64,000 bases of DNA from the NCBI GenBank assembly GCA_020851115.1, contig JADZDJ010000018.1:15780-79779 (forward strand), given 5' to 3'. Under the pieces are notes generated by a model, which saw only the letters and a list, made by a program, of their open reading frames with translations, had not been told where the DNA came from and made no database searches. Positions 1 through 64,000 of the stretch are shown here, one piece after another (position 1 is the first letter of the stretch; the number at the start of each line of letters is the position of its first letter). The position numbers and the translations under genes are program-made. The stretch is from Pirellulales bacterium. Its GTDB lineage: Bacteria > Planctomycetota > Planctomycetia > Pirellulales > JADZDJ01.

Positions 1-1484
1 CGTTTCCGTCGGGCATCGTTTTTGAGGCGATGAACAATGCTGGCGGCCTGAAGAAGAAGCTGTTAGTCATTTTGAATGACAACAAGATGTCGATCTGCCC
101 ACGCGTCGGCGGCGTCGCAGAATACTTGGACCGGCTGCGAATGAACCGCTCCTACACTGGGCTGAAGTCGTCCGTGGTCAGCATCTTGAACAAAATGCCG
201 GTTGTCGGCGATCCGGTTGAAAAGTTGCTCTGGCAAATTAAAGAATCGGTGAAAGCCGGGCTCCACGGCGGCATGCTCTTGGAAGAGATGGGCTTCCGCT
301 ACGTCGGTCCCGTCGATGGCCACAATATCCCGGCGCTGCGTCGCTATCTGAAAATGGTGAAGGACGTCGAAGGCCCCGTCTTGTTGCATGTTGTCACCGA
401 AAAAGGGCACGGCTTTCAGCCCGCGGCAGCCGATCCCGTCTATTTCCATACCCCTGCGCCGTTTCAACGAGCCAAGGAAACGGTCATCACGATTCAATCA
501 ACTTCAACGAGTGCCTACACGGACATTGCCAGCCGCGCAATCTACGACCAGATGACAAAAAACCCGCGCGTTACCGTGTTGACCGCGGCAATGTGCCAAG
601 GCAATAAACTCGAACCGATTCGCGAAGCGTTCCCCGATCGCTTTTTCGACACGGGCATTTGCGAATCGCACGCGGTTGCATTCGCGGCCGGACAGGCGAA
701 AGTCGGCATGAGGCCGATCGTGGATATTTATAGTACGTTCCTGCAGCGCAGCTTCGACCAGGTGTTCCAAGAAGTTTCACTGCAAAACTTGCCGGTGACG
801 TTCATGCTCGATCGCGCGGGCCTGACTGGCCCGGATGGCCCGACGCATCACGGCGGCTTCGATATTGGCTACATGCGACTGTTTCCCAATATGGTCGTGA
901 TGGCTCCTGGCGACGCAAGCGATTTGCCGGAAATGCTCGAGCTAGCTCTCGCGTTCCCAGGTCCGACTTCCATTCGCTATCCGAAGTCCAATGCCGAAGA
1001 CGCCGGCGCATTGGTTCCTGGCGACCGTGCGCCGGTCGAACTTGGCCGGGCTGAAGTTTTTGAGTGGGGTCGCGACGGCGTGATTCTCGCCTGCGGCACG
1101 CTACTGTCGAACTGTATGAAAGCCGCCGCGACGCTCCAAGAGCAAGGGCTAGACGTCGGCGTCATCAACGCCCGCTTTATCAAGCCTCTGGACACCGAAG
1201 TCATTTTCAAAGCCATCGAAACCAGTCCGTTCGTGCTGACGGTCGAAGAAGGCGCGCTGATGACCGGTTTTGGCAGCGCCGTCCTCGAGGCAGCCTCCGA
1301 CGCCGGCCTGAACACGTCGCACGTCGCCCGACTCGGCATTCCCGATCGTTACATCGAGCACGGCGAGCGGGGCGAACTGCTTGCCGATCTCCACCTCGAT
1401 CCTGCGGGCATCGCTTGTAAATGCCGCGTACTCGCGGAGCGCGCGGGCATCGCCGTCGAATCGGTCCATCGCCGCGTCAGCTAG
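1..1484 (+). CDS. dxs: 1-deoxy-D-xylulose-5-phosphate synthase, C-terminal ~490 aa (5' end upstream of window)
   Basis: Track ORF 30..1484. The frame stays open back to nt 3 (..FPSGIVFEAMNNAGG..). Transketolase-like motifs are present: 'FDTGICESHAVAFAAGQA', 'DRAGLTGPDGPTHHGGFDIGYMR', 'MAPGDASDL'. Confidence 0.9.
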   Translation, partial: FPSGIVFEAMNNAGGLKKKLLVILNDNKMSICPRVGGVAEYLDRLRMNRSYTGLKSSVVSILNKMPVVGDPVEKLLWQIKESVKAGLHGGMLLEEMGFRYVGPVDGHNIPALRRYLKMVKDVEGPVLLHVVTEKGHGFQPAAADPVYFHTPAPFQRAKETVITIQSTSTSAYTDIASRAIYDQMTKNPRVTVLTAAMCQGNKLEPIREAFPDRFFDTGICESHAVAFAAGQAKVGMRPIVDIYSTFLQRSFDQVFQEVSLQNLPVTFMLDRAGLTGPDGPTHHGGFDIGYMRLFPNMVVMAPGDASDLPEMLELALAFPGPTSIRYPKSNAEDAGALVPGDRAPVELGRAEVFEWGRDGVILACGTLLSNCMKAAATLQEQGLDVGVINARFIKPLDTEVIFKAIETSPFVLTVEEGALMTGFGSAVLEAASDAGLNTSHVARLGIPDRYIEHGERGELLADLHLDPAGIACKCRVLAERAGIAVESVHRRVS

Positions 1485-1796
1485 CGTCGCATCGCCGTGA
1501 TCCAGATAACTCCAGCATGGCAACGGTCGAAAAATCCGCCGGACCGTGAACTGACGAACCGAGGTTCGCAAAATACAACGTTACCTGGCAAGGCTACGCA
1601 CACTTGCCGGCGGCAATCAGCGATCGAAAATCGGTGCGAGTCTCGCACGACCCAGCACGAGTCGAATGAACATTGCGATCACGACCATGCGAAAATTGCA
1701 ATCGTCAATTGACCTGAACGGGATACGAATCGTCTGGGGTGTCATCGTGTATGCTGCTGTGCATCGCATAACCTGAGCTTTTTTGGATAATTCGCC

Positions 1797-2651
1797 GTGA
1801 GTTCTCGTCCCCGCGTGCTCGTCCTCGCCTATACTCAGCGGCCTCAGATCGCCGCAGAAGCCGCGCGGCTTCGACCATCGATCGAGCGTATCGCCGACGT
1901 CGTCTTGTACGATGAAACCTTTGCGGCCGACCTCTCGACCGTCGAAGCCGACTTCTCGATCGTCATGGGGGGGGATGGCTCAATTTTGCGAGCCGCCCAT
2001 CAAATGGGCAATCGCCAGCTTCCTGTCCTTGGAGTCAATCTGGGTAAACTGGGCTTCCTGGCCGATCTGACGCCTGACGAAATGCTGCAAGTGCTACCCC
2101 AGGTCGCGGCGGGGGACTACCACACGGTCGAACACTTGATGTTCGATTTCACGCTTCTCCGCGGCGAGAAAATTGCCTCTCAACTGCTCGGACTGAACGA
2201 AGCGACGATCCAGACCGGCGCTCCATTTTCACTGCTCGAAGTGCAACTTTACGTTGACGCAGAATTGGTCACGACCTATAGTTGCGACGGTTTGATCGTC
2301 AGTACGCCGGTCGGTTCGACGGCCCACAACCTGTCGGCGGGTGGACCGATATTGCGAAAAGATCTCGAAGCCTTCGTCATCTCGCCGATCAGTCCACCCA
2401 CGCTAACGAATCGTCCGGTCGTCGATTCAGCCGACCGAGTGTATGAAATGGTCGTCGCCGAGCCACATGAGGGAACCTCGGTCGTCGTCGACGGCCGCTT
2501 GGTTGGCCGGCTGAAGCCGCACGATCGCGTTCGCGTACAGCGCGCCGAGCAGAAATTCAAATTGATTGAGGTCGCCGGCCACAACTACTATCGTACGCTG
2601 CGAGAAAAGCTCGGCTGGGGCGGGCGGCTGCGTTATGCCGACGGCCGCTGA
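1797..2651 (+). CDS. nadK: NAD(+) kinase
   Basis: 284-aa ORF with a GTG start. NAD kinase motifs: 'VMGGDGSILRAAH', 'NEATIQ', 'CDGLIVSTPVGSTAHNLSAGGPIL'. Confidence 0.9.
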   Translation: MSSRPRVLVLAYTQRPQIAAEAARLRPSIERIADVVLYDETFAADLSTVEADFSIVMGGDGSILRAAHQMGNRQLPVLGVNLGKLGFLADLTPDEMLQVLPQVAAGDYHTVEHLMFDFTLLRGEKIASQLLGLNEATIQTGAPFSLLEVQLYVDAELVTTYSCDGLIVSTPVGSTAHNLSAGGPILRKDLEAFVISPISPPTLTNRPVVDSADRVYEMVVAEPHEGTSVVVDGRLVGRLKPHDRVRVQRAEQKFKLIEVAGHNYYRTLREKLGWGGRLRYADGR

Positions 2652-2697
2652 GGGCGATTGGATCTGAAGTCTGAAATCTCAACGAATGAAATCGCCC
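2652..2697 (+). repeat. stem-loop after nadK with a 7-nt periodic loop
   Basis: GGGCGATT (2652-2659) pairs with AATCGCCC (2690-2697). The loop reads TCTGAAG TCTGAAA TCTCAAC GAATGAA. Confidence 0.7.
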
Positions 2698-2755
2698 ATG
2701 TAGAAGGTGAATCCCTTCCCCGACCCGTTCACCTCCAGTCTCGAAAGGAGTCGAG

Positions 2756-3832
2756 ATGAATCAAAATCCGATATTTGTAATCCCAAATCCGAATCTAGCT
2801 CGCAATGCTAGAGTTTTATCCCAGAGAATACGTTCTGGTTTGAACGATGGAGCAGCGTTCTTTTTTGTGCCGCGTGCTTCGTGCGTCGGATTCTGCCTCG
2901 CTGCTGTGGCTTGGATTGCAACGCAATCCGCCTTTGCCGACGAATCGACCTCGGCCGCTTCTCCGGATGCCCCTAAGTATGCGCTCGCTTATCAATTCAA
3001 GCCTGGCGAAACCATCCGCACCAAGGTGCTGCAGCAAGTGCGGCTCGATACGACGATCGCCGGCAGTACGCAGGTTGCCGAAACGGTAAGCGGTTCGGTC
3101 AAGGTCTGGAAAATCGTCGGTGTCGATCCGCAGGGAGAGATTACTTTCGAGCATTCCGTCGAGAGCGTGAATATGCTCCAAAAGGTCACTGGTCGTCAGG
3201 AAGTCACCTACAACAGCCAGACCGACAAGCACGCTCCGCCACAGTTCCAGCAAGTGGCCAAGCTGGTTGGCGTGCCGCTGGCCGACGTCACGATCGACCG
3301 TTCGGGAAGAATTACCAAGAGAATTGAAAAACGCGCCAATGCGCAAATCGACGCTCAAAGCCAAATGCTCACGCCGCTGCCGGCCGATCCGATCGCGGTG
3401 GGCGAGGAATGGAACGAGCCGGTCGATATCGTGGTGTCGCTCGAAGCGGGCGAGAAAAAACTCATCAAAACGCGACAACACTACGCGCTGGAAAAAGTCG
3501 CTAGCGGCGTGGCCACCATCTCCGTCGCCACGCAGATTCTCACGCCAGTCCACGATCCCAAAGTGCAATCGCAGCTTGTGCAACGACTGACCAAGGGTAC
3601 GATCCGCTTCGACATCGACGCTGGCCGGGTGTTGTCGCAACAAATCGATCTCGACGAGCGAGTGCTGGGCTTTCAGGGCAACGACAGCAGCCTACATTAC
3701 CTCGGCCGATTTACCGAGCAGTACCAACCCGACGTACCGGAGACGGCCGCCGTGCCGCTTAAGACAGCGACCACGAAGGCGCTGGAAGCGCAGCCTTCAA
3801 CATCGACCGCAACTCGCGCGCTCAAACGCTAG
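2756..3832 (+). CDS. hypothetical secreted/membrane-anchored protein
   Basis: 358-aa ORF with AAGGAG 5 nt upstream of the ATG. It has an N-terminal hydrophobic segment ('FCLAAVAWIATQSAFADE'). No family recognised. Confidence 0.6.
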   Translation: MNQNPIFVIPNPNLARNARVLSQRIRSGLNDGAAFFFVPRASCVGFCLAAVAWIATQSAFADESTSAASPDAPKYALAYQFKPGETIRTKVLQQVRLDTTIAGSTQVAETVSGSVKVWKIVGVDPQGEITFEHSVESVNMLQKVTGRQEVTYNSQTDKHAPPQFQQVAKLVGVPLADVTIDRSGRITKRIEKRANAQIDAQSQMLTPLPADPIAVGEEWNEPVDIVVSLEAGEKKLIKTRQHYALEKVASGVATISVATQILTPVHDPKVQSQLVQRLTKGTIRFDIDAGRVLSQQIDLDERVLGFQGNDSSLHYLGRFTEQYQPDVPETAAVPLKTATTKALEAQPSTSTATRALKR

Positions 3833-3925
3833 ACCAGGACATGGGGCACCAGTTGTCTCCGACCAATTTCGACCTGCGGCAGCCGGCCGCATGATTCCCG
3901 CGACGTTTCCGACCGCGTGGCGCCA

Positions 3926-4990
3926 TCAATTTGCCGAAACGGCTTCAGCTTCGACGGCGACTTCTTCGCTGGTTGCCGCTTGTTCGCCGGGCGAATCTTT
4001 GAAATTGCCGATGATGTCCATGAATTCGGCTTCGCGGTTTTGGAAGGCCTGAACCACGTCGGGGTCGAATTGGGTGGTGGCGCCATTGAGGATGATCGAG
4101 CGAGCGGCCGAATGGCTATACGCGGGCTTATAAATCCGCTTGCTGGTGAGCGCATCGTACACGTCGGCCAATGCGACAATCCGCGCCGACAATGGAATTT
4201 CTTCGCCGCGCAACCCTTTCGGGTAGCCGCCGCCGTCGTAGCGTTCGTGGTGGGCGATGGCGATGTCGTAGGCCATCGAAAGGAATTGGGCTTCTGGGCG
4301 CGCCATCGCGACCGATCGTAACGTTTCGCCACCCAGCAGCGTGTGGCGCTTCATGATGTCGAATTCCTCGGGCGTCAGACGTCCTGGCTTCAGCAGCACG
4401 GCGTCGGGGACGCCGACTTTGCCGATGTCGTGCAACGGACTGGTCAAATAGATTCGCTGCACATAATCGCCGTCGATGGTGTCGGCATATTTCGGCCAGC
4501 GCGAGAGTTCGTCGGCCAGGATGCGGCTGTATTCCCGCATTCGTTCGAGATGCTTGCCCGTATCGCGGTCGCGCGATTCGGCAAGTTTCGCCATCGCGAA
4601 GATCATCAGATCGCGGCTTTCCAACGACAAAATTCGCTCGCCGGTGCGCAGCCTCGTCCGAAGTTCTTCCGGATGAAACGGCTTAGTGAGGAAATCGTCG
4701 GCGCCTGCATCGAGTCCACAGACCACGTTTTCCACGCCGCCGTGCGTGGTCAGCAAGATGAAATATATGTAGCCGCTCCAGTTGCGGCGGCGAATTTCGC
4801 GGCACAAATCGAGTCCGCTCATATGCGGCATCTGCCAATCGGACACCACCAGCCGGAACTGACCGGTGCGAATCAGTTCGAACGCCTCTCGGCCGTCGCT
4901 GGCCGAAACCACGTCGTATTCGAATTGGCGGAGGTTTTCGACGAGAATTTCCAGGGTCACTGGATCGTCGTCCACGATTAAGACGCGCAT
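3926..4990 (-). CDS. response regulator with HD-GYP output domain (RpfG-type c-di-GMP phosphodiesterase family)
   Basis: REC domain ('MRVLIVDDDPVTLEIL', 'LVVSDWQMPHMSG') followed by HD-GYP ('SPLHDIGKVGVPD', 'HHERYDGGGYPKGL'). Confidence 0.85.
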   Translation of the reverse strand: MRVLIVDDDPVTLEILVENLRQFEYDVVSASDGREAFELIRTGQFRLVVSDWQMPHMSGLDLCREIRRRNWSGYIYFILLTTHGGVENVVCGLDAGADDFLTKPFHPEELRTRLRTGERILSLESRDLMIFAMAKLAESRDRDTGKHLERMREYSRILADELSRWPKYADTIDGDYVQRIYLTSPLHDIGKVGVPDAVLLKPGRLTPEEFDIMKRHTLLGGETLRSVAMARPEAQFLSMAYDIAIAHHERYDGGGYPKGLRGEEIPLSARIVALADVYDALTSKRIYKPAYSHSAARSIILNGATTQFDPDVVQAFQNREAEFMDIIGNFKDSPGEQAATSEEVAVEAEAVSAN

Positions 4991-5066
4991 GGCATGTGAG
5001 TGTTCGGGTCCAAAATGGTTGGGTATTGAACCTTGCTGGGAAGCCTTGGATGCGAATTACAAATGG

Positions 5067-5447
5067 CTAATCACTCAGGGCAAGCTGCTCTTGTTGGGTG
5101 TTCTCGATCGCGACAAACAACCGCTTGCGCTCGGTTCGAAGGCAAGCGAGCCGCGCGGGAAACTCTTCGGTAGCGGCGGCCATGGCGGCGCGTTCACAGC
5201 ACGACGCCGATGCGCACATTGCGCGGGCTTCAATGCTGGCAGTCATTCCCTTGATGCGGTGGGCAAGCCTGGCCACGTCCGGTGCGCTGCCGGCGGTCAT
5301 GGTTTGCTCGAGTTCCGCCAGATCGGCATCGACCTGGTTAGTAAACTTCGTCAAGACGCGATCGACGAGGTTCCGGTTGTGGAGACACCGGTCCATCAGG
5401 GCTTCAAGGTCGAATACGGCCGGCTCGTTGGTTTCGGAGTTTTTCAT
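5067..5447 (-). CDS. Hpt (histidine phosphotransfer) domain protein
   Basis: The track ORF runs to 5492. I prefer the ATG at 5447 (MKNSETNEP..). The Hpt signature 'LAHRIKGMTASIEA' (HxxKG) is present. The gene lies 76 nt upstream of the REC-HD-GYP gene on the same strand. Confidence 0.7.
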   Translation of the reverse strand: MKNSETNEPAVFDLEALMDRCLHNRNLVDRVLTKFTNQVDADLAELEQTMTAGSAPDVARLAHRIKGMTASIEARAMCASASCCERAAMAAATEEFPARLACLRTERKRLFVAIENTQQEQLALSD

Positions 5448-5838
5448 GGTCCGCTGCCTGCGTATCGGTGGTCTTTGTTGAGATGACGGCACACGGCGCG
5501 CCGGTCACCTCAGGACGGCAGAATTCCTGGCTCCTGACCAAACCTAGGTTGTCAGCAGGCACGGGAGAGTCAAAAGCAGTTGCGGCGCTAGACCGCAATT
5601 TGGGCGGGCGGGACGGGCTTAAGCGGAACCTTCGGAGCAAACGGAACTACGAATGGGGAAATCCACATTTGAATGGAATCGCAGTCGGGCGGTCTCACCC
5701 TACTCGACAACGCCGCGCATCGGCAGCAGCATGGTTCTGTGGCGCTAGTAAATTCCCCCGTTGATGGGGGATCGGCATCTGATGCCCGTTGCAAGCAGGC
5801 AGTGCGTGGCGACCCGACGTTCACGGCAAGCACAACTC

Positions 5839-5859
5839 ATAACCCCATCCATGGGTTAT
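5839..5859 (-). terminator. hairpin downstream of the 512-aa gene (no U-tract)
   Basis: ATAACCC (5839-5845), a 7-nt loop, then GGGTTAT (5853-5859), ~40 nt after the stop at 5896. Confidence 0.3.
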
Positions 5860-5895
5860 ATGGCAAATCCTGGACGATTCAACCGTTGCAGCTCG

Positions 5896-7434
5896 TCAGG
5901 CTTTGAGCGCCGTGCGGGTGCGCTGCACCAGCGCATTGTCGCGAGACTTCGAACCTCGCAGGTTGAATACGCTCGACGCAAGGTAACGGTTTCGCCAATT
6001 CGGTGAGACGCGGTAAAAATCTTCCAAGATCGCCGAGCTGAATTTGTAGTCGTGCGCGTTGGTACCTTTGAGGAACACGAGCAGTCGGGCCGCGTCGATG
6101 AATTGCTGAGGATCGCCGCCGGCTTCGAGGAAACCCAGCACTTTGCGGGCAGCCATCGCGCTGTCGCCGCCCACGTCAGAGAAAATGCTCTCGATCACTT
6201 GCGGCGCATCCGCCGCCGAATCCGCGGGGTTCGCTTCCAGTTGATCGAGGCGGCCATCGGCGATTTTTCCGCGACGGGTCATTGCTGCGCGAAACAGCGG
6301 CAAAAACGCGGCATTCTGCAGCAGCAACAAGCGGCGTGTTTCGTCGTCGGCCGCCGTCTCAAACGCGAAATGCAGCGCATTGGTCGAAGTCACCGCATGC
6401 AGGGCGACGATGCCCGGTTGACGCATCAGCAGTTCCCCTGCGCCAACGAACAAGGCGTCCCACACCGATTGCGGCGCGATGCCACGGCCGAGCAATTCAG
6501 CGACGAGTTTGCAGGCGTCCTCGTCGCTGCCGGTGCGCAAGGCATCCAGCATCTCGGCGGTCGCCGCGTCGTCCAGCTTGCCGTCGCGCCAATCGGCGGG
6601 AAACATTGCCGCCAGTTCGCGGTTGAGTTTGATCGGCCGATCGGCCGGCGCATCGTCGTTGGGCCGATCTCCCTCGCGATTGAGCATTGCATAGGCGAGC
6701 GAGCGAACGATCGGTTCGGCGTGTTCGGGACCAATGCAAGCGAGCGTCCGCCAACTGTTCGACGTGTAGATTGCTTTGTGCCCGATCGAGCGAAAATCGC
6801 GACAACCATAGCGGAACAACAATTCAAACGCTCCGGCCGTGCCGGCCGTGCGGGCCAATGCCGCGGCTGCCGCATCGGCAGGAGCCTCGTCCCAGGCATC
6901 CATCGCCGCAATGAACGCTTTGCGTGCTTTGCCGGCCGTCGGCAGTTTTGATTCATCGACCGCCGGCATCGTGTAGGGGGGCGATTTGCGTTCTTGCTCT
7001 TCGTGCTGCGCTGCCTTGAAATGATCGATCGCCCAGAAAATTGGCAGCCAACGATGATCGGCCGGCGACGACATACTCGCCACGTGAGCCGAGTTTACCA
7101 CCAGCACGGCATGAAACTTAAATCCGACCGATGGACGCGGCTCAACATTGCGTATACCCGCCAGCAGCAGCGCGGCCAATAAATCGCGGTAATCGAGTCC
7201 GTGTCGAATCCGGGCGCCGACTTCTTCCAGCAGCGATTCGCGCGGCGTCTCTTCGAGCAGTCGTACAACGGGTTCAATTTCCGGCCGAAACTGCACACTG
7301 CCCGCCGGCAGCTTGGTCTCCGCCGCCGCCAGCGGTTTGAGCTTCGAGAGAAATCCAAAATCGCCCAAGCCGGCCAAGGCTCCGCCTGCCGCGGCCCGCT
7401 GGACAAAGTTGCGCCGAGAAAAACTGCCAGCCAT
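5896..7434 (-). CDS. hypothetical protein with twin-arginine (Tat) signal
   Basis: 512-aa ORF with a GGGAGGGG SD just upstream. The N-terminus 'SRRNFVQRAAAGGALAGLG' is Tat-like. The protein looks mostly helical and carries recurring H-containing motifs ('FHAVLVVNSAH', 'GHKAIYTSNSW', 'LHAVTSTNALH'). Family not recognised. Confidence 0.65.
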   Translation of the reverse strand: MAGSFSRRNFVQRAAAGGALAGLGDFGFLSKLKPLAAAETKLPAGSVQFRPEIEPVVRLLEETPRESLLEEVGARIRHGLDYRDLLAALLLAGIRNVEPRPSVGFKFHAVLVVNSAHVASMSSPADHRWLPIFWAIDHFKAAQHEEQERKSPPYTMPAVDESKLPTAGKARKAFIAAMDAWDEAPADAAAAALARTAGTAGAFELLFRYGCRDFRSIGHKAIYTSNSWRTLACIGPEHAEPIVRSLAYAMLNREGDRPNDDAPADRPIKLNRELAAMFPADWRDGKLDDAATAEMLDALRTGSDEDACKLVAELLGRGIAPQSVWDALFVGAGELLMRQPGIVALHAVTSTNALHFAFETAADDETRRLLLLQNAAFLPLFRAAMTRRGKIADGRLDQLEANPADSAADAPQVIESIFSDVGGDSAMAARKVLGFLEAGGDPQQFIDAARLLVFLKGTNAHDYKFSSAILEDFYRVSPNWRNRYLASSVFNLRGSKSRDNALVQRTRTALKA

Positions 7435-7702
7435 GATCCCCTCCCTGAAAAAAACGTTTGTCTCCCGGTGTTATTGTACCGCGTTGCGCGGCTGAGGGCA
7501 TCTAGCCGATTCGATCCACCAGAACCATTGAAAGGTCCAAGCGAAACAATCGAAGATAGGGGGATGGGGAAAATGGGAGAGAGAGACTCCGCAAACTGCT
7601 GGCGATCCACTTCTTTTTTGCTCTCGTTTCTCCATTCATCAAAACTATTCGGACATTGCGATCGTCCGGATCGACCGATTCTTCGAATGAGCCGCCACGA
7701 AA

Positions 7703-8782
7703 CTACATCGGATTTGCCGCTTCCGCGAGCCGATCGACCAGCCGCCGGATATTGACGAACCGATGCTTGCCGCGGTTGAGCTTTGCCAGTTGCACGAGCG
7801 TGCTTTCTGGCCTCGGCTCAAGCGTGAATTGAATTACGTGGATCGATGCGCCACCGCTATTCATGCGAGTAAGTTTTTGCAATTCCGCCCGAGTCAGATC
7901 GTCCTGCGGCTCTCCGTCCGTGAGCAAATAGATCACATCGGGCCTTTTGCGGATTGCGATTTCCAGAGCCGTCAGATGGTGCGTCCCGCCATCGGCCTGC
8001 AATCGGTAGACAAAATCTCGAAACAGGCCCTTATTTTCCGGTGTGGCAAATTGCAGCCTGCCGCGCGAGAGGCCCGGCAGCTCATACATCCACGGCTCGT
8101 GATTGTAAAACACGGTGTAGAACTGCTGTCGCTCTTGCAAGTGCTCGACGCTAGAGAGCAACTCCATTTTGGCGGCCCGCAATGGGACGCTGTCGTAGCT
8201 GGTCATACTTAGCGAGCGGTCGAAGACATAGATGAAGCTATTGCCTTCCGCCTCGATGCCGAAGAACTGTGTTCTTCCATAGCCATGACCTTTGCCTAAT
8301 CCCATGCCCTCGCCAGAGTCGGCACTGCCAGAACCCAACAGTCCACTCAAAGCCGCCGCAGATTTCGACGATTTCCCAGCGCCGGGCAGTTCGATCTTCA
8401 ATTCAGGGAGTGACGACGACAACTCCGAGAAGCGTTCGGTGGCGGCCGTACTCCATTCGGGCGCTGCTTGAGGCGCTTCGATATTGACCGTCAATTCGGC
8501 TTCACCGGAGCGAGCGCCGGTATCGAGGTCGAACAATTCTTCGCCGCTCGATTCCTGCCAAGCCAGTGCAACTTCGCCCGAGCCACGATTGCCAACCAGG
8601 TGCTCGCGATAGGTGTACAGCCCAAGCAGAATGATCGCCAGACAGTGAACTCCGAAAGAAGTGGCAAACGAAGAAACTTGCGTCCGGCACGAATGCGCCT
8701 CGATCGGCTGCGCGGCCATTGCCAACGGCATCGGTGGCGGAGTTGGAAGCGACGGCGGTACGGGGATTCTTGCCTGTGCCAC
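7703..8782 (-). CDS. membrane-anchored von Willebrand factor A (VWA) domain protein
   Basis: 359 aa with one TM ('FGVHCLAIILLGLYTY'). VWA/MIDAS-like motifs: 'FIYVFDRSLSM' and 'DVIYLLTDGEPQD'. Confidence 0.7.
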   Translation of the reverse strand: MAQARIPVPPSLPTPPPMPLAMAAQPIEAHSCRTQVSSFATSFGVHCLAIILLGLYTYREHLVGNRGSGEVALAWQESSGEELFDLDTGARSGEAELTVNIEAPQAAPEWSTAATERFSELSSSLPELKIELPGAGKSSKSAAALSGLLGSGSADSGEGMGLGKGHGYGRTQFFGIEAEGNSFIYVFDRSLSMTSYDSVPLRAAKMELLSSVEHLQERQQFYTVFYNHEPWMYELPGLSRGRLQFATPENKGLFRDFVYRLQADGGTHHLTALEIAIRKRPDVIYLLTDGEPQDDLTRAELQKLTRMNSGGASIHVIQFTLEPRPESTLVQLAKLNRGKHRFVNIRRLVDRLAEAANPM

Positions 8783-9424
8783 GGGTTTTGCCTATGAAGT
8801 CTGTTCCAGTCTACCGCGACGGGCGTCACCCATCTATCATTCCAGGAATTCCGGCGAAACGCAACTATTTCGTCTGGACCTCACCTGAGCACATCACCAT
8901 TTCGCCACCGATCGCTCATGCGAATTGCGTCCCCCTGCCGCAACCGAGAGGGAGCGGGATGACCAAACCGCTTCAAAAATGTTTCAAAAAATTCGAATGG
9001 GGAAAATTGGATCGCAAAATCTGCGTATTTTTCGAAAACAATGCAGACCTGCGACCATTTGCTCTCCCTTCCCTTTCGGCACCTTCACGCAATTCTGCGC
9101 CTCGGTCGTTCAAATTAGCTCGTCAATGGTCGAGATTATTGAGTCTGTACCAGCATGGCAGGGGATTGCTAGTACCACGCCAAGCGGCACTGCCTATTTT
9201 TCCAGGCCGATTTTTCACCAACCAGGATGAGCCATGCCGGGGCCGGGAGAATTTGCGCCGGATCGGTCCTGAGGGAATCGCGCGTGTTAAGGACTTGCCC
9301 AAATCGAAGGTGGTTGAGCGCAATCGCAATGATCCACGACAAAGCTGCCCCAGGTTGCGGTCGCAGTTATCCTTCGCGCGGCTGAACTCGATTGCGGACA
9401 TCCTGCCGCTTCCCGGCAAAAGCG

Positions 9425-9437
9425 CCCGCCCTGCGGG
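9425..9437 (-). terminator. possible intrinsic terminator downstream of the AI-2E gene
   Basis: The minus strand reads CCCGC-AGG-GCGGG followed by CGCTTTTG, ~100 nt after the stop at 9538. The stem is short. Confidence 0.35.
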
Positions 9438-9537
9438 ACACGACCAGCGCAGCCAGCTTCTCTAGGTTCAAGTCCGATCCGACGGCGGTATCATCCGCCT
9501 TAGGATGCCAACGTCTTGGACGAACTCAGATCGTAAC

Positions 9538-10632
9538 TCATTCAATTACCTCGCGCATTGCCGTCAGCTCGCCGTGCAGCATATTCAACCCGGCCTGCAA
9601 AAAGGCCACGGCCATCGGCCCGACGAAGATGCCAATGGGGCCGAGCGCCTGGACTCCGCCGAGTACACTCAACACAGCCAATAGCGGGTTCAATTTCGAG
9701 CGGCCGTGCAGGACGATCGGTTTGAGGACATTATCGACCATCGAAATGATGCTCACGCCGTAGAGCGCGAGCAGAATTCCGGCCAGGTGCCTGTTTTCCA
9801 CGAAAAACAGCCACAGTGCCGCACTGATCCAAACGGAGGCTGCTCCGACGAATGGAATCATCGAGCCTAGAAACGTCAGCAGCATGAGCAAAAAGACCGA
9901 ACCCAACCCACAGAAATAAAAGCCGATACCGGCCAAGATCGATTGAGCCAACCCGGCGAGCAAATGGGCTGCCACGACCGCGCGACTGACTTCTTCAAAC
10001 TCGCCTACCAGTCGCTGCTGATAGTTTGCATCGAGCGGAATTAGTCGCATCAGCGTGGCCATGAATTCGCGGCCGTCGGCCAAAAAGTAGTACAGCGCCA
10101 GCACATGAACGAAGAATCCGAGAATGAAATCGAACACAAACCCCGGCGCGCGGGCGGCGATCGGCCCCAGCCAAGTGTTGATTTTTTCGGTCACGTCGTG
10201 CCGCACGGCTCCTGGGTCGAGTTGCAAGCCGAACTGGCTGTTGATCATCGCTACGAAATTGTCGAATTTATCGTTGAAGTGAAATTCTCCCGGACCATGC
10301 ACCAAGTGGACTGCGTCACTCGCGGCTTTGTAGATGATGCCGGCTGTGGGCAGCAGCACGATCAATAGAATGGCCGCTGTGGTAACGCCGGCGGCGATAC
10401 GATCGTATCTGCCGCACTTGCTGATGATCCACTGATGCATCGGCCGAAACAGCACGGTGAGCATTGCCGCCAAGAACAGCGGCACGATAAACCTCGCCAC
10501 AACCATGTAAAACAAGCCGCCAAAGAGCGCTATCAGCGCCAGCAGCACGACGAGCGAGACAATCCGCGATACCGCGGTGGGAGCATGCGATGGCGGAGGA
10601 TTCGTCTTGGGGGGTGTCATTTGACGAAACAT
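9538..10632 (-). CDS. AI-2E family transporter (PerM/UPF0118)
   Basis: 364-aa polytopic membrane protein with the typical C-terminal region '..GGVQALGPIGIFVGPMAVAFLQ..'. It is a paralogue of 40706..41890. Confidence 0.8.
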   Translation of the reverse strand: MFRQMTPPKTNPPPSHAPTAVSRIVSLVVLLALIALFGGLFYMVVARFIVPLFLAAMLTVLFRPMHQWIISKCGRYDRIAAGVTTAAILLIVLLPTAGIIYKAASDAVHLVHGPGEFHFNDKFDNFVAMINSQFGLQLDPGAVRHDVTEKINTWLGPIAARAPGFVFDFILGFFVHVLALYYFLADGREFMATLMRLIPLDANYQQRLVGEFEEVSRAVVAAHLLAGLAQSILAGIGFYFCGLGSVFLLMLLTFLGSMIPFVGAASVWISAALWLFFVENRHLAGILLALYGVSIISMVDNVLKPIVLHGRSKLNPLLAVLSVLGGVQALGPIGIFVGPMAVAFLQAGLNMLHGELTAMREVIE

Positions 10633-10724
10633 TCTAAACGACTTTCGCCCGCCCCGCCCAGAGCACCCGTTATCCTACCTGTGCCGCGAAGGGTACACTA
10701 GAACGCACCGGTTCTTACCCTGCT

Positions 10725-11705
10725 TTGATGCAACCGCGCTGCATGCCCGCTTCAATACGCCGCAATTTGGTTTGGCTCGCCAAGCTCGCGATTCTGGCGA
10801 TTGTCGTCTGGGGCGGGCATCGCACGATTGCAAAGGCGCTGGCCGACTTGCGCCACAACGGCTGGCAGCTTCAGCAACTCCAAATCGGCTGGGCCATCCT
10901 GAGTGGCGCGCTGTATTTGTTGAGCCAGCTTCCGTGTGGCTGGTTTTGGCGCGGCGTGCTTCAGGGTCTCGGACCGCGCGTTGCCGCATTCGCCGCGCTG
11001 CGCGCGTACTTCATCGGTCATCTCGGCAAATATGTGCCAGGCAAGGCGATGGTCGTCGTCCTGAGGTCTGGCTTGATCCGCGGCCTCAGCGTCAAGCCAG
11101 TGATGGCTGTGGTTGCCGTGTTTTATGAGACGTTCACTACGATGGCCTGCGGCGCCGTGCTGGCCGCGATGCTTTTAGTGGTGATGCGGCACGAATCGAC
11201 CGGTCTGATTTTTGCTTCGCTGGGGCTGGCCGCGATCGTCGGATTGCCAACCTTGCCGCCGGCGTTCAGTCGATTGCTGCGGCTGACACGGATTGCGCGC
11301 ACGGAGCCTGATTTGACAGCCGAGCCGATTCGCTTGTCGGCGAAGTTGCTGTTGCGCGGCTGGGCAACGATTGGCGTCGGATGGTTTTTCGGTGGTGCAA
11401 GTTTGTGGGCCGCACTGCGAGCAATTGGCGTTGCAAACGCCGAACTGTTCGCCATGCTGCCGCTATGCACGGCGGTTACCGCGCTCGCTGTCGTCTTGGG
11501 ATTTGTATCGATGCTCCCGGCGGGCTTTGGCGTCCGCGAGGTAGTTTTATTGGAACTCTTGGCCCCACGATTGAATGAGATTTCGCCTGGCAACGGCGAC
11601 ACTGCGGCCCTCATCGCGGTGATCGTGCTACGACTTATATGGTTTATAGCGGAAGTGCTCGCCTCGGCCATTCTGTATGGAATAAAGCCTGCCCCACCCA
11701 GATGA
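10725..11705 (+). CDS. UPF0104 / lysylphosphatidylglycerol-synthase-TM-like 'flippase-like' membrane protein
   Basis: 326-aa polytopic protein with family-typical 'GHLGKYVPGKAM' and 'LPAGFGVREVVLLE'. The ATG at 10728 is an equally possible start. Confidence 0.7.
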   Translation: MMQPRCMPASIRRNLVWLAKLAILAIVVWGGHRTIAKALADLRHNGWQLQQLQIGWAILSGALYLLSQLPCGWFWRGVLQGLGPRVAAFAALRAYFIGHLGKYVPGKAMVVVLRSGLIRGLSVKPVMAVVAVFYETFTTMACGAVLAAMLLVVMRHESTGLIFASLGLAAIVGLPTLPPAFSRLLRLTRIARTEPDLTAEPIRLSAKLLLRGWATIGVGWFFGGASLWAALRAIGVANAELFAMLPLCTAVTALAVVLGFVSMLPAGFGVREVVLLELLAPRLNEISPGNGDTAALIAVIVLRLIWFIAEVLASAILYGIKPAPPR

Positions 11706-11801
11706 ATTATTCGGCGGCTTCGTGTATCCTTATGAAGCGAGCCGCAATGGCAGCCTATCGTGTCGCGTCCACCCACGTCCGCATACCGACCGCCAACACG
11801 A

Positions 11802-12794
11802 ATGCTCTCGATCGTCATTCCCGTCCGCGATGAAGCCGAAAGCCTGACGGCGCTATATGGCGAGTTGTGCGAAGTGGCGACGGCCAATGGCTATGCGGCT
11901 GAATTCGTCTTCATCAATGACGGCTCGACCGACCATTCGTGGGAGGTCATCAAGCGGTTAGCGGCGGACGACAACCGAGTTCGCGCCATCCGCTTTCGTC
12001 GCAACTTTGGCAAAGCCGCGGCGCTCAATGCCGGCTTTCGAGCCGCTCGCGGCGAGCTGGTGATGACGCTCGACGCCGACCTGCAGGACGATCCCCACGA
12101 AATCCCTCGATTTCTGGCAAAAATGGAGGAGGGTTGCGACGTCGTGAGCGGCTGGAAACGAGTGCGCCACGACCCGTGGCACAAAGTCGGCCCTTCGCGT
12201 GTTTTCAATTGGCTCGTAAGCTGGCTCACGGGCGTCGATCTGCACGATCATAATTGTGGCATGAAAAGCTACCGCCGCGAGATTTTTGACGAAGTGCGGC
12301 TGTATGGCGAATTGCACCGCTTTGTGCCGGTGCTGGCTCACGCGCGAGGCTATCGCGTCGGCGAGTTGGAAATCAATCATCGCCCCCGCAAATTTGGCCG
12401 ATCGAAATACGGGGTCACGCGCATCGTGAAGGGATTTCTCGATCTGTTCACCGTAAAGTTCTTGACCGGCTTCGGACAGCGGCCACAACATTTTTTGGGA
12501 ACGCTTGGTTTGATTTTTTTCTTTCTAGGCTTGATCGGAATGACCTATTTGGCAGTCTATTGGCTGCTTGGGCAATTGCATCCAGGCCAGTATGAGCCGC
12601 TGCATAACCGGCCGCTACTGCTGTACAGCGTGGCCTCGTTGCTGCTAGGCGGCCAATTGATGTCGATCGGATTTCTCGCAGAGCTGATCACCGCCTACCA
12701 TGGCCGCGATTCAGATACTTACTCCATCGCCGAACGAATTAATTTGCCAAAACACCCGCCAAACAATCAATGCACTCCTCACCCTCCGCCGTGA
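11802..12794 (+). CDS. family 2 glycosyltransferase, polyprenyl-phosphate sugar synthase type (ArnC/GtrB/DPM1-like)
   Basis: The track ORF starts at 11760; the ATG at 11802 gives 'MLSIVIPVRDEAESL'. Other motifs are 'FINDGSTDHS' and 'TLDADLQDDP' (DxD). Two C-terminal TM helices are present. Confidence 0.85.
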   Translation: MLSIVIPVRDEAESLTALYGELCEVATANGYAAEFVFINDGSTDHSWEVIKRLAADDNRVRAIRFRRNFGKAAALNAGFRAARGELVMTLDADLQDDPHEIPRFLAKMEEGCDVVSGWKRVRHDPWHKVGPSRVFNWLVSWLTGVDLHDHNCGMKSYRREIFDEVRLYGELHRFVPVLAHARGYRVGELEINHRPRKFGRSKYGVTRIVKGFLDLFTVKFLTGFGQRPQHFLGTLGLIFFFLGLIGMTYLAVYWLLGQLHPGQYEPLHNRPLLLYSVASLLLGGQLMSIGFLAELITAYHGRDSDTYSIAERINLPKHPPNNQCTPHPPP

Positions 12795-12907
12795 GGAAAC
12801 GCTGCCATGAACGCAACCATGGTGAATGCAGGTTGAGTCCAATTCAATGCAATCCCACGATGCTCTCCGTGGATTGTCACCGGGGACCGTGAAAAACGCA
12901 CTCCGCT

Positions 12908-14473
12908 ATGAACAACAGCCAAATTCTTACTCCGGACGACGAAGCCCGCGCGCGACTCCGCCGCAGCATCTACGCAATCTTGGTGACGCTCTCGGTCGGC
13001 GCCATGCTTGGCCGCGTACTAGCGCTGAATTCCGTCGACGTGATCAAGCTCGAAGATCGGCTTAATGCCGATCGAGTGAAGAAAAATGAGTCCAAGCTGC
13101 AGTTGCAACGCCCATTTCTCAGCGCCAACGACCGCAGCCGTTGGTTGACGATGCGGGCGCTGGTGGAAAAAGGGACGTACGCCATCGATCAATACGTGAC
13201 CGACCCTGAAACGCACCCCAGTTGGGACACGATCGACATGGTCGTCCATCAAGACCGAACTGGCCAGCCACATTGCTACAGCAGCAAACCGCCGCTGCTG
13301 TCTACGGTTTATGCGGGAATCTACTGGGTGATTCATCAAGTAACGGGTAAGACGCTGGGAACGAATCCATATGAAATCGGGCGCTCGATCATCGTCGCGG
13401 TCAATATCTTGCCGATGATGGCCTACTTTTTTGTCCTGGCTAGCTTGCTCGATCGGTATGGCCGCACCGATTGGGGCCGTATTTTCGTGCTGGCTGCCGC
13501 GGCATTTGGTACCTATTTGACGACATTTGCCGTCGCGATAAATAACCATTTGCCAGCGGCGGTTTGCGCCATCATCACGCTTTATACAGTTTGCCGCATC
13601 TGGTACGACGGCCAGCGTCATTGGAAGTTTTTCGCCTGGAGTGGCTTCTTTGCGGCAGCAACGGTCGCTTGCGAATTGCCGGCGCTGTCGCTATTCGCAG
13701 TCGTCGCAGCGGGATTGCTCTGGAAAGCGCCGCGGCAAACGCTGTTGGCGTTTGTGCCGGCCGCGCTGGTTGTGGCTGTTCCCTACTTCATGACCAATTG
13801 GCTCGCACACGGAACGCTCAGGCCGGCCTACAGTTTCCGCGAATACACGCGCGTCGAAGGCCAAGACCCGAACACGCTTGCCGGCGCATTTGAAGGCACG
13901 ATCACCGTCGATAGCGGCAAAACGGTCACCATCCGCGGCAATGAAAACAACTGGTACGATTACGAGTACACACGCACCGATCGCAAGCCAAACAATCCGG
14001 TGCAAAGTTACTGGCGTAATCCATCGGGCTTCGATATCGGCGAAGCATCGCGCGGCAATTATGCCTTTCATCTGCTCGTTGGCCACCACGGCATTTTTTC
14101 GCTCACACCGCTATGGCTGCTGGTGATTCCTGGGGTCTTACTTCTCGGGTGGAGTAAAGACTATCGTCTGCGAGACTTGGCAATCATGACTATCATACTC
14201 ACCTTGGTCTGCATCTCGTTTTACATCATGCGGCCCAAGATCGAACGCAATTATGGCGGCACAAGTAGCGCTTTCCGCTGGATTTTTTGGCTTTCCCCGC
14301 TCTGGTTAGTTGCAATCTTGCCTGCGGCGGACAGGCTCTCGGCTTGGCGCTGGGGGCGAGCGGTAGGATGTTTTTTGCTGGCTGTTTCCGTGATGTCGGC
14401 TGCATACCCAATCTGGAACCCCTGGATTCACCCGTGGCTGGCCGTATTCTGGCAGTACATGGGCTGGGGATAG
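12908..14473 (+). CDS. polytopic membrane protein, probable GT-C fold glycosyltransferase (ArnT/PMT-like)
   Basis: 521 aa with many TM helices. A periplasmic-loop motif 'YSSKPPLLSTVYAG' resembles the GT-C (GT39/GT83) signature. The gene follows the GT2 gene on the same strand. Confidence 0.55.
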   Translation: MNNSQILTPDDEARARLRRSIYAILVTLSVGAMLGRVLALNSVDVIKLEDRLNADRVKKNESKLQLQRPFLSANDRSRWLTMRALVEKGTYAIDQYVTDPETHPSWDTIDMVVHQDRTGQPHCYSSKPPLLSTVYAGIYWVIHQVTGKTLGTNPYEIGRSIIVAVNILPMMAYFFVLASLLDRYGRTDWGRIFVLAAAAFGTYLTTFAVAINNHLPAAVCAIITLYTVCRIWYDGQRHWKFFAWSGFFAAATVACELPALSLFAVVAAGLLWKAPRQTLLAFVPAALVVAVPYFMTNWLAHGTLRPAYSFREYTRVEGQDPNTLAGAFEGTITVDSGKTVTIRGNENNWYDYEYTRTDRKPNNPVQSYWRNPSGFDIGEASRGNYAFHLLVGHHGIFSLTPLWLLVIPGVLLLGWSKDYRLRDLAIMTIILTLVCISFYIMRPKIERNYGGTSSAFRWIFWLSPLWLVAILPAADRLSAWRWGRAVGCFLLAVSVMSAAYPIWNPWIHPWLAVFWQYMGWG

Positions 14474-14484
14474 GAGAGGATAGT

Positions 14485-14506
14485 ATTCGGGCTTGGGAGT
14501 TCAGGG
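14485..14506 (+). repeat. heptanucleotide array ATTCGGG CTTGGGA GTTCAGG (TTCRGG family)
   Basis: Read directly. It starts 12 nt after the stop of the GT-C gene. Confidence 0.65.
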
Positions 14507-14567
14507 ACCGGCCTATCTTTCTCGACATTCATCAAGGAACTTCAAATCCCCGCTGTCCAATGTTATG

Positions 14568-14587
14568 GAGTCTCGATTCCGAGACTC
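14568..14587 (+). repeat. perfect 8-bp hairpin (GAGTCTCG-ATTC-CGAGACTC)
   Basis: Read directly from the sequence. It lies ~95 nt after the GT-C gene stop. No U-tract follows. Confidence 0.7.
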
Positions 14588-14615
14588 GCCGATACCCTGA
14601 ACTTCAAACTCTCTC

Positions 14616-14646
14616 TTGCATTATCCTCGCCCACTTGTGATATAAT
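14616..14646 (+). promoter_or_regulatory. sigma70-like promoter with extended -10 (TGaTATAAT)
   Basis: TTGCAT (14616-14621), a 19-nt spacer containing TG at 14638-14639, then TATAAT (14641-14646). It lies ~225 nt upstream of the pentapeptide-repeat gene. Confidence 0.45.
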
Positions 14647-14870
14647 CGGGGTGTCGAGTCCGGTACGTAGGTGAGCCTCTTTGGGAGACTCGTGGGGAGT
14701 GCAAGTTTGGCATATTGCCTGGCTGGCGCTGCAACTACGTCGAGGTAGAAGAAGAAGCAGTCTCGCACTGCCTTTAAGGACTCGAAGGGACAGAGACGGA
14801 CCAGTTCGCCCGGATCTTTCGATCAGAAGCACCGGCACCCTTTTCGGGCCTAACATGCCCAGGTGCGGCC

Positions 14871-15515
14871 ATGATCCAGATCAAACATAAGGCGACCGGC
14901 GCCGTCATGATGCAGCTCGACGCCGATTCGCTCCATGGCGTGAAATTGACTGGCATTAAATTCTCTGGTGCCTGTCTACGGGGATTTTGTTTTCGCGAAT
15001 TGGACTTGCGGAATTCTGATTTGCGCGAGACTGACTTGCGCGAATGCGACTTTTCGGGTGCGAACCTGAATGGCATCATCCTCGACGGCGCGAATGCCGC
15101 CCGCGCGATTTTCTCGGGCGCCGATTTGACCGATGCTTCGCTGGTCAGCGTTGATTTTTCCGACGCGCGAATGGCGCGCGTCAACATGCGATATGCCAAG
15201 CTCACGGGGGCCAATCTGGCTGGGGCCGATCTCACGCGCGCCGATGTCAGCATGGCCGATCTGCGCGCCAATTTGAACCGTACCAACCTGTTTCATGCCG
15301 ATTTGCGCGGCGCCGATTTAAGCGGCGCGAATCTGACGGGCGCGAATCTCGAAGAGGCCGATCTTACCAATGCCAACATGACTTGCGCCATCATGGCACG
15401 CGCCAAAGTGCGGGACACGATTGACAGCGCCGGCCGGCATAAACAGGTCGTCGCGGCCGGCTCGGTACGCACCGTCGCCAGACCTAGCCGACCCTGGTGG
15501 CAATTCTGGAGCTAG
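14871..15515 (+). CDS. pentapeptide repeat protein
   Basis: Long run of A(D/N)LXX pentads, e.g. 'ANLAGADLTRADVSMADLRANLNRTNLFHADLRGADLSGANLTGANLEEADLTNANM'. Confidence 0.85.
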   Translation: MIQIKHKATGAVMMQLDADSLHGVKLTGIKFSGACLRGFCFRELDLRNSDLRETDLRECDFSGANLNGIILDGANAARAIFSGADLTDASLVSVDFSDARMARVNMRYAKLTGANLAGADLTRADVSMADLRANLNRTNLFHADLRGADLSGANLTGANLEEADLTNANMTCAIMARAKVRDTIDSAGRHKQVVAAGSVRTVARPSRPWWQFWS

Positions 15516-15579
15516 TTTTTTCGCGCGTCCGCGGAGATGTTGTCGCGGCGAACGGACACTGCGCGCGGCGCGTTCGATC

Positions 15580-15957
15580 ATGTATCATGGGAGCATCTTT
15601 CCACCCCTCACCGATTTATTGCTGATGGACGCACCGCTTGAAATCGACGTTCGTACGGTGAAATCAAAGCTCGATGCTTGCGAAGACTTCTTCTTCGTCG
15701 ATTGTCGTGAACCCGACGAACATGCCACGGCGAGCATTGCCCAGGCAAAGCTGATTCCGATGAGCCAAATCACTGAACGGATCGGCGAATTGGAGATGTA
15801 CCGCGATCAGCCGATCGTCATCCATTGCCACCACGGCGGCCGGAGCCTGCGCGTGGCTCGCTGGTTACGCGAAAACGGCTTTGCGAAGGCCCAAAGCATG
15901 GCGGGAGGGATTGACCTGTGGTCGCAGGAAATCGATGCGCTGGTGCCACGGTACTAA
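15580..15957 (+). CDS. rhodanese-like sulfurtransferase domain protein
   Basis: The track ORF starts at 15421 because no upstream stop occurs. Plausible starts are the ATG at 15580 or 15625. The active-site loop is 'IVIHCHHGGRSLRVARWL'. Confidence 0.8.
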   Translation: MYHGSIFPPLTDLLLMDAPLEIDVRTVKSKLDACEDFFFVDCREPDEHATASIAQAKLIPMSQITERIGELEMYRDQPIVIHCHHGGRSLRVARWLRENGFAKAQSMAGGIDLWSQEIDALVPRY

Positions 15958-15993
15958 ATGGCCGCTGGTCAGTCATGCGTCTTCAAGCGGCCC

Positions 15994-16022
15994 TTGAATC
16001 GCAATCTAATGCGACCTATAAA
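15994..16022 (+). promoter_or_regulatory. sigma70-like promoter for tRNA-Leu
   Basis: TTGAAT (15994-15999), a 17-nt spacer, then TATAAA (16017-16022). The predicted TSS is ~15 nt upstream of the mature tRNA 5' end (16046). Confidence 0.5.
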
Positions 16023-16045
16023 GTCTAGTTGCCTTTTTCAATCGC

Positions 16046-16129
16046 GCGGTTGTGGCGGAATTGGCAGACGCGCAAGCCTCAGGAGCTTGTGGCCGCAAGG
16101 CCGTGGAGGTTCAAGTCCTCTCAACCGCA
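16046..16129 (+). tRNA. tRNA-Leu (anticodon CAG), type II with long variable arm
   Basis: Acceptor stem GCGGTTG/CAACCGC plus discriminator A. Anticodon stem CAAGC/GCTTG with loop CTCAGGA. Long variable arm (GTGGCCGCAAGGCCGTG). T-arm GGAGG TTCAAGT CCTCT. CCA is not encoded. Confidence 0.9.
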
Positions 16130-16363
16130 TTGTGCCGCGGCAGATCGGTCGGCATCGAACCGTGTGAATGGTTATTTGCCACGCGAATAAAAAGCATCGC
16201 ATTGACGGCGCTTCCATCACTTCGGATTGCCAGGAAGCGCGAACGACCTGTCCGCTTTTCAACTGGTGTGGCCTGCGATGGAGCGATTCCAATCACGCGG
16301 ATAACAAGTTAGCAGGGCTAATCGAGTTGAAGCGCCGTTCGGGTTGCGGACGAACCGGCGACA

Positions 16364-16377
16364 AATCAGGATTCAGT
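16364..16377 (+). repeat. heptanucleotide pair AATCAGG ATTCAGT (TTCRGG family)
   Basis: Read directly. It lies 9 nt beyond the stop codon (16386-16388) of the minus-strand lipoate-ligase-like gene. Confidence 0.55.
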
Positions 16378-16385
16378 TGCCGGGA

Positions 16386-17111
16386 TCACAGCCGTAGATT
16401 CCACGAATCGCAGCAATATTTTTCCGCCACCAATTGGGCGGTTTGTTCGCGCGGCCAATCGATCGGAGTGGCCTGTGCGTTAAACGCTTCCTTGATTTCT
16501 TGTCGCAGCGCTGCGACCGACAGCGGCAAATTCATCAGAAAATCGTGATGTCCGCGGCCGGCTCGATAGTCCGGCTGTCGCGACGGCATCTGGAGCAACG
16601 ATTCGACCTGCTTCAACGGGAAATCGTAGAGCAAAGTGCCGTGGTAGAGCAGATGTGTTCGTTTGCAGCGGATGCTGTTTCCAGAGAATTTGCGGTTGGC
16701 GATGGCCAAATCGCTCGTACCGGCGCGGCAAATGTTCGTGTCGCCAATGCGCGTTTGCAACGCGGTGCCAATGGTGTCGAGCACAAACTGATGAGCACGG
16801 CCGATGGATCGTAATTCCGGACGCTTTTCGTAGCTTAAGACGATGGAGTACATCAAACAGCCAGCACCGGTGACGATGGCTGCCCCGCCGCTGGGGCGTC
16901 GCAGCACGGGCACATCGCGCCGCCGACACTCATCCAGCTTCACTTCATCAGCCGCCCGAGATGAACAGCCTACGACGACGATGAGGCTGTACGGCTCCCA
17001 AAATCGCAATACCTCGGTCGGCAGAGCAGCTTGCTCCGCCCACTCGAGCAGCGCTTCGTCGAGTGCGACGTTCTCGGCGGCCGTTTCGAGGGTCAGATCG
17101 AGAAACTGCAT
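16386..17111 (-). CDS. lipoate--protein ligase family protein (BPL/LPL catalytic domain)
   Basis: The track ORF runs to 17213; the ATG at 17111 gives 'MQFLDLTLET..'. Motifs: 'RRPSGGAAIV' and 'IANRKFSGNS' (conserved Lys). Confidence 0.75.
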   Translation of the reverse strand: MQFLDLTLETAAENVALDEALLEWAEQAALPTEVLRFWEPYSLIVVVGCSSRAADEVKLDECRRRDVPVLRRPSGGAAIVTGAGCLMYSIVLSYEKRPELRSIGRAHQFVLDTIGTALQTRIGDTNICRAGTSDLAIANRKFSGNSIRCKRTHLLYHGTLLYDFPLKQVESLLQMPSRQPDYRAGRGHHDFLMNLPLSVAALRQEIKEAFNAQATPIDWPREQTAQLVAEKYCCDSWNLRL

Positions 17112-17169
17112 GGAAGGGTTCAGGGTGTAGAAAAAGAGAGAAAACTGTTTCGACGGCAGAGGCTGCTGC

Positions 17170-17190
17170 CCCTGAGCCCTGAGTCCCGAG
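17170..17190 (-). repeat. heptanucleotide array (plus strand CCCTGAG CCCTGAG TCCCGAG; reverse complement CTCGGGA CTCAGGG CTCAGGG)
   Basis: Read directly. It sits in the divergent spacer between the lipoate-ligase-like gene and the HEAT gene. Confidence 0.65.
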
Positions 17191-17279
17191 GTCTTCCGCG
17201 GGTTGACGCACACCTTGTGGCATCTAGACTTAAGTATTGCGCTACCACCGTTTTTTGCAAATTCTTACCGCTACTCGCT

Positions 17280-18290
17280 ATGTCCGAAACCACACCTCTG
17301 CCAAGTTCGCTTTTGCCCGACGACGCCTTGCCGCCGGTGGAACCGCCAAGCGCTGGTTTTCTGGTGCAGTTATTTGTCATTCCTGGCGTGATCGTGGCCA
17401 TTATCGTCGCCGTGTGGCTGTTGTTCCACTGGCTGGCAAACATGGGGAACGATCCCGAACAGTATATTAAAAAACTGCGCGGCAACTCCGATATGCGCTG
17501 GCAAGCGGCGTCGAATTTGGCCGGCAGTTTACACGGCGAGGCCGGCGATCAGATCAAGGCCAATCCGAAGCAGGCCGCGGAACTTGCGGCCATACTCGAT
17601 GAAGAAATCACGGCTGGGAGGATGGACGAGAAGCCCGTGAATATGCGGATTTTTCTGTGCCGCGCGCTAGGTGAGTTTCGGGTACCGGAAGCGCTGCCGA
17701 TTTTGATCAAAGCGGCGTCGACGCAGCGCGATGAAAAGGAAATCGACGTTCGCCGCGCCGCCGTGCAAGGCTTGGCGGTAATCGCATCGAACTTAGCCGA
17801 TCCTTCGCTGTCGAAGAAATATCCAACCTTGGTTCCCACGATCGTTGATGCCTCCAGATCGGACAACGACCAACTGCGTACCGAAGCGGCCTTTGCGCTC
17901 GGTCAATTGGACGATGCTGCGGCAGCGGAGCGATTGAAAGCAATGCTCGACGATCCGCACGTGGATGCGCGATTCAACGCGGCTGGATTCTTAGCCCGTC
18001 GCGGAGATGGCGTCGTGCTACCGGTGCTTCTTGAAATGCTCGATCCCGATCAGGCATTGGCGACGCGCGACGAAAAAAAAGAAGCCCAGAACGGGAAGCG
18101 AATTTTGGTCAACATCAACGGCTTACGAAATCTCGTTGAACTGAAGCGAGCCAACCCAAGCCTCGACATCACCGACGCGATGAAAGCCGTCGAAGTATTG
18201 ACGCATTCCGAATTGCCCGAAGTGCGCGATCATGCGCTGGATGCGCAGCGGAAGCTAAAGGCGTCAACGGCGAAGTCACCGAGTACATAA
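17280..18290 (+). CDS. membrane-anchored HEAT-repeat protein
   Basis: The track ORF starts at 17031 (open frame); the ATG at 17280 gives 'MSETTPLP..'. One TM ('LVQLFVIPGVIVAIIVAVWLLF'). HEAT-like repeats: 'ALPILIKAAS..DVRRAAVQGLA', 'DDPHVDARFNAAGFLARRGD', 'ELPEVRDHALDA'. Confidence 0.7.
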   Translation: MSETTPLPSSLLPDDALPPVEPPSAGFLVQLFVIPGVIVAIIVAVWLLFHWLANMGNDPEQYIKKLRGNSDMRWQAASNLAGSLHGEAGDQIKANPKQAAELAAILDEEITAGRMDEKPVNMRIFLCRALGEFRVPEALPILIKAASTQRDEKEIDVRRAAVQGLAVIASNLADPSLSKKYPTLVPTIVDASRSDNDQLRTEAAFALGQLDDAAAAERLKAMLDDPHVDARFNAAGFLARRGDGVVLPVLLEMLDPDQALATRDEKKEAQNGKRILVNINGLRNLVELKRANPSLDITDAMKAVEVLTHSELPEVRDHALDAQRKLKASTAKSPST

Positions 18291-18332
18291 TTACCATCGT
18301 TCAGTACGAAGCATTCAAATCCGCGGACTGTT

Positions 18333-19346
18333 ATGCTTCAATTTCATCGCACTGCCGGCACTCCGCCGAATTACCTTGCCTGGCGAGAACAGCGAAAACT
18401 GTTGCTGTGGGTACTGTTAATTGGCCTGCCGCCGATCGCCGTGTTGAGAGTGGTCGATCGATGGCGGGCTGCGGAGTTGGATTCGCAGAATCCGGCGGCG
18501 GACGCGGCACCAATCGATCCTCGACTTCCGACGCCGAGCCCGGCGCTGCCGGCGCTTGGCGCATTTACGATCGAGCCGGAGCAGCGCGAAAACAATCAGC
18601 AGAATAATCGCATCGACGACCGCTATTTCCGCGGCGTGATGCCCAACTATCTCGAATCGGTGCGCGACGACACACCGTCGAGGCCGGCCGACCAGGATGC
18701 GTGCTTAAACTTACTGCAGGTGCTGCACCGCGCGACCGACGCGGAATTGAAACAAGCATCGCTGGGATTAGTCACTTACGTCCAGTTATTTCGGCAACCG
18801 GAAGTCTATCGCGGCCGTCTGGTCGATCTTCGCGGCACCGTGCGGCGGGCGCATCCGATCCCGTTGCCGAAGAATCAAAGCGGGCTGACGCAGTATTATC
18901 AGCTATGGCTTTTCACCAAAGACAGTGGAACGAATCCCTTTATTGTCTATGCGCTCGATTTGCCCGCCGGCTTTCCCATCGGCACGAAGCTTCGCGAGCC
19001 GGTCGAACTGACGGGTTTCTTCTTCAAGCGAGTTGCTTACAGCGCCGCGGGCGGCGGTATGACAGCGCCGATGCTGCTGGCAAAGACCGTCGCGTGGAAT
19101 GGCGCCGCGCTTGCGGAAAAGGCCGACGCGAACGAGAAATTGCAGACCCGCATGAAGTGGACACTGGGAATCGCCGTCGTCACAGCCATTGCATTGGTAG
19201 GCGCAATGTGGCAGTTGAACCGCACGATGCGCCGGCCGTTCATCCGCCGCGCGGAAATGTCGGCCGAGGCGGCCAGTGCGCTACAGGATGCCGATTTACC
19301 AACGGTCGAAGACCAACTGCAACGATTAGCGCGCGAACAATCTTGA
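18333..19346 (+). CDS. hypothetical bitopic membrane protein (one copy of an unknown module; paralogue of the next gene)
   Basis: 337 aa, starting 43 nt after the HEAT gene. It has an N-terminal TM ('LLLWVLLIGLPPIAVL') and a C-terminal TM ('WTLGIAVVTAIALVGAMW'). It shares 'LPAGFPIGTKLREPVELTGFFFK' with the next gene. Confidence 0.6.
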   Translation: MLQFHRTAGTPPNYLAWREQRKLLLWVLLIGLPPIAVLRVVDRWRAAELDSQNPAADAAPIDPRLPTPSPALPALGAFTIEPEQRENNQQNNRIDDRYFRGVMPNYLESVRDDTPSRPADQDACLNLLQVLHRATDAELKQASLGLVTYVQLFRQPEVYRGRLVDLRGTVRRAHPIPLPKNQSGLTQYYQLWLFTKDSGTNPFIVYALDLPAGFPIGTKLREPVELTGFFFKRVAYSAAGGGMTAPMLLAKTVAWNGAALAEKADANEKLQTRMKWTLGIAVVTAIALVGAMWQLNRTMRRPFIRRAEMSAEAASALQDADLPTVEDQLQRLAREQS

Positions 19347-19371
19347 GGAATCGAGTGGTAGCCCTCCGGCG

Positions 19372-20916
19372 GTGAGTTTCATGGAACGATGGGCGATCTA
19401 TTTCACGGGGATTGTACTACTATCCGTCGCGTTACTGAGCGCCCGACTGTTTGCACAAGCCGTCGGTGCCGGCGATCTGCAAGGAACGGCTGCTCCGGTG
19501 GAAGCGAATTCGAGTGATCTGGGTCCGATTGAAAGCGCGCGTCAATTATTTACCGCCCTGGGCATGACCGACGATCAATTCGCCAGGTTCAAAACTGGCG
19601 GGTCGCTGTCGCCCGAACTGGCCGAGCCGATTTTGCAGGCGCTACATGCTTTGAGCCAGTTTCCCGCCGCCAAAATTCATCGCTGGACCAAACGCGACGT
19701 GAGCGTAGCTCAATTGGAGGCCGATGGCGATCAGCATCGGGGAGAATTATTTCACGTTGCCGGTCGTTTGGTAGATGTCGGTGTGTTTGAAGTCCCCGAC
19801 CAATTGGCCGAGCGCTTCGAAATCTCTATCGTTCGGCGGTGCGATGTCGCAATCGACGGCGGCGGACGTGCCGTGCTGTTGACGCAGTTCATTCCCAAGG
19901 ATCTGCAGCAAGGGGATGCGATCAGTTTTGACGGAGCATTGCTAGCGGCATATGAATCAACGGATAATCAGCCGCCCGAACTCGTCTTCGCCGCACAGCG
20001 GCTTGCGTGGCATCCGGCAACCGATTTGGGCAAGCTACGGATGGATGTGGGCCTGCTCGACCATGTTGCCCAAAACCGCCCTATTTTCGGCGAAGAAGCC
20101 GCGGGATTTTATCAGTTACTCGCCGCCGTCGGTCGTGCGAGCCTCGACCAATTGCTTGCGGCCACTCGCGGACAGCAGTGGACCGTCATTCCCGCGAAGG
20201 CGGACCAACCGCAGATTGCAGAAACGCTGAGGAAATTGCGAGCCAAGAATCCAAATCTGCGGTACTATTTCGCCCTCGAACCGGAAAAATACGTCGGTAA
20301 TTTAATGGCCTTTGAGGGACAGGTTTATCGCTGCGTGGAAGTCAAAATTCCTAGCCGCGAACTGGCCGCGCGGCTTGGATTTGATCATTACTACGATCTG
20401 CAGGTGTTTATCGATCTGGATTATCAACTGGACTTAGGCCAACTCGACCCAGAAACGAGGGCGAAAGAAATTGCGGCTGGCCGCCGACCCGTTCCGACCG
20501 AGGTGACGACCTTTCCGATCGCGGCCTGCGTGCGCGAACTTCCGCCCGGATTTCCCATGGGCGTACAGCTCAGAGAGCGCGTTCGCGTACCGGGATATTT
20601 TTTCAAGCAGTGGACGTTCCATTCTGCCGCCGCGGAATCGCTCCATCCCCGCCTTCCCGCCCGCAGTCCGCTCATCATTGGCCCCGGCTTCGAGTGGCTT
20701 TCCCGTCCGCGGCACGCTGACTCCAAAGTGCAATTCATCATCGGCGGTGGAATCGCCGCGCTGCTGGCGCTGTTGTGTTTAGTGCTGTGGGTAACGAGCC
20801 GACGCGATCGGAAGTTTCGCGAACAATATTTAATGAAAAACCAAGCAGCGATTCCTGGGGATCCGTTCAACGAATCGACAATCAAGCCGGCCGCTGACGG
20901 TCGATTGTCGAGTTAG
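19372..20916 (+). CDS. hypothetical bitopic membrane protein (two copies of the same unknown module)
   Basis: 514 aa with a GTG start at 19372 (or ATG at 19381), 25 nt after the previous stop. It has a signal/TM ('IVLLSVALLSARLFAQA') and a C-terminal TM ('FIIGGGIAALLALLCLVLWV'). Motif: 'LPPGFPMGVQLRERVRVPGYFFK'. Confidence 0.6.
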   Translation: MSFMERWAIYFTGIVLLSVALLSARLFAQAVGAGDLQGTAAPVEANSSDLGPIESARQLFTALGMTDDQFARFKTGGSLSPELAEPILQALHALSQFPAAKIHRWTKRDVSVAQLEADGDQHRGELFHVAGRLVDVGVFEVPDQLAERFEISIVRRCDVAIDGGGRAVLLTQFIPKDLQQGDAISFDGALLAAYESTDNQPPELVFAAQRLAWHPATDLGKLRMDVGLLDHVAQNRPIFGEEAAGFYQLLAAVGRASLDQLLAATRGQQWTVIPAKADQPQIAETLRKLRAKNPNLRYYFALEPEKYVGNLMAFEGQVYRCVEVKIPSRELAARLGFDHYYDLQVFIDLDYQLDLGQLDPETRAKEIAAGRRPVPTEVTTFPIAACVRELPPGFPMGVQLRERVRVPGYFFKQWTFHSAAAESLHPRLPARSPLIIGPGFEWLSRPRHADSKVQFIIGGGIAALLALLCLVLWVTSRRDRKFREQYLMKNQAAIPGDPFNESTIKPAADGRLSS

Positions 20917-21072
20917 TGTTTCAGGGCGGTCAAGAACTGAGCCGCGGATGCTCGATGACTTTGTCGCGCACGGCTTTGTTATCCGCTTGCAAGAATTGCT
21001 TTAGCTCCCAGCCGCGATCCGGATCAGATTGACTGACGAGGGAGCATCGTGCGGCTGGAGTGCAGCTTTCCG

Positions 21073-22065
21073 TTACTGCCTGCCGCCTGCCGCCTGCCGG
21101 ATCGGAAACCCTAGCCGCTTATCAACTAAATTCCTGAGCGGCTGACCCGATTGATACCGCCGCAAATTGTCGCAAAAAAAGTCGGTCATGTTGTCGATCC
21201 GCCATCGGCTTTGGCCGGCGACGTGCGGCGTGATAATCACGTTCGGCAGATCCCAGAGCTTGCTGGTTGGCGGCAGCGGTTCTTCGGCGGCCACATCGAG
21301 AATCGCGCCGAAGAGATGGCCCGATTCGAGGGCGTCAACGAGGTCCGCTTCGACGACCAACTTGCCGCGAGCCATGTTGGCGAGCACGGCACCGGGTTTG
21401 AGTTTTCGCAAAACACTCGCGTCGATCATCCACCGAGTCTGGTCGGTGAGCGGCGCGGACAGAATGAGAACGTCGATCTGCTCCAACATTTCATCGAGCT
21501 GAATCGCTGGAAGCAGTTCCGCGACATAGGGTGGCTTGTCGATGGGAAAGACGTCGGTTGCGAGAATTCGAGTTTTGAAGACCGAGAGAATTTCGGCGAC
21601 ACGTCGGCCTACACCCCCGAGGCCGATGATGCCGACCGTGCTGTGATGCAAGTCTCGCGTCGGACGGCGGATGTATTCTTTTTTCTGCTGTGCTCGAAAA
21701 AACACCGGCAGGCTGCGCAGCAGTCCGGTTAGCATCGCGACCGTATGTTCCGCGACCTGGTCCGCCAGCACTCCCGAGGCGCTCGTGACGACGATCGGCG
21801 AATCGACGACGCACGGCAACAGGAAATGATCGAGGCCCGCGGCGGACGACTGGATCCATTGGAGCCGTCCCGCCTTGACAATCCCCTCCCAATCGACGGG
21901 AACTTTTGGGTGGCCGCAGAAAATATCGCAGTGAAAAAGTTCCGTCGCGACATACTCCTGTCCGGCGTCGTGAACTTCCGCCGCAGGCATGGCGGCCCGG
22001 ATTTGGGCGAGGTGCTGAGTCTCGACGGGGTAGCAGAGGACGATGCGCATGGGGCAGGGAAGCAA
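21073..22065 (-). CDS. D-isomer-specific 2-hydroxyacid dehydrogenase family protein
   Basis: 330 aa with NAD-binding 'GIIGLGGVGRRVA' and catalytic-region 'MARGKLV..DALESGHL.GAILDV' and 'ITPHVAG'. The start may be the ATG at 22050. Confidence 0.85.
   Translation of the reverse strand: MLPCPMRIVLCYPVETQHLAQIRAAMPAAEVHDAGQEYVATELFHCDIFCGHPKVPVDWEGIVKAGRLQWIQSSAAGLDHFLLPCVVDSPIVVTSASGVLADQVAEHTVAMLTGLLRSLPVFFRAQQKKEYIRRPTRDLHHSTVGIIGLGGVGRRVAEILSVFKTRILATDVFPIDKPPYVAELLPAIQLDEMLEQIDVLILSAPLTDQTRWMIDASVLRKLKPGAVLANMARGKLVVEADLVDALESGHLFGAILDVAAEEPLPPTSKLWDLPNVIITPHVAGQSRWRIDNMTDFFCDNLRRYQSGQPLRNLVDKRLGFPIRQAAGGRQ
21076..21100. repeat. heptanucleotide array CTGCCTG CCGCCTG CCGCCTG forming the 3' end of the dehydrogenase CDS
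   Basis: Read directly. It encodes the C-terminal tail ..RQAAGGRQ*. The 15-mer CCGCCTGCCGCCTGC recurs at 37146-37160 inside polX. Confidence 0.65.
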
Positions 22066-22318
22066 AGGGCGATGGCTTGTGGAGCAATGCTTAAGCCGCG
22101 GATTACACGGATCAGGCTATGGAGCGAGGGTCGCCAAGAGCGGATCGTGAAATTTCCGCGTAACTCCGCGCGATCCGCGATTTCACTGTCGCAATCTTAA
22201 GTTCAATCTCCCAATTCTAAAATGCCTCAGTGCTGGTTGACGGCGGGATTTCCGGCTACAATGAAACTGGTTTGAAAAGGCGATCCTACCTGACATTTGG
22301 CGGCTCTCGGCCTCCTTC

Positions 22319-23464
22319 TTGTCGCAAAAAGTTCGATTGAGGGAAGTTGGACGGCATCTTGGCCGGGGAGAGGAAATCCTGAATTCGCGACCGTATACGA
22401 TCGGTTTCTTGACCGTGCTGGCGATGGTGGCGCTGCGCATTGTCGTTGGCTGGCACTTTTTCCAAGAAGGCCTCAACCACCAGCGCGATCCGAAGTGGTC
22501 TAGCGAGGGGTTTTTGCGTGCGGCCAAAGGGCCGCTTGCGGAGTTTTATCACGCCAAGGCCCCAGGGCCACACGGCTACTATCGGACGCTGCTGACGCCG
22601 ATGAACGTCGCCGAGGCAGACGATGCGCTGGACCGGCTCCAGACCGAGGAGCGAAAAGCGGCTGCAGCGGAAAATGCTGACAAGGCAAGCGACGACAAGA
22701 GTAGCCGCGCCGTCGCAAAGGCTGCCCAGTCGCCGATTTATGGCAAGTGGTTCGAGGCGATTTTACATGATTTGGGATCCCGGCGCGATCAAATTGCGAA
22801 CCACTTCGGTTTTTCTGACGAACAGAAGAGGCAACTCGATCTGTTGCTAAGCAATTACGACAAGAAGCTGATCGTCCTCCTGGAAGGGGATAGGTCGCAC
22901 CGCGGCTTTGCCGACGACATCAAGCGCTATCGGCACGAATTGTGGCGTAATCAGCAAATGCAACAGGCATCAGGGGCCGATCAGATTCCCAACATGCAAA
23001 CACGCAATGCGAAGCGTGCGGGTAGCCCGGCGGGAGAACTGCCGCCTGAGCAAATTGAATCGACGCCTGCTGATTGGTTGGGCGAAGTCCATGCGCTCGG
23101 CGAAGCATTCGACATGGAAGCGCTTGCCCTGCGGACGGATGAACAAATCAAGCTCGATGCATTGCCTGCGCCAATGACGGAATTGAAGCGAATGGACACA
23201 GCGGTGATCTGGTTGCTGTTGATCGGTGGTGGATGTTTGGTCGCAGGATTGTTTACGCGTCTGTCGGCAATTGCGTTGGCGCTGTTTTTAGCTTCGGTCG
23301 TGCTATCGCAGCCGTTTTGGGCGGCCGACGCCGTGAAAACAACCTACTTCGAGTGGGTCGAACTGGTTGCCTTGCTCGTGCTGGCCACATCGCGCGTGGG
23401 CCGTTGGGCAGGTTTGGACTTTTTTATTCACCATGTTGTGTTGCGGCCATTTCGTTCGGCATGA
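22319..23464 (+). CDS. DoxX-like membrane protein with a large hydrophilic insertion
   Basis: 381 aa with a TTG start. The N-terminal TM 'LAMVALRIVVGWHFFQEG' and C-terminal TMs ('LFTRLSAIALALFLASVVL', 'WVELVALLVLATSRVGRWAGLD') resemble DoxX. About 230 hydrophilic residues lie between them. Confidence 0.5.
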   Translation: MSQKVRLREVGRHLGRGEEILNSRPYTIGFLTVLAMVALRIVVGWHFFQEGLNHQRDPKWSSEGFLRAAKGPLAEFYHAKAPGPHGYYRTLLTPMNVAEADDALDRLQTEERKAAAAENADKASDDKSSRAVAKAAQSPIYGKWFEAILHDLGSRRDQIANHFGFSDEQKRQLDLLLSNYDKKLIVLLEGDRSHRGFADDIKRYRHELWRNQQMQQASGADQIPNMQTRNAKRAGSPAGELPPEQIESTPADWLGEVHALGEAFDMEALALRTDEQIKLDALPAPMTELKRMDTAVIWLLLIGGGCLVAGLFTRLSAIALALFLASVVLSQPFWAADAVKTTYFEWVELVALLVLATSRVGRWAGLDFFIHHVVLRPFRSA

Positions 23465-23582
23465 AGCCACTGGGTAGGAAGCGATCGTTTCGCCGAACGA
23501 TCTGTCGCATTGATACGCTGTGGGAGCAGGCATTCCCTCCTGCAAGCAAGATACAGACGATTGATCATACGAGACCATTGTC

Positions 23583-25277
23583 ATGAACAACCTATCCCCT
23601 GAAGAAAAGCAGATCGGCAAAGAAAACTTTCAAGCAGCCATTGGCAGCGAGTTGACGCGGCGCGAATTTTTGCTGGGCACTGGCGCAGCGATTGCCGTGT
23701 CTGGCGCCGGTCTGGGCGGTATGTACTTCAAGTACACCAAGGTCGACAAGCCGGTGCGGATCGGCTTTATTGGGACGGGGGATGAAGGAGGGGTGCTGAT
23801 TGGCGCGCTGAACCCGTCGTTTGTCGAGGTGGCCGCGATTGCCGATATTCGACCCTATAATGTGCATCGTGCATTCCACGGCGATTGGTCGAGCGATAAT
23901 GCCATGAAGGTTCGCACCGGATTGATGGCCAAGTATGGATGGAAGTCGGAGGATGAAGCTCGGAAGAAGGTGCCAGTTTACGGAAGTTACGAAGATCTGA
24001 TTAAGGATCAGGACAAACTGGGAATTGAAGCAGTGATTATCGCGCTGCCGCTGCACTTACATGCTCCGGCAGCGATCTTGGCGATGAACAGCGGCCTGCA
24101 TGTGCTGACCGAAAAATTGATGGGGCACAGCGTCGCCGAATGTAAAGACATGGGCCGCGTCGCCAAAAAAACAGGCAAGCTGCTGGCCACCGGCCATCAG
24201 CGCCACTACAGCATTCTGTACGACAACGCCGTCGATTGCATTCGACAAGGATTGATTGGCGACATTCATCACATCCGCGCGCAGTGGCACAGGAAAGCCG
24301 ATACGTGGTCGCCGCCGTTGCCGAGCGACAAAAAGCTCGCCGATCAACTGAAGCGCGCGGAAGCCGATTTGAAGAAGGTTGCTAAAGCTGCGGAGATCGT
24401 CAAGCTTCAGCACAAAATCGCGCAATTGAAAGCCCAAATGGCCGATATCAGCGAAACCGCAGCAAAGAACTTCGGCTACCAATCGAAGCAGACTGCATGG
24501 GGTTATGAATATAGCCCGCTTGAAGAGCTAATTCGTTGGCGTTTATGGCAACGCACCGGCGGGGGCCTGATGGCGGAGTTGGGCAGTCATCAGCTCGACG
24601 CATCCGGCATTTTCATCAGTGCCATGGGCGAACCTGGCAAGAAAGCGCTGCCGTTGTCGGTAACGGCGGTGGGCGGCCGACACCTGCTCGACAATCAGCG
24701 CGAATGCGAAGACCATGTTTATTGCATGTTCGAATTTCCGCGCCCAGGCTATTTCAAAGAAGGCAGCAAGACCGAAGTGGCCGATGCGACCAAAAAGGTA
24801 GTTGTCACTTATTCCTCCATCAACGGCAACGGTTACGGCGATTACGGCGAAGTCGTCATGGGAGACGAGGGCACGCTCGTGCTACTGAAAGAGCAAGATG
24901 TGATGCTCTATAAAGACGCCGAAACAAAAACCAGCGTCGGCGTCGTGGCGGGAAAAGATGGCAAGCCGGTTCTCGACACGACCGAAAGCGGCAGTGCCGT
25001 GGCCGTCGGCAAGATGGCGGTCGAAAGCGGTCCCGTCAGTCGAGGGTACACCGAGGAGATCGAGCATTGGGCGTGGTGCATTCGCAACCCATCGGAGGAG
25101 AATCAACCGAAGTGCAAGCCCTCGGTTGCCTTGGGCGACGCCGTCATTGCGCTCACCTCGAATGTTGCCTTGAGTGATCCGGAGAAGCGCGCACGAATCG
25201 ATTTCAAACCCGAATGGTTTGACATCGCCAGCGACGAAACACCGGACGGCTCCAAGCCGACCATCGAGATGAGCTAA
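23583..25277 (+). CDS. Gfo/Idh/MocA family oxidoreductase with Tat signal
   Basis: 564 aa with 'RREFLLGTGAAIAVSGAGLGG' (Tat-like) and the Rossmann start 'VRIGFIGTGDEGG'. 'LPLHLHAP..AMNSGLHVLTEKLM' is typical of the family. Confidence 0.85.
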   Translation: MNNLSPEEKQIGKENFQAAIGSELTRREFLLGTGAAIAVSGAGLGGMYFKYTKVDKPVRIGFIGTGDEGGVLIGALNPSFVEVAAIADIRPYNVHRAFHGDWSSDNAMKVRTGLMAKYGWKSEDEARKKVPVYGSYEDLIKDQDKLGIEAVIIALPLHLHAPAAILAMNSGLHVLTEKLMGHSVAECKDMGRVAKKTGKLLATGHQRHYSILYDNAVDCIRQGLIGDIHHIRAQWHRKADTWSPPLPSDKKLADQLKRAEADLKKVAKAAEIVKLQHKIAQLKAQMADISETAAKNFGYQSKQTAWGYEYSPLEELIRWRLWQRTGGGLMAELGSHQLDASGIFISAMGEPGKKALPLSVTAVGGRHLLDNQRECEDHVYCMFEFPRPGYFKEGSKTEVADATKKVVVTYSSINGNGYGDYGEVVMGDEGTLVLLKEQDVMLYKDAETKTSVGVVAGKDGKPVLDTTESGSAVAVGKMAVESGPVSRGYTEEIEHWAWCIRNPSEENQPKCKPSVALGDAVIALTSNVALSDPEKRARIDFKPEWFDIASDETPDGSKPTIEMS

Positions 25278-25438
25278 GGAAGAAATTGGAAGGCGGGATT
25301 CTGCAATATAGCGTTCGCGGCGTAATTCGCGGGTTGCCAGTGTTGGCGCTTCGCGCTAAACTGGCGATCTTGATCTGAGCAATAGTCGGCAGATGTTTTT
25401 CGTCTTCCGCCTTTCCCTCTCGACGATGAGGAACTGCG

Positions 25439-26284
25439 ATGGAAACTTGGCCGATCGGCGTGTTTACCAGCATCGATGCCGGCCTTGGTGTCAAGCTGGA
25501 AGTTGCCAACGCGTTGAAAATTCCGACGATTCAGTTGCACGCGCCGCATCAGAGCACTCGCACGCCGCAAAATGCGCAGAAGTTCTTGGAGCGGCTCAGC
25601 GATTTGAATATCGCGCTCACGTGCGTATTCGGCGGTTTCGAGGGGGAGAGTTATGCCGATATCCCCACGGTCGAACGTAGCGTCGGTTTGGTTCCACCAG
25701 CAACTCGTGCGGCGCGACTGGTGGAGATGAAAGAGATCGCCGACTTCGCGCGACGCCTTGGGTGCAGCGTCGTCGCGCTCCATTTGGGATTTGTGCCGCA
25801 CGATGCGAGCGACCCGCGGTTCAAAGAGGTCATTCACCTCACGCGCGATCTGTGCGACCACTGCCGCGGCAATTCGCAATCGGTGCATTTAGAAACAGGT
25901 CAAGAACCGGCCGATGCGCTGCTGCGATTTCTGAATGCCGTCGATCGCAACAATTTATTCATCAATTTTGATCCCGCCAATATGATCCTTTACGGGTGTG
26001 GCGAGCCAATCGCGGCACTCAAACTGCTGGGACAGTACGTCCGGAGCGTTCACTGCAAAGACGCCAAGTGGGCCGCCAACCCTGGTCAAGAATGGGGCCG
26101 CGAAGTTCCGCTGGGCGAGGGAGATGTCGGCATGGAGAACTATCTGAGAACGCTCAAAGAAATCGGCTACGCGGGGCCGCTGACCATCGAACGTGAGATT
26201 CCCCAAGAGCCGGAGCGGCAACAGGCGGAAATCGGGCGTGCCGTGAAGCTGCTTACGGAGCTGAAAACGAGAATCCTCGGCTAG
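25439..26284 (+). CDS. sugar phosphate isomerase/epimerase (xylose isomerase-like TIM barrel)
   Basis: 281 aa with family-like motifs: 'VVALHLGFVP', 'VHLETGQEP', 'INFDPANMILYG', 'HCKDA', 'LTIEREI'. Confidence 0.8.
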   Translation: METWPIGVFTSIDAGLGVKLEVANALKIPTIQLHAPHQSTRTPQNAQKFLERLSDLNIALTCVFGGFEGESYADIPTVERSVGLVPPATRAARLVEMKEIADFARRLGCSVVALHLGFVPHDASDPRFKEVIHLTRDLCDHCRGNSQSVHLETGQEPADALLRFLNAVDRNNLFINFDPANMILYGCGEPIAALKLLGQYVRSVHCKDAKWAANPGQEWGREVPLGEGDVGMENYLRTLKEIGYAGPLTIEREIPQEPERQQAEIGRAVKLLTELKTRILG

Positions 26285-26355
26285 TCCATCCCCTGCTGGC
26301 AAGGAAAAAATAAGCCGAGATTCAGCGAAAATTCGCAAATCAGACAATTGCTATC

Positions 26356-26393
26356 TGACGCCGATATGCTGTAATCTCTGCTGATCGGCGTCA
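26356..26393. repeat. 10-bp perfect inverted repeat (TGACGCCGAT / ATCGGCGTCA) with 18-nt spacer
   Basis: Read directly. It lies 50 nt upstream of the epimerase start and ~70 nt after the preceding stop. It could be an operator or a terminator. Confidence 0.7.
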
Positions 26394-26442
26394 ACTGTGA
26401 AATCCGCCGATGAGCCGTTCGGAATATGCCAATTTTTAAGAC

Positions 26443-27384
26443 ATGCGAAAAGTCCTAGTTACCGGTGGTGCTGGTTTTGTTGGTTCACATATCGTCGATG
26501 CCTTGCTCGCTCGCGGCGACCAAGTACGCGTGCTCGACAACCTCTCGACGGGCCAACTCGAAAACATCGGCCACGTGCGAGACAAAATTGACTTCATTGA
26601 AGCCGATCTGACGGACGCTCAAACGGTCGCCCGTGCCGTCAACGGCGTCGATTGCATCTTCCATCAAGCCGCGCTTGCTTCCGTGCCGCGGAGCATGGAG
26701 CGACCGCTCGATACGCACGCCGCGTGCGTGACAGGGACACTGGTGCTGCTCGAAGCGGCGCGCAAAGCGCGGGTGCGGCGCTTGGTTTACGCGGCGTCCA
26801 GCAGTGCTTACGGCGACCAGCCCAAGCCGGCCAAGAGCGAAAGCGATCTGCCGCTGCCAATTTCACCCTACGGCGCGGCCAAGTTGGCGGCCGAGTATTA
26901 TTGCCGCGCCTTCGCGGCGATGGGCGCGGTCGAAACAGTTTCACTTCGATACTTTAACGTCTTCGGCCCGCGCCAGAATCCAAGTGGTGAGTATTCAGCC
27001 GTCATTCCCAAATTCATCACGCTGCTGCTGAAGGGCAAACCGCCGGTGATTTATGGCGACGGATCCCAATCGCGCGACTTCACCTTCGTCGCAAATGTGG
27101 TCGAAGCAAACCTGTTGGCGGCCGAAGCGCCCGAGGTTTCCGGCAAAGTCTTCAACGTCGCGATGGGGGACCAAGTCGGGCTGGCTCAATTGGTCGAATT
27201 GCTCAATAAGCTGCTGGGGACCAAAGTCAAGCCCAAGCATGAAGCTCAACGGCCGGGAGACATCAAAGATAGCCGCGCTGATATTTCGCAGGCGCGCAAG
27301 TGGCTGAAGTACGACCCGCAGGTCTGCTTTGAAGAAGGCTTGCGGCGGTCGATTGACTATTACCGCTCGGCTGCTGGCAAATGA
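26443..27384 (+). CDS. NAD-dependent nucleotide-sugar epimerase/dehydratase (WbpP/TviC-like SDR)
   Basis: 313 aa with 'VLVTGGAGFVGSH', 'YAASSSAYGD', 'SPYGAAKLAAEYY' (YxxxK) and 'RYFNVFGPRQ'. Confidence 0.9.
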   Translation: MRKVLVTGGAGFVGSHIVDALLARGDQVRVLDNLSTGQLENIGHVRDKIDFIEADLTDAQTVARAVNGVDCIFHQAALASVPRSMERPLDTHAACVTGTLVLLEAARKARVRRLVYAASSSAYGDQPKPAKSESDLPLPISPYGAAKLAAEYYCRAFAAMGAVETVSLRYFNVFGPRQNPSGEYSAVIPKFITLLLKGKPPVIYGDGSQSRDFTFVANVVEANLLAAEAPEVSGKVFNVAMGDQVGLAQLVELLNKLLGTKVKPKHEAQRPGDIKDSRADISQARKWLKYDPQVCFEEGLRRSIDYYRSAAGK

Positions 27385-27598
27385 GCGTGTGAACAGAACG
27401 TGATTCCAGCGTTCATCCGGAGTCGAAAATTTCACTGCGCTCAGGGTAGACCGTTTGGCAATTCAGAGCGGCTTTTCCATCGAATCGACGCCGGCAAAAC
27501 CTTCGATGCTCTATCGGCCGACCTAGAAGCATATAGAAGTTTCTATCGGTTCCTCGGGCTGAACGTAACCAGGTTCGTCGTGCAATTTTGCACCCCTG

Positions 27599-28204
27599 GT
27601 GCCTTTCCGCTCGAGGAAACTACTGTTGCCAGGGAGGGCAAACGTGGCTGCGGCAAGCCGAATTCGGGCGCTTTGGTTGACCTGGTTTTCCCAACCTGCC
27701 GGAAACCGCGCATTATACCGCTGCATCCAGAAGCAACGGCCGCGCCGAATCATGGAATTGGGGCTGGGGAACCTAACTCGTGCCGAGCGAATGATTTCGC
27801 TCGCCGTCCGCCACAGTCCAGTCGGCGAGATTCAATATATTGGCATCGATTTGTTTGATGCTCGACCGCAAGGATTACCTGGCTTGCCATTAAAAGATGC
27901 TCACAAACTGTTGCGGGCGACGGGCGTCCGAGTGAATCTAATTCCTGGCAGCCCATTGGAAGCCCTGTCGCGAACCGCTAACTCATTACGAGATATTGAC
28001 TTAGTGGTAATTTCCGCCGATCAGCCTGATATCGCACTCGAGCAGGCTTGGTTTTACGTCCCCCGCACAATCTCCGCAGATGCGGTTCTATTTCGGGAAG
28101 AGTCCAGCAGTCGCGAGGCAAAATCGCTTGTTCTCAAACAGTTAAGCCGCTTGGACTTGCAGCGCTGGGCTGCCGCGGCAACCCCTCGTCGCAGAGCCGC
28201 GTAG
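27599..28204 (+). CDS. hypothetical protein, possibly class I methyltransferase-like fold
   Basis: 201-aa ORF with a GTG start. 'RIMELGLGNLTRAERM', 'YIGIDLFD' and 'DLVVISAD' loosely resemble SAM-MTase motifs I and post-I. This is a weak call. Confidence 0.4.
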   Translation: MPFRSRKLLLPGRANVAAASRIRALWLTWFSQPAGNRALYRCIQKQRPRRIMELGLGNLTRAERMISLAVRHSPVGEIQYIGIDLFDARPQGLPGLPLKDAHKLLRATGVRVNLIPGSPLEALSRTANSLRDIDLVVISADQPDIALEQAWFYVPRTISADAVLFREESSSREAKSLVLKQLSRLDLQRWAAAATPRRRAA

Positions 28205-28384
28205 TAAACTAATCCGGCGCGTCGAATCGCAGTCTTGCGGCGCAGGCCCTTGCTCGGCGCTTGTTGGTGAATCAGCTCGACCCCGGACTGGTCGCTGCTG
28301 AGATATATCTCCGCTATGATGAACCTGTTAGCGGGCCACATGTCTGAATGATTCCATCGGCTCGCTCGGTTCTGGCTACAACCC

Positions 28385-30082
28385 ATGCCCATTTCCAGCT
28401 CATCGGCGAATGCTCCAACGATTGCGGCTTCGTCGATTGGCACTGGCTTCTCCGCTGGCATGGAAACGTCGAACTCGAATCCGTGCTGCCGCGTGGCAAT
28501 GATCGAGGGGAGCCAACCGCATCTTTCGACCGAAACGCGTTCGCTGTTGCGTAGCCGGTTGCGAATCGCCGCCTTGTTGCTGGCGATGGGATTTGCCGTG
28601 TTTTTTGTCCGAAACTTGTTCTTCACCGACTATCATAGCGGTACGCAACTGTTTATGACTTTTTTCCACGGCGGCGTCACGATTGCACTGGCGCTTGTCG
28701 GCGGCGGATTATGTCATCAATGTACCTTTGATCTCTCGACGCTGCGACGAGCAGAGCTGATCATCTTCGGGTTGCCAGCGATCTTCTTCGTCGTCATGCA
28801 GTGGTTGCACTACGACGGCATCCCGATTGCCGCGGGGGGAACGACGCGGTACTTGGAGAGTCCGTCGTCCCCGTGGATTTTGCTGATATTCATCTATTCC
28901 CTTTACATTCCAAACGCCTGGAAGCGGGCTGCGACGATTTTGGGAATACTGGCGGCCGCGCCTTGCTTGTTGTTTCTGGCGGCGTGGTTTCGATTTAGCC
29001 ACATTCGCGAACATGTGTCGCTCTTCGATGTCTCATCGGTGTTTTTCTTTATGACGCTGGCGGCGATTGTTGGCGCGTGGGGCGTTTATACGATTGGCCG
29101 CCTGCGGCGAGAAGCATTTGAGGCAAAGCAGCTTGGGCAATATCGCTTGAAGCATCTGCTTGGTGCCGGTGGCATGGGCGAAGTCTATTTGGCCGAGCAT
29201 CAACTTATGAAGCGGCCGGTGGCCATCAAACTCATCCGGCCTGGCAAAGCCGCCGATCCGCATGCACTAGCGCGATTCGAGCGGGAAGTGCGAGCCACGG
29301 CTAAATTGTCGCACTGGAATACCATCGAGATTTTCGATTTCGGCCATACCGACGATGGCACATTCTATTACGTGATGGAATACCTACCGGGGAAAAGTCT
29401 CGCCGACTTGGTCGAGCAGCACGGCCCGCTCCTGCCGTCGCGCGTGATTGCACTCATGACGCAGACGTGCGAAGCGCTGGCCGAGGCGCACTCGATTGGG
29501 CTGATTCATCGCGATATCAAGCCTGGGAATATCTTCGCGGCCTATCGCGGCGGCGTCTACGACGTGGCCAAGTTGCTCGACTTCGGCTTAGCCAAGCCTG
29601 CAATGGGTAAATTGGACATTACGCTTACACAAGAAGGGGCGATCACTGGTTCTCCGCTGTTCATGGCCCCCGAACAAGCTGTCGGCGATGGCGAACCGGA
29701 TGCACGCAGTGATATTTACGCTCTGGGCTGTGTCGCGTATTACTTGTTGACAGGCCGGCCGCCGTTCGAAGCCGAAAACCCGATCAAGGTGCTGATGGCT
29801 CACGCGCGCGATGCGGTCGTTCCGCCTTCGCAATTACAGAGCGGCATCCCGCGCGATCTGGAAGAAATCGTACTTCACTGCCTGGAAAAAGAGCCGCAAT
29901 GCCGCTTTGCCGACGTCAACCAATTGCGTGCCGCCTTTGTATCTTGCAGCACTTATGGCACATGGTCGCGCCAAGACGCCCAGTGCTGGTGGGAAGCCAA
30001 CGGCGGCGTGTCGCGCAGCGGTGAAGGATTCGCGACGCCGGCCATCGATCAAGTTCCTTCGCCAGCCGGGGCAATGGCTTAA
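28385..30082 (+). CDS. serine/threonine protein kinase with polytopic N-terminal membrane domain
   Basis: 565 aa; the start may instead be the ATG at 28460 or 28499. Several N-terminal TM helices are followed by Hanks kinase motifs: 'LGAGGMGEVYLAEH', 'AIKLI', 'HRDIKPGNIF', 'DFGLAK', 'SPLFMAPEQ'. Confidence 0.85.
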   Translation: MPISSSSANAPTIAASSIGTGFSAGMETSNSNPCCRVAMIEGSQPHLSTETRSLLRSRLRIAALLLAMGFAVFFVRNLFFTDYHSGTQLFMTFFHGGVTIALALVGGGLCHQCTFDLSTLRRAELIIFGLPAIFFVVMQWLHYDGIPIAAGGTTRYLESPSSPWILLIFIYSLYIPNAWKRAATILGILAAAPCLLFLAAWFRFSHIREHVSLFDVSSVFFFMTLAAIVGAWGVYTIGRLRREAFEAKQLGQYRLKHLLGAGGMGEVYLAEHQLMKRPVAIKLIRPGKAADPHALARFEREVRATAKLSHWNTIEIFDFGHTDDGTFYYVMEYLPGKSLADLVEQHGPLLPSRVIALMTQTCEALAEAHSIGLIHRDIKPGNIFAAYRGGVYDVAKLLDFGLAKPAMGKLDITLTQEGAITGSPLFMAPEQAVGDGEPDARSDIYALGCVAYYLLTGRPPFEAENPIKVLMAHARDAVVPPSQLQSGIPRDLEEIVLHCLEKEPQCRFADVNQLRAAFVSCSTYGTWSRQDAQCWWEANGGVSRSGEGFATPAIDQVPSPAGAMA

Positions 30083-30517
30083 CTCGCAACTTGTCAAATT
30101 ACTCAGATCTTCAAGGCCGCGCAGAAGAACACACCTGCCGTTAGTGCAGCTTGTGTAAGCCAATCTTGATCGGCGGTGAGGTTGACACCACCGCGATTCC
30201 TACCCTTGTTTTGGCGTCGCTGAGATCGGCCAGATCACGCGCGATCATTGATCGTAAGACGACTGAGCAATTTCGCGCCACGCTACAACGGTCAATCATT
30301 TCGCCCGCTGCGCATTCGCCTGGAGGATGAAAGGCGGTTTGACGTCGCCCACCTGGATTTTGTTGCGCATCGCTAGCTGGATGAGCCGTCGTCGTATTTC
30401 AGAGTGATGGGAGCTCCATCGTTCTCAATCTGCGCTTGATGTTGGAGCTTGAAATTTACTCTGGCAATGGGCAGTCCGTTCAAAACCCACCATCGCTTGC
30501 TCAGGATGTTTTTAGGA

Positions 30518-32896
30518 TTACTCTTTCACATTCAGCGCGTCGCGCCAGTCGAGTTTGTTGATTTCCCGCTGGACGAACACATGCGCCGAGAGGCCGAAGG
30601 CGATCGCCAGTCCAATCACGCCGATCCACACGGCTGGCGGCGCAACGAGCGGAAAGCGGAACATTTCAGTGTCGTAGATCGTCGTCAGCCACAGGCACAG
30701 GCCGTAGCCCAGCGGCAGGCCGAGCGTGGTGCCGATGGCATCGAGCATCATGCTTTCGCGCAAGAAATAGCCACCGATCTGATATTCGGTATACCCCAAC
30801 ACGCGCAGCGTCGCCACTTCGCGCTTGCGTTCCGCCAGGCCGATCAGCGATGTGTTCAGCAGGCTCGAGAAAAAAATCACCCCGGCGAAAATGACGAGCA
30901 AGCCGATAAAGATCGACTGCGTATTGACAACCGTTTCGACGAGATTCTTGATCGTATTCGTGCGGGCATTATAGCTTTGGAGCGCCGGGAGACGCTTGAG
31001 TTCCTTCAGCATCTCCGCCCGCGCCTGCTCGTCCGGATTGGTTTGCACCTGCACGCCAGTGATCGCCAGTTCTTCGCCAATTAACCGGCTTAAATAATCG
31101 ATGTCGGCATATACGCCCAATCCCATGAAGCTGTCAGCGATTTCGACGACCTGCACGGCGTGCGTTTGCTGCAGGCCCTTGATCGGCTTTATCAACACGG
31201 TGTCGCCCGCCTCGAGGTGGAGCAAATCGGCCATTTTGCGCGTCATCGTCAAGCCAACGGGTTGGATGCGGACGGCCTGCGCCTCCCGATCGCGTGGCAC
31301 GGTCAGCCGCGCGGCGGCTTTGAGACCGGTAATGCCGCCTTTGCGGCGATAGGGGCCGCTCGAGAATTCGCAGCTCACTTCGAGCGTCGGCTCGGCATAA
31401 TCCACTCCCGGCAGTTTGCGGACTTCTTGCAGCGCATCCCAGCCTCGCTCGTCTTTGAAGCCCAAATCGACGTCGCTGTGCAGCACCTTTTCAAACTGAA
31501 ACTCGATGATGTACTCGATTCCCATTCGCAGCATGAACCCGCACATTAAAATCGCCGCTCCCATCGAGGCGGCAAACACGCCCACTGCGGTGCGGGCCTT
31601 GTGTCGCACCAGGTTGCGAATCACCAGCCTCCAGCCGAAACTGAGCCGCTGCCAGAATGCTGTGAAATGTTCGAGCCAGACTCGCCCGCCAACCACCGGC
31701 GGTTTGGGCCGCATTGCCTCGGCGGGTTTGAGCCGCAATGCGCCGCGGGTTCCCCGCCAGCAACCAAACAGCGCGCAGCCCAGGCTGGTCGCCAGGGCCG
31801 TCAGGTAGAGTTCGGGATAGATGTGGTTGTGCAGTTCGGGGAACTCAAAAAACTGCCGGTAGATCGACGTAATGAATTCCGCCATGCCATAGCCCATCGG
31901 CAAGCCGACCAAGCCGCCACACAGGCCGACCAGGCCGCCGAATTTCATAAAGTGCCAAAAGATTTGCGCATGAGAGTAGCCGGTGGCTTTCAACGTGCCG
32001 ATGATCGTGCGCTGCTGGTCGATCAGCCGCGTCATGAGCACGTTGAGCACCATCGCGGCGACGGCCAGAAAAATCACCGGCAGAATGTTGGCGAACGTGC
32101 CCAAACCGCGGATTTCATCACTAAGGAACCGGTTTGAGGGCTGGTCCTTCCGCGGCGTGGTCGCCACCACGCCGTAATCGTCTAGGCGCAGCTCGGCGCG
32201 GTGCAAAATCTCATCGACCCGATCTCGCCACGACGGAGCCACGACGCCGACGATTTGGTTGGCCGCGCCATCCATGTTGAACACTTCCTCGGCATAGCTC
32301 TGTTTCAAATAGAAAACGCCGAAGTGTTCCGGGTCTGGCGTAATCGTACCGGGGCCGACGAGATAGACAAATTCGCTCGACATCGCCGTACCGACAATGA
32401 ATAGTTCCTCGCGGCGGTTGTTGAGAATCAGGTGAATCCATTGGCCTGGGAATAGCCCCTGCTTGCGGGCAAAGGCGTCGTTGACGATCACTTCATTGCG
32501 GCGGCGGTCCGTAAAATAGCTGCCGCGACGGAGGAAAATGTCGTTGATGATCGGTTTCCGCTGGTCGGGCAGCGAAAATACCATGCCATTGAGCGGCTCG
32601 GCGACGCGCTCCAGATCGACCGTGGCGAAAAAGGTGATCCGCGGGCGAATTTCGCTCACGCCCGGCAAGTCGGCGACTAGATCCAATTCGGCCAGTGGAA
32701 CTTTCTTCACGTCGATCCAGAAGTCGGCCATCCGGCATGCGTCGTAGTAGCGCTCCTTCTCGCGGTTGAGATTGTTGTAGGAGGAGCGCATGTAGATGTA
32801 GCACATCACCCCGACGGCAATCAGGCTCGTGATGGCCAGCAACAGGCCCTTGCTGGCGAAGAGTTCGCGGACGACTTTGCGATCGAGAACGCGCAC
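30518..32896 (-). CDS. ABC transporter permease, FtsX/MacB-like with two FtsX domains
   Basis: 792 aa with two large extracytoplasmic domains, each followed by a 3-TM FtsX-type bundle ('IGTLKATGYSHAQI', 'VATLRVLGYTEYQI'). Confidence 0.85.
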   Translation of the reverse strand: MRVLDRKVVRELFASKGLLLAITSLIAVGVMCYIYMRSSYNNLNREKERYYDACRMADFWIDVKKVPLAELDLVADLPGVSEIRPRITFFATVDLERVAEPLNGMVFSLPDQRKPIINDIFLRRGSYFTDRRRNEVIVNDAFARKQGLFPGQWIHLILNNRREELFIVGTAMSSEFVYLVGPGTITPDPEHFGVFYLKQSYAEEVFNMDGAANQIVGVVAPSWRDRVDEILHRAELRLDDYGVVATTPRKDQPSNRFLSDEIRGLGTFANILPVIFLAVAAMVLNVLMTRLIDQQRTIIGTLKATGYSHAQIFWHFMKFGGLVGLCGGLVGLPMGYGMAEFITSIYRQFFEFPELHNHIYPELYLTALATSLGCALFGCWRGTRGALRLKPAEAMRPKPPVVGGRVWLEHFTAFWQRLSFGWRLVIRNLVRHKARTAVGVFAASMGAAILMCGFMLRMGIEYIIEFQFEKVLHSDVDLGFKDERGWDALQEVRKLPGVDYAEPTLEVSCEFSSGPYRRKGGITGLKAAARLTVPRDREAQAVRIQPVGLTMTRKMADLLHLEAGDTVLIKPIKGLQQTHAVQVVEIADSFMGLGVYADIDYLSRLIGEELAITGVQVQTNPDEQARAEMLKELKRLPALQSYNARTNTIKNLVETVVNTQSIFIGLLVIFAGVIFFSSLLNTSLIGLAERKREVATLRVLGYTEYQIGGYFLRESMMLDAIGTTLGLPLGYGLCLWLTTIYDTEMFRFPLVAPPAVWIGVIGLAIAFGLSAHVFVQREINKLDWRDALNVKE

Positions 32897-32947
32897 GGCG
32901 GGGAGGGAGGATCGAGGATTGGGGGGCGGGAGCGAGGGGAGCGACGA

Positions 32948-33062
32948 TTGTCGAATGACGAATGTCTACGGAATGAGGAAATACGAATGACTACAGGCGA
33001 GACAGGGGGCAGGTTTGATGATTGGAATCTGCAATTTCATGAGACAGTTCGTCATTCGACAA
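32948..33062. repeat. 15-bp perfect inverted repeat (TTGTCGAATGACGAA / TTCGTCATTCGACAA), extendable to ~20 bp, with 85-nt spacer
   Basis: The arms are at 32948-32962 and 33048-33062. The left arm is a CGAATGA/CGAATGT heptamer pair. It lies in the divergent spacer between the ABC permease and metG. Confidence 0.8.
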
Positions 33063-33348
33063 TTCATCTTCTTTATTTTACGACACAGAAGTGCGGCTCT
33101 TTCAGGGACTCAGTGAACTTTTTTGCGGTGAAAATGCTCCCATTCCGTGACGGGCGTGGTTGCCCTAGAATACGAAACTTCATCCGCGCGATGTGGTGAG
33201 AGATAGGTTCGCGGAAAATTATAAAGGAATAGCGAATGAATGGCCTGCCGATGCTGCCTGCATGAAGCGACAGTTTCTTTCCCATGTTGCCTGCGTCTTT
33301 GGGTGAACTGTTGGTTCAGTGGAGAGTCAAAATCCTTGCTCCGTTTTT

Positions 33349-35478
33349 ATGCCTCGCCAAATACTTGTCACCGCCGCGCTGCCATATGCCAATGGTCACA
33401 TCCATTTGGGGCATTTGGTGGAATACATTCAGACGGATATCTGGGTGAGGTTTCAGAAGCTCCGTGGACATCGGTGCATTTTTCTGTGCGCCGATGATAC
33501 GCATGGCACGAGTATCATGATTCGCGCGCGGCAAGAGGGGCGCAGTGAAGCGGCTCTGATCGCCGACATGCGAGCGCATCACCTCCGCGATTTCGCCGGG
33601 TTCGATGTCAAGTTCGACCACTATGGCAGTACGCACAGCGAGGAAAACCGCCGCTTATGCGGCGAGATTTGGTCGTCGCTGCGCAAGACGGGACTGGTGG
33701 TCGAGCGCGATGTCTCGCAACTATACGACCCCGTGGCCGGCACTTTTTTGGCCGACCGCTTCGTCCAAGGAACGTGCCCGAAGTGTAAATCGCCCAATCA
33801 ATACGGCGATAGCTGTGATAAGTGCGGGGCGACGTATTCGCCGGCCGATCTGATCGACGCCGTCAGTACGCTTTCAGGAGCGAAGCCGGAAACACGCAGC
33901 GCTTCGCACCTGTTCATTCAGATCGAGCCACTGCATGCGTTCTTGGAACAGTGGACGCAAACCAGCGGCGCGCTGCAGACCGAAGTAGCCAACTACTTGA
34001 AGGGTCACTTCTTGAACGAACCGCTGCGCGATTGGGATGTGTCTCGACCGGCGCCCTATTTTGGTTTCGAGATCCCCGACAGCCCCGGCAACTATTGGTA
34101 CGTGTGGTTCGATGCGCCGATCGGCTACATGGCCTCGCTTGCCGAGTGGTGCGAGAAAAACGGCGAGTCGTTTGATCGGTGGTGGCCCAGAGCGGGTTCA
34201 GGGTTCGGGATTCAGGATTCAGGCAAAGCACAAGAAACCACGAGTCGCCAGGCGCTTTCCTCCGAGATCCATCACTTCATCGGCAAAGACATTACGTATT
34301 TTCACACGCTGTTTTGGCCGGGCATGTTAAAGACGGCCGGCTTCCAGCTTCCCACCAAGGTTCACATTCACGGTTTTCTCACGGTTGGCGGTGAGAAAAT
34401 GTCGAAGAGTAAGGGAACCTTCGTCCGCGCTGCGACCTATCTCAAGCATCTCAACCCGGCCTATTTACGCTACTACTACGCGAGCAAGTTGGGGCCTCGC
34501 GTGGACGATCTCGATTTGAATCCCGAAGAATTCGTCACGAAGGTGAATTCCGATCTGGTTGGCAAAGTCGTGAATTTGGCCAGTCGCACGGCGAGGTTTG
34601 TCGAAACAACGGGCTTATCGAATAAATATCCGGACGATCGTGGGTTATTCGCCGCAGCCGTGGCAGAAGGAGAGTCGATCGCCGAGGCATACGAAGCGTG
34701 CGATTACAATCGCGCGATGCGGCAGATTATGCTGCTGGCGGATAAGGCGAATCAGTTCGTCGATGGAAACGCGCCCTGGACGCTGCGCAAAGATCCCGCC
34801 CGCGCAGCGGAGGTGCAAGAAGTTTGCACCGTCTCGCTGAATTTGTTTCGGCAATTGATTGTCTACCTATCGCCGGTGTTGCCGAAGCTGGCCGAGCAAG
34901 GCGGCGAACTATTGAATGACCCGGTTTGTGATTGGGACCAATCGAAGCAACCGCTCGTCGGCACGGCCGTCAACAAATTTCAACCATTACTGCATAGAAT
35001 AGAATCTACACAGGTGGAAGCCATGATTGAGGATAGTAAAGAAGCTGCGCCGGCCGCATCGACCGCTGCTGCACCAGACGCCAGACCCCAAACACCAGGC
35101 ACTCCTGCTGGAGATGGGCCTGAATCGCTTCAAGCCGAGCCGCTCGCGGCCGAGTGCTCGATCGACGATTTCGCCAAGGTCGATCTGCGCGTGGCCCGCG
35201 TCGTGTCGGCCGAAGAGGTTCCCGAAGCGCGAAAGTTGCTCAAGCTGACGCTTTCCCTCGGCGGCGAAATTCGCAAAACCGTGTTTGCCGGCATCAAAAA
35301 AGCGTACAAACCGGAGGATTTGGTCGGCCGCCTTGTGATTTGCGTGGCCAATCTTGCCCCGCGGCAAATGAAATTCGGCCTGAGCGAAGGCATGGTGACG
35401 GCCGCTGGCGGTGGCAACGATGAAGTCTTTCTGCTCTCGCCCGACAGCGGCGCTAAGCCGGGCATGCGGGTGCATTGA
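33349..35478 (+). CDS. metG: methionine--tRNA ligase with C-terminal tRNA-binding (EMAP/Trbp111-like) domain
   Basis: The track ORF starts at 33319; the ATG at 33349 gives '[22 protein letters not shown]' (HIGH). Other motifs: 'KMSKS', Zn-knuckle '[18 protein letters not shown]', and C-terminal '[22 protein letters not shown]'. Confidence 0.95.
34194..34223 (+). repeat. heptanucleotide array GGGTTCA GGGTTCG GGATTCA GGATTCA GG inside metG
   Basis: Read directly. It encodes part of '..[13 protein letters not shown]..'. Confidence 0.8.
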
Positions 35479-35557
35479 GATTTGGTCCGTTGCCAGCGGT
35501 CGGTGGCGATGCTCCTTCCACCCGTTTACAACCGTCAACTGGCCACGGGCGACATCC

Positions 35558-37321
35558 ATGAAAAACTCCGAAATCGCCGCCGCGTTTGATTTGATCGGGG
35601 ACATCTTGGAATTCCAGGGGGCGAACCCGTTTCGCGTGCGGGCGTATCGCAACGCCGCACGCACGATCGGCGACTTGTCAGAAGCGGTGACCAAGATCGT
35701 TGCCGATCCGCAGCGCAAGTTGACCGACATCGAGGGGATCGGCGGCGATCTGGCGAACAAAATCCAAACGCTCGTCGCCAGCGGCTCGCTACCGATGCTC
35801 GATGAGTTGCAGGCGCAAGTGCCGCAAAGCGTGCTGGCCCTGCTGCGCATTCCCGGCATGGGACCGAAAAAGGCCGCGGCGCTGCACCATGAGTTGGGCA
35901 TTCAATCGCTCGACGACTTGAAGGCAGCCTGCGAATCCCACCGCGTGAAGCAGCTCAAAGGCTTCGGCGAAAAGACTGAAACGGCCATCCTGGCGGGGTT
36001 GGAGTTTGCTTCCTCGCCGGAAATCGCCCGCATGTATTGGGCTGAGGCCGAAGGATTTGCTCAAGCAATCGTCGAGCACTTTACCGCCTGCCAAGCGATC
36101 GACCGACTGGAGCTAGCCGGCAGTTACCGCCGCGGCCGCGAAACGATCGGTGATCTCGACATTCTGGTCGAAAGCCACGATGCCAAGGCGGCGATGGATC
36201 ATTTCACCAAATTCAAGGGGATTGATGCGGTGCTTGGCCGCGGCGAAACGAAAATGTCGGTTCGGCTGCACAACCATTTGCAGATCGACCTGCGAATCGT
36301 CCCCGCCGAGTCGTTTGGCGCAGCACTCATATACTTCACCGGCTCGAAGCAACACAACATCGTGCTTCGCAGCATGGCGAAAGACCGCGAGCTGAAAATC
36401 AACGAGTATGGAGTTTTTCGCAGTGGGCCGGCGAAGGAAAAACACAAGGGCGCCAACGAGAACGAGGAAACCTACGTCGCCGGCCGTACCGAGAAGGATG
36501 TGTATGCGACGCTCGATCTGCCGTGGATTCCACCGGAGCTGCGCGAGGCGCGGTGGGAATTCGAATGGGCGTCGGAGGGAAAGCTTCCCAAGCTCATCGA
36601 GCTGGATGACATCCAGGGGGACTTGCACTTGCACACGATCGAAACGGACGGCCAGGCAACCCTCGAGGAAATGGTGGCCGCCGCCCGCTCCCGCGACTTG
36701 AAATACATCGCCGTCACCGATCATTCGAAGCGCGTGACGATGGCGAACGGCTTAAATGCCGACCGTTTGCTGCGTCAATGGGAACAAATCGACAAGCTGA
36801 ACGAGAAATTGCGAGGCTTCCAAGTGCTCAAAGGCGTGGAAGTCGATATTCTCGAAAAAGGCCCGCTCGACATCGATGACGATTGCCTCAGCCACGCCGA
36901 CTGGGTCGTGGCCAGCGTTCACTATGGCCAAAACCAGCCCCGCGCGCAAATCACCAAGCGAATCGTCGATGCACTGGCGAATCCTCATGTATCGGCCATT
37001 GCGCATCCGACGGGACGATTGATTAATCGGCGTAAAGCCTACGAAGTCGATCTCGAAGCGGTTTATGATGCTGCGAAAAAGCATCATAAGTTTTTGGAGC
37101 TAAACTCGAACCCCGCGCGGCTCGATCTCGACGACGTCGCCTGTGCCGCCTGCCGCCTGCGCGGCATCCCGATCGTCATCAATACAGATGCCCATAGCAC
37201 GACAGGCCTGGCCGCTATGCGCTACGGAATCCTGCAAGCCCGCCGCGGAGGACTGACGAAGCGCGACGTGGCGAACGCACGGCCCTGGAAGGAGTTGCGG
37301 AAGCTGCTGGGGCGGAGGTAG
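35558..37321 (+). CDS. polX: DNA polymerase/3'-5' exonuclease PolX (Pol beta-like + PHP domain)
   Basis: The track ORF starts at 35411 (open frame); the ATG at 35558 gives 'MKNSEIAAAFDLIGDILEF'. Motifs: 'GSYRRGRETIGDLDILV', and PHP 'GDLHLHT' and 'AVTDHS'. Confidence 0.9.
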   Translation: MKNSEIAAAFDLIGDILEFQGANPFRVRAYRNAARTIGDLSEAVTKIVADPQRKLTDIEGIGGDLANKIQTLVASGSLPMLDELQAQVPQSVLALLRIPGMGPKKAAALHHELGIQSLDDLKAACESHRVKQLKGFGEKTETAILAGLEFASSPEIARMYWAEAEGFAQAIVEHFTACQAIDRLELAGSYRRGRETIGDLDILVESHDAKAAMDHFTKFKGIDAVLGRGETKMSVRLHNHLQIDLRIVPAESFGAALIYFTGSKQHNIVLRSMAKDRELKINEYGVFRSGPAKEKHKGANENEETYVAGRTEKDVYATLDLPWIPPELREARWEFEWASEGKLPKLIELDDIQGDLHLHTIETDGQATLEEMVAAARSRDLKYIAVTDHSKRVTMANGLNADRLLRQWEQIDKLNEKLRGFQVLKGVEVDILEKGPLDIDDDCLSHADWVVASVHYGQNQPRAQITKRIVDALANPHVSAIAHPTGRLINRRKAYEVDLEAVYDAAKKHHKFLELNSNPARLDLDDVACAACRLRGIPIVINTDAHSTTGLAAMRYGILQARRGGLTKRDVANARPWKELRKLLGRR

Positions 37322-37347
37322 GCGCCTTGCGGCCACGAGAATCTTGT

Positions 37348-38718
37348 TCACGTACCTTGCTCCGGCGCTTGCCCTGGCGCTGGTTGCTGCTGTGGATCAT
37401 TGCGGTTCTCGAGCGCTTGGAGCAGCGCGGCCGATAGCTTGTCGTCTGGCTGCAATTTGACCACTTGCTTGAGTTCGCCGGCGGCTTGATCGGGGAAGCC
37501 TAACACCAAGTATTCATAGGCCAACAGGAAGCTGGCATCGGGCGCGGAGGGATTTTCTTTCTTATAAGCCTCGAGCGCCCGCAGTCGTTTCGTATATGTC
37601 GCCGTGTCGGGATACAAGGCTTTCATCGTGTCCCAATCCCATCCTGGCCCAGCCGACAGCACGGCGTACACGCCGGCGGCAGCTTCCTTGTACTTACCCA
37701 GTGCAAACAGGCAGGCCGCCCGAAATTCGTGCAGCGCAGCATCGCTCGGCAAGCCCTGGATCGCGTGATCGACCTTCTTGAGTGCGCCGTCGTAATCGCC
37801 TTGCTTAAATAGCGTGCGGCTGTCGTTGAATACTGCCATGGCGGCGGCGATTTTTGGATCTTGCTGTTGCGATGGATTGGTGTCGTCGGGCGTCGACTCG
37901 CCAGGCGCGGGAGATGAATCGACTTCCGCGTTGACGGGGGGCGGAATCGGCTGCGAATAATCGGGGGAATAGTAGCCGTCGTTGACATAGGCCGGCGCAA
38001 CATAATACGGATTACTGTAAGCGTAGCCTGTGCCCGGCCATCCCCACCAGCCGCCGGTCAGCGCACCCGCGCCGAACCAGGCCCACGGATAGTAGCCCCT
38101 GCCCCAATAATTCCAATAGCCGTGATGCCAGCCATTGTGCCAATGGTCGTAGTGGTTGTACCACGGGTGGGTCCACGGCCGATTGCCACGGTTGGCCCAG
38201 CGATTGATGTTGTTGTTCCAATTCGCGCGGTTGCTCGCCCAGTTGTTCTGATTGAAAGAGCGATTTGGGTTCAATCGGTTAAAATCGTTATGGTTTCCGA
38301 TGGCGTTTCCTGCCCGATTGCCGTCAATGTTCGGGCGATTGCCGACGCCGAAATTGTTGCGGTTGAGGTTCGTCGCTCCGTTGCCACTGAATGTAGGACG
38401 ATTCGCCGTCGTGCGCATCGCTCCGCCGTTCAGCGAGCGATTGGCAAACGAATTCGCTCCAAAGTTAGATCGCTGCACGCCTCCCGAATAGCTTCGCGGC
38501 CCGTAGGATGGCCGCGCCATCGATCCGCGCGCGAACGAAGAACCGCCGAACGACGGCGAACGTCCGCCATACCCGCTAAATCCGCCGCCAAGTCCGCTGA
38601 AACTGCGTCCGCCGCCAAAGCCGCCCCCACGTCCGCCACCGCCGCCGCGGGCAAATGCATCGGCGGCAATCGCCACCATCATCGAGTAAACAATCAATGC
38701 TATGGTCTTCTTCATCAT
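37348..38718 (-). CDS. secreted low-complexity (Gly/Arg, Asn, Trp/Tyr/His-rich) protein with C-terminal TPR region
   Basis: 456 aa with a signal peptide 'MMKKTIALIVYSMMVAIAADAFA'. This is followed by 'RGGGGGRGGGFGGGRSFSGLGGGFSGYGGRS', an Asn-rich stretch and a W/Y/H-rich stretch. The TPR-like C-terminus includes 'GDYDGALKKVDHAIQ' and 'LGKYKEAAAGVYAVL'. Confidence 0.7.
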   Translation of the reverse strand: MMKKTIALIVYSMMVAIAADAFARGGGGGRGGGFGGGRSFSGLGGGFSGYGGRSPSFGGSSFARGSMARPSYGPRSYSGGVQRSNFGANSFANRSLNGGAMRTTANRPTFSGNGATNLNRNNFGVGNRPNIDGNRAGNAIGNHNDFNRLNPNRSFNQNNWASNRANWNNNINRWANRGNRPWTHPWYNHYDHWHNGWHHGYWNYWGRGYYPWAWFGAGALTGGWWGWPGTGYAYSNPYYVAPAYVNDGYYSPDYSQPIPPPVNAEVDSSPAPGESTPDDTNPSQQQDPKIAAAMAVFNDSRTLFKQGDYDGALKKVDHAIQGLPSDAALHEFRAACLFALGKYKEAAAGVYAVLSAGPGWDWDTMKALYPDTATYTKRLRALEAYKKENPSAPDASFLLAYEYLVLGFPDQAAGELKQVVKLQPDDKLSAALLQALENRNDPQQQPAPGQAPEQGT

Positions 38719-38955
38719 CTTTTATCCTGCGAATGAACGACGCCGGGTCAGCACGGCGCGCCGCAATCCAAATTGAACCAGAGACGGCGGAAATCGCGAA
38801 GACGAAGCATTGCGTCAATGCGAGTTCGAGAAATCAATTTTCTGCCGCCTCCGGTGAAAAATATTGACAAAAACTCGATTTTACCGAATTGCAATCCGTG
38901 AATATTCCCTGAAAAAACATTGATACACAATCGCTAAACGGCCATTCTTTCGCCG

Positions 38956-39978
38956 TTAGTTGGTCGATTTTCCTTCCGGCTCAACCGGTGGTCCATTCAC
39001 TTTCGCCGTACCTTGAGCACGGGAAAACTTGACTTCCATCTCCGGCATCGGCACACCCTCAAGCTGCCGGTTGGTTGCTTGCCAGACGATGCTATTGTCG
39101 TCCACGAACTTCCACGAATTCGTGGCCGTCCCGAGCCGACCGTCGGCAATTGCGCCAGTCGACGAAACACTCCAGGAATTGCCATCTTGCGCCCAGAATC
39201 CGTCGCCAAAGCCTCCTTGGGAATCGAAGTACCACGAACGGATTTGCTCACTGGTCGGATCCCAGCCGATCAGCGTGACGACGGTGAACGCTTCACCGTT
39301 TTTCGGCTTCACATCGTAGGTCTGCTTGATGAACGAATCGTCAAGAGTCTGAACGACGCTCAACTGCACTTCCACATCAGCCGATTCCGAATGCCAATCA
39401 CCCAATAGCCAGTTCAAGCCCTTGAGCGGCGAAGTTCGCTTGCGGCCGGCAGGTGCTTCGCCCAAGTCGCGCACGCTGCAGATCTGCCATCGATCGCCAT
39501 TGCGCTTCCAAAGGGCGGTATAGCGGGTTCCCGGCATGCTCTCACCGGCATTGCCGCCAGCTAAAGTGGCCACGCCGTCTTCGAGCGCCACGCCGGGGGC
39601 GATCATCCGCAACGACGTAATTTCGTAGCAGTGCGTCTTACCTTTCATCGTTTGCAGGTGCTGAGCAAACATTTTCTTGAGCGCATCGCGGCCTTGAATT
39701 CTCTCGCCGTTGTCGGCGACAAAATCGGCGTCGTCCGCCCACATGCCGATGACGGCATCCAAATCGCCCTTGTTCACGGCATCGCAATAAGCGGTGCAGG
39801 CGGCACGCAGCACTTGCTCGTCATCGCCAACCGGCGCACTACTGGCTGAATTGCTGCCTTCAAGATTACTGTCGGCTGAATGATTGTTCGAGGGCTTGAT
39901 GTCATCAGCAGCGACGAGTGTGACGGCCGCTCCGATCACCACTACAGCGACAGCAATTGGGGAAATTCGAGAACGCAT
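38956..39978 (-). CDS. secreted NTF2-like (SgcJ/EcaC / DUF4440-type) domain protein
   Basis: 340 aa with a signal/TM 'ISPIAVAVVVIGAAVTLVAA'. 'YCDAVNKGDLDAVIGMWADDADFV' is typical of the SnoaL/DUF4440 fold. A second, beta-rich half follows. Confidence 0.6.
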   Translation of the reverse strand: MRSRISPIAVAVVVIGAAVTLVAADDIKPSNNHSADSNLEGSNSASSAPVGDDEQVLRAACTAYCDAVNKGDLDAVIGMWADDADFVADNGERIQGRDALKKMFAQHLQTMKGKTHCYEITSLRMIAPGVALEDGVATLAGGNAGESMPGTRYTALWKRNGDRWQICSVRDLGEAPAGRKRTSPLKGLNWLLGDWHSESADVEVQLSVVQTLDDSFIKQTYDVKPKNGEAFTVVTLIGWDPTSEQIRSWYFDSQGGFGDGFWAQDGNSWSVSSTGAIADGRLGTATNSWKFVDDNSIVWQATNRQLEGVPMPEMEVKFSRAQGTAKVNGPPVEPEGKSTN

Positions 39979-40343
39979 GACAAAAATTCTCCTGCGCGAG
40001 TAATGCGAGTTCGAGTATTAAGCTGAATTCAACAGAATTTAACGACGGGGTTTTGCTATTGGCCGACGAAATTCTCGGAAATTCCGCAACCTGTGTTGCG
40101 AAGCAAGCCTGCTTGACGGCCGACCGGGCCAGACGTACGCCCGAAAAATCCATCTGCCGACACTGCAACGCGACGGCACAAACCGCCCAATCCGTTTCCT
40201 CGCAATCATAGCCCGCTCTGGCCAGTAAACCAGCAATCTGCAAAACTTGTTCCGATTTTGAGAGCAGGCTACACTTCAAGACAGGCAATCTGGAGCGACT
40301 TGGCGAAGATTGTCAAAACGGTTTTCATTCCACGGAGCGTGAC

Positions 40344-40598
40344 ATGGGAATTCTCACTTGGATCGTACTCGGATTGATCGCCGGTTTGCTAGCGCGTTTC
40401 TTCATGCCAGGAGCGGCGCCCGGCGGAATTTTGACGACGATTGTCGTGGGCATCGTGGGTGGTTTGCTTGGCGGTTGGCTCGGAACACAGATGGGCTTTG
40501 GCGGCATCGACGGCATCGACCTGCGCAGCGTCTTGCTGGCCCTCGGCGGCGCGATCATCGTGCTGCTGCTCCTCCAACTTGTCCAGCGACGACGATAG
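40344..40598 (+). CDS. GlsB/YeaQ/YmgE family (transglycosylase-associated) stress membrane protein
   Basis: 84 aa with family-typical 'MGILTWIVLGLIAGLLARFFMPG' and 'IVVGIVGGLLGGWLG'. Confidence 0.85.
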   Translation: MGILTWIVLGLIAGLLARFFMPGAAPGGILTTIVVGIVGGLLGGWLGTQMGFGGIDGIDLRSVLLALGGAIIVLLLLQLVQRRR

Positions 40599-40705
40599 GC
40601 GCGCCACTCGCCCTGATTCGCCTTCACGATCGTACGTCCGACTTATTCCGCGCAACTACGAACTGAGTCGTCTCGGCGGTTTCGACGGCACGATGCCGGC
40701 GCGAT

Positions 40706-41890
40706 TCAAGCACGATGATCGTTCTCGGGTGTCGGCGCAGCTTCGGCGACAAGCGGCGCAAGTGGTGGCTCTTCGCGCAGAGCGGTCAATTTTCCCGCCA
40801 TCAAGTCGGCCACCGGCCTAGTCAATTCGTGTCGGTCGCACGCGATGCGAATCATCGAGGTAATTGGCACGGCGAAGAACATCCCGACGAAGCCCCACAA
40901 CATCCCCCAGAAAATTAACGCCATCAAAATCACCACCGGGTGCAGTCGCATCGAATTACCCATCACTTTGGGCTGGATGAAGTTGCCGATAAAAAACTGA
41001 ATCGCTCCAGGAATGGCGATCGCCAAGATTGCGCCGGTCGTCGAAAATCCAGACACTAGAACAATCGGCAACGGCAACAGTGTGGCGATGAACGAGCCAA
41101 CATTGGGGATGAAGTTCAACAGAAACGTCAGCAGGCCAAATAGTGCCGCGCCAGGAACGCCCAAGATCGTCAGCACCGCCCACACCAAAGCGCCGGTGAC
41201 GGCCGATAGTGCCGTCATCGTGATCAGATAGGCACGAATCTGCGACTCTACTTCGCCCCAGGCGCCGCCGATGGGCCGATCGCGCTTAACGCTGCTCAAC
41301 AGCAGAAAAAACAGGAAGATCAACACCAGCACGCTCTTGGACACAACCCCCGTGACCGCGTTGGTCGTTTGGAGCAGCAGGCTCTGGACAGTACCTTCAG
41401 GTATGCGGAGGTCGGCCAGCAGATTGTCGGCGGTGACTCCAAACTTGTTCAGCGGCAGGAAATTGAGTACATCCCGTGGCAACTGCGACAACTTGCGCTG
41501 ATACAAGGTCAAGTTCTCGCCACTGGTAAACTGCGCCACCGAAATCGACATCAGCATTCCCATACCCACCAGCACGACCACCGCCAACAGCAATGCCAAG
41601 CAAACGGCGACCGTTCGTGGTAGGCGAGCGTACGTTTCCAGCGAATCGACCAGCGGCATCAGCGCAAACGCCAAGAACGCCGAGACCACGAACGGAATCA
41701 TCACCGGTTCGAGCCAATCGAGCGCAAACGCCACGGCCAACACCGTCAGCGTCACCATGCAAATGGACTGAATGCGTAGCTCTGCGCGAATCGGCGGCGG
41801 TTCCATGCCGCAAAGTGTAACCGGGATGCGCAAACCAAAGCTAGCGCGGTTTGCAAGCTCGCCCAGCGAAAATGCAGGGGCGGCCGCCAA
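40706..41890 (-). CDS. AI-2E family transporter (second paralogue)
   Basis: 394-aa polytopic protein with 'NFIPNVGSFIATLLPLP', 'FIGNFIQPKVMG' and 'LIFWGMLWGFVGMFFAVP'. Confidence 0.8.
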   Translation of the reverse strand: MAAAPAFSLGELANRASFGLRIPVTLCGMEPPPIRAELRIQSICMVTLTVLAVAFALDWLEPVMIPFVVSAFLAFALMPLVDSLETYARLPRTVAVCLALLLAVVVLVGMGMLMSISVAQFTSGENLTLYQRKLSQLPRDVLNFLPLNKFGVTADNLLADLRIPEGTVQSLLLQTTNAVTGVVSKSVLVLIFLFFLLLSSVKRDRPIGGAWGEVESQIRAYLITMTALSAVTGALVWAVLTILGVPGAALFGLLTFLLNFIPNVGSFIATLLPLPIVLVSGFSTTGAILAIAIPGAIQFFIGNFIQPKVMGNSMRLHPVVILMALIFWGMLWGFVGMFFAVPITSMIRIACDRHELTRPVADLMAGKLTALREEPPLAPLVAEAAPTPENDHRA

Positions 41891-41928
41891 GGCATCGTGC
41901 CGCCGGGCATCGAATGGGCCGTGGCGAC

Positions 41929-43233
41929 CTACGGCATGGGAGCAGGTGCGGCCGGCGGATCGAACGGGCTTGCCTCCGTTGGCGTCGCTGTGCCCGCCGG
42001 AGCCGGAGGTGCGCCAGGGCCGGGTGTAAACGGATTGGCTTCACCCTCGGCCGGCTGTTCGCTTGGTTGCGACGGTTCGTGCAAGTGCGGCTCGACCAGT
42101 TGGTGTTCGTGTAGCGATTGGATCAAGCCTCCGTCCGTGTAAAAATAAATCCGGTCGGTGTCCGCGTTGAGGACTGGTTTCAAGCCTTGAGGCAGCGGCA
42201 TCACAGTGACTCGCGCTCCGGTCTGAGCATCGATCACCGCCATCCGTCCGCGGAAATCCAAGGTGTAAACCTGCGACGGGCTGGCCGCGACAAATTTCCG
42301 CGGCTCCTGGGCAAACCACATTTGCTTTCCGTCTGCCGGGTTGACGGCAAACATGCCGCCATCTTGTGGCAACGCATACACGACGTTGGCCAAGGGCACT
42401 GGCGGATGAAAAATTGGCGATCCGGTGGGAAACTCCCAAGCCTGTACACCATGCTCGCGATCGTACGCCACCAAGAAACCTGCTTTTGTGCCCACATAGA
42501 CCATCGGCGGAAATGTCACCGGCCCGCTGATGATGCCGAATCGTATATAGGTGTCGAACTTGCTCGGTTTTTCACCAAACTCCTGGCCAAACAGCCGGTC
42601 GCGGTCGCCGCCCCAAACCACGGTGCGGTTGAACGTCGCCGGTTCGGCTGCCAATCTTCCCGCCACCGGCAACTGTTGCGGTCCGAGAATCTTGGCATCG
42701 GGATTGGCATCGAGCGGATATGATTCCAGCGGTCCATTAACGATCGGCACCAGTACGCGATTGCTTGTCAGCACCGGCCCCATTTCCGCCGTACCGCGAA
42801 GGGTGTGGCGAAAGGCGATTCGGCCCGAAGCGCGATCGTAGATATAAAGCGAATCGCCATTGACGGCCGCGATAAATTTTTCGTTCGCCCCCGGCATCAA
42901 CGTTTGAAACCGCGACTCGCCCACCGTAGTCGTCCAGTTCACGATCCCGGTGCTGGCATCGAGAACGTGCATCACGCCGCCGCTGGTCACCGCCAGCACT
43001 AGGTCGTGCTCAAGCTTGATATATTTGACCTTCGAGCGCGCACCGTCGATGGCCAGTTGCGTATTCCAGCCGCGCACCAGTCCATAGCTTTCCACATATC
43101 CGCTGGTGAGCAGCGGCGACTCGATCCAACCGGCCAATACAATCGGTGCATACGCGACCGACTGCAGGCAACAAGCAGCTCCGACGAGGGACCAAAATCG
43201 GAACATATCAATCACCTTGATGATGGAAGCCAT
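41929..43233 (-). CDS. PQQ-like beta-propeller repeat protein (BamB-like) with Pro-rich C-terminus
   Basis: The track ORF runs to 43548; plausible starts are the ATG at 43233 or 43206 ('MFRFWSLVGAACCLQSVAYA' signal). Propeller blades repeat, e.g. 'VLAVTSGGVMHVLDASTGIVNW', 'LVAYDREHGVQAW', 'MAVIDAQTGARV'. Confidence 0.7.
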   Translation of the reverse strand: MASIIKVIDMFRFWSLVGAACCLQSVAYAPIVLAGWIESPLLTSGYVESYGLVRGWNTQLAIDGARSKVKYIKLEHDLVLAVTSGGVMHVLDASTGIVNWTTTVGESRFQTLMPGANEKFIAAVNGDSLYIYDRASGRIAFRHTLRGTAEMGPVLTSNRVLVPIVNGPLESYPLDANPDAKILGPQQLPVAGRLAAEPATFNRTVVWGGDRDRLFGQEFGEKPSKFDTYIRFGIISGPVTFPPMVYVGTKAGFLVAYDREHGVQAWEFPTGSPIFHPPVPLANVVYALPQDGGMFAVNPADGKQMWFAQEPRKFVAASPSQVYTLDFRGRMAVIDAQTGARVTVMPLPQGLKPVLNADTDRIYFYTDGGLIQSLHEHQLVEPHLHEPSQPSEQPAEGEANPFTPGPGAPPAPAGTATPTEASPFDPPAAPAPMP

Positions 43234-43521
43234 AGTGCAAAGCCGAAGTTGTTCGCACCTCTCACGAACACCCACACTATGATAATTTCCCGCCATGCGC
43301 CGCTCCAGTCCGTGCCGCTGCCGCGCGGCACCCATGACCCATCGGAATCCGTACAATCTCAAAACCCGCCGCGGTGAGGAGGTTTCCGAGTAAACCGCCG
43401 AATAACCTGTCCAGTTGCCCCTCTGGCGGGCGTACCGCCTTGCCAATCGGTCTCGATTCACGCAAAAATGCGGTAGGCCCGAATTTTCCTTCCAAGATGT
43501 CATCAAAACCGCCAATGACCT

Positions 43522-43845
43522 ATGTCCGACTTTAAGCCGGTTGCTCATGCGGCCGATCTTGCCGATCCCGGTAAAATATTAGTCGAGGTCGACGATCGCC
43601 TCGTCGTGCTGTTTCGCGTCGCTGGCAAATTTTATGCCATCGATGACCTGTGTACGCATGACGGCGGGCCGCTTAGCGAAGGGACGCTCGATGCCAAGGC
43701 GTGTACCATCGCCTGCCCGCGGCATGGGGCAAAGTTCGACATTCGCAACGGCGCGGCCCTCACCATGCCCGCCACGCAGCCGACGGCGTCGCATGAGGTG
43801 AAGGTGGAAGGCGATGTGGTGCTGGTAAAGCTGCACGAGACGTAA
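43522..43845 (+). CDS. Rieske [2Fe-2S] ferredoxin-type protein
   Basis: 107 aa with the Rieske ligand motifs 'CTHDGGPL' and 'CPRHGAKF'. Confidence 0.85.
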   Translation: MSDFKPVAHAADLADPGKILVEVDDRLVVLFRVAGKFYAIDDLCTHDGGPLSEGTLDAKACTIACPRHGAKFDIRNGAALTMPATQPTASHEVKVEGDVVLVKLHET

Positions 43846-43958
43846 GGAATCGCCAAACGCAAAATGTAAGACACAAAATTCAACATGTAAAATAGACAGG
43901 CATATGTCTGGTCAATTTCGCCGTTGCCCAGTGATGCATTTTACCCTGAGGTAGCCCG

Positions 43959-44285
43959 ATGCCCATTTCCGAAGATGCCGTTCGCGAAGCACTCAAGCAA
44001 GTCATCGATCCCGAATTGTTCGTCAACATCGTCGACTTAGGGCTTATTTACACCGTCGTCACCGAGCCGGCGGGCGAGGCGAACCCCGACAAAGAGAACA
44101 TCAAAATCGAAATGACCATGACTAGCCCCGCCTGCCCGGCAGGGCCGCAGCTCATCGGACAAAGCAAGCAAGTCCTCAGTGCGCTGGCGGGCGTAAACAA
44201 CGTCGAAATCAAGCTGGTGATGACGCCGCCTTGGTCCCCAGATTTGATGACCGAGGACGCGCGGGATCAGCTTGGAATCTTTTGA
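43959..44285 (+). CDS. DUF59/SufT-like metal-sulfur cluster assembly factor
   Basis: 108 aa with 'VIDPELFVNIVDLGLIY' and 'MTMTSPACPAG', typical of the DUF59 (MIP18/PaaD/SufT) family. Confidence 0.85.
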   Translation: MPISEDAVREALKQVIDPELFVNIVDLGLIYTVVTEPAGEANPDKENIKIEMTMTSPACPAGPQLIGQSKQVLSALAGVNNVEIKLVMTPPWSPDLMTEDARDQLGIF

Positions 44286-44404
44286 GGAGTGATTGCATCA
44301 ACGAGACACAGGCGATCAGAGTGGGCCTGAAACGATGAGCGGATGCAGGGATGGCTGGTTGGGGCAATTTCCTTGCGCCCTCACTCGTTCAAATCATCGC
44401 GTCT

Positions 44405-46153
44405 TCATCCGTTCATTCCGACTTCCTTTTTATGTCTCCAAGTCGCTGCGGTTCGATTCAGCAGTTTTGGAGCGCTGTCAAACTTGAACCGCTGCCGCTG
44501 TGCATCGAACATCGTCATGCCGCCGGCCGAAGAGATTGTGTGCGTTGCTAGCCAATCGCGGCTTACAAGCGGTTCGATACGACGAAATTCGGTTTCGACA
44601 TACCTGGTCGGCGACAGAGTTTCGATGTGGTGCAGCCGCAGACCGTAGCCGTAACGGCGCGATCCGTCCTGTGCAGGGCGAATGAGCCGTCCGCGGTCGC
44701 AGATGATCGGCCCGGCCATCCGCGCGCAGCGCACGTCCGACACAATCGGGTTCTGCGGATGAGGCAGCCAATGATCGCTCAGCGGATGATCGGCATGAAA
44801 CAGCGACAATTCGTCGTACGATGACCCTCCTTCGCATTCGGCGAGGGTCACGAACATCCACCAGTGACCGGCGTGTTCCAACAGGGTCGCGTCAAACGCC
44901 TTCACCTGCCGCCAAATCACTTTGTGTAGCGTCCAGCGGTCGGGAAACTCCTCGCAGCGGTATACTTCCAGCGTGCGATTGGCCGACGTTTCCGGGATCA
45001 TGTACAGTTCGCCTTGCCAGTCGAAAAGGAACGGGTACGAAAGGTGATAGGGCCGCTCAATGACCGGCCGCGGCGAATGCCACTGTCCGCGATCGTCGAA
45101 CTCCATGACCGAGATATGGGCTTTACCGGCGACATACAGATATTCCTCGAAAAAGACGTAGTGCTTGCCGTTGCGACAGATCGCGTGCGGGTCGGCCCAG
45201 AAACGGTCGATTGGCGGAATCATTTCTTGCAACTCCGCTCCCCCCGCGAACCAAGCGGAGTCCGTTTCGCCCGGCGATTCCCAACTCGCTGCGTCGCGGG
45301 CGTCTCCGGCAGGATTGAAACGACTCGCCATGAACCATTGATCGCGGCAGAATTGCTTCGCGAGCTTTCGCTTCAGCCGCCGAATTCCCAGTCGGACAAG
45401 GCCGGCAGTCAGCGTTCGACCGGTCAACGGCCGCGGCGAAGTCGTGCGGATCGAATTGGCAGCGATGCCGCTACGTTCGAGTCGTTCACAAAACTGCTTT
45501 TCGCCCAACTGCTGCAATCGCTCCAACTGTCGTGGTAGCAGCGAAACAGCGGGCCAATATAAATTACCACGATTCCGGGCCACGGAGAGCCGATCGACGG
45601 CGGTGAAGATCTCCGCCAACGTCACGAGTCGGTTGTCGCGGGTCAGCATTTGGAGCGATGCACGATTCACGTCGCTCTCGGCAAGTACTTCGTAAAGGCC
45701 ATTGAACTCGGCGCGGCCGTGGTCGGGCAAACCGCCGTGCTCGAACATCCACACGCCGAGCTTCGCTGCCGCCAGCACGTCGTCGCTTGCGGCTTGCCGG
45801 CTGAAACTGACGATGACATCCAGATCATACACTCCGAGCGAATCGTTGTTCTGCTCGTCGGCGGTCAACTGCGGCACGTCGAGAAGCAGTTGCTCAGCGT
45901 CATAGGGAGCAAGTGGATCGCGGTCGGCGGGCGAAACCAATTGATCGAGGCGAAGGTAAGACGATGCCAAGGCCGTCCGGCAATTCTGGCGCATCCGCTG
46001 GATGAAGTTCTGTTTTTTGGCCGAGCGGTTCAACAGTATGACCGACCAGCGAGCGTGCCCTTCGGCGGCCACGCGGCGGATCGCTTCCAGTGCCCATGCC
46101 GGCACGATGGTGAAATCGAGAAGCACGGCGGCTCGTAGTGGCTCGCGGGGCAT
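44405..46153 (-). CDS. large two-domain hypothetical protein (N-terminal Rossmann/formyltransferase-like?; C-terminal domain resembling the GH43-like 'GINT1 N-terminal' family)
   Basis: 582-aa ORF. C-terminal motifs are 'FWADPHAICRNGKHYVFFEEY', 'HLSYPFLFDWQGELYMIPETS' and 'DATLLEHAGHWWMFVT'. I associate these with bacterial proteins annotated as 'glucosamine inositolphosphorylceramide transferase family'. That is from memory and unverified. Confidence 0.5.
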   Translation of the reverse strand: MPREPLRAAVLLDFTIVPAWALEAIRRVAAEGHARWSVILLNRSAKKQNFIQRMRQNCRTALASSYLRLDQLVSPADRDPLAPYDAEQLLLDVPQLTADEQNNDSLGVYDLDVIVSFSRQAASDDVLAAAKLGVWMFEHGGLPDHGRAEFNGLYEVLAESDVNRASLQMLTRDNRLVTLAEIFTAVDRLSVARNRGNLYWPAVSLLPRQLERLQQLGEKQFCERLERSGIAANSIRTTSPRPLTGRTLTAGLVRLGIRRLKRKLAKQFCRDQWFMASRFNPAGDARDAASWESPGETDSAWFAGGAELQEMIPPIDRFWADPHAICRNGKHYVFFEEYLYVAGKAHISVMEFDDRGQWHSPRPVIERPYHLSYPFLFDWQGELYMIPETSANRTLEVYRCEEFPDRWTLHKVIWRQVKAFDATLLEHAGHWWMFVTLAECEGGSSYDELSLFHADHPLSDHWLPHPQNPIVSDVRCARMAGPIICDRGRLIRPAQDGSRRYGYGLRLHHIETLSPTRYVETEFRRIEPLVSRDWLATHTISSAGGMTMFDAQRQRFKFDSAPKLLNRTAATWRHKKEVGMNG

Positions 46154-46278
46154 TTTCTTGGGCGGTTGCGGACGAATCTGTCGTAAAGTTCTTCGTTCTA
46201 TAGCCTAGCATTCGCCAGGCCGATGGTTGGCTCAGGGGATGTCATTTGCGGCGGATAATTGAGAAAATCTGGCGACCA

Positions 46279-47394
46279 ATGGCACAATCAACCGTACTAC
46301 TCTACGAACTGGCTTGCAGTGGCGGGCTGTCGAGCACGCGTGCGGAGATGGTTGCGGATGATGCGCTCATTCGCGAAGGGAGGGCAATGCTGGCGTCGCT
46401 CGCGGCCGATTTTGCTGCGATCGACGGCGTGGAAACGCTGGTGATGCGCGACGCGCGCTGGACCGAGATGGAATTTCCAGGATGCAAGGTCTTGGAGATC
46501 GACTCTCAAGCGGCCGAGGAATGCGTGCTCCGGGAAATTTCCGGCCAAGCAACGGCGACCATGATCGTTGCGCCGGAAATCGATGGACTACTCATCGAAC
46601 GCTGTGAATGGGTCGAGCAGGCGGGAGGGCGATTGATCTCTCCATCGTGCAAAATCGCGACGCTGGCGACGGACAAGCAGTGGACGGCCGGGCATTTACA
46701 ACAGCATGGCGTTCGAGCGCCGCAGGGAGTGTTGCTCGATCGCGACGAACTGCTGCCGAGCGACTTCAAGTATCCCGCGGTGCTCAAGCCCATAGACGGG
46801 TGTGCGTCGCACGATGTATGGCTAGTCCGCGACGCAACCGATGCGCGGTGCATCTCTGTCCCACGATGGGCTTTTCCGATGCGGCTCGAAGAGTTTGTGC
46901 CGGGCATTGCGGCAAGCGTTGCCGTGCTGTGCGGACCGAACAAATTACAGCCGCTAACACCCTGCCGACAGCGGTTGTCGAACGATGGCCGCTTTCAATA
47001 TCTCGGTGGATCATTACCGATCGCCGTGGGACAGACATTCCCGCCTGCCGAGAGTCGAAGCCCACTGCTGGTAGACAAAAATGACTTCCCCACGGTGGGG
47101 CTGGCAAAGCGGGCGCAGGATTTGGCGGTGCGTGCCGTTGCGACATTACCCGAGCCGCGCGGCTACCTTGGCGTGGACCTGGTGTTAGGGGACGATCCAA
47201 ACGGCCAGGACGATGTGGTCATCGAAATCAATCCGCGGCTGACGACTTCCTATCTCGGCTTGCGAGCTGCTTCCAATGGCAATCTGGCTGCTGCGATGTG
47301 GGCGATTGCAGAAGGCCGTCTGGCGGCAGTGTCGTTTAGCGACGAACCAATCGAATTCGATAGCGATGGAGTCGTAAGAAGAATCAACGCATGA
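46279..47394 (+). CDS. ATP-grasp domain protein (Orf5/MfnD-like, H4MPT/methanofuran-linked family candidate)
   Basis: The track ORF starts at 46246; the ATG at 46279 gives 'MAQSTVLLYELACSGG'. ATP-grasp motifs: 'KYPAVLKPIDGCASHDVWLV', 'LEEFVPG', 'VVIEINPRLTTSY'. Confidence 0.7.
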   Translation: MAQSTVLLYELACSGGLSSTRAEMVADDALIREGRAMLASLAADFAAIDGVETLVMRDARWTEMEFPGCKVLEIDSQAAEECVLREISGQATATMIVAPEIDGLLIERCEWVEQAGGRLISPSCKIATLATDKQWTAGHLQQHGVRAPQGVLLDRDELLPSDFKYPAVLKPIDGCASHDVWLVRDATDARCISVPRWAFPMRLEEFVPGIAASVAVLCGPNKLQPLTPCRQRLSNDGRFQYLGGSLPIAVGQTFPPAESRSPLLVDKNDFPTVGLAKRAQDLAVRAVATLPEPRGYLGVDLVLGDDPNGQDDVVIEINPRLTTSYLGLRAASNGNLAAAMWAIAEGRLAAVSFSDEPIEFDSDGVVRRINA

Positions 47395-47457
47395 TTCACC
47401 ACGGAGGCGCGGAGCCATCCAGCAACCAACGAACCAGTTTGCCGAGTTCATTTTGGC

Positions 47458-48549
47458 ATGTTGAGCGACGCCTCGAGCATTCCGATGGGAGGGCCTTCTT
47501 CCTCTGTGTCACTGCGCCTCTGCGATTCAAAGTGCCTTGCGCTAGACATCGGCGGTGCGAATTTGAAAGCAGCCGACGGCCGAGGCTTTGCCGTGTCGCT
47601 GCCATTTCCGCTTTGGCGTCGGCCGGATCAATTGTCGGCGGCCATCGAGCAATTGATCGCCACAGCGCCAACCTGCGAGCGGATTGCCGTCACCATGACC
47701 GGTGAATTGGCCGATTGTTTCCAGACCAAGGCCGACGGAGTACGGTCGATCGTCCATGCGGCCGCGACGGCCGCGGGAAACCGCCCGGTCGAAATCTATC
47801 TGAACGATGGCCGCCTAGTGTCTCCAGCCGTCGCCGTGGCTGAGGGACTGCTGGCCGCGGCATCGAATTGGCATGTACTTGCGCGGTTTGCCGGCCGCTT
47901 TCTGAACGGCGAGCCGGGGCTGCTCATCGATCTTGGCTCGACCACCGCCGACATCATTCCGCTTGTGGACGGTCAGCCGGCGGCATCCGGTCGCACCGAT
48001 ACGCAGCGGTTGCTCTCATATGAATTGGCGTACACTGGCGTCGAGCGGACACCCGTTTGCGCCGTGGTCGACGCCATTCCCTATCGCGGCTATTGGTGTC
48101 CGGTTGCCCGTGAGTTGTTCGCAACGATGTGGGACGTATATCTGGTTCTCGGCGAACTTCCCGAAGAGATCGATTCGCTCCACACCGCCGATGGCCGACC
48201 AGCGACGACAGCGGCGGCCATCGACCGCTTGGCGCGAATGATCTGCGCCGATCGGGAGTCATTTGATCAAATCGATGCAATCGTCGCGGCTCGCCACATA
48301 GCGGCCAGCCAACGGCGGCAATTGGAAACTGCGATCGATCGAGTGTTGACATGTCTGTCGTCGCCACCAAAAACGATTGTGATTGCCGGCCAGGGGGAAT
48401 TCTTGCTGCAACAGATACTCAAACAGCGCGGCATTGGGGAACGCCGCGTGTCGCTGTCCGAGCAACTCGGCCCCGTGCTGTCCCGCTGCGCTCCGGCCCA
48501 TGCCCTGGCGGTGATCGCCGCCCAAGACACTTCTCACGCTCCGCCGTGA
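47458..48549 (+). CDS. hydantoinase_A/ASKHA-fold protein ('H4MPT-linked C1 transfer pathway protein', Orf7/MfnF-like candidate)
   Basis: 363 aa with 'CLALDIGGANLKAA' and 'LLIDLGSTTADIIPL' (ASKHA phosphate-binding motifs). The gene lies immediately downstream of the ATP-grasp gene. Confidence 0.6.
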   Translation: MLSDASSIPMGGPSSSVSLRLCDSKCLALDIGGANLKAADGRGFAVSLPFPLWRRPDQLSAAIEQLIATAPTCERIAVTMTGELADCFQTKADGVRSIVHAAATAAGNRPVEIYLNDGRLVSPAVAVAEGLLAAASNWHVLARFAGRFLNGEPGLLIDLGSTTADIIPLVDGQPAASGRTDTQRLLSYELAYTGVERTPVCAVVDAIPYRGYWCPVARELFATMWDVYLVLGELPEEIDSLHTADGRPATTAAAIDRLARMICADRESFDQIDAIVAARHIAASQRRQLETAIDRVLTCLSSPPKTIVIAGQGEFLLQQILKQRGIGERRVSLSEQLGPVLSRCAPAHALAVIAAQDTSHAPP

Positions 48550-48809
48550 AGCGGCATGACCATCCACCACAGACGCATTTCCGAATCGGATCCGCGTGCT
48601 TCAGGAAGCAGGTGGGCCGGCCCCGCTCACAGGCGAACGCGGCTCGGAAATGTGTCAACCGTGAATGGAGAGAGAATAATCTGACATTCAGTGTCGGCAA
48701 GCGATACCAAACTTGGGGAGAAGATCAGATCGATGATAGACGGGACCAATTCGCGGAACTGGCTCTCGTCGCATGGCCCCTCATATCAAAACCGAGAACC
48801 ACACGGAAA

Positions 48810-48849
48810 AAATAGTTCAATTTGCGTGCCAAACGCCTTAGAACTATTT
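48810..48849. terminator. bidirectional terminator-like stem-loop between convergent genes
   Basis: AAATAGTTC (48810-48818) pairs with GAACTATTT (48841-48849). An inner GCGT/ACGC pair is also present. The A-run on the left and T-rich flank on the right fit both orientations. Confidence 0.45.
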
Positions 48850-48905
48850 CTCAAAGTGCATCACTTCCATAATTCCTACTAGCGAATTTCGGATCGCCGT
48901 GTTCA

Positions 48906-49136
48906 TTACGAGGCCCAGTCCAGGCCCGTTTCGTGCTTGACGCGGCGCTCAAAATCTCCCAGCAGGCCGCCGATCACGTCCCAGCGATCGCGGCGTCGGA
49001 CTTCAATATCACCTTGTAGATTCACCCGCACAAAGCACTTGTCGGTCAACCCTGCAGTGCGAAGCTCTTCGGGCTTTACTTCGTCGGGTTCCAGCAAATG
49101 CATCAGGGTGGCCCCCGTCATTTCAATGAACTTCAT
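48906..49136 (-). CDS. small hypothetical protein
   Basis: The track ORF runs to 49229; the ATG at 49136 gives a 76-aa product 'MKFIEMTGATLMHLLEPDEVKPEEL..'. Residue composition looks protein-like. Family not recognised. Confidence 0.4.
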   Translation of the reverse strand: MKFIEMTGATLMHLLEPDEVKPEELRTAGLTDKCFVRVNLQGDIEVRRRDRWDVIGGLLGDFERRVKHETGLDWAS

Positions 49137-49438
49137 TTGGCGGCACCTTTCAGTGGTTGGCCCCCTGGCGGTTGCATGCCGACGATCGATGGCCTGCACA
49201 CTAGGGAAGTCAGAGTAGCCTTGCGGCAATCCGGCGGCAAGTGGGTCGTGTCAGGGAAACCTTAAATCCTAGTTGCGAGAAATCAATCTTCGCTTATGTA
49301 GCCCAGCGCGGCCAACCCTCCCGAAAGCAACCGACCGTTCCGCTCCAGCCAAACTGGCCAACGAGGCAGATATTGCCGGGCCATTCCTGCACCGCCGACA
49401 TCCGCTATCCGTGAAGAGAGCCGGGCCGCCGGTGGCGA

Positions 49439-51103
49439 TTACTTTGCTTGCTGCACTTTCTTGAGGTGATCCAAATCTTCCTCCGAGAGCATCGCCAACG
49501 GCACCATGATCGTTTTGCCGTCGCGGCGTTTGAGCGTGACCTTGTCGGCGGTTTTCTCGACGAACATCGCTTCAATTTTGTATTTACCGGTCTTGTCGCT
49601 CCATGTGCGGAATTCAGGAACGCTCGGCGCTGCGGCCGAAGAGGCCACGGGATTCTCAGAACCATTCTTTGCCGCGGTATCGGGCTGCGAAGCACCGCTG
49701 CCCACGGTGATTCCAAGTTCTTCGAAATGCTTTGCCAAGTCCTCGGCGGGAAGTTCGCGGAGTACGCGGATATTCAGTGCGGCTCCGCGGTAGCCATAGG
49801 GCTCGATCGCGCAGACATACATCAACCGGCCGGGAATCGACTGACCGCTCGGAAGTTTTTCGGCCTTCATGCCGCGAACGGCCACCGGCAATCGGTCGTC
49901 TTCGATGCTGGCGATGAACTCGTCGCTATCGAGGATCGTCGTCACAAAGATCTCCGCGACGCAGCCAATGTCACCGACTTCCTTGAGTTCAACTTGCGGG
50001 CCGGCCTTGGTCAGATAGGTCAACAGTCCCGTCTTGGAATTCTCGATCTTGTTGAAATGCTCCTCGGCCTGGCGCACTTCTTCTTGTTGCTTTTTGACGG
50101 TCTTGGTCTTGGCATCATCGTCGGCGTATTGATAAAGCTGCTTGCCGCGATCGGCGATAATGATCACTCCTCTAGGCGCTCGCATCGCCAGCGTGTTGCC
50201 GACTCGTCCGGATTTCATCTCGGTCAGTTTCTTCTTCTCGCTGGCTAATTTCTTGCGGGCATCGAGTACGGCGTCTTTGTAGCTGTCTTTGGCCGATTTG
50301 ACGTAGGCTTCGATCTTTTCCTTGGGGATCTTGTCGACCGCCAGATCGTGCCGTTTCGGCTTGGCGCGCTCGTGTTTCGACTTGGAAGCGCCGTTGGCCA
50401 GGGAAACCAACTTGTTGTTCTTGCCTTTTTGAAACACGTCGGCAATGTCGAGGCTGGAAATCGAAAAGTTCAAGTTTTGTGCCGCGATCCCCAGCGATGC
50501 CATCGTATTGGCCCCCACGACTTCTCCACTGCGAGTGACGAGCGGACCGCCGCTATTGCCGGGCGAAACGGGCGCCGTGATTTGCAGCCAGTGTCCGGGC
50601 GCTTCCTCGCCGATATACTGGGCGGCCTCTTTGCCTTCGCGGATTGCGCTGATAATGCCGTCGCTATACGAAAACGACAGTCCCCGCGGCGCGCCGCAAG
50701 CGACGACCGATTCGCCCTTGCGCGGCAATTTGCCGGCGAGCTTCAACACGGGCAATTCCGTCTTGTCGATTTTTAGAATCGCAATGTCGCGCTTCGGGTC
50801 CATCGCCAGCGTGCCGAGAACCTTGGCCGTCTCGCCATTGGCAAATACCGCGACCGCTTCCTTTGCCCCGGCGATCACGTGATGATTCGTGGCGACAATG
50901 CCGTCCGCATCGACGACGAATCCGCTTCCCAAGCTGTCGCCGTCGACTCCTTTCACATCGATCCGCACCACCGACGGCTCGACCTTCGCAATCAAATCGG
51001 GCAAATCCAGTTGTTCGGCCGCGGTGGTAGCTAACGGGAGACATGCAGCCCAAACCACGACCCAGAGACTTGCCGCGCTGCGAACTGTGCTGCCCAACAT
51101 CAT
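49439..51103 (-). CDS. trypsin-like (S1C/HtrA-type) serine protease with C-terminal SHD1 domain
   Basis: 554 aa with a signal peptide. Catalytic triad contexts: 'VATNHHVI', 'DIAILKI', 'GNSGGPLV'. The C-terminal 'FRTWSDKTGKYKIEAMFVEKTADKVTLKRRDGKTIMVPLAMLSEEDLDHL' matches the SLA1-homology (SHD1) pattern. Confidence 0.85.
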   Translation of the reverse strand: MMLGSTVRSAASLWVVVWAACLPLATTAAEQLDLPDLIAKVEPSVVRIDVKGVDGDSLGSGFVVDADGIVATNHHVIAGAKEAVAVFANGETAKVLGTLAMDPKRDIAILKIDKTELPVLKLAGKLPRKGESVVACGAPRGLSFSYSDGIISAIREGKEAAQYIGEEAPGHWLQITAPVSPGNSGGPLVTRSGEVVGANTMASLGIAAQNLNFSISSLDIADVFQKGKNNKLVSLANGASKSKHERAKPKRHDLAVDKIPKEKIEAYVKSAKDSYKDAVLDARKKLASEKKKLTEMKSGRVGNTLAMRAPRGVIIIADRGKQLYQYADDDAKTKTVKKQQEEVRQAEEHFNKIENSKTGLLTYLTKAGPQVELKEVGDIGCVAEIFVTTILDSDEFIASIEDDRLPVAVRGMKAEKLPSGQSIPGRLMYVCAIEPYGYRGAALNIRVLRELPAEDLAKHFEELGITVGSGASQPDTAAKNGSENPVASSAAAPSVPEFRTWSDKTGKYKIEAMFVEKTADKVTLKRRDGKTIMVPLAMLSEEDLDHLKKVQQAK

Positions 51104-51293
51104 TCACCTCGAAAACTTGGAGTTGCCCGAAACCGGAAGAGAAAAGGATGGCCGCAATGACTTAGGTTGCCCCGCCATTAGAGCGGCACTTGTTATACTT
51201 TACCAAACCGGCGGCAATGTGCAAGCAAATCGCGCAGTGAGGCAGACGAGAGATTTTTATACCGACGCGCTGGAGCTCAAAAGCTCTGGTGAA

Positions 51294-52196
51294 CTATTGG
51301 ATCCGGCCGCGAATGGCCGCGGAAAGCTGTAACATCTGGGGAATTTCTAGTTCTTCCGCCCGAGCGTTGTCCGGCAATCGCAATTCGGCCAAAATCGCGT
51401 CGATGGCCGGCTTGTCGAGCCGATGTTTGTAGGCCGCGACGAGCACCCCGCGGAGGAATTTTCGGCGATGCAAGAACAGCGACCGCACCAATTGATGGAA
51501 GAACGGTCGGTCGTCCATGCTGGCGCGACGCTGGGCATCGAGCCTGATCCGCACAATGGCCGAGTCGACCTTCGGCCGCGGCCAAAACACCGCCGGCGGC
51601 ATTTGACGCAGCACTTCCACTTCGCACTGGCTTTGTACCCAAATCGAAAGCGCGCCGTAATCTTTCGTGCCAGGCTTGGCGGCGATGCGGTCGGCGACCT
51701 CTTTTTGAATGGTAACCACCATCAGCTCCGGCGGCCGATCCAACGCCAGCAGATTCGTGATCAAGGGCGTGGCAATGTTGTAGGCTAAGTTGGCAACCAG
51801 CTTGAATTGGCGTCCCGCAGCATTCATGAGCTGCCCGTCAACGGCGGCTAAGACTCCCGAAGCGATCGTGTTCTTATTCTTGAGCGCATCCTGTTGCAAC
51901 ATCGTCACATTGGCCAAGTCGATCAGTTCTTCGCTCGCCAGTTGATGCAATCGCGTGTCGATTTCGACTGTGACCACGTGCGCCACATACGGAGCGATCA
52001 AGGCGGTCAGTGCGCCTGTGCCAGTGCCAACTTCGAGAATGACGTCGTGTGGTGAAAGCTCCGCCGATTCGACAATCACCCGTTGCAAATTCAGGTCGAT
52101 GAGAAAGTTTTGCCCATGGCGGGAGTTCAATTCCAAGCCAACTTCCGCAAAGCGGCGCTTCAGGAAGGTCAGCGTCTGTCCGGCGGTAAAAATCAT
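51294..52196 (-). CDS. rsmA: 16S rRNA (adenine1518/1519-N6)-dimethyltransferase
   Basis: The track ORF runs to 52343; the ATG at 52196 gives 'MIFTAGQTLTFLKRR..HGQNFLID'. The SAM motif is 'ILEVGTGTGALT'. Confidence 0.9.
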   Translation of the reverse strand: MIFTAGQTLTFLKRRFAEVGLELNSRHGQNFLIDLNLQRVIVESAELSPHDVILEVGTGTGALTALIAPYVAHVVTVEIDTRLHQLASEELIDLANVTMLQQDALKNKNTIASGVLAAVDGQLMNAAGRQFKLVANLAYNIATPLITNLLALDRPPELMVVTIQKEVADRIAAKPGTKDYGALSIWVQSQCEVEVLRQMPPAVFWPRPKVDSAIVRIRLDAQRRASMDDRPFFHQLVRSLFLHRRKFLRGVLVAAYKHRLDKPAIDAILAELRLPDNARAEELEIPQMLQLSAAIRGRIQ

Positions 52197-52349
52197 GGGG
52201 GACGGATGAATCTTGGATTTCGGATGCAAGAGATTGTGTCGGAGCCAGTCAGATCGACTTGAAAAAATCCAACCCGACGTTAGGCGTTCCAACGACCATT
52301 CCAAATCGTCCCGATAAAACATCCTGTATCCCATCGGATTCATCTGGAT

Positions 52350-52952
52350 TCATCGGCACTCCCTAAGCTCGAATACCTGCCGCGCGACATATTTTGCCAG
52401 CACATCGGTTTCCAGGTTGACTCGATCGCCCGGCTTGAGTTGGCCGAGTGTTGTCGCGGCAAGCGTATGTGGAATGAGCGCCACGTTGAATCGTTCGCCT
52501 TCGACATCGACGAGCGTGAGGCTGACGCCATCGATGGCAATCGACCCTTTCGAGGCCAATTGCCGTGCGAGCGGCGGTGGGGCGTGGAACCAGAATGTGG
52601 ACCAATCGCCGTCGTCGCGGCGGGATTCGAGCATACCCAAGCCGTCGATATGGCCCATCACAAAATGTCCGCCGAGTCGATCGCCCACTTTCAGCGATCG
52701 CTCGACATTCACATGGCTGCCACTCTGCAACGAGCCGAGATTGGTTCGCCGTAGCGTCTCCTCGCCAGCTTGAAACGCGAATTGGTCGCCTGCGACGCCG
52801 ACCACGGTCAGACAGCAGCCGTTGATGGCGATGCTGTCGCCAATCGCAACTTCTCCAGTATATTGCGGCACCGAAATGGTCAGCCGCACGCCCGGCGCTT
52901 CGAGGTGTAATTGGGCAACCGTAGCAAGTACTTCGATCAGTCCAGTAAACAT
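52350..52952 (-). CDS. ribE: riboflavin synthase
   Basis: The track ORF runs to 53108; the ATG at 52952 gives the canonical 'MFTGLIE'. The internal duplication is visible ('GDSIAINGCCLTV' / 'GSIAIDGVSLTL'). Confidence 0.9.
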   Translation of the reverse strand: MFTGLIEVLATVAQLHLEAPGVRLTISVPQYTGEVAIGDSIAINGCCLTVVGVAGDQFAFQAGEETLRRTNLGSLQSGSHVNVERSLKVGDRLGGHFVMGHIDGLGMLESRRDDGDWSTFWFHAPPPLARQLASKGSIAIDGVSLTLVDVEGERFNVALIPHTLAATTLGQLKPGDRVNLETDVLAKYVARQVFELRECR

Positions 52953-53177
52953 GGGGGAGCAGGAGTGGCTGGGGTTCTGTTGGCTTTTGTTGTACCACGG
53001 TCTCCCGACCGCGACACTGATGTGGACGAGAGTCTCAGAAGTGCGGCTTCGCGACCATTCGGAGGCCTTCGGTAGCCTCGCGGGTGAGGGATTGGACGAC
53101 TTCGGCACTGCCGGTCGGGAAAGCCTTGTACCGCAAGATTACCAGACCACTAGGCCAGTGGACCACTGGGCATTTCT

Positions 53178-54056
53178 TCAAAACAGCGGCTCCGTCGCTT
53201 GTTGCCGATTCCTCCAACGCTGCCAGGCATAGCGAATCGGCGGTCCCAATACAAATAGGCCGCAGATGATCGGCACGCTGTAGCCGCGGATCGTCATAAT
53301 GACCACCAGCGAAAACAGCACCGCGACGACGTGTCCCATGCTACGATGGCCGCGGAGAAGTTGATTGACGACGTGCGGATAGGGAATCCGCGAAACCATG
53401 AGCGCGCCGAGGACGAGCGTAAACGCCGGCAGCACCCATTGCATGTACCAATCGACTTGTTTGATCAAATCGGGTGGAAGCGGATTTCCTTCGCGGCGGA
53501 GCGTATAAAATAAGATCGCAAATCCTGCGATCGAACCTGCCGCGGCAGGCGATGGCAAGCCGACGAACGAGAAATGGTCGTCGTCATTTTCGATTTCGAC
53601 ATTGAACCGCGCCAGTCGAATCGCAGCGCAGCCGGCAAACGAGGCGGCGATGATCCAAGTCGGCTCGCGCAGCAGGTGCGTGAAATCAGGGCACATCTTG
53701 ACCATCAAGAACGCAGGCGCGACGCCAAAAGTGACCAAATCGCACAAGCTGTCGAGCTGCGCTCCGAAATCGCTGGTCGATTTGGCCAACCGCGCAACGT
53801 GGCCGTCGAGGGCATCGAAGATCATCGCCAGGAAAATCAACCAGCCGCTGAGCATCAAATTGTGCGTCGGATCGGCTGGGTCAAACGCGTGATAGATGTC
53901 GGCGGGTTGCTCAATTTGAATGTCCTTCGCGGTATAGCCCTGCCGCAGCCCCTCCGAACCAACTCGCGACGCCACGACAATGGCGAAAAAGCCGCAAAAC
54001 AAGTTGGCCAGCGTAAACAATGTCGGTAAAACGGCGACGGTGCGGATTTTTTTCAT
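53178..54056 (-). CDS. pssA: CDP-diacylglycerol--serine O-phosphatidyltransferase
   Basis: The track ORF runs to 54122; the ATG at 54056 gives 'MKKIRTVAVLPTLFTLANL'. The CDP-alcohol phosphatidyltransferase motif is 'DALDGHVARLAKSTSDFGAQLDSLCD'. Confidence 0.9.
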   Translation of the reverse strand: MKKIRTVAVLPTLFTLANLFCGFFAIVVASRVGSEGLRQGYTAKDIQIEQPADIYHAFDPADPTHNLMLSGWLIFLAMIFDALDGHVARLAKSTSDFGAQLDSLCDLVTFGVAPAFLMVKMCPDFTHLLREPTWIIAASFAGCAAIRLARFNVEIENDDDHFSFVGLPSPAAAGSIAGFAILFYTLRREGNPLPPDLIKQVDWYMQWVLPAFTLVLGALMVSRIPYPHVVNQLLRGHRSMGHVVAVLFSLVVIMTIRGYSVPIICGLFVLGPPIRYAWQRWRNRQQATEPLF

Positions 54057-54131
54057 CGGTTGGTAAGTTGCCAGCGATACGTGGTCCGCGGTCAGTGGCG
54101 TACACAACTGACCACGGACCACCGATAAACC

Positions 54132-55094
54132 TTAGCTTGAGGTTGGTCGATACTTCGCCATCACGTCTCTGCCTGCCTTGATCCATTGCCCAACCTGCAC
54201 CAAAACTTCCAAATCCTCCGCCGGCACAATCAGTTCCGTGCGTGAGCCGAATTTGATCATGCCAAATTTCTCGCCACGGTCGAAAACTTCGCCCGGCCGC
54301 AGGTCGCAGACGATTCGCCGTGCGATCATGCCGGAAACTTGCCGGCAAACCAAGCGGCGGTGTGGGGCCGTCGGTTCCTCCAGGCCGATCCACATGCTTT
54401 CGTTTTGGGTCGTGGCATCGGGATGGTCGGCGTGCAGAAACTTTCCAGGCGAATATTTTAACCGAATCACTCGTGCCCGGCACGGCATGCGGTTGACGTG
54501 TACGTTAAACAGCGTGAGAAAAATAGCGATCCGCACAGCCGGGCCGCCGACAAACTCGTGATGCTCCAGCGGCGCGATTTCAACGACCTTGCCGTCTGCC
54601 GGGGCGACCAGCAAATCGGGCATTTGCGGAATTTGCCGCGGCGGGTCGCGGAAAAATGACACCGCCAGCACGAACAACGCGCCGCTGGCAATGGCCGCCG
54701 GCCACCAAACGAACGCCAGAAAAATCGTTGCCGCCAGCAGCGGCCAACCCATCAATTGCACTTCAGCCAGGCCCCAGCGGGCCAGCGGAATTCGCTCTCG
54801 CCAGCGAAACGGGTCGTCTTCCGGCCGCCAATGGCATTCCGTTTGGTTGCGGCAGAATTTCAAGTCGCGAGGATCAAAAATCTCGTGCGGGCAGCCGGTC
54901 GGCTCGCCTTGGCGAAGCGCGGCCATTCGCCGGACGTAGCCTTTGCGAAACGTGTGCAAATACCACCGCCGCAGCCGGCCCCAGGCAAGCTCAATCGAAT
55001 AGCAAACGCCGCCGCCGGGCTGGATGCTGGAGATATTGGCGGGCAATGGCTCAGCCGCCGTGCGGGATTTGGTCGTAGAATCCGAGATTTGCAT
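54132..55094 (-). CDS. psd: phosphatidylserine decarboxylase family protein with ~105-aa N-terminal extension
   Basis: 320 aa. The C-terminal ~215 aa are PSD-like ('RIAIFLTLFNVHVNR', 'GEKFGMIKFGSRTEL' with the GS(T/R) self-cleavage context). The gene lies just upstream of pssA on the same strand. Confidence 0.85.
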   Translation of the reverse strand: MQISDSTTKSRTAAEPLPANISSIQPGGGVCYSIELAWGRLRRWYLHTFRKGYVRRMAALRQGEPTGCPHEIFDPRDLKFCRNQTECHWRPEDDPFRWRERIPLARWGLAEVQLMGWPLLAATIFLAFVWWPAAIASGALFVLAVSFFRDPPRQIPQMPDLLVAPADGKVVEIAPLEHHEFVGGPAVRIAIFLTLFNVHVNRMPCRARVIRLKYSPGKFLHADHPDATTQNESMWIGLEEPTAPHRRLVCRQVSGMIARRIVCDLRPGEVFDRGEKFGMIKFGSRTELIVPAEDLEVLVQVGQWIKAGRDVMAKYRPTSS

Positions 55095-55407
55095 GGAGTC
55101 GCCGCCGAGTGGGGCAGGTTTTCCGTCCTGCCGAGATTACCAACATCCGACGTCGCGGTTGTCCTGCGGAAATAGCGAGCACTTCAGGAAAAATGCCCGC
55201 CCCACGACCGTTGTTCGCCGCACAAGACGAAATCATATGACATACTTCAATTAGCCTGCCAAGCAACTCATCCTATCGGCTGCCAGGTCGTTTGAAAACC
55301 GATATTGTCGTCATTTGTCTCGTCTGAAATGCTTGCCGTCGTTGCGGCGCGTCCCCAACAGCCTCCGGCAAGCGTGTTTCGTCCAACCTATTTTGAAGGA
55401 GGTTGTT

Positions 55408-55602
55408 ATGCGTGCAGCGATCGTTTCGACGTTATTGATGGGATTGGTCATGGCGTTCAACGGCATTGCCCTGCAGCGTGCCGTCTGGGCGGAAGAATCC
55501 GAAGAGCCCATCGATGAAATCCGCCACTGCTGTTGCCAATACTGCGAAGGCTGCGACCCGCGGTTTTGCGATTGCGAGAATTGCGACTGCTGCAACGAGT
55601 AG
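55408..55602 (+). CDS. small secreted cysteine-rich peptide (64 aa), metallothionein-like or RiPP-precursor-like
   Basis: GAAGGAGG lies 5 nt upstream of the ATG at 55408. The product is 'MRAAIVSTLLMGLVMAFNGIALQRAVWA|EESEEPIDEIRHCCCQYCEGCDPRFCDCENCDCCNE'. The longer track ORF (55315) lacks an SD. Confidence 0.55.
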   Translation: MRAAIVSTLLMGLVMAFNGIALQRAVWAEESEEPIDEIRHCCCQYCEGCDPRFCDCENCDCCNE

Positions 55603-55694
55603 CGTTCAAGGATCGGGATGTTGCCCAGGAGTTTGCCCAGAGATCTTGCTCCCGATCCCCGATCCTGGAACACTGCGCCTAAATCCTCCAGCGG

Positions 55695-56714
55695 CTACTT
55701 CTCCAGTTTGATGGCCACTTTGCCCGTCGAATCGGTCGCCGCGCGCGACATTCCAGGCGTCGTGAAGTGCATCGTGATGTTTCCTTGCCGATCGACGGCG
55801 ATAAAGCCGCCGGCGTTTGCCGGGAAAATGTCGTCGAGCACCTGATGCACGGCTTGATCGAGCGTCAGGCCTTTGTAGGCCATCAGCGCGGCGACGTGAA
55901 ACGCGCCGACATTTCGCATGAAATTTTCACCCAGTCCGGTGCCGCTGATGGCGCAAGTGGCGTTGTCGGCATAGTTGCCCGCGCCGATGATCGGAGTATC
56001 GCCGACGCGGCCGTACATCTTATTGCTGTAGCCGCCGGTGGAGGTGGCGGCGGCTAAATTGCCTTGCTTGTCCAGGGCCACGCAGCCGACCGTCCCCGTT
56101 CCCGGCGTGGTGGCCTCATTTTTTCGCCGAGCTTCTTCCACGTCTTGGAGCCACTGTTGGCGCCGCTTCTCGGTGGTGAAGTAGGAGTTTGGCACGCGTT
56201 CGATCTGCGGCTTGTCCTTCATCGCATCGGCGAATTTCTCCGCGCCATCGCCGGCGAGTAGAATATGCGGCGTTTCAGTCATCACCAGGCGCGCGAGCGA
56301 AATCGGATTTTTCACGGTTTTCAAGCACGTGACGGCGCCGCATTTCTTGTTGCTGCCGTCCATGATCGAAGCGTCCATTTCGTGCGCGCCCGCCGCGTTG
56401 AAAATCGCCCCTTTGCCAGCATTAAATTGCGGATCGTCCTCGAGCACCCGCACGGTCGCCTCGACGGCATCGAGCGCCGTGCCCCCTTCGGCCAGAATCT
56501 TGCGGCCGGTTTCGAGCGCCTTGGCCAATCCGGCCTCCAGTTGTCGGCGCTCTTCCGGGGTAAAGTTGAGCGGTTTCGATCCAGCGCCGCCGTGCAGCGC
56601 GATGGCGAACTCGATGCTGGGTTTCGCGGCGTCTTGTGCGGCAGTCATCGTAGTAAAAGTCAATGCGGCGGCGCTGGCCAATCGGAGAAAGCAGCGGCGG
56701 ATCATCGTCGACAA
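55695..56714 (-). CDS. isoaspartyl peptidase / L-asparaginase (Ntn-hydrolase, plant-type asparaginase family)
   Basis: 339 aa with a signal peptide. Motifs: 'IALHGGAG', the autoprocessing site 'GTVGCVALD', and 'GAGNYADN'. Confidence 0.9.
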   Translation of the reverse strand: MSTMIRRCFLRLASAAALTFTTMTAAQDAAKPSIEFAIALHGGAGSKPLNFTPEERRQLEAGLAKALETGRKILAEGGTALDAVEATVRVLEDDPQFNAGKGAIFNAAGAHEMDASIMDGSNKKCGAVTCLKTVKNPISLARLVMTETPHILLAGDGAEKFADAMKDKPQIERVPNSYFTTEKRRQQWLQDVEEARRKNEATTPGTGTVGCVALDKQGNLAAATSTGGYSNKMYGRVGDTPIIGAGNYADNATCAISGTGLGENFMRNVGAFHVAALMAYKGLTLDQAVHQVLDDIFPANAGGFIAVDRQGNITMHFTTPGMSRAATDSTGKVAIKLEK

Positions 56715-56782
56715 ACCTCCTCAGGTGCAGGGGTGATCGATCATTGCTAGCGCCTAAATGGCTAATCTTATGATAACGGGCA

Positions 56783-57604
56783 TCATCCCATGCTGGCCAC
56801 ACCCAGCACTTTCCGCAGCGCCGTAATCGCCACTTCTCCAAACTGCCGCGGCGGGATCCGCCAAATCGCTGGGTTCATTAGTTCGACCGACACATAGCCG
56901 CGATAATCGATGTCGCGGAGCCGCTGAATCAGCGGTTCTAAATGAAATTCGCCGTCGCCGGGCAGAATGCGGTCGGCGTCGGCGGCAAACTCCCTCGGTT
57001 GCCCCGTGAGATCGCAAAGCTGCACATGAAACAGGTTTTGCGCGTGAAGGTAGGCGAGGTCGAACTCTTTGCTCGGTCCGGTAAAAAAATGGAACGCATC
57101 GAGGCAAAGACCCAAGTGGGGGCTGCCGATTTCGTCCACAAGCGCAGCGGCCGATTCGAGGTTGTTGGGATAGGTCGCCCGGGCTTGAAATTCCAGCGCC
57201 AGCCGCAGACCGCTGTCACCGGCTTGCTGGGCGGCCTGCACTAACGACAGTTGCAGCCGCTCGAAGTCTTGCTGGCCGAAGGGGCCTTGGACGTCGCCGG
57301 CGACAACCAGCGTCTGAACGCCCAGCGCACGGCAAAGTTGCAGCCGCTGCTCGAAGTGCGACCAATGCTCTTTGCGCGCTTCGCCTTGCGAAACTAGCAA
57401 GCCACCCTGCAAGCTGGCGACGGTCGCGGCCACCTGTTGTCCGTCGAGCAACCGCCGCGCGTCGTCGAGCGAGTGCGATTGGAGATATGTTTCCAGTTTC
57501 GTCAGCCAAACTTCAATTGCCGAACAGTGCCCCGCGGCATAGTCTTCCACATCCTGCTCAAACGCAGCATGCAGCGTGCAAACTTGGCTAAGTGCGGGGA
57601 TCAT
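56783..57604 (-). CDS. sugar phosphate isomerase/epimerase (xylose isomerase-like TIM barrel)
   Basis: 273 aa with 'LGVQTLVVAGD', 'LALEFQ', 'LCLDAFHF', 'HVQLCD' and 'VSVELMN'. Confidence 0.8.
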   Translation of the reverse strand: MIPALSQVCTLHAAFEQDVEDYAAGHCSAIEVWLTKLETYLQSHSLDDARRLLDGQQVAATVASLQGGLLVSQGEARKEHWSHFEQRLQLCRALGVQTLVVAGDVQGPFGQQDFERLQLSLVQAAQQAGDSGLRLALEFQARATYPNNLESAAALVDEIGSPHLGLCLDAFHFFTGPSKEFDLAYLHAQNLFHVQLCDLTGQPREFAADADRILPGDGEFHLEPLIQRLRDIDYRGYVSVELMNPAIWRIPPRQFGEVAITALRKVLGVASMG

Positions 57605-57775
57605 TCTGGCATGAAAGTCCTGGCAACACCGATGTATACGGACAAACTCAGATCAAATCGGATCCGGCCGCGACAGTCGTTGCAAAACACCCAATCCGTC
57701 GCGTCGGCTCGTGTTGAATGTCGTCGAACTGCGATCAACGGCGTCTTCTGGTTTCAAGCCCAACTTGGCGCTGGT

Positions 57776-59233
57776 TCACCCAATCCGTCGCCGGATTTCT
57801 TCGACCACATCATCCACCTTCACACGCCATTGCTCCAAACTGTCGCGATCGCGGACGGTGACGGTTTGATCCTGCAGCGTCTGGCCATCGACCGTAATGC
57901 AATACGGCGTACCCGCCTCGTCCTGACGTCGGTAACGCCGACCGATAGCGCTCTTTTCGTCGTAAAAGACATTCATGCGCTGCTTCAAGGATCGATAGAT
58001 TCCTTGAGCAACCTCCGGCATGCCGTCCTTCTTCACGAGCGGGAAGACGGCGGCCTTGATCGGGGCGAGTCGCGGGTGAAATCGCATGACGACGCGAGTC
58101 TGCATCTCGCCCTTTTCGTCGGGCTGCGAATCTTCGCAGTAGGCTTCGCACAGGAACGCCAGCGTTGCGCGATCCGCCCCAGCCGATGGCTCGATGACGT
58201 GCGGGATAAATCGCTGCTTGGTCAGGTCGTCGAAATAGCTCAGATCTTTGCCGCTGCCGCGCCACTTCGGCTTGCCTTCGGCGTCTTTTTCGACTTCCAG
58301 GCAGCCTGCGGAGTTTTTTACCAGCTTGCCTTCCATGTGGCTGCGCAAGTCGAAGTCGCCGCGGTGGGCGACACCTTCAAGCTCGCCATATTCACCTTCG
58401 GCTAGGAACGGGAAAGCATACTCGATGTCGGCCGTGCCGCAGGAATAATGGCTCAGTTCATCGGCATGATGTTCGCGGAGTTGCAGACGATTGCTCGCCA
58501 ACCCCAAATCGGTATACCATTTCATTCGACGATCGCGCCAATATTCATACCACTTCCGCGACGAATCGGGGCGGCAGAAAAACTCGATCTCCATCTGCTC
58601 GAACTCGCGGGAGCGGAACGTGTAGTTCCGCGGGGTAATTTCGTTGCGAAAGCTCTTGCCCATCTGTGCAATGCCGAAGGGAAGCTTCACGCGGCTGCTA
58701 TCGAGCACGTTCTTGAAGTTGACGAAAATGCCCTGGGCGGTTTCGGGGCGCAAAAATGCGGCGTCTTCTTCGCTGCCGAGCGCTCCGATGATCGTTTTGA
58801 ACATTAGGTTGAAATCTCGCGGGTCCGTCAGTTTGCATTTGTCGAACTCGCCCGGATGCTTACTCGGTTTGAGCGGGCATTCGCTGGTCGGTATATGATC
58901 GACGCGAAATCGGCCTTTGCAGCCTTCCGTTCGACAATCGACCATCTTATCGACGAACAGATCGTAATGTCCGGAAACCTTCCACACCTGCGGATGCATG
59001 ATGATCGAGCAATCGAGTCCGGTCATTTCATACGCTTCGGGCGCGCCAGGCGGCGGAGCCAAGTCGTCGTGCCCCGAAACCATGTCGCGCCACCACGCCT
59101 CTTTGATGTTTCGCTTCAACTCGACGCCCAGAGGACCATAGTCCCAGAAGCCATTCAGGCCACCGTAGATCTCGCTCGATTGAAAAATAAAGCCTCGCCG
59201 TTTGCACAGCGAAACGAGTTTGTCCATGTCCAT
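57776..59233 (-). CDS. glyQS: glycine--tRNA ligase (dimeric GlyQS type)
   Basis: The track ORF runs to 59419; the ATG at 59233 gives 'MDMDKLVSLCKRRGFIFQSSEIYGGLNGFWDYGPLG'. Class II motifs: 'FRNEITPR', 'REFEQMEIEFF', 'PHVIEPSAGADR'. Confidence 0.95.
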   Translation of the reverse strand: MDMDKLVSLCKRRGFIFQSSEIYGGLNGFWDYGPLGVELKRNIKEAWWRDMVSGHDDLAPPPGAPEAYEMTGLDCSIIMHPQVWKVSGHYDLFVDKMVDCRTEGCKGRFRVDHIPTSECPLKPSKHPGEFDKCKLTDPRDFNLMFKTIIGALGSEEDAAFLRPETAQGIFVNFKNVLDSSRVKLPFGIAQMGKSFRNEITPRNYTFRSREFEQMEIEFFCRPDSSRKWYEYWRDRRMKWYTDLGLASNRLQLREHHADELSHYSCGTADIEYAFPFLAEGEYGELEGVAHRGDFDLRSHMEGKLVKNSAGCLEVEKDAEGKPKWRGSGKDLSYFDDLTKQRFIPHVIEPSAGADRATLAFLCEAYCEDSQPDEKGEMQTRVVMRFHPRLAPIKAAVFPLVKKDGMPEVAQGIYRSLKQRMNVFYDEKSAIGRRYRRQDEAGTPYCITVDGQTLQDQTVTVRDRDSLEQWRVKVDDVVEEIRRRIG

Positions 59234-59342
59234 GGGTAGGGATGAGTGGCTAGAGGCGAGGAATAAAAAAATGAACCTTGAAAAATAAACCATTCCGAGC
59301 CAGCAGACCATTATTTTGCATGTTGCATTTTGGAATGGCCTC

Positions 59343-60122
59343 CTACGGTCGATAAATTCTCCAATTCGTCGTATCAAACTCCGGCACGAAATCATACCGA
59401 TCGACCTCGGCCGCATCATTGATGTCGGCTTGCAAGCCGACGCTGGTTAGGTTCATGCCCCCTTGCGTTTGCAAGAGAACTTCCGCAATCCGCTGGTTGG
59501 CGCGGGGATCTGGCGGCCGGATGCTCCCCATTGCGCTTTGCCAAACGTCGCAGGCGATGCGGGCTTCGTCGTTCACATCGGTCAGGGGGCTGTGCGATTG
59601 GGTCAGACGCTCGACAATCGCGCCGGCGAAAAACACGTCTTCCCGCGTAATCCGGCCGCGCGTGCCGGCGCACAAAATGTGGATCGGCTTCTTTCCGTCA
59701 AGTTGTGATGCGACGGCCGAAAAATTCGCCGGCGCGCCGATCAATACCCGCGCTGCCGCCGTGCAAATCTTCAAAGCCTGCGTGCCATTGGTCGTCGTAA
59801 AGATCAGCGTGCGATGACGAACGGCCGCTGGCGAAAAATCGCGTGGCGAGTTTCCCAGGTCAAAGCCCGAAATCGGCAATCCGCCGCGCTCGCCGCCGAG
59901 CAGGGGTGGCTCGGGCGATTGGGGCGTTTCTTTCCACTGCGACCTTTTTTGCCGGGCTTCCTCGATTTCCAAGCACGGAACGACCTCATGGGCACCGCTG
60001 GCTAAGGCCGCCGTAATCGTCGTCGATGCTCGCAGTACATCGACCACCACGACCACTCCGGCGGCCAATTCCGCGGCAGAGGTGAGCGACGGCAGGAAAT
60101 GGACGGCAAGCGTGCTATACAT
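59343..60122 (-). CDS. comB: 2-phosphosulfolactate phosphatase family protein (ComB-like)
   Basis: The track ORF runs to 60179; the ATG is at 60122. ComB family patterns: 'VVVVDVLRASTTITAAL', 'GGERGG', 'FDLGNSP', 'TTTNGTQAL'. Confidence 0.8.
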   Translation of the reverse strand: MYSTLAVHFLPSLTSAAELAAGVVVVVDVLRASTTITAALASGAHEVVPCLEIEEARQKRSQWKETPQSPEPPLLGGERGGLPISGFDLGNSPRDFSPAAVRHRTLIFTTTNGTQALKICTAAARVLIGAPANFSAVASQLDGKKPIHILCAGTRGRITREDVFFAGAIVERLTQSHSPLTDVNDEARIACDVWQSAMGSIRPPDPRANQRIAEVLLQTQGGMNLTSVGLQADINDAAEVDRYDFVPEFDTTNWRIYRP

Positions 60123-60362
60123 CGGCGAAGAATCTAGTAGTCTGATAGTCTGGTGTTTGGTTGATCGAACTGCGGTCATTCACCGCGTGGCAAGCCAGGA
60201 GCGTCGGCGACCGAAATCTTGCCGATGAGCCAGCCTACTAGCCACGATGATACGATTTTGCCGCCAAAGTCGGAATGGCACACCAGCTAACCTCGTGGCC
60301 TGTTTATCGTTAGCTCTCCAAACACCAGCCTACCAGACCACCAGGCAAGCTTCCCACCGCCC

Positions 60363-61073
60363 ATGCCCGTCGATAAGTCCGAAACTCGCGTTCGACGGAT
60401 GTTTGGTGAAATTGCTCCGCGGTACGACTACTTGAACCACCTGCTGTCGATGGGGACCGACAAGTATTGGCGGTGGCGAACGGTTCGTCGTGTGCCGCCG
60501 AACGGTGACGCCCCGCTTCTCGATTTATGCACCGGAACGGGCGATTTGGCGCTGGCCTATGCCAAGCGGCTGGGCGGTGGCGGCTGCATCGTCGGAGCCG
60601 ATTTTTGCCATGAAATGCTGGCGATCGGCCGCTCCAAGGCCGAACGCGCTGGATGTAACGGTCGCGTGACTTTTATCGAGGCCGACGCCCAACACTTGCC
60701 GTTTCCCGACGACCATTTTCAAATCGTCTGCGTTGCCTTCGGCCTGCGGAACATCACCGACACCGATCGAGGACTGAGCGAAATGGCGAGGGTCTGCCGC
60801 CCCGGTGGCCGAGTGGCCGTGCTTGAGTTTTCGATGCCCCGCTGGCAGCCATTCCGCGGCCTCTACCGTTGGTACTTCCGCCGCGTCCTGCCGAAGGTCG
60901 GTCAAGCACTGATGCGGAACCAGTCGGCAGCCTACAATTATCTGCCCGAGAGCGTCGGCGAATTTCCCGACGGCGAGGCGCTGGCCGCTCGAATGCGCGC
61001 CGCGGGGCTGAGCGATGTAAAGTATTGGCCGCTGACACTGGGTGTGGCGACGCTGTATGTAGGAATCAAATAA
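60363..61073 (+). CDS. ubiE: demethylmenaquinone / ubiquinone-menaquinone C-methyltransferase
   Basis: 236 aa with '[28 protein letters not shown]', '[12 protein letters not shown]' and 'VAFGLRN'. Confidence 0.9.
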
Positions 61074-61132
61074 GCCGACAAGGGCGGCGTCGCCAAGTTT
61101 TTCAATTTGCCATTCGCATTTTTCAATTTCCC

Positions 61133-61813
61133 ATGTCTCCCGTCGTCCTTGCCATCACCGGAGCCAGCGGCGCGATTTACGGAGTGCGGCTATTGGAAGT
61201 GCTGCTTGCGGCGAAGCGGACGGTGTATCTGACGATTAGCCCGTCGGGAGTCGCGGTGCTGAAAGAGGAGCTAGGTCTAGCGATAAACATCGAGCAGTTT
61301 TCGCAAAAAGACTTGTTCGAACGTCGATCTCACGCTCCGCGAGAGGAAAGACATCGGCAAATGCCTGCTAGCCAATCCGACAGCGACACTCCACCCCGGC
61401 AGCTCGCCGAGCGAGATGACTCTCTTGTGTACTGCCACCATCAAGACCTTATGTCTCCCATTGCCAGCGGCTCGTTTTTAACTGCCGGCATGGTCGTCTG
61501 CCCCTGTTCCGGCAGCACGCTGGCGGCGATTGCCCACTCGATGGGGAGCAATCTCATTCATCGCGCCGCCGAGGTTCACCTCAAGGAACGACGCAAGTTG
61601 GTGCTGGTCCCGCGGGAGACGCCGCTGTCGCTACCGCAGATTGACAACATGCGCAAGGCGACCGAAGCCGGCGCGGTTGTCCTGCCGGCCAGCCCGGGGT
61701 TTTATCATGGGCCAAAGTCAATCGACGACTTGGCGGATTTTGTTGTGGGGAGGATTTGCGATCAATTGGGAGTAGAGAAGGAGTTGATTCAACGTTGGGG
61801 AAGTCGGCGGTAG
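61133..61813 (+). CDS. ubiX: flavin prenyltransferase UbiX
   Basis: The track ORF starts at 60869 (open frame); the ATG at 61133 gives 'MSPVVLAITGASGAIYGVRLLEVL'. Motifs: 'VVCPCSGSTLAAIA' and 'HLKERRKLVLVPRETPL'. It carries a ~30-aa charged insertion relative to E. coli UbiX. Confidence 0.9.
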   Translation: MSPVVLAITGASGAIYGVRLLEVLLAAKRTVYLTISPSGVAVLKEELGLAINIEQFSQKDLFERRSHAPREERHRQMPASQSDSDTPPRQLAERDDSLVYCHHQDLMSPIASGSFLTAGMVVCPCSGSTLAAIAHSMGSNLIHRAAEVHLKERRKLVLVPRETPLSLPQIDNMRKATEAGAVVLPASPGFYHGPKSIDDLADFVVGRICDQLGVEKELIQRWGSRR

Positions 61814-61842
61814 GCAGGATGCGGTAGGCGGAAAATACCGCC
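61807..61842 (+). repeat. 9-nt direct repeat GCGGTAGGC x2 at 14-nt spacing plus GGCGG-AAAATA-CCGCC hairpin at the ubiX stop
   Basis: The repeats are at 61807-61815 and 61821-61829. The hairpin is at 61827-61842. The first repeat contains the ubiX stop codon TAG (61811-61813). Confidence 0.7.
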
Positions 61843-61871
61843 AGCCGCAATCCGCCTTCTGCATACCACGT

Positions 61872-62855
61872 ATGTTTGCCCACATTCGACAACTGCTGGA
61901 ACTCATTCGCATCAGCCATACGCTGTTCGCGCTGCCGTTCGCGCTGCTGGCAGCGCTAATGGCTTGGCGTATGAATTGGGAGCAGATTCAAGCCGAAGCG
62001 GCTATTAACACATTCATCGAGAGGATGGGGCGAGGGGGGGCCAGGCACGATGACTATGGAATTGGATTGGTCACGTCGTTCCGCTGGCAAGAACTCTTTG
62101 GCATTCTCATGGCCATGGTCGCCGCTCGCAGCGCGGCAATGGCGTTTAACCGCTTGGCCGATCGGAAAATGGACGCGCTAAATCCGCGCACGGCTGGTCG
62201 GCATTTGCCCGTGGGAGCTTTGTCGATTCGAGCTGTCGCGTCGTTCGCCGCGATGTCGTCGGCTGCGTTCATCGCCAGCACACTGATGTTCCTGCCGAAT
62301 CGGCTGCCGCTCTATTTGTCGGTTCCAGTGCTGCTGTTCTTGTTGGTTTACAGCTATACGAAGCGATTCACGTCGCTCGCTCATTTTTGGCTGGGGGCGG
62401 CGCTGATGCTCGCGCCGATTTCCGCCTGGATCGCCATTCGCGGCGAAGTCGTGATGCAGCAGCCGGCCGACCTGCTGCCCGTCATCGTCCTGGGTGCCGC
62501 GGTCCTGCTCTGGGTCAGCGGCTTCGACATGATTTACGCCTGCCAAGACGCCGACTTCGACCGCTCGCACGAACTGCATAGCGTCCCTGCGCGGCTGGGG
62601 GTGGCCGGTGCGTTACGGCTGGCGGCGGCGTGTCATGCCGGAACGGTAGTCCTTCTCCTCGCGCTGCCGAGCGTTTATCCTTTCTTTGGATGGATTTATT
62701 ACACCGCCGTCGCGGCGATTGCGGTATTGTTGATCTACGAACACGCCATCGTTCGCCCGAACGACCTGGCGCGAGTAAACACGGCATTTTTTCAAGTGAA
62801 TGCGGTCATCAGCATGGGGCTGCTCGTGGTCGGGGCGATTGATTTGTGGTTGTAG
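61872..62855 (+). CDS. UbiA-family polyprenyltransferase (4-hydroxybenzoate polyprenyltransferase-like; MqnP-type candidate)
   Basis: 327-aa polytopic protein with 'RISHTLFALPFAL', the Asp-rich 'NRLADRKMDALNPRT', and 'YACQDADFD'. Confidence 0.8.
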   Translation: MFAHIRQLLELIRISHTLFALPFALLAALMAWRMNWEQIQAEAAINTFIERMGRGGARHDDYGIGLVTSFRWQELFGILMAMVAARSAAMAFNRLADRKMDALNPRTAGRHLPVGALSIRAVASFAAMSSAAFIASTLMFLPNRLPLYLSVPVLLFLLVYSYTKRFTSLAHFWLGAALMLAPISAWIAIRGEVVMQQPADLLPVIVLGAAVLLWVSGFDMIYACQDADFDRSHELHSVPARLGVAGALRLAAACHAGTVVLLLALPSVYPFFGWIYYTAVAAIAVLLIYEHAIVRPNDLARVNTAFFQVNAVISMGLLVVGAIDLWL

Positions 62856-62858
62856 CAG

Positions 62859-62927
62859 TTAGCTTTTAGCTTTTAGTGATTCGCTTTACAGTCCAGAAAT
62901 TTGAAAGTTAACAGCTAAAAGCTAACA
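62859..62927. repeat. 14-bp perfect inverted repeat built from AGCTAAM heptamers (GTTAGCTTTTAGCT / AGCTAAAAGCTAAC), 41-nt loop
   Basis: The arms are at 62859-62872 and 62914-62927. The flanks continue the period (..TTTTAGTG; CAGCTAAC C). It fills the 91-nt spacer between the UbiA-like gene and mqnE. Confidence 0.8.
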
Positions 62928-62946
62928 GCTAACCGCTTAAGAACAA

Positions 62947-64000
62947 ATGACTAAACCCACCTTCAACTCCATCCGCGATAAAGTCGAAGCCGGCCAGCGG
63001 CTGTCGATGGACGATGGATTGTTGCTCGATTCACCCGCCGTCCATCTAAACAACCTGGGCGAGCTAGCGAATTTGGTGCGCGAGCGGAAGAATGGCAACG
63101 CGGCCTACTTCAACATCAACACACACCTGAACCCGACCAACGTTTGCGTCTACCGCTGCATCTTCTGCGCATTTCGAGCCGACCTGCGCGAAGCGCGCGG
63201 CTATTGGATGAGCGACGAGCAAATCTTGGCCCGTGGCCAGGAAGCCGTCGATGCCGGCTGCACCGAGATGCACATCGTCGGTGGGTTGCATCACCAGATG
63301 CAGTTCGAGTGGTATTTGAACCTCGTCCGCCTATTGCACGGCAACTATCCGCAACTGCACCTCAAAGCCTGGACGGCCGTCGAACTCAATTGGTTCACGC
63401 ACCTCACCAAGCGCAGCGTCCGCGACGTGTTGGTCGAACTCAAAGACGCCGGCCTGGGAAGCCTGCCCGGCGGCGGAGCGGAGATTTTTCATCCCGAAGT
63501 GCGCGATCGGATTTGCGAACACAAAGCCGACGCCTATCAGTGGATCAACACCCACCGCACGGCTCACGAACTCGGCCTGCGCAGCAACGCCACGATGCTC
63601 TACGGACACATTGAAAATTCCTACCACCGCATCGACCACCTGCTGCGATTGCGCGAATTGCAGGACGAAACTGGCGGCTTTCAGACGTTCATCCCGTTGG
63701 CGTTTCATCCGGCAAACACCAAGCTCAGCCACCTTAAAAAACCCTCGGCCTTGACGGACCTGCGCACGATGGCCGTGAGCCGCTTGATGCTCGACAATTT
63801 CGATCACATCAAGGCCTACTGGATCATGCTCGGCATCGGCACGGCGCAAACGGCGCTGGCCTACGGTGCCGACGATCTCGACGGCACGGTGCGACACGAA
63901 TTGATCTACCACGACGCCGGCGCCACGACTCCCGAAGTCCTCTCCGTCGATCACATCCGCCGCCTCATCATCGAAGCCGGCCGCGAACCCATCGAGCGCG
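62947..64000 (+). CDS. mqnE: radical SAM aminofutalosine synthase MqnE-like (3' end beyond window)
   Basis: This ORF is open to the window end and so is absent from the track. My own translation gives 'MTKPTFNSIRDKVEAGQRLSMDDG', 'YFNINTHLNPTNVCVYRCIFCAF' (CxxxCxxC), 'MHIVGGLH', 'GSLPGGGAEIF', 'NATMLYGHIE', 'GGFQTFIPLAFHP'. The 'YFNxN' context favours MqnE over MqnC. Confidence 0.75.
   Translation, partial: MTKPTFNSIRDKVEAGQRLSMDDGLLLDSPAVHLNNLGELANLVRERKNGNAAYFNINTHLNPTNVCVYRCIFCAFRADLREARGYWMSDEQILARGQEAVDAGCTEMHIVGGLHHQMQFEWYLNLVRLLHGNYPQLHLKAWTAVELNWFTHLTKRSVRDVLVELKDAGLGSLPGGGAEIFHPEVRDRICEHKADAYQWINTHRTAHELGLRSNATMLYGHIENSYHRIDHLLRLRELQDETGGFQTFIPLAFHPANTKLSHLKKPSALTDLRTMAVSRLMLDNFDHIKAYWIMLGIGTAQTALAYGADDLDGTVRHELIYHDAGATTPEVLSVDHIRRLIIEAGREPIER

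Follow-up and report, generated by a model that had tools for sequence, protein, structure and literature searches.

What is the function of a 64-residue peptide that opens with an apparent export signal and closes with ten cysteines packed into 25 residues? The question is raised by a small gene on the forward strand of a 64-kb stretch of DNA (the window), part of an 80-kb contig of a Pirellulales MAG, in which the ORF is labelled by NCBI as hypothetical protein IT427_01410. A reading made from the bare letters of this DNA (the sequence-only reading) had offered three explanations, namely an exported metallothionein-like peptide, a disulfide-knotted signal or toxin peptide, and the precursor of a Cys-rich RiPP.

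The small gene and its translation signals

The coding sequence occupies positions 55408..55602 (+ strand), from the ATG at 55408-55410 to the TAG stop at 55600-55602, and specifies a pre-peptide of 64 aa, MRAAIVSTLLMGLVMAFNGIALQRAVWAEESEEPIDEIRHCCCQYCEGCDPRFCDCENCDCCNE, that is nested in a TTG-extended ORF of 95 aa. A Shine-Dalgarno (SD) sequence, GAAGGAGG, lies at 55395..55402 on the same strand, 5 nt before the ATG, with TTGTT as the spacer. Its 8 nt, AAGGAGGT, make up the longest SD match among the ~45 candidate genes of the window, the majority of which lack any SD match of at least 5 nt. The product contains 10 Cys, located at residues 41-62 and hence within its last 25 residues. When all six-frame stop-to-stop segments of the 64 kb are compared, none exceeds the 10 Cys in 25 aa found here, the runners-up having 8 and 7, and because this is the top value over all of these segments the density is regarded as more than chance. 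The start signal, product length and Cys content described in the sequence-only reading are all confirmed from the sequence.

The AGGAG core of the SD is present in all five loci for which DNA is available and has been retained although the ~70-nt spacer around it has diverged (33-46% identity). In these same five loci the sense frame is the only one that stays open, and the start and stop are conserved in all eight members of the family described below. The whole-CDS dN/dS ratio is 0.07-0.26 (Nei-Gojobori, three divergent DNA copies), with 29-32 of ~52 differences falling at third codon positions. Broken down by segment, the ratio is 0.19-0.40 for the signal peptide, 0.36-0.58 for the linker, the highest of the three, and at most 0.064 for the Cys core, a value that comes from the one computable pairwise comparison, synonymous sites being saturated. 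An antisense ORF of 120 aa at 55311-55673 was also considered and set aside as spurious, as it is open in the window copy alone and has no Pfam match.

The sequence-only reading had conceded that its proposal would fall if the ORF had neither a translation signal nor conserved homologues, or if the Cys positions varied among homologues. Homologues were found, and strong purifying selection has kept nine of the ten Cys positions invariant, from which it follows that the ORF is not spurious. This 64-codon ORF is a real, conserved and extremely rare gene of uncultured Pirellulales.

Family members and their distribution

Eight distinct members, 61-64 aa in length, make up the family: the window copy together with P0002, P0003, P0004, P0005 (the same as locus L002), P0006, P0007 and P0008. 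All seven homologues are on Pirellulales-like metagenome contigs, and one of them, P0004, had been over-called as a protein of 134 aa, the true ORF being 62 aa. A word-indexed search of 5.8 billion protein clusters returned the ORF itself and one homologue, and an exhaustive phmmer search of 1.84 billion representatives returned two relatives only, while a profile search of the 5.8 billion clusters returned seven and raised the family total to eight. This corresponds to eight sequences among about 15 billion proteins. At the DNA level, a scan of genomes with the conserved upstream motif identified a single locus, L002, in a Pirellulales MAG; the same scan of metagenome contigs gave no match, and peptide-pattern scans of both genome contigs and metagenome contigs found none.

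Pfam and NCBIfam gave 0 matches at E <=10 for the peptide in its full-length and mature forms and for two homologues, and the family profile gave 0 matches among PDB chains. The peptide belongs to no described family, and the small gene is an accessory feature of a narrow lineage.

Signal peptide and acidic linker

Residues 1-28, MRAAIVSTLLMGLVMAFNGIALQRAVWA (55408..55491, + strand), are predicted to form a Sec-type (type I) signal peptide with cleavage between VWA and EE. The n-region is MR, and the hydrophobic core reaches a maximum 15-residue Kyte-Doolittle value of 2.0-2.4. All eight members have a signal of 28 aa with an invariant Ala at -1 and Ala or Val at -3, and the residue that follows the cleavage site is acidic in seven of them, the exception being P0005, which has His and then Asp. 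The helix residues L9, G12, L13 and G19 are also invariant. No twin-arginine motif, lipobox Cys or prepilin motif was found in the signal segments. The charge of the n-region, the h-region and the small residues at -3 and -1 are therefore those of a Sec/SPase I pre-protein, and the proposal of a Sec-type leader in the sequence-only reading holds by sequence rules for the whole family. Export and cleavage after Ala28 would be the expected outcome.

The predicted cleavage site is followed by an acidic linker at residues 29-39, EESEEPIDEIR (55492..55524, + strand), which is always a run of Asp and Glu and varies in length from 8 to 11 aa.

The cysteine-rich core

The remaining residues, 40-64, form the Cys-rich core, HCCCQYCEGCDPRFCDCENCDCCNE (55525..55599, + strand), in which Cys makes up 40% of the 25 residues and almost every Cys precedes an Asp or Glu. 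The pattern shared by the family is H-C-x-C-x-x-C-[ED]-G-C-D-P-R-x-C-D-C-x-x-C-[DE]-C-C-N-E-stop, and the invariant residues are H40, C41, C43, C46, G48, C49, D50, P51, R52, C54, D55, C56, C59, C61, C62, N63 and E64. Nine Cys and one His are thus invariant, and the Cys spacing C-x-C-x-x-C-x-x-C-x4-C-x-C-x-x-C-x-C-C is kept throughout. The tenth Cys is at position 42 in three members and at position 44 in three others, and it is missing in two; one member carries an extra Cys in the linker. The mature peptides accordingly contain 10, 10, 9, 11, 10, 10, 10 and 9 Cys. They are 33-36 aa long with a net charge of -10 to -14, that of the window being 36 aa with a charge of about -10.

AlphaFold2, run with a seq­uence alignment of seven members, gave an overall pLDDT of 62. 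Residues 3-29 were modelled as a helix with a pLDDT of about 80, and the tail, predicted to be disordered, was modelled without structure at a pLDDT of about 50.

An Fe-S reading of the CxxCxxCxxxxC stretch was considered and rejected. The spacing used for comparison, CxxCxxCxxxCP, differs from the one found here, the Sec pathway exports unfolded chains, and a Tat motif is absent.

Genomic neighborhood and the intergenic regions

Pfam scans of ~57 ORFs in the window revealed housekeeping and envelope genes, among them dxs, NAD kinase, metG, glyS, ksgA, ribE, pssA, psd, UbiX-UbiA, an isoaspartyl peptidase and TIM barrels. Three of these surround the small gene, all on the minus strand, namely psd (PS_Dcarbxylase, 54132-55094), an Asparaginase_2 gene of the isoaspartyl peptidase type (55695-56714), which is convergent with the small gene, and an AP_endonuc_2 TIM barrel (56783-57604). 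The Pfam domains agree with the neighbors that had been named from sequence alone. The small gene is monocistronic, the next gene downstream being convergent; this convergent gene is an isoaspartyl peptidase in the window and a DUF1501 gene in several relatives. The only constant neighbor is the divergent psd-pssA operon; at loci with an upstream flank available, the small gene is divergent from psd-pssA-ribE-ksgA, and the Psd of carriers is 82-86% identical to that of the window. The 64-kb window and the related loci yielded no gene for a metal pump or other efflux system, a metal chaperone or a metal sensor, and the Pfam scans of the window detected no exporter of the peptidase-ABC type.

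A non-coding block of 113 nt (55214..55326) is situated in the interval between the small gene and the divergent psd. No other DNA of the locus is as well conserved: the block has an identity of 76-92% across loci versus 33-46% for the spacer, 18-37% for the 3' flank and 68-75% for the CDS. In relatives it starts ~14 nt from the psd start codon, and the window carries an extra ~105 nt there. The block has no Rfam match and no match to the sigma-70 consensus, and its sub-motifs do not recur in the window beyond chance. A structured RNA was rejected, since RNAalifold gave positive (unfavorable) covariation terms on both strands and the helices are broken in the window copy, and a by-eye comparison with Zur, Fur, IdeR and ArsR operators was unconvincing. 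The block is probably a shared promoter/operator, the control region of psd and the small gene, or a 5'-UTR region.

On its other side, the small gene is separated from the convergent isoaspartyl peptidase gene by a stem-loop (55599..55676) with inverted repeats at 55601-55617/55658-55674 and 55610-55618/55650-55658. The RNA fold has an energy of -33.8 kcal/mol (z = -3.3), and the structure is probably a transcription terminator that lacks a U-tract; a simple consensus scan did not call it a terminator, there being no T-run.

Sister genomes and a candidate distant relative

Enolase immediately adjoins psd in three sister loci, L006, L008 and L009, whose Psd proteins are 77-84% identical to that of the window; the small gene and the conserved block are both missing there, and nothing Cys-rich lies beside psd. 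A fourth, L007, likewise has nothing Cys-rich in this position, though other small ORFs are present. The existence of psd-pssA relatives without the gene (L006, L008 and L009) indicates that Psd and PssA do not need the small peptide, and as the gene is confined to a narrow lineage, its linkage to psd may be merely inherited synteny.

The sole candidate among the sister loci examined is L005, on a 4.2-Mb contig with a Psd 79% identical to that of the window, where a gap of 1.1 kb without called genes separates a PEP-CTERM protein from psd. An unannotated ORF in this gap (3334..3144, minus strand) has the same position and orientation relative to psd as the small gene and is preceded by AGGAG 7 nt upstream. 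Its product, MIVKLFGSLALVAALAAAGIASSGA followed by KPACTKCSKSTAACSCPCGAECGCGASCACPGCTCCSK, has 63 aa, a predicted signal peptide and 12 Cys in a mature part of 38 aa, and ends in CxCxxCxCCxx-stop as in the family; its net charge is +3, and it is G/A/S/K-rich and metallothionein-like. An hhalign comparison with the family profile aligned it end to end at 28% identity (E = 5.4e-4, probability 30%), and it has no homologues of its own in the protein collection. These similarities are suggestive of a distant relative of the family. If the two are homologous, the retention of the Cys spacing, and not of the acidity, suggests that the Cys pattern, along with the export signal, is the conserved functional feature.

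An exported metal-thiolate peptide as the best reading

The best reading of these data, which we hold tentatively and with somewhat less than even confidence, is that of an exported metallothionein-like metal-thiolate peptide acting outside the cytoplasm. The strong ribosome-binding site would allow efficient translation of the small pre-peptide, which would cross by the Sec pathway in unfolded form. Signal peptidase I would then cut after Ala28 and release a 36-residue acidic peptide into the periplasm or beyond, where the nine invariant Cys and the invariant His, possibly with nearby carboxylates, would wrap soft metals into a metal-thiolate cluster. The most plausible metal outside the cytoplasm would be Cu(I), with Zn(II) or Cd(II) as alternatives, and the peptide would serve as an extracytoplasmic metal buffer or scavenger, in the manner of a metallothionein or of a gene-encoded phytochelatin.

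This proposal is favored by the shared length and architecture of all eight members and by the CxC, CxxC and CC spacing of their Cys. Low mass, a very high Cys content and these same motifs are the operational traits of metallothioneins, and all are found here. The mammalian metallothionein beta-domain has 9 Cys and the Zn4Cys9His2 cluster of SmtA has 9 Cys and 2 His, so that the ligand counts of M3Cys9 and Zn4Cys9His2 clusters are matched by nine Cys and a His. The disordered tail in the AlphaFold model is as expected for an apo-thionein. The low dN/dS, above all in the core, and the signal rules obeyed by every member also count in favor, and so does the L005 ORF, which keeps the Cys pattern in a composition typical of metallothioneins. 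Cys-based metal buffering outside the cytoplasm has precedents as well. Csp1, which is exported by Tat, stores Cu(I) outside the cytoplasm by means of Cys thiolates (PMC7558416), bufferins are Sec-exported and provide Cys-derived copper buffering in the periplasm (PMC11626156), and ribosomally made (Glu-Cys)n peptides displayed outside the cytoplasm bind Cd, Hg, Zn, Pb and Cu (PMC4611968).

Some points stand against it. The extracytoplasmic space is normally oxidizing and ten thiols might form disulfides there, the net charge of -10 to -14 is unlike that of known metallothioneins, and the sequence comparisons yield neither a metallothionein family match nor a metal-related neighbor. The peptide qualifies as a metallothionein only in the operational, compositional sense, and as a predicted exported protein by the sequence rules for Sec signals. 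We infer export, cleavage, thiols in the reduced state and the binding of metal; the reality of the gene, its conserved architecture and the selection on its Cys and His residues are shown by the data. With regard to the three explanations offered in the sequence-only reading, the exported metallothionein-like peptide fits best, and the disulfide and RiPP explanations are weakened by the evidence considered below.

Alternative explanations

Under a first alternative, the product would be a secreted peptide rich in disulfides (for instance a signal, a toxin, a bacteriocin or a protease inhibitor), exported by Sec and oxidized to a compact, stable and bioactive 33-36-mer knotted by several disulfides. 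A Sec-type signal leads to the compartment where disulfides normally form, exactly 10 Cys are present in five of the eight members, and no feature of the family is more conserved than its Cys framework. However, the invariant Cys number only nine, the total is 9 in two members and 11 in another, and the position of the tenth differs by two residues. In knotted peptides, selection usually acts against unpaired Cys. A count that ranges from 9 to 11 argues against an obligatory knot, and odd counts with a movable tenth Cys are more readily reconciled with a thiolate cluster than with a fixed framework of disulfides. CCC, CC and CxC runs are, moreover, sterically poor for five intramolecular disulfides in 22 residues, and AlphaFold shows no fold. 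Neither the window nor L002-L004 has a linked gene for immunity, for a transporter or for a receptor, and the non-Cys core residues G48, D50, P51, R52, D55, N63 and E64 are invariant, not hypervariable. On balance we consider a disulfide-rich peptide unlikely.

The product could also be a RiPP precursor that carries a Sec signal and is matured by an enzyme encoded elsewhere, the Cys being converted before export to thiooxazoles by an MNIO or to Cys-to-Asp/Glu thioethers by a radical-SAM enzyme. Cys together with Asp or Glu is the pair cross-linked in thioethers of the ranthipeptide and QhpC type, and C-[DE] dyads recur here at nearly every core Cys. Bufferins, too, are Cys-containing RiPP precursors with a Sec signal that chelate periplasmic copper (PMC11626156; PMC12452194). 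Against this, the sequence-only reading had noted that no maturase adjoins the gene, and Pfam scans extend its absence to the whole window, with no radical-SAM, MNIO/DUF692, DUF2063, YcaO or Lan-type gene among the ~57 ORFs of the 64 kb. None of these types appears in four other loci either, L002-L004 and the P0004 contig, which were covered by gene tables or ORF lists. MNIO precursor genes are described as lying directly before the MNIO gene (PMC12452194), and none adjoins here; the sole DoxX-like ORF (22319-23464) is 32 kb off and has no MNIO beside it. Precursor models in NCBIfam and Pfam, SCIFF and DUF2282 among them, likewise give no match, and the MNIO-landscape supplementary tables do not contain the motif. 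A RiPP precursor is therefore, in our estimate, quite unlikely. A bolder proposal is that the peptide represents the precursor or prototype of a new class of Sec-exported thiol metallophores. In its strongest form, with heavy modification before export by an unlinked enzyme (for example to Cys-Asp/Glu thioethers or Cys-derived heterocycles), it would be an exception to the placement of RiPP precursors beside their maturases, and this form we would rate as very unlikely; the milder form coincides with our best reading.

A further alternative is a microprotein with an uncleaved signal-anchor. Its N-terminal helix would remain in the cytoplasmic membrane, and its acidic, Cys-rich tail would sit at the periplasmic face, either sensing redox state or metals or interacting with the membrane enzymes Psd and PssA. 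It could account for the divergent pairing with psd-pssA across the conserved 113-nt block at every locus with an upstream flank, and for the single 27-residue helix of the AlphaFold model with its invariant L9, G12, L13 and G19. The invariant Ala at -1, the small residue at -3 and the acidic residues at +1/+2 are nevertheless those of a canonical signal peptidase I site, and the tail evolves more slowly than the helix segment (dN/dS 0.19-0.40 for the latter). The pairing itself loses weight, given that L006, L008 and L009 keep psd-pssA without the small gene and that synteny within a narrow clade may be merely inherited. We judge an anchored microprotein most unlikely.

Finally, the ORF might be spurious, or it might encode a leader peptide that senses cysteine on behalf of a gene downstream, and the short, low-complexity Cys/Asp/Glu sequence and its annotation as hypothetical might point that way. 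This explanation is refuted and has practically no probability left, given purifying selection in the sense frame only, a start and stop kept in eight members, and a next gene (55695-56714) that lies on the opposite strand behind a strong stem-loop, leaving nothing to attenuate.

Comparison with known systems

The exported metal-thiolate peptide proposed here can be compared with several known systems. The metallothioneins SmtA/BmtA and MymT (Mycobacterium) are likewise small and very Cys-rich, with CxC, CxxC and CC motifs and a disordered apo-form, and His serves as an extra ligand in SmtA, which may be set beside the nine invariant Cys and the His found here. There is no sequence similarity to any of them, however, and the present peptides are far more acidic and shorter (33-36 aa when mature). 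Known bacterial metallothioneins, SmtA/BmtA included, are cytosolic and have no signal peptide (PMC7558416), whereas all eight members of this family carry a Sec-type signal of 28 aa.

Bufferins (BufA1/DUF2282 and BufA2/BUF_6/12Cys) resemble the family in being small Cys-containing proteins with a Sec signal, and they act as periplasmic copper buffers (PMC11626156). They are longer (80-120 aa for DUF2282 members), have 4, 6 or 12 conserved Cys, and are encoded directly upstream of MNIO (DUF692) and DUF2063 genes, metal being bound by thiooxazoles; neither gene was found here in the 64 kb or in the related loci, and the bufferin signatures DUF2282 and BUF_6/12Cys gave no HMM match. Csp1 offers another likeness as an exported multi-Cu(I) store based on Cys thiolates in the Gram-negative envelope (PMC7558416). 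It is, however, a bundle of four helices that is folded before its export by Tat and assembles into tetramers, in contrast to the Sec-type signal seen here, which has no RR and a single Arg in the n-region, and to a mature part of 36 aa with a 25-residue tail that is predicted to be disordered and non-helical.

The alternation of Cys with acidic residues and the C-[DE] dyads are shared with phytochelatins and with the synthetic EC20, (Glu-Cys)n-Gly. In nature, phytochelatins are synthesized by enzymes and contain gamma-Glu bonds, and EC20 is engineered, whereas the present peptide is the product of a natural gene with a fixed, non-repetitive pattern and with the invariant motifs G-C-D-P-R and C-C-N-E. 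Ranthipeptides/SCIFF and the QhpC gamma-subunit also have short Cys-rich cores with Asp or Glu near Cys. Unlike the present family, they have a leader peptide and an adjacent SPASM radical-SAM gene; here there is a Sec signal, no match and no such neighbor.

A search of the literature on exported bacterial metallothioneins, on planctomycete metallothioneins and on the motif itself found nothing relevant. An exported, highly acidic and Cys-rich metal-binding peptide, as proposed here, has to our knowledge not been described for bacteria.

Implications

Metallothioneins are rare in bacteria and, where described, located in the cytosol, and the known extracytoplasmic buffering of soft metals relies on folded proteins (Csp1, CusF, MerP) or on modified RiPPs (bufferins). 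If the reading as an exported metal-thiolate peptide is true, an unmodified Sec-exported thiolate peptide of 36 residues would be a third and much simpler solution, and it would constitute a natural counterpart of the 'synthetic phytochelatins' for bioremediation. On this reading, which is also the milder form of the metallophore proposal, the peptide would be the first natural exported metallothionein/phytochelatin-like peptide in bacteria. It is short enough for chemical synthesis, which makes the hypothesis directly testable. The candidate relative in L005 was called by no gene finder, and this suggests that exported Cys-rich micro-peptides may be under-counted in Planctomycetota.

Conserved non-coding sequence between psd and the small gene

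Between psd, the phosphatidylserine decarboxylase-family gene, and the divergently oriented small gene for the Cys-rich peptide lies a conserved non-coding block of 113 nt (window 55214-55326), which is 76-92% identical across loci and better conserved than the small-gene coding sequence itself, while identity in its flanks is at random level. Within the block we found the invariant stretches TATGACATA, ATCCTATCGG and GTCGTTTG, a direct repeat (TCGTCTCGTCTG) and, on the psd side, an ATTTC-N12-GAAAT dyad or hairpin. A search of the block against Rfam gave no match, and no sigma-70 consensus was found in it. In the four related loci that carry the small-gene family (L001-L004), about 14 nt separate the psd ATG from the block start; the window has about 105 nt extra in the spacer between the psd start codon and the block (window 55095-55213), and the left arm of its psd-proximal palindrome is degraded.

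The 3' stem-loop and an antisense ORF

A strong stem-loop that lacks a U-tract (window 55599-55676; -33.8 kcal/mol, z = -3.3) is located between the convergent small gene and isoaspartyl-peptidase gene, and is probably a bidirectional terminator. The entire small gene is also covered by an ORF of 120 aa on the minus strand (window 55311-55673). This ORF was rejected as a gene and is a by-product of sense-strand composition, given that it is open in the window copy only and has no Pfam match.

Cys-rich sequences in a sister genome

In the sister Pirellulales genome L005, an unannotated 63-aa ORF (3144-3334, minus strand) occupies the same position and orientation beside psd as the small gene. 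The encoded product combines a predicted signal peptide with a tail of 38 aa, which contains 12 Cys and is metallothionein-like in its G/A/S/K composition. Towards the C-terminus its Cys residues are spaced as in the window family; hhalign aligned the two with E = 5.4e-4, and the ORF is a probable distant relative. Adjoining it is a second Cys-rich stretch (~3600-3870, minus strand) without a Pfam match, which has a signal-peptide-like start (MPQRNTKIVREFLPLVMAFAMALPGGPISCCGSCG...) and carries on in another frame with ...GCACCQKAGGCCSHKSAAKSCCEN...; this may be a frameshifted gene, since ribE is also broken into two ORFs in the same long-read assembly.

Other genes in the window

Genes for Rieske ferredoxin, FeS_assembly_P, GINT1_N-domain, ATP-grasp_3 and Hydantoinase_A-like proteins form a cluster, beyond which a 2-phosphosulfolactate phosphatase (ComB-like) is encoded (window 43522-48549 and 59343-60179), and we suspect that they serve cofactor (methanopterin/coenzyme-type) biosynthesis. 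A Flavoprotein-family (UbiX/CoaC-like) gene and an adjoining UbiA prenyltransferase gene are found at window 60869-62855. The Pfam Flavoprotein family also takes in the LanD/EpiD Cys decarboxylases of RiPPs; a link to the small peptide is unlikely, since the gene is paired with UbiA and the peptide does not end in Cys.

Lineage differences at the psd junction

The downstream partner of the small gene varies, being DUF1501/DUF1553 in the Pirellulales MAG locus L002, DUF1501 in L003-L004 and the isoaspartyl peptidase in the window. In three close relatives (L006, L008 and L009; Psd 77-84% identical), enolase is directly divergent from psd and the small Cys-rich gene is absent from the psd upstream side. 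The 113-nt block was likewise not found in sister genomes without the small gene. Given the enolase beside psd and the missing small gene in these three loci, the small gene and the block together are the sign of a rearrangement or insertion, specific to the lineage, at the psd junction.
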